From: a bacterium
GTDB taxonomy: Bacteria > SZUA-182 > DTGQ01 > JAFGSM01
Direction of reading: 5' to 3'
Length of the DNA: 28,471 nt
Assembly (NCBI GenBank): GCA_049472355.1
Contig: JBLIRP010000049.1
Location: 1 to 28,471, forward strand
The first letter of the stretch is position 1; the number at the start of each line of letters is the position of its first letter. A program made the position numbers and the translations under genes. The notes under the pieces were generated by a model, which searched no databases, was not told the DNA's origin, and was given only the letters and a program-made list of their open reading frames with translations. Below are positions 1 through 28,471 of this stretch, piece after piece.

Positions 1-655
1 CAACTCATCAGGTGCGACATCCCCTGCATATCCTGAACCAGTACCGGCAGGACAAAACAGCAGTGCATTATATACAGGGTCAACAGGTTATAATCCTTTT
101 TACCCAGGAATCTCCTCTTCTGCCTTTATATCCAATACACCGAGTCCTTATACAATGAGTCTGGCATGGTATTCCCCATGGCTTGTCACACCTTCATTCT
201 TTCCATCATTCCTTCCGTCTTCGATAATTCAAGTTCCAGGCGGGGGAAGCAGTCATGAATCTCTGCCAGCGTATGCACCTGAAAAAATGACGGGGGAATG
301 GCAAAGTCAGCAATTAACGGATGAAGATGGCAATAAGATAAAAGGGAAACTGGAGTATGATCGAAAAAACAGCCTGCTGAAAATGTTAGACTCTTCTTTG
401 CCTTTGGATGAAGGAGAGCTTACGAAATTTGATTACACCCCAACAAGTGGTAAAGCCCCAATCTCTCTTGAAGGTGTATTCGACTCAGGATACACTGCAT
501 ACTTTTCCGGTACGGCTGACAATCATCTTTGCCCCAGGGATGCCTGGTGTGCCCTTGCGGGTTATTTTGATGTAGAAGGAACATATACAATCAAAGACAA
601 TTACGGACAGACAGTTGATAAAGGGACAGTCAGCCTATGTCAGGGGTGTCGTTAG
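1..655 (+). CDS. Hypothetical protein, 5'-truncated; S/P/Y/F-rich low-complexity region followed by a beta-strand-rich C-terminal domain ending in CQGC
   Basis: Frame +2 is open from position 2 (NSSGATSPAYPEPVPAGQNSSALYTGSTGYNPFYPGISSSAFISNTPSPYT) into the 155 ATG, so the real start lies outside the window. Stop TAG at 653-655. No family recognised. Confidence 0.7.
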   Translation, partial: NSSGATSPAYPEPVPAGQNSSALYTGSTGYNPFYPGISSSAFISNTPSPYTMSLAWYSPWLVTPSFFPSFLPSSIIQVPGGGSSHESLPAYAPEKMTGEWQSQQLTDEDGNKIKGKLEYDRKNSLLKMLDSSLPLDEGELTKFDYTPTSGKAPISLEGVFDSGYTAYFSGTADNHLCPRDAWCALAGYFDVEGTYTIKDNYGQTVDKGTVSLCQGCR

Positions 656-1016
656 TGGAATCAGTTTACAGTCGCCTGAATTTGAGGGAGTTAAGAGAGA
701 ATAATGTAAAACATTAGCACATGTTGCTATCCATCTTAAGATTTTTTGGGACGGTGACCATCAGGATAAAAGGCCCCGGCAGTTACGAGCCGGTCTTTAA
801 TAGCGGGCAGCAATTTTGAATTATGCTTCAGAGATCGGGCTTGTGCGTTTGCCGATTCATTCTATCCAATGGCATGTTCCGGAGGATATGCCGCGCGCCA
901 TGCCCTGGATGGCTCGGCTGGCATTTTCAGAGTATTTTCCCCTTTCGAGCGATTTTCCTTTTTTGATACATTGCTCCCCTTTTGGCTGTCTGCTAGATTC
1001 TATTTGCGTATTTGTC

Positions 1017-1046
1017 TTGACAGAAATTGAAAACCCTGCCTATAAT
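1017..1046 (+). promoter_or_regulatory. Sigma70-type promoter for the first TA module
   Basis: TTGACA (1017-1022), 18 nt spacer, TATAAT (1041-1046), about 65 nt upstream of the ATG at 1112. Confidence 0.7.
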
Positions 1047-1111
1047 TTCATCCAGAAAAGCACGTTCTTACAGAAGCTTACAAAAGCAAGAATATACTAA
1101 GGAAGTGCGAA

Positions 1112-1327
1112 ATGCGTACGATTACTACTCAGGTTCCGGACGATATTTACAGAAACATTAATGAAGAGATAGAACTTGGCATATTTTCTGATACTTCAGA
1201 GGCTGTTGTTGCGGCGCTGAAAAAGGTTTATGCCCGCAAAAGCAGATCATTCCTGAGATGGCTGATGAAAAAAGAAGGCATCACAGAAAGTGAAACGTTA
1301 AAGGAACTTGAAAAAATGCGCAAATGA
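1112..1327 (+). CDS. Ribbon-helix-helix (CopG/ParD-like) antitoxin
   Basis: 71 aa. N-terminal MRTITTQVPDDIY..I..EIELGIFSDTSEAVVAAL matches the beta-helix-helix RHH pattern. AAGGAAG RBS. ATGA overlap with a downstream PIN-like start. Confidence 0.7.
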   Translation: MRTITTQVPDDIYRNINEEIELGIFSDTSEAVVAALKKVYARKSRSFLRWLMKKEGITESETLKELEKMRK

Positions 1328-1437
1328 GATACAAGGTCTTTGTGGATACAAATATTTTACTCCCGGTTCTGTTTATTCCGGTTATAACTGGTATCAAGGC
1401 AATCAAATGGTCACAATACTATGACAGTGGCTCATGA
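1324..1437 (+). pseudogene. Truncated PIN-domain (VapC-like) toxin remnant
   Basis: Not in the ORF track. ATG at 1324 overlaps the antitoxin TGA and reads MRYKVFVDTNILL (the canonical PIN N-terminal strand with the first acidic residue). It then stops after 37 codons, far short of a PIN domain. Confidence 0.65.
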
Positions 1438-1488
1438 ACTCGCGAGGGATTTAGACAAGGGAAGGATTTGAGTTTCTGCCTATATTTT

Positions 1489-1517
1489 TTGACAAAAACC
1501 CAAATCCTGTCTATACT
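1489..1517 (+). promoter_or_regulatory. Sigma70-type promoter for the second TA module
   Basis: TTGACA (1489-1494), 17 nt spacer, TATACT (1512-1517). Confidence 0.65.
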
Positions 1518-1621
1518 TTTAACCAGGTAATGCGAATTGTATCGTATTTAAATCAGTTACTCTGTATTTAGGTTTATAGTCTTTTTTAAGTTGTATCTAT
1601 GAGAGTGAATGGAGAAAAAAA

Positions 1622-1810
1622 GTGAATGTAACGAGAGCAAAACTGGAAACGCTTATCAAAGAGCTTCCCGACCCAATTGACATTGAAGAACTTATGTACC
1701 GCCTTTACCTTTTACAGAAAATCGAAACCGGCGAAGTGGCCATCATGGAAGGAAAGACCCTTTCTCATGATGAAGCTATGAAAAGGTTGTCGAGGAAATG
1801 GCAGAACTGA
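1622..1810 (+). CDS. Putative antitoxin partner of the RelE/ParE toxin
   Basis: 62 aa, GTG start after GGAG. LPDPIDIEELMYRLYLLQKIETG...EGKTLSHDEAMKRLSRKW is typical of the small acidic genes found upstream of RelE/ParE. Overlaps the toxin start by 13 nt. Confidence 0.75.
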   Translation: MNVTRAKLETLIKELPDPIDIEELMYRLYLLQKIETGEVAIMEGKTLSHDEAMKRLSRKWQN

Positions 1811-2109
1811 TATGGGGCGGAGTGGCGATCTCGGATTTAGAATGTATTTATGATTACATCGCACGTGATTCTCATCATTATGCCAGGCACCAGATAGAAC
1901 GAATCTCCCATTCTGTCGAGCGTTTACGGCAGTTTCCCGAATCCGGACGAAGGCTGCCTGAATTTCCCTATCTTCCCCACCGCGAAGTACTCATTGATAA
2001 TTATCGTGTGATTTATCGCTACGCAGCGGATAGCGACCGTGTGTTCATTGTAACCGTTGCCCATGGACATCGTCTTCTTGAAAAAAGCAGCTTAAATCCA
2101 GTCAAATAA
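1798..2109 (+). CDS. Type II TA toxin, RelE/ParE family
   Basis: Motifs W...AISDLECIYDYIARDS, L..FPESGRRLPE, REVLIDNYRVIYR and IVTVAHG. Confidence 0.9.
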   Translation: MAELIWGGVAISDLECIYDYIARDSHHYARHQIERISHSVERLRQFPESGRRLPEFPYLPHREVLIDNYRVIYRYAADSDRVFIVTVAHGHRLLEKSSLNPVK

Positions 2110-2122
2110 GGGCGCTCATCGG

Positions 2123-2884
2123 TTACTCGGAATCCACCGGTACCTTTCCTACCGGTGCGAGGTAGATGGTGAATTCATCCTCCCCGTCCACCCGCAGGAG
2201 CTGGTCGATGGCCTCTTGGTTGTACGCGGCGATGCCGCAGGTGCCCGCGCCTATGGCCTCGCATGCAAGGTAGAGGTTCTGGCACACGTGCCCGGCATCC
2301 AGGAGGATCGCCCGGTGGGCTGCAAGGCCGTAGCGCCACTCCATGCGGTAGGGGACGGCGGTCCAGATGAAGATCACCGCGCCCTGGGCGATGAATGACT
2401 GACCGAAGGTGGCGGCTGACATCTTTTCAATGGTATTTTCTTCATGAAATTCAAACACCAGTTGGTGCTCGATGGGGAGGTAGCGGTAGAATCCCTGCTC
2501 CAGCCCTTCGACGTTGAGCACGCACAGATAGGTCTCCAGGGCGTGGCGTGCACCTGCGGAAGGCACGGTGCGCAGGGCGGTGCTCTTGTCCAGACGCCTC
2601 CGCACGCCCTGGGTCGACCAGAGCAGGAAGGAGAGTTCCTGCAGGCTCAACGGTGTGTCCAGGTAGGTCCTGCGGCTTTCTCGATTCCCCATGGCATGAA
2701 TGAGCCCGATATCCTTGAGGTCGTCGTGCGAAACGAGATTGATCCGCGTGGCGCCGGGGGGGCATGGTTTCTCCACGGGTGGGGGAGGGATGCCCTTGCT
2801 CTGGTCGGTCTGGGAAAAGTCGATGGTTTTGCGAACGCTGTCCTTGAGGAAATAGCGATACTTTTTCAACTGGTAATCGCTCAT
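2123..2884 (-). CDS. SagB/ThcOx-family dehydrogenase (nitroreductase fold, FMN)
   Basis: Motifs RESRRTY, LSFLLWSTQG, RTVPSAGARHALETY, GFYRYLP and LLDAGHVCQNLYLACEAIGAGTCGIAAY. Confidence 0.9.
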   Translation of the reverse strand: MSDYQLKKYRYFLKDSVRKTIDFSQTDQSKGIPPPPVEKPCPPGATRINLVSHDDLKDIGLIHAMGNRESRRTYLDTPLSLQELSFLLWSTQGVRRRLDKSTALRTVPSAGARHALETYLCVLNVEGLEQGFYRYLPIEHQLVFEFHEENTIEKMSAATFGQSFIAQGAVIFIWTAVPYRMEWRYGLAAHRAILLDAGHVCQNLYLACEAIGAGTCGIAAYNQEAIDQLLRVDGEDEFTIYLAPVGKVPVDSE

Positions 2885-3121
2885 AGGCAGTTCCTTTCTT
2901 TTCGTCTTGTGGTTTTGTCCCGTATGCGAACGTCAGGGCGATCCTGCCGATGGCCGTTGTATAGCAAACCGTTGCACATGATAGACGGATTTTTGGTATC
3001 GACGTTTCGTCACCCGGTCTGTTAGTTACTGCCAGGGATGACTCTCGATCCATTACTTACCGGCAGAGATGGCTTTCCCATGACGGGTATATGGTTCCCC
3101 CCCCCGGATCCCATGAGCCTC

Positions 3122-5536
3122 CTATGGCCGGGAGGTGTATATCGTGGAGGAATAGGGGATGCAAAAGAGGGTGTCCGACTGTCCTGCAAAGATTCGGTTC
3201 TCCCCGTCCCAGTGCTCGTGTGAGTTCTTGAAGCAGAACTTGAAGTGTGCGGGTGCGTCTTGGATCACGATCCTCCACCAGTGCCCATTGTTGAAATTCC
3301 CCTCGTACTGCATCGGAAAATCCCCGGATAAGCCGTCCCATGCATGGATGAAGTAGTTGGTTGCCGGTTCGAATTCCCTGTAGTGGATGGTGATCGTTCC
3401 CCCTCCGTTCTCTTTCTCCACCCCCACCACCTGTTTCATATAGCTGTCGAAGGTGATGACGTAGGCGCCCGGCCCTGCGGTGACCGCGTAATCGGAGGGT
3501 GGATACGCCTCATCCCAGGAGTCTGCACGATGCGAGATCTTGAACCGGGGATTGTCCGGCCCGAAGGTCTGGGTGGTCTCCCACAGCCCCTCTGCGTTGA
3601 GCATCATGGGGGAGGCGCCCCAGTTGTTGGGGGTTCCCCGGAAGTACCAGATATCCGGGATGTCCACCGCATTCTCGTAGGTGGTGAATGCGCCCCCGGA
3701 ATCGGCATACCCGCCGATGTCCCCCAGGAACACCGCCTTGGAGCAGTACCCGTACAGGGTTCCCAGGCCGTAGTCGTGCCTGTTCGAGTCGGATATGGCC
3801 GGATGGGTTCCCCCGCCCATGAGGGCGTGGGCCGGGGTGCCGGAGGGGATGTCAATTCCCGAGTCCCTCAGATTGATGTGTATATTCAGGGTATCGCCGC
3901 TGAAGTTGTGGCTGACCAGGATCATCTCCCCGTAGTATTCCCTGATGATGGAGAGGGTCTTTGATTCACCCTGGAGCCCGTCCCAGGTGTTTCCCGAGCG
4001 GGTGGGCACCACGTAGGTGATACCTCCGGCAAGTGCGCGGTAGGTGTTCCTCAGCCGCAGAAGCCTCCGGTAATGGTTGAAGATGGATGCAGGGTCCGTC
4101 TCCTGCTGTTGTGCCCTGGCCCAGTCCATGGGCAGGCGGATGGGCTCGTCCCCGTCACCTGCCCCGTTTGCCATGCCTATCTCTTCACCGTAGTAGATGG
4201 CCGGATTTCCCGAGAGGAGCAAATACAGGGAGGCGACCCCCTTCATCTTCGCCGTGTTGCCGTTGAGCTGGGTGGCCACCCGGTCCCCGGCGAACCGGTC
4301 GTGGTTGCTCAGGAATATGGTGTCCTGGGTGCCGGGGGGGAGTCTCCCCTGGACGGCATACACCTCCTGCATGAGGTCAGCAGGCCGCCGCCCGTTTTTG
4401 AGGCAGGCCATGAGCCTTCCCTGGAGGTTGAAGTGGAAGGCGGTGTGGAACTCGTCCCCGTCTCCGTAATAGGCGATCATCTGATCCGCGCTCTCGGTGG
4501 GGGCCTCCGCGAGCAGGATGGCGTCCTGCTTGATGCGCTCAAGCCGTGCCCTGAGGTCCTTCCATATTTGGTGGGTCTCGGGCTGGTCCTTCTGGGTTCC
4601 CCTGCCGTTTTCCACGAGGTAGCGTACCGCGTCGCAGCGGAACCCATCCACATCCGTTTCACTGACCCAGTGGCGCATCACGGCTTCGAACTCATCCAGG
4701 AGTTCCGCCTGCGAGGCGGGTGCATTGAAATTCAGATCGGGCATGGTGGCCCCGTCGGCATCGCCGAACACGCTGTAGTAATAATCGTCGTCATGGGGCT
4801 CCCCGTTGTGGTCTCTGTCCAGGTCCGCCTGTGGATCGAGGAACCATGTCGCGCCGGAGATATCCCCGGAACGGTTTTCCTCCCAGGGGTCCGGCCACCC
4901 GAGGTCGGATGCCGACCATATGAACCAGTGATCCCGCCGCACAGCGTCGTCCGGGGAGGAGAACCAGGGGTGTTCAGAGCCGCAGTGGTTCATCACCAGG
5001 TCGAGAATCACCCGCATCCCCTTGCGGTGGGCGCCGGCTACGAGATTCCCGAGGTCGTTCATCGTTCCGTAGCGGGGTTCGATGGCGTAATAATCGGTGG
5101 TATTGTATCCGTGCTCACTCATGGCCTTGAATATGGGCATGAGCCAGATGGTCTTGACACCCAGCTTCTCCAGGTAATCGAGCCGGTTGGTCACACCCTG
5201 GAGATTGCCTCCGAAGCGGTCCACAAACACCTCGTAGATACTGGTCCGGGTGACCCACGGGGATTCGTGTTCCAGGGTGGCGGGAGAGGCCGATGCCACT
5301 CTGGATGCGGCGGCGGGGGCCGATCGTGCCTCGCTGCGTCGGCGCTCCCCGGCAAACGCATCGGGCCGGGACGGAGGGGCGCCGGTTTCACCCACCCCTG
5401 TGTCGAGGATCAAGCCTTGCTGCGTGACGACGCGTTTCCTGCAGGAGGTGAGGGAGACGGAAGAGACGCAGAAAAAAAGCAATGCCGCAAACAGGACAAT
5501 CCGGTTTTCCCACTTTTTTCTCCTACACGGTGCCAT
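3122..5536 (-). CDS. GH13 alpha-amylase family protein, probable lipoprotein, with two C-terminal starch-binding-like modules
   Basis: GH13 conserved regions DLVMNH, DGFRCDAVRY (nucleophile), EAP (acid/base), FLSNHD and IYYGEEIGM. Start moved from 5626 to the ATG at 5536, which has an AGGAGAGG RBS and gives a basic + hydrophobic + LTSC lipobox leader. C-terminal WYFRGTPNNWG and IHAWDG...WW..FCFKN..WD modules. Confidence 0.9.
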   Translation of the reverse strand: MAPCRRKKWENRIVLFAALLFFCVSSVSLTSCRKRVVTQQGLILDTGVGETGAPPSRPDAFAGERRRSEARSAPAAASRVASASPATLEHESPWVTRTSIYEVFVDRFGGNLQGVTNRLDYLEKLGVKTIWLMPIFKAMSEHGYNTTDYYAIEPRYGTMNDLGNLVAGAHRKGMRVILDLVMNHCGSEHPWFSSPDDAVRRDHWFIWSASDLGWPDPWEENRSGDISGATWFLDPQADLDRDHNGEPHDDDYYYSVFGDADGATMPDLNFNAPASQAELLDEFEAVMRHWVSETDVDGFRCDAVRYLVENGRGTQKDQPETHQIWKDLRARLERIKQDAILLAEAPTESADQMIAYYGDGDEFHTAFHFNLQGRLMACLKNGRRPADLMQEVYAVQGRLPPGTQDTIFLSNHDRFAGDRVATQLNGNTAKMKGVASLYLLLSGNPAIYYGEEIGMANGAGDGDEPIRLPMDWARAQQQETDPASIFNHYRRLLRLRNTYRALAGGITYVVPTRSGNTWDGLQGESKTLSIIREYYGEMILVSHNFSGDTLNIHINLRDSGIDIPSGTPAHALMGGGTHPAISDSNRHDYGLGTLYGYCSKAVFLGDIGGYADSGGAFTTYENAVDIPDIWYFRGTPNNWGASPMMLNAEGLWETTQTFGPDNPRFKISHRADSWDEAYPPSDYAVTAGPGAYVITFDSYMKQVVGVEKENGGGTITIHYREFEPATNYFIHAWDGLSGDFPMQYEGNFNNGHWWRIVIQDAPAHFKFCFKNSHEHWDGENRIFAGQSDTLFCIPYSSTIYTSRP

Positions 5537-6045
5537 TATGCCTCTCCTTTTTTGTCTAAGATTGAGCACAGTGCTGCCGCATCGCCGGTGTGCATCCCTT
5601 TGGCAGATGACCCTGCACATTATCACCCGATCGCCGGCAAGGGGGATTCATGAGACCCCTTCACCGAAGGTGCATTATCACCCGGTTGCAGCCCCTCTAT
5701 AATATAAGAAATCCCATGTATTGCAACACCTGCCTTTTATATTCCCGCTTAATGCCAGGCGCATAAATTCGTCGTCTTACACCTTCCCGATGCAAAGGCG
5801 GCAATTCCAATTTTTAATTGCGTCTTCGCGGGAAGAAATGTTTACGGAGCGATAGAGGGCGGCCTTGTGTAACTTTTTTCGGCGAAGCGGCGTGAACATG
5901 TCTGAGCACACTCGTTGACCAAAGATATGACATTGGAATTGGCAAGGGTGCGGGCGTTGTTATTTTGTGTCGGGTTTGTTTATAATAACGCGACATCGTT
6001 TTTTTTCATGTATCGTGCATTGAACTGCCCGGCAAGGATGGAGCA

Positions 6046-6654
6046 ATGGACATGAGGCGTCTTTTCAAGAGGATCAAGTATGGCCACCCCATCATCGTCG
6101 TCTCCGGCCTGCCTCGGTCGGGGACCTCCATGGTGATGAAGATGCTGGAGGCGGGGGGAATGAAGATCGCCTCCGACGGCATACGGGCCGCAGATGACGA
6201 CAATCCCAAGGGGTACTACGAGCTTGAGAGGGTGAAGACACTGGACAAGGAAATGGATAAATCCTGGCTGCGGGAGCTTCGCGGCAGGGCGGTGAAGATC
6301 ATCTCCTACTTCCTGCGGTATCTTCCTGACAGCAATTATTACAGGGTGATCTTCATCGACCGGAATCTGGAGGAGGTGGTGACCTCCCAGAACAAGATGC
6401 TGGTCAATCGGAAAAAAAACCATGATCCATGCGACGATGAATGCATCATCAAGAATTTCGAAAGTCATCTGTGGAAGATACGGAATACGATTCTTGCCAA
6501 ATCCTGGTTTGAGCCCCTGTATCTCAACCATCGCCTTGTACTCACCAATCCGAGGGAACAGGCCCGTATAATCAACCGTTTTTTGGGCGGGTGCCTTGAT
6601 GAGGAGCGGATGGCGAGTATCGTGGATCCCAAGCTTTACCGGAACCGCAAATAG
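6046..6654 (+). CDS. Sulfotransferase family protein (PAPS-binding P-loop)
   Basis: 5'-PSB loop IVVSGLPRSGTSMVMKML and 3'-PB-like IFIDRNLEEVVTSQ; DDDNPKGYYE is typical of this subfamily. Confidence 0.85.
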   Translation: MDMRRLFKRIKYGHPIIVVSGLPRSGTSMVMKMLEAGGMKIASDGIRAADDDNPKGYYELERVKTLDKEMDKSWLRELRGRAVKIISYFLRYLPDSNYYRVIFIDRNLEEVVTSQNKMLVNRKKNHDPCDDECIIKNFESHLWKIRNTILAKSWFEPLYLNHRLVLTNPREQARIINRFLGGCLDEERMASIVDPKLYRNRK

Positions 6655-6661
6655 GACGTTC

Positions 6662-7366
6662 TCAGGGGATCGGCACCAGCTCGACCCTGCGGTTTTTTGC
6701 CCTGCCCTGGGTGGTCTTGTTTGATGCAACGGGCTTCGAAGAGCCATACCCCCCGGCGAGGAGCCGTGCGCTCTTCACGCCCTTGCTCACCAGATAGTCC
6801 ATGACCGCGCAGGCGCGCCGGTGAGAGAGAACGAGATTGTGCGCCTCGGACCCGGTGTTGTCCGTATGCCCCTGGATTTCCACCATGAGGGAAGGGTTCC
6901 CCTTCAGTATCGTAACGATCTCATCCAGCACCGGATACAACCCCTGCTTGACCTGCCATTTCCCCGGATCAAAATGAGCCCCGGTGATTACCCAGCAGCC
7001 TTGCTCGTTGATGGACGCCCCTCGAGGCGTGTCCGGGCATGCGTCCAGGTAATCGGGGACCCCGTCCCCGTCCTCATCCGCAGGTTGCTCTTCCCCATCC
7101 GGTAGCTGTATCCTTCTTCTTCCTCCTCTTGAAGCGAGGAGCATCCGGTGATATCCCTCGGTATCTACGGGATTGTCATGCAGGGAACCCTTGCCGATAC
7201 CGACGTCCTGTCTCTTCACGAGAGGCGGCTGCTTCACGGCGATACGGATTTTCGAACTGGCGATACAGGCGGGGAGATCGGTGTTCTGCATGGCCCACAC
7301 CCGTGCGGCGCATACGGCATCGATCGCAACCGCCATGATGACGGTGAGCACAAGTACTTTCTTCAT
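6662..7366 (-). CDS. OmpA-family peptidoglycan-binding protein with an OprF-type Ca-binding/Cys linker
   Basis: Signal-like MKKVLVLTVIMAV (start 7366, upstream AGGAGG). Linker DEDGDGVPDYLDACPDTPRG..INEQGC. OmpA_C motifs IQGHTDNTGSEAHNLVLSHRRA and GRAKNRRVEL. Confidence 0.9.
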   Translation of the reverse strand: MKKVLVLTVIMAVAIDAVCAARVWAMQNTDLPACIASSKIRIAVKQPPLVKRQDVGIGKGSLHDNPVDTEGYHRMLLASRGGRRRIQLPDGEEQPADEDGDGVPDYLDACPDTPRGASINEQGCWVITGAHFDPGKWQVKQGLYPVLDEIVTILKGNPSLMVEIQGHTDNTGSEAHNLVLSHRRACAVMDYLVSKGVKSARLLAGGYGSSKPVASNKTTQGRAKNRRVELVPIP

Positions 7367-7471
7367 GCCGGGTTCGTCACACCTCCTTCCTAATGTATAT
7401 ATCGATCCGAATCGCAAAGACCATGGGGGTGAAGGGTGCTTGGTGTAATGAAGAGGAGAGGTGATGACTGC

Positions 7472-9043
7472 TCAGGAGGGGTCCTGTGCCCCTTTTCCGG
7501 ATGTCTGGCCCACGGGTCCCATCGGTCCGGGCGCATGCGGTTCATCCGGCGACCTTTTTTCAACCCCGCTCAATTCATTGAGGTATCGGGTGAATTCCTC
7601 CTGGTCGGGGGTATGGGCAAGTGCGATCTCATCGCATACCGCCCCGATCTCGTCTCGTCCCCGGGCATCGGGAGGGATCTGCTCTGCCCAGAGGATGAGC
7701 GCCGCAAGGAAGAGGGAGATGTCCTGTTGCTGTTCCAGGGCGATTTTCTCCTTGAAATAGGAGGCAATCCTTTGCATGGTGTTTCTGCGGATTCTCCTTG
7801 ATATCGGGAGGAGTATCGCCGCCGCAACAAGGAAGGTGAGGGCGCCTATCTGAATCCCGGGGATACGATGCCCCAGTTTTGCTGCGAACATGGGAATCGC
7901 GATGGCGAGCAATGTAAAGAGAACGAAGAGAAGGTGGATGACGCGCCGTGCGCCCCTGTCGTCCGCCTCCTCCCTCGATCCCTGGTACAGGTTGGAAAAA
8001 TAGGTAAAGAGCTTGTCCTTCTGAGCTTGCAGGGCAGAGGGTGGCCCGGGCGGGGGAGAGGTGCCGACGATATCGGGTTGTGTTTCGGCAGGGCCTTTTC
8101 GCCCCTTCACCTTGTCGTCTGCCGTCTCCTTCGTCTCTTCGGACAGGGCACCGGAAGGGGTAGGAGGCGTATCCGGCCGGGATGGAGACGATGGGGTCGG
8201 CCCGGCCCGGCGAGGGGTGACCTCGGTGATCTTAATCTCGTCGGTTTCCTGCTTCTGCTGCAACTCTTCCTGTTTTTGCTTTTTTTTAATGAACTCTATA
8301 TAGCGCGCAATGATGATGCCGCACCTGACGCATTCAGGTCCCTCCTTTTGCTTATGCCCGCATTTCGGGCAGGTCATAAGGGGTGGGGCTGCGCCTGCCC
8401 GAGGGGATGGGGGTGCGGAGGGAGGGGATGGGGAAGCGCCTGCCGAAGGGTGCGGAGGTGTGGACGATTGGGGCGAGGAAGCGCCTGTCGGAGTTTTCGG
8501 GGGAGCAGAAGCGGGGAATGAAGATGCATCTGCCGGGGCCTTTGGCGAAGTGGAAGGACGGGATGTAGATGTATCTGCCTGAGGGCGTGGAGGTGCGGAG
8601 TCCTGTGATGGGGAAGCGCCTGCCGAAGGGTGCGGTGGCGTGGATGGTTGCGGTGAAGAGGTGGAAGGTCCGGGTGCGTCTTCGCCTGCCGGAGGGGATG
8701 GGGGTGCGGAGGGATGGGATGGGGACGCGCCTGCAGGTGTCTGTTTCGGGCCGGTGGGCCGGGGTGAGGCGGGGGGAGCGGTTGTCTTCCGGGGTTCGCC
8801 GATCCCCTTTTCCGGGCGGAAGATCTTGCATTGTACCCCCGCTTGTTTGAAGGGGCCGTAGATCTTGAGCGCGGTTTGATAATCGATGTTTTCTGCGATG
8901 GTGATCGGGGCAAGGGAAAAGAGATTGTCCACCCTGCTGCGGCTCCATTTGAAGATCCTGCACAGCTCGTTTTTGACCTCCTCCAGGTCGCGTCCCTGCA
9001 AGACCTTTCCTTCAAAGATGATCTTGAAACATTTCTCAGTCAT
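7472..9043 (-). CDS. Membrane protein: small N-terminal domain, Pro/Ser/Ala repeat linker, CxxC-CxxC zinc ribbon, two C-terminal TM helices
   Basis: GGAGG RBS. N-terminal FKIIFEGKVLQGRDLEEVKNELCRIFK. Zn ribbon CPKCGHKQKEGPECVRCG. Hydrophobic VIHLLFVLFTLLAIAIPMFA and IGALTFLVAAAILLPI. Confidence 0.8.
   Translation of the reverse strand: MTEKCFKIIFEGKVLQGRDLEEVKNELCRIFKWSRSRVDNLFSLAPITIAENIDYQTALKIYGPFKQAGVQCKIFRPEKGIGEPRKTTAPPASPRPTGPKQTPAGASPSHPSAPPSPPAGEDAPGPSTSSPQPSTPPHPSAGASPSQDSAPPRPQADTSTSRPSTSPKAPADASSFPASAPPKTPTGASSPQSSTPPHPSAGASPSPPSAPPSPRAGAAPPLMTCPKCGHKQKEGPECVRCGIIIARYIEFIKKKQKQEELQQKQETDEIKITEVTPRRAGPTPSSPSRPDTPPTPSGALSEETKETADDKVKGRKGPAETQPDIVGTSPPPGPPSALQAQKDKLFTYFSNLYQGSREEADDRGARRVIHLLFVLFTLLAIAIPMFAAKLGHRIPGIQIGALTFLVAAAILLPISRRIRRNTMQRIASYFKEKIALEQQQDISLFLAALILWAEQIPPDARGRDEIGAVCDEIALAHTPDQEEFTRYLNELSGVEKRSPDEPHAPGPMGPVGQTSGKGAQDPS
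8390..8735 (-). repeat. Intragenic degenerate tandem repeats of about 45 bp (15 aa)
   Basis: Units AGASPSHPSAPPSPP, AGASPSQDSAPPRPQ, ADTSTSRPSTSPKAP, ADASSFPASAPPKTP, TGASSPQSSTPPHPS, AGASPSPPSAPPSPR. Exact 29-bp DNA copies at 8427-8455 and 8607-8635; exact 23-bp copies at 8401-8423 and 8692-8714. Confidence 0.85.
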
Positions 9044-9067
9044 GAGACCTCCTGTGCCGGGCGATCA

Positions 9068-9730
9068 TCATTCCCTTCCCGCATCCCCGTCTCCTATTCC
9101 CACCTTTTCCCTTATTGCGTCGGCATCGAGATCCTCGATCAGCTTGACGAGGTGGGTCCAGATCCTGTGATATCCGAACCCCCCGGTGGTCATTTCCGCT
9201 ATCGCATCCTGTTTTGACCATCCGCAGACAACGACCCGATACACCGCCACCATCACCCCGGTGCGGTCCGCCCCGTGCATACAGTGCACGAAGACCGGTG
9301 TCCGCTCCTTGTCGGTCACAATCTGCAGGAAATGCACGATATCCTTCTCTGACGGATACCACGCGCCGACCCGGATGTGCTCGTTTTCAAGCCCGGTGTC
9401 ATCGATTTCGTCCTTGTCCGAATGGAATGTACGCAGGTTTATAACGGTTTTGATCCCCAATTCCTTGAGCCGGCGCATCCCTTCAGCGGTAGGCTGGGCG
9501 CCGCGGTACAGGTCATCGCTCACCTTGTACAGGTTGGGAAGCCCCTCGTATTCGAGTGGTTGCGCCCAATGTGCCGGGCGTGGCTCTATCCCTGAATCTC
9601 CCATGGTTTCAGAAATCCCGGGAATCATACCCACAAGGAGAACCGATACAAGTACACACCCCCATATTCCGTTGAGTCCGGGAAACCATGCCTTTGTGTG
9701 ACAATTCGCGATGATTCCAGTGGATTTCAC
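9068..9730 (-). CDS. Cys-based (CX5R) dual-specificity/tyrosine phosphatase, atypical DSP type, with N-terminal hydrophobic leader
   Basis: Motifs NLYKVSDDLYRGAQP, LGIKTVINLR and PVFVHCMHGADRTG. GTG start after GGAGGGG. Hydrophobic GIWGCVLVSVLLVGMIPG. Confidence 0.9.
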   Translation of the reverse strand: MKSTGIIANCHTKAWFPGLNGIWGCVLVSVLLVGMIPGISETMGDSGIEPRPAHWAQPLEYEGLPNLYKVSDDLYRGAQPTAEGMRRLKELGIKTVINLRTFHSDKDEIDDTGLENEHIRVGAWYPSEKDIVHFLQIVTDKERTPVFVHCMHGADRTGVMVAVYRVVVCGWSKQDAIAEMTTGGFGYHRIWTHLVKLIEDLDADAIREKVGIGDGDAGRE

Positions 9731-10057
9731 CCCTGACTGCTGTCCCCTCCGTAATGCCGCCGTTGTATCATTGCCGAATAGTATGCCGGTGCGTTCACAC
9801 CTCCCCGCTCACAGGAATTGCCTCAGCCGGTGATCCCCTGCGACGGGCTGCTTCGCCGGGCATCGGAATGGATTGTGGCCTGGATTGCATCCGGCTTCCC
9901 GGAATAAAATTATCGCATCCTGCAATGGATTTGTAAACACGCGAAAGGCTCGTGACAGCAATTCTCATTTTGATCCCGCAATGTCGTGGGCAGACATGTC
10001 TGCCTGCGCTCCCGGCCCGAAGATCCAAATATTCCGCACCATTCGTTGAATGAGATA

Positions 10058-10474
10058 TCATTTGCCCTCAATGGGGTACCGGGATCTCATCCACTCGTCC
10101 CAGCCTCCGGAGAGGGTGTAGACCTTTTTGAATCCCTTCGATTTGAGCCTTTGCGCCAGACCCGCACTGGTCGAAACATTCGGGGATGCGCAATAGAGGA
10201 TGATCGTATCCTCCTTCGGATACTTCTGTAACCAGGAGGTTACCTTTTCGGGCCCCTCCCGCAGGGCGCCCTTGATCATGAAGTCACTTTTTTTCCAGTC
10301 CGTTTCGGTGCGCACATCCAGAATGGTCGGATCGGTGAATTCAATAAGCACCCGGAGATCCTCTTTGGTGATTCCGGATGCTGCATCGGCTGCCATGGCC
10401 GAACATACGCTCACGGCGAGCATGAGCAGGAGGAGCGATATCCCCCTGCACCGCATGAGAGTTTGGTCTAACAT
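10058..10474 (-). CDS. Rhodanese-like domain protein with signal peptide
   Basis: Motifs ILDVR, IKGALR, IILYCASPN and GFKKVYTLSGGWDEW. Leader SLLLLMLAVSVCSAMA. Starts 3 nt after the TIM-barrel stop. Confidence 0.85.
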   Translation of the reverse strand: MLDQTLMRCRGISLLLLMLAVSVCSAMAADAASGITKEDLRVLIEFTDPTILDVRTETDWKKSDFMIKGALREGPEKVTSWLQKYPKEDTIILYCASPNVSTSAGLAQRLKSKGFKKVYTLSGGWDEWMRSRYPIEGK

Positions 10475-10477
10475 GAT

Positions 10478-11356
10478 TTATTCCCCCTCAAGGTCGTTAC
10501 TGTCCCGAGCGTGGACTGTTCCATTCCCTTGCCGGTGCTGATCGGCCATGACGAGCAGCCTCTCCCGTGCCCGATTGAGGAGTGACGGTGGATCCGGCCA
10601 CTGCTCCAGGATGATGGAGCCGGAAAAACCGCGCTTCTTCAGCCGGTCGAGGAAACCCTGAAGGCCGCTGGTATCCCGGGCTGAAGGTCCTGTAAAGACA
10701 AGAAGATGACTGTCCCTGTCCCCGAAGTTTTCGTGGAGATGGACATGGATGATCGGGACTTCCGGATCGAGCCGGTCAAAGAACCGCAGGTAGTCGTTCA
10801 CCGTCGAAGGGGAGAGGTTCGCGTGCCCCAGGTCCAGGCACATCCCTACGTGAGAGGCCTTTCGTGCCCGGGATGCGCGAAGATGGGAGAATACCCCGTT
10901 TATGTCCTCGGGTGAGGTATGGGGGGTGTTTTCGATGGCGAGACTGATCCCCATGGCAGCGGTATGCTCCATAATGTGGTCTATTGCGGGAATGAAACGT
11001 ACTGCCTCGGCGCATAGATGGATGGTGAAGAGGGTGGCGCCGATTTCACGGGCAAATGAAATCCCCTGCAGCATATGGTCATGTCCCATTGGGGTGAAGG
11101 GATCTGATCCCCCCGGCGCATGGACGGAGAGGGTTATGCCGTTGGCACGGGCGGTCTGGCTGATGGAACGGCGGGTCCGGTGGTTGATGTCGGTGATTGA
11201 AAACCCCGCGCCGTTCCCCTTCTTGTCGGGAAACCATTCGAATGCATCGAAGCCGCCGGCGACCGCATACTCGAAGGGGAGCAGGGGGTATCTGGCAGCA
11301 TACGAGGTTTGGTTGCCGATCCTGAAGGGTCTTCCTTCGCTATTGATCCCTTTCAC
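10478..11356 (-). CDS. Xylose isomerase-like / AP-endonuclease-2 family TIM-barrel metalloenzyme (sugar-phosphate isomerase/epimerase annotation class)
   Basis: Motifs GFDAFEW, LSVHAP, FTIH, LAIENT, CLDLGHAN, HVHLHENFGDRDSHL and IILE. The GTG start overlaps the last 17 nt of the dikinase gene. Confidence 0.85.
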   Translation of the reverse strand: MKGINSEGRPFRIGNQTSYAARYPLLPFEYAVAGGFDAFEWFPDKKGNGAGFSITDINHRTRRSISQTARANGITLSVHAPGGSDPFTPMGHDHMLQGISFAREIGATLFTIHLCAEAVRFIPAIDHIMEHTAAMGISLAIENTPHTSPEDINGVFSHLRASRARKASHVGMCLDLGHANLSPSTVNDYLRFFDRLDPEVPIIHVHLHENFGDRDSHLLVFTGPSARDTSGLQGFLDRLKKRGFSGSIILEQWPDPPSLLNRARERLLVMADQHRQGNGTVHARDSNDLEGE

Positions 11357-14300
11357 CCTTTCGCTCCGGGAGCCCTACCTGGGGACGCGCCTGGACCACG
11401 AAATATTCCCCGCGGGCATAGGCCCCTTCGATATCCTGGGGGCAGCCCAGGACATGCTCTGTTGCAATGCCGACCCTGGTGATTCCCAGGAGAAGGTCTC
11501 GCCTGAAATTCTCATCCTGCACCATGGGCTCGTGGGAATAGTCGAGGACCACGCTGCGGGAAGGCCTCGACAGGACGCTGTCGTAGAGCCCTGCCCCCGC
11601 GTAGCCGGCGAGGTCCTCGGCGTTTGAATCCGAGCGGAAGATGAGCCCTGTGCCGAAGATGCCGGTGCCCTTGCTCGGATATGAGAGCACCCGCGGTTCG
11701 GGATGCCCCTTGTCTGAGACGAATCCCAGTGCCCTGCCGGGGTGGTTTCCGACCAGGGTCTCGCCCAATCCCACCACCACCTCCGCATAGAGTTCATGCC
11801 TGTTCCCGGTGAAGGGATTGGCGGTGTGGATCACGAATGCGTATTCCGCCTCCACCACCTCCTGGATGAGCACCGCCATGAACAGATCCCGATGCCTCAA
11901 TCCCCATGCCCTGCGGCTCAGGTATGCCCGTTCGTTCCACTTGGACGCCCATACCCGTTTGATGCATTCCCATATATGATCACAGTCTCCCCTGAAGCGG
12001 AGCCCCGCCTCCTCCATGGTTCCCTTGAGGGAGGGCATGAACCCCTCCGGCTGATCGAGGAGCATGAGACAGGCGCGCACCTCCTGGAGGGTTTTCGCCG
12101 GGTGTCTTCCGATCCCCCGGGTGAGATCCGCGTAACGCTGCGCAATCACATGGTTTTTTCGATCGGAGAGCACCGCGTCGAATGCACCGAAGGGAAGGGC
12201 CATCGAGGCGGGTATGCGGATCCATGCAGGCAGCGCATCGGCAAGGCGTTTCAGGTTGAAGGACTTCCCCCCTACGACCGCTCTTCTAAAATATCCCAAC
12301 CCCACCGGCCGGGCAAAGGTATCCACCTGTGAAGACATATCCGGCCGGGCAAGAACAGTGTGCCGCATGCGAGGGGATACCCGTTCCCCCCTTCTTTTCT
12401 TTCCTCGCCCTTCCGCCATAAGCACCTCCCCGGATGCGGAGGAGGTGAGCCGGATGTAATGCCCTTCCAGGGCGACAATACGATCAATGGTGTCCCTGTC
12501 GTAGCAGGTGGCAAAGAGAAGCCCGGTGTTGCGTGCCCGGATTGCTATATGGGAGACACAATCGACTATGTCGGTGGTGAGAAGGGCGGTGATTCCCTCG
12601 GGGATCTCCTCCTCGCCGGTGATGCCTCGGGCAACCACTACGGTGGGGGTGGGAAACGCTTTTCCCTGGATCGATCGGAGGCGGTCCACCACCATGACGA
12701 TCCCATCTCCGCTGCCGGGGCTGATGACCTGCCAGTTCCCGAGCTCGGCCAGGGTGCGCAGCAGCGGGGTGAGGCGATGCACGAACTGCGACAGGACAAA
12801 GGCGAGTCCCCCTCGCACCACCTCCTCGCTGAACAGGTTGATGCTCCAGGCCTCGGCGCCGAGCGCATCCCCCAGCGATTCCGCCACGGGCTGGATGTGC
12901 CGGGAGAGGTCATCGATGAATACGCCGATGGCACGCTCCAGCCGCTCCAGCACGGATGCCGCCTGGAGGGACCATTCCCGGTCCATGCGGCGGTCTTCCA
13001 TGAGCCGGTCCCAATGGCGGCAGCATGCGGCGATCTCCTCATCATCCCGGATAAGGACCATGTTTTTGAGCACCAGGCCGATGATCTCGACAAGCTGGTT
13101 TCCGTCGAAGTCATGGTGGAGGTTTCGCTCGGCAGCCGAGCGCAGGAGCCCTTGCAGTGCGAGGTCGAGAAAGAGAAGATCGCGGATCTGTTCGGGATTT
13201 CCTTTCATATGCGGGGACTCGTGGATATGGGTGCGGACCGTGGTGATTCGGGAGAGGAGGTCCGTCAGGGAGGCGGCTGTGGTATCCCGATGGCGCCGGA
13301 TAAACCGGAGCTGGTCGTTCGTCCTTTTATCGAGGTGCGGTTCGGCTGATTCCATGGCATTTTCGAGGTCGGTAGCCGAGTACACCGATTTGAGGATCTT
13401 CAGGTATCCCTCGAAGTCCTCGATCAGCGCCTCCTGTATATCCGGATAAAACTCCGGCTCTGTGCGAATGGGCCGCTCGAAGCCCTCCAGGCGACTTCTT
13501 CCGACCCCGCCCTCATCGAGTGTTGCATAGAACAGGTCCAGATCCCCGCCGCTTCTGAGGAAGGCAAGATATGCCTCGCTGATGACGATGTCATCCGGTG
13601 TGGCATTGTTGTGGAGCTTCTGGTGCCACTCCTCCAGAAAATTGCCGGCCACCTCCTTGATCCGGTGCCTGTGCATGATATGGAGGAATTCGTCCCGTAT
13701 GCGCTGGCCCTCTCCACCCCTGCCCACGGTGGTCATGATCAGACGCATCCATTCGCGCGTCTTCGGTCCGCCCTTGCAGAAGTTGTCCGCAAGCCTCAGG
13801 GTAAGCCGGTCCAGGGCATGGCTCAGCTCCCGGGGTTGGGTGTTGTAGCTGCGTTGCCAGGTCAGTTGCCGTATGGCGGAAAGGCGCAGCCACACGTAGA
13901 GCAGGGCCAATCCCTCGATGTCTTCACCCACCCGCTCCACGAGGTCGAAGGCGAGATTGTACCGGTGCATCAGCGACCAGGAGCCGCTCCTCGTTTCGGA
14001 ATGGATGATTTCAGCGGCAATACCGGAAAGCAAAGGGGATGGGCCCGACGACGACTGATACGATATGTCACGGAGGGGGATGGAGAAATTGCGGCCGTTG
14101 TTCCTGATCCACTGTCCCGTATCGGGCTGCCACAGCAGGAAGGAGATGCCCTGTGGCGCATGTGCCCTTCTGAAGTCCAGGCGGATTCGATTGATCCCCT
14201 CCCGCTCGGAAAAGGGGGTCCGGGCGGCGGATCGCTTAAACAGGGTGGTGCCGGGAGGGCGTATGGAGGGAGCGGGCAGGGACCATTCATCCCGATGATT

Positions 14301-14861
14301 GCGCCGCGTCACGCCCCAGTGGAGGATAAGGGGGCCGGGCACGTTGGTCACCAGGGTTACCCGCACGACGTCCTCCTCACGGGTGACCGCACCTGCCAGA
14401 TTGCCCTCCTCGAATCGGTAGAGGTGCTCGAACATCACGGCTTCCTGAGCGATCTCCTCTTTGAGGACATCGAAGGGGGAGGGCGAGACCTTGATGGCGG
14501 GCAATTCGATGCGGTAATTCTCTCCGTTGTTGTTATCCCAGGATTCCTCCTCCGGAAAGAAGAGGGCGAAATCGATGAGGGAGAAGTCCGGGGAACGAGG
14601 GAGCCGAATGCGGATGCGTCCCTCCCCGTTATCGAGACTGAAGGGGGTTTGCACCGCGTCCGGGCCGATCTGCCGGGTTCCCTCGGGCCAGTGGGTGCGT
14701 GGCGGAATCCTCCATGGTGAGTGGGGATGACGGCTGAGCCCCCAGTGAAGGAGGCAGTGCCTCCTCGGATTCAACCGCAGAAGCACCTCGATCCCGTGGG
14801 CGGCAATGCGCTTTTCCACATGGAGACTGAGGCCCTTCCCCGTTTTTATTTCTTCAGTCAC
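11340..14861 (-). CDS. gwd: Alpha-glucan, water dikinase (plant GWD1/R1/SEX1-type): 2x CBM45, central GWD domain, phospho-His domain, PPDK-type nucleotide-binding domain
   Basis: Two LLHWG/ILHWG...W..P....P.GT....A..TPF...W..NNG.N(Y/F) modules. Central WLRLSAIRQLTWQRSYNTQPRELSHALDRLT, LIMTTVGRGGEGQRIRDE and EEWHQKLHNNATPDDIVISEA. GEEEIPEG and DCVSHIAIRARN (catalytic His). C-terminal VWASKWNERAY, MAVLIQEV, YAFVIHTANP, GLGETLVG, FRSDSNAEDLAGYAGAGLYDSV, PQDIEG and VVQARPQV. Likely start is the GTG at 14861 (AAGGATAAGGGAA upstream); the ORF track starts at 14939. Confidence 0.92.
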   Translation of the reverse strand: MTEEIKTGKGLSLHVEKRIAAHGIEVLLRLNPRRHCLLHWGLSRHPHSPWRIPPRTHWPEGTRQIGPDAVQTPFSLDNGEGRIRIRLPRSPDFSLIDFALFFPEEESWDNNNGENYRIELPAIKVSPSPFDVLKEEIAQEAVMFEHLYRFEEGNLAGAVTREEDVVRVTLVTNVPGPLILHWGVTRRNHRDEWSLPAPSIRPPGTTLFKRSAARTPFSEREGINRIRLDFRRAHAPQGISFLLWQPDTGQWIRNNGRNFSIPLRDISYQSSSGPSPLLSGIAAEIIHSETRSGSWSLMHRYNLAFDLVERVGEDIEGLALLYVWLRLSAIRQLTWQRSYNTQPRELSHALDRLTLRLADNFCKGGPKTREWMRLIMTTVGRGGEGQRIRDEFLHIMHRHRIKEVAGNFLEEWHQKLHNNATPDDIVISEAYLAFLRSGGDLDLFYATLDEGGVGRSRLEGFERPIRTEPEFYPDIQEALIEDFEGYLKILKSVYSATDLENAMESAEPHLDKRTNDQLRFIRRHRDTTAASLTDLLSRITTVRTHIHESPHMKGNPEQIRDLLFLDLALQGLLRSAAERNLHHDFDGNQLVEIIGLVLKNMVLIRDDEEIAACCRHWDRLMEDRRMDREWSLQAASVLERLERAIGVFIDDLSRHIQPVAESLGDALGAEAWSINLFSEEVVRGGLAFVLSQFVHRLTPLLRTLAELGNWQVISPGSGDGIVMVVDRLRSIQGKAFPTPTVVVARGITGEEEIPEGITALLTTDIVDCVSHIAIRARNTGLLFATCYDRDTIDRIVALEGHYIRLTSSASGEVLMAEGRGKKRRGERVSPRMRHTVLARPDMSSQVDTFARPVGLGYFRRAVVGGKSFNLKRLADALPAWIRIPASMALPFGAFDAVLSDRKNHVIAQRYADLTRGIGRHPAKTLQEVRACLMLLDQPEGFMPSLKGTMEEAGLRFRGDCDHIWECIKRVWASKWNERAYLSRRAWGLRHRDLFMAVLIQEVVEAEYAFVIHTANPFTGNRHELYAEVVVGLGETLVGNHPGRALGFVSDKGHPEPRVLSYPSKGTGIFGTGLIFRSDSNAEDLAGYAGAGLYDSVLSRPSRSVVLDYSHEPMVQDENFRRDLLLGITRVGIATEHVLGCPQDIEGAYARGEYFVVQARPQVGLPERKGERDQ

Positions 14862-15036
14862 TTCCCTTATCCTTATGATTCCTTTGGTTTTTTGGCATAC
14901 AAAACCATTTCGCACATATCCCGGATGACGGCCGTGCAAGGGTATACGAAGTCCGAGGAATGACGGAATCGCATTTATTCTATAGCAGCGGAAAAGGAAA
15001 AGTCCAGCATGAAAGACGCAAGAAACAGCACAGGTT

Positions 15037-15164
15037 TGGGGTCAGGTCTTGAACTGTCAGTTTTTCTCGAAAATAAACCTTTTGTTTATTTTCATGCTTC
15101 GTGGCGCCGCTAAAGCGGCATGAGGGTTTGCTCCGAAAAACTGATATTTCAAGACCTGACCCCA
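15037..15164. repeat. 128-bp palindromic REP/MITE-like element with 30-bp inverted ends enclosing a second repeat unit
   Basis: 15037-15066 TGGGGTCAGGTCTTGAActgTCAGTTTTTC vs the reverse complement of 15135-15164 TGGGGTCAGGTCTTGAAataTCAGTTTTTC (28/30). Inner hairpins GAAAATAAAC/GTTTATTTTC and GCCGC-taaa-GCGGC. Confidence 0.85.
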
Positions 15165-15190
15165 TTTTGTTCATTTTGTTCGAGAGGCCC

Positions 15191-15811
15191 CTACAGAAAA
15201 GGAAAAGGAATGCCCTTTCCCTCCCGCAGTACCTTCACCTCTTCGCCTGAGAGATCCACCAGGGTGGTAGGCACAGTCCCGCATGGTCCACCGTCGATGA
15301 TGAGATCCACCTGCCTTTCCAGCCGCTCCCGTATCTCCTCCGGGTCCATCATGGGCGATTTGTCTCCCGGGATGATCAGGGTGGTGGTGAGCATCGGCTC
15401 GTGCAGCTCGTCAAGCAGGGCTTGAACGATGTGGTGATCGGGGATGCGTATCCCGATGGTCTTTCTTTTCGGATGCAGCAGCCTTCGGGGCACTTCCTTG
15501 GTGGCCCTGAGGATGAAGGTGTAGGGACCGGGCGTATTCGTCCTGAGGAGGCGGAAGACCGGGGTGTCGAACCGCGCATATACCCTGGCCTCCGAGAGAT
15601 TCCTGCAGATGAGGGTGAAATTGTGTTTTGCCGTAAGGTTGCGAATCTGGCAGATCCTCTCCTGGGCGGCCTTGTCTCCGATGTGGCATCCGAGGGCATA
15701 GGTCGAGTCGGTGGGATAGACCGCCACCCCGCCGTTGCGTATGATCTCCACCGCCTGGTCAATGAGCCTTATCTGCGGGGTGTCAGGATGGACCACCAGG
15801 AACTGACTCAT
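15191..15811 (-). CDS. yciO: Sua5/YciO/YrdC family protein (YciO-like)
   Basis: MSQFLVVHPDTPQIRLIDQAVEIIRNGGV.VYPTDSTYALGC, HNFTLIC, TPGPYTFILRATKEVPRRLLHPKRKTIGIRIPD and DLIIDGG. Confidence 0.9.
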   Translation of the reverse strand: MSQFLVVHPDTPQIRLIDQAVEIIRNGGVAVYPTDSTYALGCHIGDKAAQERICQIRNLTAKHNFTLICRNLSEARVYARFDTPVFRLLRTNTPGPYTFILRATKEVPRRLLHPKRKTIGIRIPDHHIVQALLDELHEPMLTTTLIIPGDKSPMMDPEEIRERLERQVDLIIDGGPCGTVPTTLVDLSGEEVKVLREGKGIPFPFL

Positions 15812-16010
15812 CTTCCACCCTCATCCTGTTCATTTGAACATCTCCCGTATTTTTTTATCATGATCCGGGGATGACTTCGCAAGCACGCCGGGCACCGTGA
15901 TGGCTTGTGGTGCGATCGTGCCCATGCAAGCAGTATCCCCTGGTTCCAGCCTCTTCAGCGAATGCAGTGGTGATCCTCCGCCTGTATGCCACAAGGGTGG
16001 ATGCGGATGC

Positions 16011-17018
16011 TCAGGTCTTCTCTTTGGCCCCTTGGGCAGTGCAGAGGGACCCCTCTGCAATGGCAATCCGGTTGCGCCCGCCGTTTTTTGCCTGATAGAG
16101 GCCGTGATCCGCATCGGCGATGACCTCTCTCCAGGAACCCTTGGCTGCGCAATCGGCGATGCCTCCGCTTATGGTAACAACCTTAAAAGGGGTTTTGCAA
16201 TGGGGAATGTCAAGAAGCTCTATCTCCTTGATGACCCGTTGGGCAAACGTAGCGGCCCCTTCCGGTAGGGTTTCCGGCAACAGGAGGAGGATTTCGTCAC
16301 CGCCGTAGCGGTAAAGGCGGTCGACCTTACGAGTGTTGACCTGAAGGAACTCGGATATTCGTTTGAGGAGACGATCCCCAGCAGGATGCCCATAGTGGTC
16401 GTTGTAGAGCTTGAAATTATCGATGTCGAAGAGCACCACGGAATAAGGGCGCCTGTATCGGAGGTTCAGGGCATGGGTAAGTTCCAGGTCCACCTCCATG
16501 GCACGGCGGTTTCCGATATGCAGGAGGGAGTCTTCAAGGGAGAGGGCCTTGAGTTTTTCATTTGCGTCCATGAGTTCCCGTATCCGCTGCTCGATGGATT
16601 CCTCAATGGAGGTCCGCTGTGTATCCAGGATATGGAAATAGGCCTTGACCAGATCGGACTGGGTGATGAGCCCTGCCAGCTCACCCTTTGAGTCCACCAC
16701 GATCAGGTGCCTGATCTTCTGCACCCGGGTGATGGAAAGGGCATTGAAAAGCGTTTCGGTATCGTTGATGGTTATGGGAGGCGACGACATGACGTTGTAT
16801 GCCTTCTTGGTGGGTTTTTTTGTCTTGTCGACCACATCCGTGAGAAAGCGCACCAGGTCCCTTTCGGTGATGATGCCAAGGGGGACGTTTCGCTCCTCGA
16901 TCACCACGCACGAACAGTTCTTCTCCCTCAGGACATGGAGGATCTCCTGTATGGAGGTGTCCGGAGCAACGCAGACGACCTGGGAGGTCATCAGGTTTTT
17001 TATGAGAATATCCTGCAC
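16011..17018 (-). CDS. Diguanylate cyclase with N-terminal CBS-domain pair
   Basis: CBS motifs LGIITERDLV and AGLITQSDLV; coiled-coil linker; FDIDNFKLYNDHYGHPAGD; I-site RKVD; active site RYGGDEI; ADHGLYQAKNGGRN. Confidence 0.92.
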   Translation of the reverse strand: MQDILIKNLMTSQVVCVAPDTSIQEILHVLREKNCSCVVIEERNVPLGIITERDLVRFLTDVVDKTKKPTKKAYNVMSSPPITINDTETLFNALSITRVQKIRHLIVVDSKGELAGLITQSDLVKAYFHILDTQRTSIEESIEQRIRELMDANEKLKALSLEDSLLHIGNRRAMEVDLELTHALNLRYRRPYSVVLFDIDNFKLYNDHYGHPAGDRLLKRISEFLQVNTRKVDRLYRYGGDEILLLLPETLPEGAATFAQRVIKEIELLDIPHCKTPFKVVTISGGIADCAAKGSWREVIADADHGLYQAKNGGRNRIAIAEGSLCTAQGAKEKT

Positions 17019-17125
17019 CTTCTTCTCTTCCTCGCGTTACATTGCAGTGTCGAGGTGCCCTTGATCATTGATAGGGCTCCACTTCTTGTTTCGGCCATTT
17101 CACGCAGAAGGGACGAGAGGGGGGA

Positions 17126-17593
17126 TCATCCGGGGATTATTCTTCTCCGGATCAGGCAGAAGAGGAGAAGCATCAGGACGGCGATCGCAGAGGGCCAGAG
17201 ATGGAAGAGCTGCTTCTTTTTATAGATGATAACGAGCGCATGGGTGGTGAGGATAAAGGAAACAAGGAGGATGGCATAGCTGAGGTATTTCATCGACAAG
17301 TCGGCGGTGGCGGTGTTGGCCTGCAGCATCAATGCGCGTTCGGCGCACCATATGAAATAGAGTGTGGTGATCCCCTGTGTCGACAAGGGGATGAGGAAGT
17401 GCCGCCTGCCCCATCCCTCCCTGTAAAAGTGGGCCAGGAAGATGCCGAATGCGAGCCAGGGCACCATCAGGGCGAGTCCGTAGCACAGGGCGATTCCCCA
17501 TGGGGAATGCGCGAGGGAGCCGGCCACGAGCATGACGAAAATGGTCGAGGCAAGAAAGGGAAGGGCGTGCCACGCCTCCTTCGCATACGTCAT
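17126..17593 (-). CDS. Hypothetical integral membrane protein (about 5 TM helices)
   Basis: Successive hydrophobic segments. The ATG at 17593 has an AGGAG RBS (ORF track start 17632). Confidence 0.7.
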   Translation of the reverse strand: MTYAKEAWHALPFLASTIFVMLVAGSLAHSPWGIALCYGLALMVPWLAFGIFLAHFYREGWGRRHFLIPLSTQGITTLYFIWCAERALMLQANTATADLSMKYLSYAILLVSFILTTHALVIIYKKKQLFHLWPSAIAVLMLLLFCLIRRRIIPG

Positions 17594-17690
17594 ATCGATC
17601 TCCTGTATTGGGCACTTTTCCGGGGCATGCATGAATCGATTGTGCCACTATACTCCATCCCCCGCGATAAATAAAGGTGGTGATGCCGGA

Positions 17691-18071
17691 TCATTCCTCG
17701 GCATAATATACACCGGGGATCCAGCTTTTGCGTATCCTCACCGTCTTTTCTTCTTCGGAAGCGCTCTCATCAACGAATTTGAAGGTGTTCCAGCCTATGC
17801 AAATCACATCACCGTTGCGCAGCCGGGTCCGGGTGATCTTGGCGCCGTTTACCTGGGTGCCGTTCGTGCTCCCGAGGTCCTTGAGGAAATAGAGCGTGCC
17901 TCGTTCCCGGTCGGGGTCCTTTGTCGCCTCGATTACCGCATGTTCGATGCTTACCACCTTGTCATCGATGAAGATCTCGCTATCCGCCTTGCGGCCGATG
18001 TGAATGAGGGGCTTGTTGATGGGGAACCTCTTTACCGCCACCTCGTCGTTCAAGAGAATGATGCTCGCCAT
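17691..18071 (-). CDS. FHA domain protein
   Basis: FHA motifs IGR, VSIEHA, LKDLGSTNGTQVNG and LRNGDVICIG. Start moved to the ATG at 18071 (AGGGGG RBS); the ORF-track extension to 18410 runs through non-coding repeats. Confidence 0.9.
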   Translation of the reverse strand: MASIILLNDEVAVKRFPINKPLIHIGRKADSEIFIDDKVVSIEHAVIEATKDPDRERGTLYFLKDLGSTNGTQVNGAKITRTRLRNGDVICIGWNTFKFVDESASEEEKTVRIRKSWIPGVYYAEE

Positions 18072-18379
18072 GGTAAATCCCCCTGTACAAGAGTTGGTGC
18101 CTATTACTTTGATCGGAATATGCCCCTTTTTTAATCTTGGTGTGGCGATCCCCTCTGTGCCCTGTACTGCAGGGAACCTTGTGAACAGGCCGGGCCCTAT
18201 CTCCCGAAGACCCTCCGGAGGAGCTGAGTGGTCCGCGCAGCGGGGTCTTCGCGAATGCGTTTTTCCTCCTGCCCGAGGATTGCGAAGAGCCCGTCCAGTG
18301 CCCGGTCGGTGACATATACGTTCAGGTCGACGGCCGGTTTGGTCACAAAGGGAAGGCTTCCCTCCCACGAGGGATTCTG

Positions 18380-18504
18380 AGCAAACCCTCATGCCGCTTC
18401 GCAGCGCCACGAGGCATGAAAATAGGCAATACGTTTATTTTCGCAGCAAACCCTCATGGCCCTTCGGGCCGCCACGAAGCATGAAAATCTATTTTCGCAG
18501 CAAA
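18380..18504 (+). repeat. Tandem copies of a ~60-bp REP-like unit AGCAAACCCTCAT-[hairpin]-GCCACGAAGCATGAAAAT...TATTTTCG
   Basis: Units at 18380-18443 and 18445-18497, plus a partial AGCAAA at 18499-18504. A third copy is inverted at 15068-15132. Confidence 0.85.
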
Positions 18505-18644
18505 GGGTATGCTTGTGTCGATAAAGGAAGTAACATCACCATTCATGACGGAGCACAGGGCAACGCTTGTTACTTCATAACAGCGGTTTTTTCGGATGAG
18601 CGGTAAACCTCAGTCGGGATCGAACATTCAAAAAGATATCCGGT

Positions 18645-21600
18645 ATGGGCAACGGGGGTAAAAGGAAGGGTTCCGATCGCAGTGAATTGACTGCATTGTG
18701 CCGACGGGTGGCTGCACGCCAGGGTAAGGGAGAGGCATGTGGACGGCCATTGAAGGAGTGTGAGGAGCCCCCCGGGATTGTCAATGCAGGAATCCCCGTG
18801 TCAGGCATCGAGGATGTCACTGCACGACGACAGGCCGAGGAGCGACCGAGGGTGAGCGAGAAAACGTACCGCAGCCTGGTGGAGAACTCCAACGACGGCA
18901 TCTGTATCCTTCAGGACGGTGTGGTCAAATTCGCCAATGCGCATCTTTCTTGCCTTCTCGGTTATGCAACGGAAGAGGGCATTGGCAGTTCCTTTCACCG
19001 GTATGTGTCCCCTAAAGAATTGCCCAAGGTCCGGGAGAGATATGCCTCCCTGGTGAAAGGGGAGAAGGATGATGATCGTTTCGAGACCGTGCTGGTGAGC
19101 AGGGATGGCCAACGCATTGAAACCGAGCTCAATATAAGCGTCACCGACTACGAGGGCCGCAGGTCGGTCCTTGTTTTCATACGGGATATCACCGAGCGGC
19201 ATAGGGCGGAGGAGACCCTGCGGCAGTCTGAGCGGAAATACCGGGAACTGGTTGAAAATATAAACGATGTCATCTACCGTGTGGATGAAAGCGGCACCAT
19301 AGCCTACGTGAGTCCGGCCGTCGAAACCATGTTGGGATACACCCCCGCAGAGGTCGTCAACCACTCCTTCGCCAGGTTTATCTACCGGGAGGATCTGCCG
19401 CGGTGCATGAAAAATTTTCAGCTTACCCTCGAGGACAATGTCACCTCGGGAGAATACCGGGTGGTCACGAGGTCCGGATCGATCCGGTGGATCAGGACAT
19501 CCACCAGGCCGGTCATGCAGGGTGACCGTGTCATTGCCGTAGAGGGGGTGTTGACCGACATCACCGAGAGGCGGGAGGCGGAGGAACTGCTCAGGGAAAG
19601 CGAGGAACGGTATCGTACATTCCTTCAGAACTTCCAGGGGATCGCCTTTCGCCAGCACTTCGATTTCACCCCGGTTTTTTTCCATGGAAACTGCGAAGGG
19701 ATCACCGGATACCGGGAGGAGGATCTTGCGGGCGGGAAGATCCGGTGGAATGATATCGTATACCCCGAAGACCTTGCCATGTTCTATGAAACCGGCATCA
19801 GGCTGCATGGAACCCCTGATCAGGCCATCGAGCGACAGTACAGGATTATACGCAAGGACGGGCGGGTTGTATGGGTGCATGAATTCATTCGGAATATCTG
19901 CAACCACAAGGGCAGGCCAGTCATGCTCCAGGGCTCCGTCTATGACATCACCGATCACAAACTGGCTGATCAGGCATTGCAACAGTCCCAAAACGAGCTG
20001 AGCATCCGAAACAGGATCGCCAACATCTTTCTCACCCTCTCCGATGAGGCGATCTATTCGGAAGTGCTCAAGGTGGTGCTCGATGCAGTGGAAAGCCCTC
20101 TGGGATATTTCGGATATATCGATGAAGGTGGGAACCTTGTGTGTCCCATGCTGTCCAGGCACATCCGGGAGCACTGTCGCATGCCCGGGAAGGACATCCG
20201 GTTTCACAGTGAATCCTGGCGCGGATTGTGGGGCAAATCACTTGCAGAAAAGGGTTCCTTCATCATGAACACGCCTCTTACTGTCCCCGAGGGGCATCTC
20301 CCCATCAACCGGACCCTCATCGTCCCGGTTATTCACAAGGGGGAGGTGATCGGACAAATCACCGTTGCCAACAGGGACCAGGATTACTCCGATGCGGACC
20401 TGGGGCTCCTGGAAGCCATTGCCCACAGTATCGCCCCCTTACTCCATGCCCGGTTGCAGGTTGAAAGGCAGGAAGAGAGGCGCAGCCGGGCGGAAACGGA
20501 ACTCTTCCTGACCAAGTCCCACCTGGAGTATCTTCTCCGATCGGTGCCTGCGGTCATATACAGCCGCAAGGTGAATGAGGGCTGGCCCCCCACCTTTGTG
20601 AGCGAGAATATCCTCGTACAGATCGGATACACCCGGGAGGATTTCCTGGCGGATCCTGAATTCTGGATCAATCACGTCCACCCGGAAGATGCAGGGGGGG
20701 TCCTCGCGGGTCTTGAACGGATCATCGAGGAGGGTGTGCTGATTCACGAGTATCGGTTCCTTCACCATGACGGCGCATATCACTGGCTGCGGGATGATTG
20801 CAGGCTGGTGCGCGATGCAGCGGGGGCACCGCTTGAAATCGTCGGCTCCCTGATCGATATCACCGAGCACAGGCGGCTTGAGGAACAGTTTTACCATGCC
20901 CAGAAGATGGAGGCGATCGGGATTCTGGCAGGGGGAATTGCCCATGATTTCAATAATCTTCTGCAGGCCATCATGGGATACAGCGATTCCATCCTTCTGG
21001 ATGGGGATGATCCCCAGCAGCACATCCGGGATATCGAGCAGATAAAGAAGGCGACCGCAAAGGCTGCCTCCCTCACCAGGCAACTCCTTGCCTTCAGCAG
21101 GAAGCAATCCCTTGATCCCGGATTGCTCGATATCAATGCGCTGATCAAGGACATGGGTGTTATGCTCGGGCGGATCATAGGAGAGGACATCGAGCTTACG
21201 GAGACGCTTCAGCCTGATTTGAGGGGGGTGAAGGGGGACCAGGGGCAGATGGAGCAGGTCGTCATGAATCTCGTGGTGAATGCACGAGAGGCCATGCCCA
21301 AGGGGGGAATGCTTATCCTGGGCACGGAGAATGTCACGGTGAGGAAAGAGGACTGCAAGGGCATCCCCCATGCGGAACCAGGAGAGTACGTATCCCTTTC
21401 GGTTGAGGATACAGGGACAGGGATCGACAGGCGAATTATGGATCGTATCTTCGAGCCGTTTTTCAGTACCAAGCATCAGGTGGAGGGTACCGGCCTGGGG
21501 CTTTCCACGGTTTATGGGATCGTCAAACAGCACGGCGGCTGGATAACCGTGGAGAGCACCCCTGGGAAGGGGAGCGTGTTCAGGATCTACCTCCCCTGTT

Positions 21601-22034
21601 CCGATTTGGGGGCGGGCGATTCATGGCCGGAGAAAGCCTCGGTTGTCGATTTGAAGGGAAACGGAGAAAGGATCCTTATTGTTGAGGATGAGGCCTCGGT
21701 GCGGGAGCTGGCCAAACGGGCGCTTTCCAATGCGGGGTATGTGGTTTTTGATGCGTCTTGTGTGCAGGACGCCCTGGGTATATTCGAGGGAGAAGGAGGG
21801 AGGTTCGATCTTGTGCTGAGCGACGTGGTCCTCCCTGATCAGAGCGGACTCTTCTTGACCCGTCGCCTGAAAACCGATGCCGCTTCCGTGAAGATCATCC
21901 TGAGCAGTGGCTATACGGATGAGAAATCACAAAGCAAGATTATTCAGGGGGAGGGGGTCGATTTTCTCCAGAAACCCTACACCCTGCGCGAACTCCTCAC
22001 CTGCGTGAAACGTTCTATTCAGTCGTCCTCTTGA
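18645..22034 (+). CDS. Hybrid sensor histidine kinase/response regulator (PAS-PAS-PAS-GAF-PAS-HisKA-HATPase-REC), soluble
   Basis: Repeated DITER PAC ends; H-box GGIAHDFNNLL; N-box QVVMNLVVNAREAM; G boxes DTGTGI and GTGLGLS; REC motifs IVEDE, LSDVVLPD and FLQKPY. No TM segment seen. Confidence 0.95.
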   Translation: MGNGGKRKGSDRSELTALCRRVAARQGKGEACGRPLKECEEPPGIVNAGIPVSGIEDVTARRQAEERPRVSEKTYRSLVENSNDGICILQDGVVKFANAHLSCLLGYATEEGIGSSFHRYVSPKELPKVRERYASLVKGEKDDDRFETVLVSRDGQRIETELNISVTDYEGRRSVLVFIRDITERHRAEETLRQSERKYRELVENINDVIYRVDESGTIAYVSPAVETMLGYTPAEVVNHSFARFIYREDLPRCMKNFQLTLEDNVTSGEYRVVTRSGSIRWIRTSTRPVMQGDRVIAVEGVLTDITERREAEELLRESEERYRTFLQNFQGIAFRQHFDFTPVFFHGNCEGITGYREEDLAGGKIRWNDIVYPEDLAMFYETGIRLHGTPDQAIERQYRIIRKDGRVVWVHEFIRNICNHKGRPVMLQGSVYDITDHKLADQALQQSQNELSIRNRIANIFLTLSDEAIYSEVLKVVLDAVESPLGYFGYIDEGGNLVCPMLSRHIREHCRMPGKDIRFHSESWRGLWGKSLAEKGSFIMNTPLTVPEGHLPINRTLIVPVIHKGEVIGQITVANRDQDYSDADLGLLEAIAHSIAPLLHARLQVERQEERRSRAETELFLTKSHLEYLLRSVPAVIYSRKVNEGWPPTFVSENILVQIGYTREDFLADPEFWINHVHPEDAGGVLAGLERIIEEGVLIHEYRFLHHDGAYHWLRDDCRLVRDAAGAPLEIVGSLIDITEHRRLEEQFYHAQKMEAIGILAGGIAHDFNNLLQAIMGYSDSILLDGDDPQQHIRDIEQIKKATAKAASLTRQLLAFSRKQSLDPGLLDINALIKDMGVMLGRIIGEDIELTETLQPDLRGVKGDQGQMEQVVMNLVVNAREAMPKGGMLILGTENVTVRKEDCKGIPHAEPGEYVSLSVEDTGTGIDRRIMDRIFEPFFSTKHQVEGTGLGLSTVYGIVKQHGGWITVESTPGKGSVFRIYLPCSDLGAGDSWPEKASVVDLKGNGERILIVEDEASVRELAKRALSNAGYVVFDASCVQDALGIFEGEGGRFDLVLSDVVLPDQSGLFLTRRLKTDAASVKIILSSGYTDEKSQSKIIQGEGVDFLQKPYTLRELLTCVKRSIQSSS

Positions 22035-23835
22035 GGCGATATCCCCCGTAGTACAATACCTCTTCACCACTTTCATCGCGGAGGGCGCGAATCGTTTCCC
22101 CCATGTAGCGGCCCAGCCCATGAATGACCGCCTCATCCTCCGAGATGGGATCGAGCGCCATGGTCATCTTGGTGTCCGGCATATGGTAGATGTAGTACTC
22201 GATCATGAGGAGGCCGTCCCTTTCGAGAAGGCGCGGCTCCTTGAACAATTCCGCATCATCCCCCGGATTGGTGATATGATAAGGTCCCAGGCGGTTCAGC
22301 CAGGCAGGGGGGATGCTCACGGGCTGAATCTTCGGGCCGAGCAGATGCCTCTTGTTGTTGCGAACCAGCGCCAGGAGTTGCTGCCCGTCGATACGCTCGA
22401 ACGTAAAGGTGATGCCTGCAAGCTGCTTAACCGTAAAAGGAAAGAGGCCGAATAACCGATACTTCAGGGAGTACACCCCGTCGGTCATGGGAACGAGATC
22501 ATACACCTTGTCCCAGAGGCCGACCCGCATCCGTTTTCCGCATGTGTCGACCGTCAGCACGCCCAGGACCGTGGCATAGCTCCCTGTCAACTCCTGCTGC
22601 TCTTCATCGGTCAGGGACACGATGCCCGGTTCGTTGTTTTTCTCCGGTGCCGGTTTTTTGATACCGGTCTTCGTCTCCAGGGCGAGCATCAGCCCGGTGC
22701 GGGCGATTCCGTCCACCGCCTTTCTCACGGGCGCCATGATGCTGTTGGCGATCACCACGATGCCCAGCTTGTGATCGAGCAGGGTAATCATTTTGCTGTA
22801 TGTGCCCAGGGTGGCCCCGCCATGTCCGGCCACGCGGCCGGCATAGGCGAGCCCCTCATCGTCCAGCCACCAGCCGAGACCGATCCGGAAATCCATATCC
22901 AGGGGTATCGTGCTGTTCTGGCACCGGAGGATTTCCTGGAGCGTTTCCCGGTCAAGGATTGTTTCCCTTTCTGCCCTGCCTTCGGCAAAGATCATGCTCA
23001 CGAATCGGGCGAGGTCATCGACCGTGGTGTACAATCCTCCGGCAGGAACCTCGCGCAGCCTATAGGGATTCAGCTCTCGATCCCCCTCGTACTCCTTTGC
23101 CAGAAAGGGCTCCAGCACCGGGGAGAGTGAAAACGCGGAATGCGCCATATCGAGCGGATACAATATGGATTCCTCGATATAGGACTCGTAGGGTGTTCCA
23201 CTTACCCGCTCTATGGTCAGGCCAAGAAGCGAGAACCCGACGTTCGAATATGAGAACACGTAGTCGGGAGGGTGGGCAGTGTATTCATCCCTCAGCCTTT
23301 CGATCACCACCTCGTAGGGTCCCGGATGTTCGGTCCACATTCCCTTCATGATATCGGAGGGGAGTCCCGAGTGATGGGTCATGAGGTTGCGGAGGGTTAT
23401 GGGTGCCCCGCTCTGAAAACGTGTCTTTACATGAAATTCGGAAAGAGAGCTGTCCAGGGGTTGATCGATGTCAAGCCTCCCCTGCTCGGCGAGATGCATG
23501 ATGCCGGTGACGGTGAACACCTTGGTGATTGAGCCGACCTGATAGATGGTCTCATTCGTTGCCGCGATCTTACCGGAGACGTCGGCAAGGCCGAAGCCCC
23601 TGGACCATACCTCTTCCTGGTCGTCCACGATGGCGATGCTGAGCGCCTTTATATTGTGTTTCTTCATTTCCCTCTCGATCTTCCAGGTGAGATATTCTTG
23701 CGTGTACGAATAATCATCGGTCAGGACAGGGGGCCTTGGGGGCCCCGATGAACAGCCTGAGAACACAAAGGTGATGCAGACGAGCAGACAGAGGAACTGC
23801 AGGGAAATAGCGTGATCGCTCTTCGGTGTGCTCAT
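22015..23835 (-). CDS. Serine hydrolase, beta-lactamase class C/PBP-like family, probable lipoprotein
   Basis: Lipobox FSGC; SxxK in GSITK; LMTHHSGL; YSN; GHGG. Confidence 0.9.
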   Translation of the reverse strand: MSTPKSDHAISLQFLCLLVCITFVFSGCSSGPPRPPVLTDDYSYTQEYLTWKIEREMKKHNIKALSIAIVDDQEEVWSRGFGLADVSGKIAATNETIYQVGSITKVFTVTGIMHLAEQGRLDIDQPLDSSLSEFHVKTRFQSGAPITLRNLMTHHSGLPSDIMKGMWTEHPGPYEVVIERLRDEYTAHPPDYVFSYSNVGFSLLGLTIERVSGTPYESYIEESILYPLDMAHSAFSLSPVLEPFLAKEYEGDRELNPYRLREVPAGGLYTTVDDLARFVSMIFAEGRAERETILDRETLQEILRCQNSTIPLDMDFRIGLGWWLDDEGLAYAGRVAGHGGATLGTYSKMITLLDHKLGIVVIANSIMAPVRKAVDGIARTGLMLALETKTGIKKPAPEKNNEPGIVSLTDEEQQELTGSYATVLGVLTVDTCGKRMRVGLWDKVYDLVPMTDGVYSLKYRLFGLFPFTVKQLAGITFTFERIDGQQLLALVRNNKRHLLGPKIQPVSIPPAWLNRLGPYHITNPGDDAELFKEPRLLERDGLLMIEYYIYHMPDTKMTMALDPISEDEAVIHGLGRYMGETIRALRDESGEEVLYYGGYRLKRTTE

Positions 23836-24809
23836 GACATTCCCTCGATTGTTTGTATCTCGCAGAGGACACCCCGATGGTCGGATATCGGGTCTTCAAG
23901 GACTCTATAGACAGTGAATTCAAGGTCCGAAGAGATCAGTACCCAGTCGAGCCTCTTTCCCAGCAAGGGAAAGGTCTCCATGCCTGCCGCCTGGCCGGTC
24001 TGGTATCCCTTGAGGCTGCATTGTTCGGCAAGCATGTGCAGGGCCGAGTCCCTGGCTTGCCACTCACAGTTGAAATCACCCATGACGATTGAAACCCTGT
24101 TGCGGGAGGAGAGGAGATCGATGATGTCTTCCATCTGTCGTTGACGGACGGAATTACGCGAAAAATCGAGGTGAAGGGAGATCACATCGATCTCTATTGC
24201 GGGATCTCCCGGCCACGTCACGGTGGCCACGACGAATCCCTTGGAAAGTGTGGGAGGAGAAGGGGAAAAGGTGATCGAAACGGGCTCCCTGAGCGGTATC
24301 CTGGATAGCAGCGCGGTGCCGTAGGAGAGCTTCATCCCCTTTACATGCTCTCCCCTCAAGGAATAAGGAAAACCACCTTTATGGGCGAGATATTCCACCT
24401 GGTCCCTCATTCCGCTCCAGATCGACGGCCCGTCTACCTCCTGAAGGGCGACGATATCGGGGGCTTCACGCCTGAGCACCGTTACGATATCATCCAGATT
24501 GACCTCGACCTCGCTGCCTTTCTGAAATACCCGGTAGGCATCGTTTCCCCTTCCATGGGCCATGTTCAACGTCATCAGCCTCAGGGAAGGGAGGCGAACA
24601 TGATGCCTTGCCTCAGATAAGGGGATAGGCGCCTCGTGCTCGAACACCGCAGGCTGCATCACCCTGCTTCCGCTCATCATCGGAGGCAGGGCAAAGGCGG
24701 AGGTGACCGCGAGAATGCCCAGCGAAAAACAGAGAATACGTTGTCTCCTTTGCATGATCACAGGTGATTGAAGGTGTGTATGCGGTAAATTCTTGGTGAC
24801 TGGCTGCAT
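23832..24809 (-). CDS. Endonuclease/exonuclease/phosphatase (EEP) family protein, exported or membrane-anchored
   Basis: Motifs LMTLNMAHG, DIVALQEVD, GDFN, LDWVL and SDHRGV. Start may be the ATG at 24755. ATGA overlap with the serine hydrolase. Confidence 0.9.
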   Translation of the reverse strand: MQPVTKNLPHTHLQSPVIMQRRQRILCFSLGILAVTSAFALPPMMSGSRVMQPAVFEHEAPIPLSEARHHVRLPSLRLMTLNMAHGRGNDAYRVFQKGSEVEVNLDDIVTVLRREAPDIVALQEVDGPSIWSGMRDQVEYLAHKGGFPYSLRGEHVKGMKLSYGTALLSRIPLREPVSITFSPSPPTLSKGFVVATVTWPGDPAIEIDVISLHLDFSRNSVRQRQMEDIIDLLSSRNRVSIVMGDFNCEWQARDSALHMLAEQCSLKGYQTGQAAGMETFPLLGKRLDWVLISSDLEFTVYRVLEDPISDHRGVLCEIQTIEGMS

Positions 24810-24896
24810 GCTGACAGGAGCCGGATCTTCCTGAAAATGATAATCCAGATCGGCTGTTTTGTCAATACTGATCCTTGCCGACGAGCGGCCGTATGG

Positions 24897-25232
24897 TCAA
24901 TAGGGCATCTTCTCAGCGGGCCTTCGCTCGGGCACGTACCGGTGAGGGATCCTTCCCTCGTTCCATTCCTTGGATACATAGAGATTGCAGTAGCAGCTCC
25001 CGTACTCCTCCACATCCGGGGCACGGTATACGCAGGGACAGATGATATCCTTGTCCTTGTCGCGGTCTCCGGACGCGAGCCTGCACGGGCAGCACATGTA
25101 CCCGTAGCGTTTCTTGTTCACCAGCAACCCCTCCAGGAGATCGAAGGTCCTCTGCCTATCCTTGTTGAAAAGATACCCCTTGGGCTCCTGGACCCGTTTC
25201 AGCATCTCATGGAGTTTTTCAACCTCGCTCAT
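24897..25232 (-). CDS. Ferredoxin:thioredoxin reductase catalytic-subunit-like protein (4Fe-4S)
   Basis: RYGYMCCPCRL...DIICPCVYR...YGSCYCNLY. True start is the ATG at 25232, overlapping the glutaredoxin TGA; the ORF-track extension to 25406 is out-of-frame glutaredoxin sequence. Confidence 0.92.
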   Translation of the reverse strand: MSEVEKLHEMLKRVQEPKGYLFNKDRQRTFDLLEGLLVNKKRYGYMCCPCRLASGDRDKDKDIICPCVYRAPDVEEYGSCYCNLYVSKEWNEGRIPHRYVPERRPAEKMPY

Positions 25233-25480
25233 TGACTCAGTGCCTCCCTGATCGCCTCTTCGTTGAATCCCACAATGACCTCGTCCCCGATGAGGATGGT
25301 GGGAAAGGTGCACCTGGGATTCACCCGTTTTACCTCCTCGATGACGGCCTGTCTCTCCTTTCCCTCCAGGAGGTCCACATCCGTATAGTCGTAGCGCACA
25401 TTGCATTCATTCAGGAACTTCTTGGCTGCATTGCAGTGGCTGCAAGTGCTGAGGGTGTAGATCCTTACCGGTTTCTGCAT
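25229..25480 (-). CDS. Glutaredoxin (NrdH/YruB-like)
   Basis: IYTLSTCSHC, cis-Pro TFPT and VIVGF. Confidence 0.92.
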   Translation of the reverse strand: MQKPVRIYTLSTCSHCNAAKKFLNECNVRYDYTDVDLLEGKERQAVIEEVKRVNPRCTFPTILIGDEVIVGFNEEAIREALSQ

Positions 25481-25578
25481 TTCAGGTCCCCTGTTGTAAG
25501 TGTATCATGGATCGAGAAGGCGGTCTCGATCACATTCCTCATCCGTCGGATGATTGCGGATCGATTGCGCGGAGATGA

Positions 25579-25761
25579 TCAATCCTTCTTGACGAGCGGT
25601 TTTCCGCAGCATTCGATTGCACAGGTGCCCCCCGCATCGTGGCAGGTGCATTCCTCTTCAGGGGTTCCCACATCCATGCATTCCTTGACCACCTTGATCT
25701 CGAGGCCGCAATCCTCGCACATGTAAATCTCCCCCATTCTCATATCATGACAACTGGACAT
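25579..25761 (-). CDS. Small Cys-rich desulforedoxin-like metal-binding protein
   Basis: AGGAGGA RBS. GEIYMCEDCG...CCGKPL matches the desulforedoxin CxxC...CC pattern, with extra Cys/His residues. Confidence 0.75.
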   Translation of the reverse strand: MSSCHDMRMGEIYMCEDCGLEIKVVKECMDVGTPEEECTCHDAGGTCAIECCGKPLVKKD

Positions 25762-26030
25762 GACCGTCCTCCTTTCAGGATGTTAAGAATAGACACTGTC
25801 TTATGCATGGAACATAGGCTGGTGAAGAGATCCGAAATCTGACCCGGCTCCGGAAGAATCATTCGTAAGGTCATGCTGTATATGCATTATATATACTATT
25901 CCAAATGGAATCCCTTTTCAATCCCGAACGTGACGGAAAAGACAATGCAGGGCATGTAATCCGCACGCTTTTTCCCCCGTCTTTACTATTGGATATTCTT
26001 TGTATATTATTTCCCTGACGGTTCGATTCC

Positions 26031-26058
26031 TTGACATTGAGAACCGTTATGGTATCAT
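26031..26058 (+). promoter_or_regulatory. Sigma70-type promoter with extended -10 upstream of the ECF sigma-TetR-SBP genes
   Basis: TTGACA (26031-26036), 16 nt spacer, TG-g-TATCAT (-10 at 26053-26058). Confidence 0.65.
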
Positions 26059-26074
26059 GTAAATGAGCATTTAC
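26059..26074. promoter_or_regulatory. Palindromic operator, candidate TetR site
   Basis: GTAAATG-ag-CATTTAC is a perfect 7-bp inverted repeat abutting the -10 hexamer. Confidence 0.55.
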
Positions 26075-26182
26075 TAACAATATCTTGTGTCGAGCTCACT
26101 TCGGTATAGGGGGGTTGTTTGGATCAGATAGCCTGCATACATGATCACGCTGAATTAACCGAGAAGAACAACAGGAGCAATA

Positions 26183-26836
26183 ATGGCAATACATGAAGAA
26201 TTTCTTTTATTCCTGGGCCGATGTATCGACAAGGAGAGAGACGCCTGGGACGGTTTTGTCAAGAAATACAGCAACCTTATGTACCTTTACATTATAAGGA
26301 CATTGAAAAGGTACTCCCATCCGGTGCAGTACGAGGAGGTCGATGAAATCTTCAACTGTATCTTTCTGGCGCTTTTAGAGAATGACTGTAAAAGGATGCG
26401 GAGTTTTCGCGGCCGCAGCGAGCAATCCTTTGTGGCGTATCTGCGAGAGATCTGCTTTCACATGACCATTGATTTCTTGAGGAGACAGAAGCCGTTCGTC
26501 GATCTTGAGAAGGTGCAATATTGTGTTTCCGCCCGGGATAACTACGATGGAGTGGATTACCGCGATCTCAAACAGATCATCGGCGTAATCAAGGCGGAAC
26601 TCCCTGAGCGGCACAGGTATCTGTTCAATTTGATGTATGAAGAGGACCTTGCATCATCCGAAATCGCTTACATAATGGGCATTAATCTCAATGCCCTCCA
26701 CCAGTTGAAGTTCCGGATGATGAAGAATTTTGTCAAGATCGCGAAACGGAAGCGGTTGTACCATGAGTTGAAGACGTTTGTTCACCTGCAAGCCCCCATT
26801 ATGGTGGGGCTCAATGAGATCGGGTCGGTGATCTGA
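26183..26836 (+). CDS. ECF-type sigma-70 family sigma factor (divergent)
   Basis: AGGAG RBS. Region 2 DAWDGFVKKYSNLMY...F.AYL..I....IDFLRR; region 4 LPERHRYLFNLMYEEDLASSEIAYIMGI. Confidence 0.8.
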   Translation: MAIHEEFLLFLGRCIDKERDAWDGFVKKYSNLMYLYIIRTLKRYSHPVQYEEVDEIFNCIFLALLENDCKRMRSFRGRSEQSFVAYLREICFHMTIDFLRRQKPFVDLEKVQYCVSARDNYDGVDYRDLKQIIGVIKAELPERHRYLFNLMYEEDLASSEIAYIMGINLNALHQLKFRMMKNFVKIAKRKRLYHELKTFVHLQAPIMVGLNEIGSVI

Positions 26837-27031
26837 CGTATTGTGAAGGGCGTCACGCGATCCGCGTTTTTAGCTTCTGCCATTCCTTACGCAGGAACGA
26901 TGCGGCAATAACCGGAAATAATACGGTTTCGATGGACATGATCAAACGGGATGAGGATACCCCCCAGGGATGTGGATGTGAACCGATTGGGATGACATGT
27001 TCCTCCAACCACCATGGCAAGGAGAAGGTAG

Positions 27032-27625
27032 ATGGAAAGAAAACCCACTGAGATACGCAGGGCGGAGATTGTACAGGCTGCGTGGGAGCTCATCATGGAG
27101 GAGGGGGTTCATGGGCTCACCATCAAAAACATCTGCAGGATGAACAATATAACGGAGGCTGCCGTATACCGGCATTTTGCCGACAAGCACGCCATTCTCA
27201 TGGCGCTCATCGACAGCTTCGAGGTAAATCTCATGCAGGCGCTGGACAACCCCATACGAAATTACCGCAATCCGTTGCAGCGGCTCAAGGAGGTCATGAA
27301 GACGCACATGGCCTTTACCGAGGAGAAAAAGGGTATCCTTTTCGCCGTCACCGCCGAGTCCGTCCACTTTAACGACGATGAATTGCGCCGGCGGATCCTG
27401 AGTGTTATCAATACATACAGGGACAGGATCAAGGAGATGCTCAAGGAGGCGAAGAACGAGGGATTGCTGCGGGAAGACACCAATGTGGACGCCGCGAGTC
27501 TGACCTTTTTCGGCCTCATTCAGGCGGCGATCGTTCAATATGCATTGACCGGCTATACCATACCGCCCATTTCCAAGTTCAATACCCTTTGGGATATCTT
27601 TCTGAGGGGGGTTCAAAAGTGCTGA
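27032..27625 (+). CDS. TetR/AcrR family transcriptional regulator
   Basis: RRAEIVQAAWELIMEEGVHGLTIKNICRMNNITEAAVYRHFADK HTH; AGGAG RBS. Confidence 0.93.
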   Translation: MERKPTEIRRAEIVQAAWELIMEEGVHGLTIKNICRMNNITEAAVYRHFADKHAILMALIDSFEVNLMQALDNPIRNYRNPLQRLKEVMKTHMAFTEEKKGILFAVTAESVHFNDDELRRRILSVINTYRDRIKEMLKEAKNEGLLREDTNVDAASLTFFGLIQAAIVQYALTGYTIPPISKFNTLWDIFLRGVQKC

Positions 27626-27644
27626 GCATAGAAGGTGCATCAGG

Positions 27645-28471
27645 ATGAAAAGGCCATATTGCTCTCGCCTCATTGCATGGCTGACCGTCCTTCTCGTTTT
27701 CCTGTTCCCTCTCACCTGCCATGGAAACGGAGCAACGATCGCGATGTTTCTCTGGAGTGGTGAAACGAAGGCTGAAGAGGGCTTCAGGGATGTGCTTGCG
27801 GAGGAATTTCCCGAGCAGGCGCCGACCTATACCCTCTTTGACGCTGCAAAGGACATGGACCGTCTGGAACGCCATCTGGAGGACTTCGACGAGCTTCGCT
27901 ATGATCTTGTTTATACATACGGCTCAAAGATAACCTCCGAGATTGCGGGGCGGTATACGAAACCCCCCATTGTCTTTGATATCGTCTTTGATCCGGTGGG
28001 CTACGGGATCATTGAATCCTGGGACTCGAAGCAGCCCAATCTCACCGGGGCGTCAAACGCCATTCCTGCGGATATACAGATCGAGAAGATCCGGGAGGTC
28101 TTGGGCGAAGGGGCGATCGGCTTTATTTACAACCCCGCTGACGAGCAGTCCGTACAAATCAAGGAGGCCATGGAGCAATGCCTCGAACAGGCGGGGGGTA
28201 TCCTGCTCCCCTTCGAGTTCCATCAGAATTTTCGTGCCCTGCGCTCATATATGGAGCGGGTGAGCAACCGGGTGGCGTGCATCTACCTTCCCTCCGAATG
28301 GAGTATATCGAAATACGTCTCCCGCATTATCAGCGAGAGCACCCGTCGGAAGATACCCACCTGCGTCACCAGCATATCCTACCTCAGAAAGAGGGCGCTT
28401 CTGTGCATAAGCGCGGAGTACTACAATGTAGGCAGAATGGCCGGAGCGCTTGCCGCAAAAATCCTCAAGGG
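27645..28471 (+). CDS. ABC transporter substrate-binding protein (ABC_sub_bind type), 3'-truncated
   Basis: Not in the ORF track because it has no stop in the window. My translation from the ATG at 27645: MKRPYCSRLIAWLTVLLVFLFP...YDLVYTYGSKIT...PIVFDIVFDPVGYGII...NLTGASN...IGFIYNPADEQS...CIYLPSE...YYNVGRMAGALAAKILK. Confidence 0.85.
   Translation, partial: MKRPYCSRLIAWLTVLLVFLFPLTCHGNGATIAMFLWSGETKAEEGFRDVLAEEFPEQAPTYTLFDAAKDMDRLERHLEDFDELRYDLVYTYGSKITSEIAGRYTKPPIVFDIVFDPVGYGIIESWDSKQPNLTGASNAIPADIQIEKIREVLGEGAIGFIYNPADEQSVQIKEAMEQCLEQAGGILLPFEFHQNFRALRSYMERVSNRVACIYLPSEWSISKYVSRIISESTRRKIPTCVTSISYLRKRALLCISAEYYNVGRMAGALAAKILK

Follow-up and report, generated by a model that had tools for sequence, protein, structure and literature searches.

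The bacterial DNA analysed here (a stretch of 28,471 nucleotides, referred to as the window) carries an intact gene that, judged by its domains and residues, encodes a true GWD1-type alpha-glucan, water dikinase with the GWD domain order, followed by a translationally coupled gene for a TIM barrel predicted to bind metal. The dikinase would phosphorylate the storage alpha-glucan of its host in the cytoplasm and the TIM barrel might dephosphorylate it; we consider the explanation probable as a whole, but the step of the TIM barrel, taken by itself, somewhat less likely than not. The features concerned are the following:

11340..14861 (-), GWD-type alpha-glucan, water dikinase gene, 1173 aa, GTG start (ORF, Pfam, PDB match)
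14487..14819 (-), CBM45-type module 1, about residues 15-125, bounds approximate (Pfam Ig_N_CWD1, BLASTP)
14073..14381 (-), CBM45-type module 2, residues 161-263, the best Pfam Ig_N_CWD1 stretch (also BLASTP)
12747..14054 (-), GWD central helical domain, presumed glucan-acceptor site, residues 270-705 (phmmer to 9ha9_A/9qvi_A)
12414..12737 (-), phospho-histidine domain, residues 709-816 (Pfam GWD1_pHisD), containing the catalytic His771 (codon 12549-12551)
11364..12281 (-), C-terminal ATP-binding domain, about residues 861-1166 (Pfam PPDK_N)
10478..11356 (-), endonuclease-IV-like TIM barrel of 292 aa, predicted to bind metal (Pfam AP_endonuc_2), candidate phosphoglucan phosphoesterase
10058..10474 (-), rhodanese-domain gene, 3 nt past the TIM-barrel stop (Pfam Rhodanese)
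9068-9730, DSP-like phosphatase gene with the P-loop HCMHGADRTG

The dikinase frame was open without a break from a TTG at 14939 down to the stop at 11340-11342 of the minus strand. GTG 14861 is favoured as the start, since the stretch AAGGATAAGGGAA lies immediately upstream of it and 25 bacterial homologues have their N-termini at the same point of the alignment. The resulting protein of 1173 aa agrees with the uninterrupted ORF of about 1170 aa described in the original prediction, and what had been said there about an overlap with a bacterial gene, a base composition like that of the neighbours and the lack of introns and of a transit peptide was also borne out. The stop overlaps the downstream gene by 17 nt (11340-11356), the GC content of the gene is 0.59-0.63 against 0.55-0.62 in the neighbouring kilobases, and no signal or transit peptide and no N-terminal extension was visible by eye in the translation. 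A promoter/terminator scan around the operon remained at shuffle level (3 found, 2.2 expected), and no tRNA was found by a tRNA scan.

Two stretches of Ig_N_CWD1 (the CBM45-type module, E 3.6e-48), then GWD1_pHisD at residues 709-816 (E 6.4e-34) and then PPDK_N (E 1.1e-23) were detected by Pfam in this order. Residues 270-705 matched the solved central domain of the chloroplast GWD (9ha9/9qvi; crystal structure of potato GWD1) in phmmer with E 1.6e-81 and 277 bits, and the likeness to GWD therefore goes beyond the PPDK-like part; PEP synthase and rifampin phosphotransferase chains matched residues 904-1039 only. The four blocks quoted in the original prediction, RQLTWQRSYNTQPRELS, TVGRGGEGQRIRDE, EEWHQKLHNNATPDD and DCVSHIAIRARN, were all found in the translation; its GWD domain order and its phospho-histidine codon (12549-12551) were recovered too, and the concern that the similarity might be limited to the PPDK domain was dispelled by the central-domain match.

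The catalytic residues were found to be intact. His771, which lies in DCVSHIAIRARN (the SH(V/I)(A/S)(V/I)RARN block), aligns with His992 of StGWD1 (mature numbering); of the 196 sequences aligned, 195 have His in this column. E679 and R683 align with E900 and R904 of StGWD1, which are proposed as a candidate catalytic pair (proton donor/stabiliser) in the available text of PMC13553574. In the same set of aligned sequences, R was present in the R683 column in 196/196 and E in the E679 column in 177/196. The tryptophans W40, W50 and W108 of module 1 and W182, W193 and W251 of module 2 were invariant in 26 bacterial sequences (alignment A1). Conserved tryptophans of CBM45 are required for starch binding, and both modules carry them for the starch binding predicted here. 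BLASTP matched residues 37-139 with the CBM45 of Capsicum GWD1 and module 2 with both plant CBM45 modules, and Capsicum GWD1 has aligned counterparts of the LHWG and W-x-x-N-G-x-NF blocks.

The bacterial dikinase shares with plant GWD1 (potato StGWD1/R1, Arabidopsis SEX1; EC 2.7.9.4) the order CBM45, CBM45, central, His and ATP domain, the catalytic His, the equivalents of E900/R904 and about 40% identity over the catalytic, C-terminal 717 aa (37-44% against named plant, green-algal and glaucophyte GWD1). It is shorter (1173 versus 1464 aa), and its linker between the CBM45 modules measures about 35 aa, whereas that of plant GWD1 measures about 210 aa and holds Pfam DUF7067, which is present in Capsicum GWD1 and absent here. 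Leu782 of the bacterial protein (LFATC) stands where plants have the first Cys of their CFATC redox pair, a pair to which a regulatory role is attributed in the available text of PMC12892837. Unlike plant GWD1, the bacterial dikinase has no plastid transit peptide, is coupled to a TIM-barrel gene and belongs to a host whose glucan is of the glycogen type and which is not known to form starch. The CFATC pair, the DUF7067 linker and the transit peptide, all lacking from the bacterial dikinase, are features of the land-plant subgroup and do not define the enzyme family. The lack of DUF7067 is shared with glaucophyte GWD (shown for Cyanophora P0125), as is LFATC in place of CFATC with Cyanophora GWD, but the GWDs of the glaucophytes (Cyanophora, Gloeochaete) and of Cyanidium are encoded in the nucleus of eukaryotic algae that form starch.

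PEP synthase, pyruvate phosphate dikinase (PPDK) and rifampin phosphotransferase have a homologous ATP-grasp nucleotide domain and the same swivelling His chemistry, but they differ from the bacterial dikinase in the opposite domain order and in another acceptor domain. In PEP synthase and PPDK, an N-terminal nucleotide domain is followed by a central His domain and a C-terminal PEP/pyruvate TIM barrel. Annotation of the dikinase as PEP synthase or PPDK was rejected, since the best NCBIfam match scored 65.8 bits where the cut-off is 866, the nucleotide domain alone matched and the order was reversed; for the NCBIfam models of the PEP synthase, PPDK and rifampin phosphotransferase types, the scores were 38-66 bits against cut-offs of 598-1700.

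The dikinase gene is genuine bacterial DNA. The source genome is a MAG, assembled in 148 contigs and 87.5% complete, and the closest experimentally known relatives of the dikinase are all eukaryotic, both of which would favour a eukaryotic gene that entered the contig by mis-assembly, by mis-binning or by a very recent algal transfer. Such an origin is nonetheless extremely improbable. The window was collinear from 2110 to 24114 with an independent MAG, with the same gene order and 89-93% identity over 22 kb, and identical pieces were found in metagenome DNA runs of three studies, a metagenome contig of another study crossing the dikinase/TIM junction; the bacterial origin of the DNA assumed in the original prediction is upheld. 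Moreover, the gene has no introns and overlaps a bacterial-type gene, its nearest relatives (48-88% identity) are all bacterial MAGs or metagenome contigs, against 37-44% for eukaryotic GWD1, and the bacterial GWD clade is deep and includes many phyla. Pieces of the dikinase gene were also present in the metatranscriptomic library X11, where DNA carry-over is possible and the contigs give no strand or level.

Relatives of the dikinase are numerous, in disagreement with the rarity of bacterial GWD that the original prediction had implied. They are encoded in 477 of the 488 pattern-matched stretches on prokaryote contigs (one genome per species), from many phyla, and 558 clusters (50% identity) matched the dikinase at E<=1e-30. 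The carriers of these hundreds of relatives include Nitrospirota, Desulfobacterota, Verrucomicrobiota, Planctomycetota and other phyla. Among the bacterial lineages are a CBM45 type, a TIM-fused type, a short type of 880-900 aa and the forms of Margulisiibacteriota and Auribacterota. The expectation that automatic pipelines would label such proteins by a PEP/pyruvate-binding domain holds for NCBI ("PEP/pyruvate-binding" or "phosphohistidine-like domain-containing"), but not for JGI, where many are already named "alpha-glucan,water dikinase". The view of GWD as a hallmark of starch-storing eukaryotes, from which the prediction started, still prevails in the literature to late 2026: reviews of 2026 state that prokaryotes lack glucan-phosphorylating machinery, one of them that prokaryotes have no laforin, and full-text searches of the literature yielded no paper describing or assaying a bacterial GWD. 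Two candidate reports were discarded, PMC4046663, in which the enzyme is pyruvate water dikinase, and PMC11190351, in which Verrucomicrobia are named for ACT-domain proteins only. The strings "bacteri" and "prokaryot" do not occur in PMC7569903.

The trees, built by FastTree and by a quick IQ-TREE run with SH-aLRT support and read without an outgroup root, recovered the bacterial clade as a deep group. The GWDs of the glaucophytes and Cyanidium were sister to it in the 195-row FastTree tree (support 0.976), a relation absent from the 66-row IQ-TREE tree. The direction of transfer between bacteria and eukaryotes is not resolved by these trees, but it is plausible that the gene has something to say about where eukaryotic GWD came from. 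The source genome has a second dikinase, on contig C34, for which orthology to PWD was not supported; it is a member of a small bacterial group that in the homologue search was nearest to a cryptophyte/green-algal CBM45 clade. Among its look-alikes in a protein atlas is one cluster in which 12% of the members have CBM20, which is a lead only.

Of 61 loci, 40 have the TIM-barrel gene immediately 3' of the dikinase, and the other 21 lack it there. In 16 loci the barrel is fused to a second dikinase in one ORF, an architecture confirmed by Pfam in all four cases checked. The subfamily was present in six of 41 related genomes; the dikinase was matched in 13 of the 41, and these include all six. 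Two relatives with a close dikinase gave no TIM-barrel match at E<=1e-30. The residues His79, His113, Glu142, Asp175, His178, His204/206/208, Asp215, His217 and Glu251 were invariant in 28 sequences. The HAP, H, EN, DxxH and DxH metal motifs aligned by profile, with weak E-values, with endonuclease IV chains including 5zhz and 6khy; the invariant residues are candidate metal ligands, the reference being the nine-ligand list of E. coli Nfo.

The TIM-barrel profile matched MJ1311 and endonuclease IV, although the endonuclease IV matches were weak (E 3.9e-5 for Mycobacterium, E 0.03 for E. coli), and CbiR gave 39 bits, well short of its cut-off of 105. The protein has the AP_endonuc_2 TIM barrel in common with endonuclease IV, MJ1311 (3WQO) and the CbiR phosphodiesterase, and its metal motifs align with those of endonuclease IV, but it differs from all three in sequence scores that are weak and under the family cut-offs, and its genomic partner is a glucan dikinase and not DNA repair or cobamide genes. 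In the AF2 model (pLDDT 89) the top fold matches were 3wqo and the ASFV AP endonuclease; ketose 3-epimerases and UlaE were also among the neighbours, the sugar epimerases being equally close as the AP endonucleases. We tentatively regard the TIM barrel as a candidate phosphoglucan phosphatase that might stand in functionally for SEX4, LSF2 and laforin. What it would share with these enzymes is the proposed role alone, the removal of phosphate added by the dikinase; they are cysteine-based dual-specificity phosphatases, and no conserved partner of that kind was found at the bacterial dikinase loci.

The DSP-like gene at 9068-9730 was considered as a SEX4/laforin-type partner and rejected: its hydrophobic N-terminal segment, seen by eye, suggests export, Pfam found no CBM in it, its cluster occurs in three loci only and its weak NCBIfam matches are to sulfur-transferase-type domains. 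The GH13 amylase at 3122-5626 was likewise discarded, as it has a lipoprotein-type signal (by eye) and is not a member of the conserved neighbour clusters. The rhodanese gene is probably co-transcribed with the TIM barrel; its cluster was present in four loci only, and it is not a conserved partner.

The wider neighbourhood of the dikinase relatives is rich in alpha-glucan enzymes, with at least one such gene within 10 kb in 47 of 79 related loci and in 36 of the 46 loci of at least 15 kb. With family names taken from one representative per cluster, GT5 synthase was found in 30 of the 79 loci, GH13 in 27, the GH57 branching type in 25, GlgX in 14, short GH57 in 11 and GH77 in 10. The source genome itself has, by annotation of its genes, a complete ADP-glucose glycogen pathway: GlgC (473 bits, above the cut-off of 425), a phosphorylase and GlgA-type, GlgX-type, GH13 and three GH57 branching-type genes. 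These genes sit on other contigs, and the TIM barrel is the sole conserved neighbour in the window.

By analogy with potato GWD1, ATP would bind to the C-terminal domain, its beta-phosphate would be transferred to His771 and its gamma-phosphate to water. The His domain would then swing to the central domain and pass the phosphate to a glucosyl hydroxyl; homology with GWD1 is the basis for predicting this activity, its acceptor and the choice between C6 and C3, with C6 most likely. For potato R1, co-expression in E. coli with measurement of the phosphate on glycogen is cited in PMC13666283. We infer that the acceptor is the ADP-glucose-derived storage glucan of the cell, which would be held by the two CBM45 modules, and phosphorylation would likely serve to loosen or mark the glucan for mobilisation. 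The translationally coupled TIM barrel, with its candidate metal ligands of the endonuclease IV type, might take the phosphate off again. Against this explanation, bacterial glycogen is usually soluble and would give an enzyme that opens crystals no evident purpose.

Of the predicted functions, action on an alpha-glucan in the cytoplasm has the best support. An active dikinase might instead use another polysaccharide or a small molecule as acceptor, and the TIM barrel would then act in the same pathway by epimerising or isomerising a sugar. Acceptors vary widely within the dikinase superfamily, as exemplified by LmRPH and BsPPS in the available text of PMC13553574, the related rifampin and phenolic phosphotransferases act on small molecules, and the epimerase-like fold neighbours of the barrel, the lack of a glycogen gene in the window and the rhodanese gene next in the same apparent operon are in keeping with this. 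Nevertheless, it is unlikely, as the acceptor-side domains (the central domain and the CBM45 modules, tryptophans included) form the best-conserved link to plant GWD, glucan enzymes accompany the dikinase in most of the long loci and the rhodanese gene is common to so few. A dikinase that no longer phosphorylates and keeps its fold as a glucan-binding or ATP-hydrolysing regulator is very unlikely: truncated forms of StGWD1 do hydrolyse ATP without glucan, according to the available text of PMC13553574, but 26 sequences of only about 50% identity have all retained the catalytic His and the proposed E/R pair, along with the motifs of the ATP domain and the tryptophans of the CBM modules, which points to purifying selection on catalysis.

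The glucan-phosphorylating reading can be extended to a reversible phosphorylation cycle with a new class of metal-dependent phosphatase, together with the inheritance of starch phosphorylation by eukaryotes from bacteria. This combined proposal is rather doubtful; the inheritance would follow from the deep diversity of the dikinases, which occur in many phyla and at least three bacterial lineages and are often operon-linked or fused to the barrel. If true, the phosphatase class would be unrelated to SEX4 and laforin. The compact bacterial GWDs, which have no transit peptide or long flexible linker, may ease work on a full-length structure, still missing for plant GWD according to the available text of PMC12892837 and PMC13553574.

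By every sequence criterion, hundreds of bacterial genes encode the glucan-phosphorylating machinery that reviews deny to prokaryotes, which suggests that some bacteria phosphorylate their own storage glucan. The questions raised are whether bacterial storage glucan is phosphorylated and in what physical form, whether the TIM barrel is a new kind of phosphoglucan phosphatase, and from what source the starch phosphorylation of eukaryotes came.

The window dikinase occupies a single long open frame on the minus strand, running from a TTG at 14939 to the stop codon at 11340–11342. The GTG at 14861, chosen as the start in the original prediction and giving a protein of 1173 aa, is preceded by AAGGATAAGGGAA, and the N-terminal consensus of 25 bacterial homologues (MxxTExIxTxSG) begins at the same place in the alignment, in agreement with that choice. 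All of the sequence blocks quoted previously were found in the translation, the phospho-histidine codon lies at 12549–12551 as predicted, and the Pfam search returned the domains in the order that had been claimed:

Pfam domains of the window dikinase (11340–14861, minus strand)
Ig_N_CWD1 (CBM45-type module of GWD1): two stretches, E 3.6e-48
GWD1_pHisD: residues 709–816, E 6.4e-34
PPDK_N: C-terminal to GWD1_pHisD, E 1.1e-23

Whether the likeness to GWD was confined to the PPDK domain was also checked. Residues 270–705 matched the central-domain crystal structures of chloroplast GWD (9ha9_A, 9qvi_A; E 1.6e-81); the likeness therefore extends beyond the PPDK domain, and the initial observation was confirmed. 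PEP synthases and rifampin phosphotransferases matched residues 904–1039 only, and the scores of the PEP-synthase NCBIfam models stayed at or below 66 bits, where the cut-offs are 598 or higher. The window gene is intact and genuinely bacterial, and it belongs to the GWD family.

The neighbours of the dikinase are ordinary bacterial genes by Pfam (OmpA-family, GGDEF, PAS/GAF histidine kinase, Sua5/YciO and others), and the window is one contig (C93) of a 3.49 Mb MAG of 148 contigs that is 87.5% complete. Positions 2110–24114 of the window, which take in the dikinase gene with both of its ends, have a collinear counterpart (89–93% nucleotide identity) in L012, a same-genus MAG deposited independently. 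Three studies yielded DNA runs whose contigs contain pieces identical to the window; two of these studies were counted as independent, since the run holding most of the pieces may be the source sample. A piece from one metagenome run (X6, 11267–11424) bridges the overlap of the dikinase stop and the start of the adjoining TIM-barrel gene. The DNA around the window dikinase is bacterial and correctly assembled. Other features of the window were recorded as follows:

1–2109: low GC (0.40–0.45 vs ~0.55–0.63 elsewhere) with a ParE-family toxin gene at its end (1798–2109); probably a mobile or acquired segment
7472–9043, minus: 523-aa protein with Pro/Ser/Ala/Thr-rich repeats, a CPxCG...CxxCG zinc-ribbon-like motif and a hydrophobic segment, without a Pfam match; GC skew strong (0.26) in the DNA there
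15037–15164: MITE-like dispersed repeat, ~130 bp long and bounded by inverted repeats, lying between the start of the dikinase and the adjacent gene; metagenome-contig depth rises to ~570–590 over 15069–15200
18375–18488: second MITE-like copy, upstream of the histidine-kinase gene; a 171-bp MITE-like query gave 86 BLASTN HSPs in the window genome

At E≤1e-10, at least 1496 proteins were detected in a word-index search with the window dikinase. The best 120 of these are ~1030–1230 aa long and all carry the same three Pfam families; those labelled with an organism are from bacterial MAGs and the remainder from metagenome contigs. When HMMER was run over 1.84 billion cluster representatives, the number of matches was 6213 with an E-value limit of 1e-3, 1662 with 1e-10 and 558 with 1e-30. 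Relatives were encoded by 477 of 488 pattern-matched stretches from one-genome-per-species prokaryote contigs. The 79 loci kept, nearly all from MAGs, were assigned by their titles to Nitrospirota/Thermodesulfovibrionia, Desulfobacterota, Verrucomicrobiota, Terriglobia, Chromatiales, Nitrospinota, Deferribacteres and Planctomycetota (Scalindua, Anammoxibacter, Gemmataceae), with one Promethearchaeota MAG. A dikinase match at E≤1e-20 was present in 13 of 41 related genomes, including 4 of the 5 others of the same family. NCBI labels these relatives 'PEP/pyruvate-binding', 'phosphohistidine-like domain-containing protein', 'phosphoenolpyruvate synthase' or 'hypothetical', and many bear the JGI label 'alpha-glucan,water dikinase'.

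No description or test of a bacterial GWD was found in the openly available full-text literature searched; the GWD trees of a 2026 preprint (Figs 2E, S5) might include bacterial rows. PMC13666283 describes prokaryotes as lacking laforin and 'known glucan phosphorylation machinery'. The words 'bacteria' and 'prokaryot' do not occur in the available portion of the StGWD1 structure paper (PMC13553574), nor 'bacteri' and 'prokaryot' in that of PMC7569903. A large bacterial GWD clade is visible in databases and absent from the literature searched, and the window gene, taken singly, is one more member of it.

Eukaryotic GWD1s were fetched with the C-terminal 717 aa of the window dikinase as query, and the named proteins retrieved (Populus, Capsicum, Chlamydomonas, Tetraselmis, Bryopsis and Cyanophora among them) share 37–44% identity with it. 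A FastTree of 195 rows and 872 columns combined locus ORFs (≥800 aa) with 12 named eukaryotes and with 100 of the 149 representatives (≥900 aa), after removal of a single gappy row. All of the locus-derived CBM45-type bacterial sequences fell in one clade with representatives of 950–1280 aa (support 0.787), with Cyanophora, Gloeochaete and Cyanidium as its sister (0.976). A quick IQ-TREE (LG+G4, 66 rows, 843 columns) again recovered the bacterial clade (27 rows, SH-aLRT 96), there with a eukaryotic clade of 22 rows as its sister group (81), not glaucophytes specifically. In both trees, dikinases fused to a TIM barrel formed a separate, long-branched bacterial clade (support 1.0 in FastTree, 100 in IQ-TREE), with an Auribacterota protein near it and a Margulisiibacteriota protein on its own.

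A second GWD-type dikinase is encoded in the window genome (contig C34, 5455–7836), cut by the contig end. Its counterpart in the same-genus sister genome is complete at 881 aa (contig C47; L091:8739–11384), and genes for UDP-glucose dehydrogenase and Mfd come after this second dikinase. No N-terminal modules were recognisable in it or in its small bacterial group (~20 clusters, 52–71% identity), whose nearest outside relatives, at 33–38% identity, carry CBM45 and come from cryptophytes and from green and streptophyte algae. A 900-aa protein from a JGI metagenome contig (P0280) was placed beside the cryptophyte/haptophyte clade in both trees (95 in IQ-TREE) and was counted as bacterial because it is 62% identical to the 881-aa counterpart. 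At least three bacterial dikinase lineages are therefore interleaved with eukaryotic ones, in trees with weak deep nodes and no outgroup that give no direction of transfer between bacteria and eukaryotes.

For residue mapping, the window protein was aligned with Capsicum GWD1 (P0140, 1464 aa, named by its source), with the mature potato numbering of StGWD1 as given in PMC13553574. The catalytic His992 corresponds to window His771 (His in 195 of 196 aligned rows), and the proposed pair Glu900 and Arg904 to Glu679 and Arg683 (Glu in 177 and Arg in all 196). Plant GWD is under thioredoxin control via the CFATC disulfide, according to PMC12892837. The window dikinase has LFATC where Capsicum has CFATC, a form common to the Chlamydomonas and Cyanophora GWDs, and with this replacement thioredoxin control through such a disulfide would not be expected in the bacterial enzyme. 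A ferredoxin-thioredoxin reductase catalytic beta chain homologue (FeThRed_B, E 6e-22) is encoded ~10 kb away at 24897–25406 (minus), with no evident link to the dikinase because the latter lacks the plant redox cysteine pair.

By BLASTP, each N-terminal module of the window dikinase aligned with both plant CBM45 modules, preserving the LHWG and W-I/D-x-N-G-x-NF blocks, and six tryptophans in these modules are unchanged across 26 aligned bacterial sequences. The two modules are only ~35 residues apart, in contrast to the long plant linker, which covers mature residues 130–342 in potato GWD1 (PMC13553574) and in Capsicum holds an additional Pfam family, DUF7067.

The ORFs of the 79 loci and of the window were clustered (BLASTP, single linkage, E<1e-8, at least 50% of the shorter protein), and recurrent neighbour clusters were named by Pfam on one representative each:

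Loci (n=79) with an alpha-glucan family within 10 kb of the dikinase
GT5 starch/glycogen synthase: 30
GH13 with debranching-enzyme-like domain: 27
GH57 branching-enzyme type (with BE_C): 25
GlgX/isoamylase: 14
Shorter GH57: 11
GH77 4-alpha-glucanotransferase: 10
Any of the six: 47

At least one of the six was present in 36 of the 46 loci of 15 kb or more. A random gene is expected near a glycogen gene in only a few percent of cases, a rough estimate from a handful of such genes among a few thousand and not a computed control. None of the six clusters was found among the ORFs of the window itself. Other contigs of its genome encode GlgC (473 bits vs a cut-off of 425) and a phosphorylase-family protein, and tblastn with cluster representatives detected genes of GlgA type (43% identity, E 9e-109) and GlgX type (E 1e-150), three GH57 genes of branching type, one of the GH13 type and a short GH57. 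An ADP-glucose-derived intracellular alpha-glucan should therefore be available. The dikinase needs ATP and carries no export signal, and judged from sequence this glucan would be its most likely acceptor.

The window also encodes a GH13 alpha-amylase-family protein (3122–5626, minus; 834 aa), whose ~300 C-terminal residues have no Pfam match. It was ruled out as a conserved partner on its lipoprotein-type signal (…SLTSC) and is presumably exported to degrade starch or glucan.

The conserved partner of the dikinase is the product of the gene directly 3' of it (10478–11356, minus; overlap 17 nt), a TIM barrel of 292 aa that falls in the AP_endonuc_2 'xylose isomerase-like' family. A homologue lies directly 3' of the dikinase on the same strand in 40 of the 61 loci with at least 900 bp downstream. 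In 16 loci, a single ORF of 1145–1277 aa matched both barrel and dikinase:

L039:13597–17205, TIM barrel-dikinase fusion
L053:13641–17183, TIM barrel-dikinase fusion
L043:13473–17144, TIM barrel-dikinase fusion
L069:13466–16984, TIM barrel-dikinase fusion
12 more loci, TIM barrel-dikinase fusions

These fusions carry the dikinase central, His and ATP domains and are encoded immediately after the CBM45-type dikinase; AP_endonuc_2, GWD1_pHisD and PPDK_N occurred in one protein in all four ORFs checked by Pfam. They are a gene-fusion link of the barrel to dikinase chemistry. With a profile of 28 barrels (E≤1e-30), the subfamily was detected in 6 of the 41 related genomes, all within the 13 that also gave a dikinase match; the other 28 had no barrel match, these genomes being kin and hence non-independent.

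The activity of the barrel was considered between a phosphoesterase and, as the main alternative, a sugar epimerase or isomerase. The nearest folds to its AlphaFold model (pLDDT 89.2) are MJ1311 (3wqo) and the ASFV AP endonuclease, followed by many ketose 3-epimerases. The profile matched the same two in the PDB (E 1e-13 for 3wqo, 4.8e-4 for 6khy), together with Mycobacterium endonuclease IV (5zhz, 3.9e-5) and, more weakly, UlaE (0.016) and E. coli endonuclease IV (0.03), with the HAP, H, EN, DxxH and DxH motifs lining up. Among NCBIfam models, the best score was 39 bits (cut-off 105), for CbiR, a phosphodiesterase of cobamide remodelling. Epimerases have four-ligand sites and multi-metal phosphoesterases ligand-rich ones. 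The 28 barrels share invariant His79, His113, Glu142, Asp175, His178, His204, His206, His208, Glu209, Asp213, Asp215, His217 and Glu251, a site that looks more like those of the latter. The barrel is tentatively proposed, at somewhat less than even confidence, as a candidate phosphoglucan phosphoesterase.

A DSP/PTP-fold protein (9068–9730, minus; P-loop HCMHGADRTG, hydrophobic N-terminus) comes after a rhodanese gene (10058–10474, minus). It was ruled out as a conserved partner, its cluster occurring in 3 loci and the protein looking exported; weak NCBIfam matches to TIGR01244-type sulfur-transferase domains hint at sulfur chemistry and not glucan dephosphorylation. A ~362-aa family without a Pfam match and with a faint CbiR-like NCBIfam match (E 0.0022) recurs beside bacterial GWD genes in 17 related loci (e.g., L029:20112–21200), and is missing from the window. 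Eleven of the 17 copies follow the dikinase on its own strand, and for 5 an overlap with its ORF was seen; the median gap is 264 bp.

In contrast to the eukaryotic GWD paradigm, the bacterial dikinase is compact, without the plant linker or redox pair, its host has a glycogen-type pathway, and it is coupled to an endonuclease-IV-like barrel with which it is fused in relatives. Its function, its acceptor and the activity of the barrel are what we infer from these data, and the system bears on a question stated as open in recent reviews.

Follow-up and report, generated by a model that had tools for sequence, protein, structure and literature searches.

A metallo-TIM-barrel encoded behind a bacterial alpha-glucan, water dikinase is a candidate phosphoglucan phosphatase

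Results

A TIM-barrel gene overlaps the end of a bacterial GWD gene

The window, i.e. the whole stretch of 28,471 nucleotides analysed here, carries on its minus strand the gene of a TIM-barrel protein (barrel 1) that overlaps the end of a gene for an alpha-glucan, water dikinase (GWD) homologue. The following features are of relevance.

10478..11356, minus strand: barrel 1 gene, a stand-alone endonuclease IV-type (beta/alpha)8 metallo-barrel and candidate phosphoglucan phosphatase
11340..14939, minus strand: homologue of GWD1-type alpha-glucan, water dikinase, an ORF of 1199 codons, assigned by its domains and by similarity to the potato enzyme
11340..11356, minus strand: 17 nt shared by the end of GWD and the start of barrel 1
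11364..11367, minus strand: Shine-Dalgarno-like GGAG, 7 nt before the barrel 1 GTG
10058..10474, minus strand: rhodanese-like gene with a hydrophobic N-terminus, 3 nt downstream of barrel 1
9068..9730, minus strand: CX5R phosphatase gene with a hydrophobic N-terminus, two genes downstream of barrel 1
7472-9043, minus strand: 523-aa protein, rich in Pro/Ser/Ala over a long repeat region, no Pfam match
3122-5626, minus strand: GH13 alpha-amylase-like gene whose product has a lipoprotein-like hydrophobic leader and extra C-terminal domains
25229-25480, minus strand: glutaredoxin-like ORF, recognised by eye
~24897-25230, minus strand: ORF resembling the catalytic subunit of ferredoxin-thioredoxin reductase (CPC/CxC motifs, by eye), following the glutaredoxin-like ORF
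1798-2109, plus strand: ORF of toxin-antitoxin type (ParE/RelE-like, by eye) within low-GC sequence

The barrel 1 ORF encodes 292 aa from a GTG start on the minus strand. As originally predicted, this start lies inside the last codons of GWD, whose ORF ends at 11340, and the two genes are likely to be translationally coupled through their overlap. A same-genus homologue with 84% identity has its start codon at the same position, as ATG. Since a sequence search returned 1284 homologues of similar length and the AlphaFold model has a pLDDT of 91.7, the ORF is not a chance one. The predicted absence of a signal peptide also held: the N-terminus has no hydrophobic stretch, with a best 15-residue Kyte-Doolittle mean of 0.99 compared with 2.5-2.8 in three neighbouring genes, where hydropathy stands in for a dedicated signal-peptide predictor. 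Judged in this way, barrel 1 is of cytoplasmic character. A scan for promoters and terminators returned no more signals than were found in shuffles. In one soil metatranscriptome, contigs cover parts of the GWD, rhodanese and phosphatase genes of the window and none was found over 10398-11253, the barrel gene body; such contigs prove neither transcription nor its absence.

The GWD ORF contains, in this order, two PF23166 domains, PF22973 and PF01326, a layout of CBM45-like N-terminal domains followed by central, phospho-histidine and ATP-binding domains as in GWD1. Its 5' end was set as that of the longest ORF, and the real start may lie slightly later. The central domain of potato GWD1 is matched at E 2e-81, and His797 is invariant in 43 aligned homologues. 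By these sequence features the protein is a GWD1 homologue, and by analogy to the plant enzymes the bacterial GWD would phosphorylate alpha-glucan at C6. A second, shorter class of GWD paralogues (~35% identity), which lacks the N-terminal binding domains, occurs in the window's order, with one member in the window's own genome (L081:5455-7837, contig C34) and others at L094, L085, L089, L091, L095 and L096. Neither a barrel nor glucan-related neighbours were seen beside these shorter genes.

The CX5R phosphatase, the rhodanese and the GH13 amylase of the window were considered as conserved partners and rejected, as, among all loci examined, their close homologues were found solely at the same-genus locus L001. 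All three have hydrophobic N-termini, and the GH13 protein is, from its leader, likely to be exported. In the 523-aa protein a zinc-ribbon-like CxxC motif was noted, and two hydrophobic segments lie at its C-terminus. Plant GWD is redox-regulated; the glutaredoxin-like and reductase-like ORFs of the window lie at 25229-25480 and ~24897-25230.

Barrel 1 belongs to PF01261 and carries the ligand set of endonuclease IV

Barrel 1 is a member of PF01261, the superfamily of AP endonuclease 2 and xylose-isomerase-like TIM barrels. This is its sole Pfam domain, matched at E 2e-21 with 77.2 bits against a gathering cut-off of 31.1. The AlphaFold (AF2) model is a (beta/alpha)8 barrel, and its best fold match is MJ1311 (PDB 3wqo; Z 25.9, rmsd 2.4, 241 residues aligned). 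Ranks 2-10 are nearly tied at Z 21.9-22.7, with an AP endonuclease (22.7) and TTHB071 (22.5) intermixed with isomerases, so that the fold alone cannot decide between a phosphoesterase and an isomerase. MJ1311 is also the best sequence match (profile E 1e-13). MJ1311 and TTHB071 (PDB 3ayt) differ from barrel 1 in sharing ~22% identity with it and in being orphan barrels with no known link to glucans. MJ1311 reportedly keeps the nine ligands and has no DNA groove. TTHB071 is said to bind zinc and to lack AP-endonuclease activity, small phosphate esters such as FMN having been proposed as its substrates.

Nine putative metal ligands were identified in barrel 1: H79, H113, E142, D175, H178, H206, D215, H217 and E251. 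The original prediction of a full set of ligand motifs was correct for ENT (E142), DLGH (D175/H178), HVHLHEN (H206), DSH (D215/H217) and E251, but it had overlooked H79 and H113. We aligned 240 homologues, namely the 120 best of the 1284 of similar length and the 120 best of 412 long ones; eight of the nine residues are invariant in all of them, and H113 is kept in 239. The nine columns correspond to H69, H109, E145, D179, H182, H216, D229, H231 and E261 of E. coli Nfo, which we take to be the numbers of its ligands, the residue identities having been confirmed in the K-12 sequence. Nine catalytic residues are recognised for endonuclease IV in the consulted part of an earlier study (PMC2770678). 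When the E. coli K-12 sugar enzymes were aligned, UlaE and YcjR matched five of the nine positions each and FrlC seven. The window copy departs from its family at two other positions, having G at W82 (Trp in 181/240 homologues) and T at N111 (Asn in 228/240). As judged from the alignment, barrel 1 carries the complete three-metal-type ligand set of endonuclease IV.

The family has a sharp edge, at which full-length profile scores drop from ~200-250 bits to ~120, and it fits none of the characterised relatives. Among 111 aligned members, the CbiR model NF041277 is the best NCBIfam match in every case, always below its cut-off; the two Nfo models match 15 and 11 members weakly (best E 2e-7), and two epimerase models match two and one, also weakly. 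Nfo was rejected as the identity of barrel 1, as it has no TIGR00587 or NF002198 match at E 0.01 and the window's genome has a separate true Nfo with 44% identity to that of E. coli. Nfo itself (PDB 1qtw) resembles barrel 1 in fold (Z 21.2, rmsd 3.2, 248 residues aligned) and in the nine ligand positions. It differs in sequence (16% identity), in gene context, that of barrel 1 being glucan-related, and in R37 and Y72, presumably DNA contacts, which the barrel does not keep. CbiR was rejected at 39.3 bits against a cut-off of 105: the recurring neighbours of the barrel are glucan genes, and no cobamide genes were seen among them. CbiR does share the superfamily and, in the part of its description available to us (PMC7733943), offers a precedent for a phosphoester substrate other than DNA. 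An identity as UlaE, FrlC, YcjR or a DTE/DPE-type epimerase was rejected on the few model matches and on the nine positions kept by the barrel family against five to seven in those enzymes. A SEX4-, LSF2- or laforin-type identity was dismissed as well, barrel 1 having PF01261 alone, a TIM-barrel fold and no CX5R domain. Grouping with true Nfo or with characterised epimerases had been named as an outcome that would refute the partner role; by ligand alignment and model scores, the homologues belong to neither.

The barrel is coupled and fused to glucan dikinases

An analysis of fusion and co-occurrence with GWD and glycogen genes had been suggested for this barrel. We examined 80 GTDB loci from Desulfobacterota, Nitrospirota, Verrucomicrobiota, Scalindua and others. 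In 55 of them the gene directly upstream of the barrel is GWD, and in 49 of the 80 it lies within 150 nt. An in-frame fusion of the barrel to a dikinase resembling phosphoglucan, water dikinase (PWD) occurs in 55 loci as well, and 72 of the 80 have the upstream GWD, the fusion or both. A search among longer proteins gave the 412 long homologues. In the best 120 of these, 101 consist of the barrel and a full PWD-like dikinase (five of them with a second barrel at the C-terminus), 18 of the barrel and the PWD-like central domain only, some being truncated by their contigs, and one of the barrel and a GH13 domain. The fullest gene order is GWD, barrel-PWD, second barrel, GH13, DUF4912, GH57 branching enzyme and glycogen synthase; genes for glycogen synthase, GH57, GH13, GlgB, GlgP and GlgX recur around the barrel loci. 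The glycogen genes of the window's genome lie on contigs other than that of the barrel.

The PWD-like dikinase carries the JGI label 'phosphoglucan, water dikinase' and forms a clade separate from the GWD1 type; it matches the central domain of potato GWD1, the plant sequence used for comparison, only at E 7e-5. Fused and free barrels interleave on a quick tree (14-15 changes, at least four forced), so that splitting or loss has happened several times independently and the two-gene form of the window is one such case, with no direction implied.

Several unusual architectures were observed. The loci L005, L006, L036 and L061 make up a clade whose barrels are joined to the PWD-like central domain alone, and the His and ATP domains of the dikinase were not found in the genomes concerned. 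At L065 (genome G039, contig C65) barrel 1 occurs twice, fused to the PWD-like dikinase in one case and immediately following GWD in the other. A giant protein of 5557 aa (P0312), too long for the family scan, has a barrel domain near residues 3767-3978. Furthermore, an ESM Atlas cluster of 50 proteins joins a PF01261 barrel (TM 0.75 to barrel 1) to a low-molecular-weight phosphotyrosine phosphatase domain.

Barrel and GWD are inherited together

Fifty of the 80 locus genomes, picked mainly where the locus missed some of the parts, were searched. A GWD1-type gene is present in 46, two more have a barrel-PWD fusion, and in two no dikinase was found. In addition, we drew 920 genomes from four phyla, not selected for the barrel and with the centre genome of each draw excluded. 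Pooled, 20 genomes have barrel and GWD, one the barrel only, four GWD only and 895 neither. In the phylum of the L043 genome (n=200; the fusion protein served as barrel query and two misses were rechecked by profile) there are 11 genomes with GWD and nine with the barrel, none of the latter without GWD. In that of the L026 genome (n=240), six have GWD, two of these as fragments, and four the barrel, each time directly behind GWD. The phylum of the L065 genome (n=240) gave eight with the barrel, seven with GWD and seven with both. The Verrucomicrobia-centred draw (phylum of the L037 genome) had 0/240 for either gene and is therefore uninformative. Related genomes are not independent in such counts, for which reason we do not rely on the pooled Fisher test (p 4e-36). 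In six of the 20 genomes with both genes, barrel and GWD lie at distant sites; these six are probably one or two lineages.

The association has exceptions on both sides. At least four near-complete genomes, G053 and G054 from the window's order as well as G207 and G249, have a GWD1-type gene without a barrel, so the barrel is not an obligatory partner. A GH13 gene lies directly behind GWD in three of these four, in G249 behind one of two GWDs. Conversely, a barrel without any dikinase found occurs in G031 and G032, both times beside glucan-degrading genes, and in G981, a single contig of 4.8 Mb. The G981 barrel (L111:9587-10432) has Tyr at the position of H113, no glucan neighbours and a place behind mutL. 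The original prediction had named the barrel as the best candidate for a dedicated partner of GWD, and its close homologues do occur almost only with GWD or PWD-like dikinases, often fused to the latter. The barrel family is tied to glucan dikinases by coupling, fusion and co-inheritance.

A second barrel accompanies the PWD-like gene

The search detected a PWD-like part in 28 of the 50 genomes, and a second barrel in 23 of these 28 and in none of the other 22. Counted as independent pairs, the joint loss of PWD and second barrel comes to three pairs only (p 0.25). G003 and G023 retain the second barrel, with no more of the PWD-like gene found than its N-terminal half. No Pfam family matches the second barrel, and its sequence gave nothing meaningful in the PDB; it matches barrel 1 by profile at a probability of 95%, has a similar set of His, Asp and Glu residues and belongs to the same fold class (Z 19.6). 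It measures ~350 aa (L015:3757-4827 and 27 aligned homologues, A2), lies behind the PWD-like dikinase and is sometimes fused to it or to GH13. Its ESM Atlas clusters are commonest in Actinomycetota. Neither the PWD-like gene nor the second barrel was found in the window's genome, which is 87.5% complete, or in a same-genus genome that is 97% complete.

A CX5R phosphatase may take the place of the barrel in one family

We sampled 11 further genomes of the window's phylum that are at least 90% complete. Both barrels are absent from all five genomes of one family (f2) of the window's order. These genomes have a divergent dikinase (PF23166, PF22973 and PF01326), sister to the PWD-like clade in a FastTree phylogeny, and the gene directly behind it encodes a CX5R dual-specificity phosphatase whose N-terminal domain of 130 residues is of no known family. 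The pair was also present in all three metagenome contigs found. Searches of 11 genomes with a barrel, and of G207 and G249, did not turn up this phosphatase. Among solved structures it is closest to protein phosphatases, with laforin at E 0.001 only; by its sequence and position it is a candidate for a bacterial laforin- or SEX4-like enzyme. The pairs were located at L088:7499-11880, L090:6551-10596, L092:6424-10767, L093, L121 and L124-L126, where a conserved gene of ~410 aa comes next. The data thus hint at a slot behind the glucan dikinase that is filled either by a metal barrel or by a CX5R enzyme of the eukaryotic glucan-phosphatase class. This displacement is a hint since it concerns a single lineage, and it is weakened by the fact that the f2 phosphatase follows a PWD-related dikinase and not a GWD1-type gene.

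Discussion

In plants and algae, starch is phosphorylated by GWD (EC 2.7.9.4) and PWD (EC 2.7.9.5) and dephosphorylated by glucan phosphatases, the class of SEX4, LSF2 and laforin. GWD phosphorylates C6 and PWD C3, as stated in the accessible parts of two papers (PMC12892837, PMC13553574). From the portion of a 2025 article at hand (PMC13011383), glucan phosphate blocks exo-acting degradation and has to be removed, and all known glucan phosphatases are dual-specificity phosphatases. The bacterial loci resemble this system in the GWD1-type dikinase architecture, in a second, PWD-like dikinase in many relatives, in the alpha-glucan gene context and in a predicted phosphate-removing partner. They differ in that this partner is a metal barrel, whereas the known glucan phosphatases are all of the CX5R dual-specificity type (same article, same portion), and in the fusion of the barrel to the PWD-like enzyme in relatives. 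The window's genome differs further from the plant system in that no PWD-like gene was found in it.

Prokaryotes are said to be without known glucan phosphorylation machinery in the available text of a 2026 review (PMC13666283). Lateral transfer of GWD to some bacteria was raised in 2018 (PMC6260743, legend of Fig. 9, the part seen). A 2026 preprint (10.64898/2026.09.25.754361), as far as its accessible text goes, presents GWD as a hallmark feature of starch in eukaryotes, and its supplementary GWD tree may hold bacterial sequences. The paper on the potato GWD1 structure contains neither 'bacteri' nor 'prokaryot', and in the full-text literature, mostly outside subscription journals, we found no description of a barrel partner or of a bacterial GWD/PWD operon. 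Bacterial GWD has hence been noted before, and the barrel partner as a glucan phosphatase is not yet described in the literature covered.

We are moderately confident, from sequence and context, that barrel 1 is a metal-dependent phosphoglucan phosphatase, a bacterial functional counterpart of SEX4 and laforin. In such a system, GWD would put phosphate on the storage alpha-glucan and barrel 1 would remove it from the glucan or from cut maltodextrins, its three metals presumably activating water against the glucan-bound phosphate monoester. This reading draws on the nine ligands, the preference for the CbiR model, the MJ1311 fold, the dikinase fusion, the gene context, the co-inheritance and the possible CX5R replacement in f2, and on the need to remove glucan phosphate for exo-acting degradation. 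The original prediction had left the enzyme class open between isomerase and phosphoesterase; ligands and model scores favour the phosphoesterase and disfavour the isomerase.

Several points count against a phosphatase. The shared metal site leaves the substrate open, as Nfo cuts DNA and CbiR acts on cobamides. The free-standing barrel has no glucan-binding module, and a phosphatase fused to a kinase might run a futile cycle. Some genomes have GWD and no barrel, G207 and G249 lacking the alternative CX5R phosphatase as well, and the barrel was found without a dikinase in G031, G032 and G981. To these are added the single-lineage displacement, the weak pairing of PWD and second barrel, and the changes W82G and N111T in the window copy.

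The same ligands and context would also fit a phosphatase or phosphoesterase for products released by glucan hydrolysis (glucose-6-P, glucose-3-P, maltose phosphates), which we regard as unlikely. The GH13 fusion (P0158, L043) and the GH13 genes often found behind the barrel, the barrels beside glucan-degrading genes where no dikinase was found (L047, L049) and the lack of a binding module in the free form all agree with small substrates. On the other hand, fusion to the N-terminus of the PWD-like enzyme would keep the barrel on the polymer, the central domain alone is retained in 18 of the best 120 long homologues (some truncated by their contigs), and glucose-6-P is used directly by cells.

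It is rather improbable that barrel 1 acts on the dikinase itself, for instance by discharging the phospho-histidine and so regulating GWD or PWD. The tight coupling to GWD (within 150 nt in 49/80 loci), the PWD-like fusion and the presence of a barrel at each dikinase of G039 would suit a regulator; the six genomes in which barrel and GWD are unlinked and the three with a barrel and no dikinase found argue against one, and no protein substrate is known for the superfamily. We give an equally small chance to a phosphate reader with weak or no catalytic activity, which would target the PWD-like dikinase to pre-phosphorylated glucan. The barrel does occupy the N-terminus of the PWD-like protein, where plant PWD has its CBM20, and a related dikinase class has a PF23166 domain at the same position; plant PWD moreover requires GWD-primed glucan, according to the consulted sections of PMC12892837. 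A mere reader fits poorly with the invariance of the nine ligands and with the intact free barrel in the 22 of 50 genomes, the window's included, where no PWD-like gene was found. We consider it least probable that barrel 1 isomerises or epimerises sugars or sugar phosphates from glucan breakdown. The source labels ('sugar phosphate isomerase/epimerase'), the isomerases and epimerases at Z 21-22.6 in the fold search and the 7/9 ligand positions of FrlC point that way, but the labels derive from the Pfam family, epimerase models match one or two of 111 members, UlaE and YcjR lack four of the nine positions invariant in the barrel family, and GWD chemistry presents no obvious need for an epimerase.

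If barrel 1 is a phosphoglucan phosphatase, its likelier target would be the C6 mark, since GWD is still accompanied by barrel 1 where the PWD-like gene and the second barrel are absent. More speculatively, barrel 1 might serve the C6 mark of GWD and the second barrel the C3 mark of the PWD-like enzyme. It may also be speculated that a barrel fused to PWD could exchange a C6 mark for a C3 mark. We put forward tentatively, as a possibility below the phosphatase assignment in confidence, that many anaerobic or chemolithotrophic bacteria possess two dikinases and two three-metal phosphatases of the EndoIV fold, one per mark, interchangeable with a CX5R enzyme in one lineage, a system that maybe bears on the origin of the plant dikinases.

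Should the phosphatase reading be true, bacteria would have a complete glucan-phosphate cycle in which the erasing step is carried out by a second, independent chemistry, and the barrels would form a class of glucan phosphatases unrelated to SEX4 and laforin. A function would then be assigned to a large set of proteins that are now mislabelled as sugar isomerases, and tools for the engineering of starch phosphate might be gained. Being small and soluble, the barrels are testable enzymes for the question of phosphorylation and semi-crystallinity in bacterial storage glucans.
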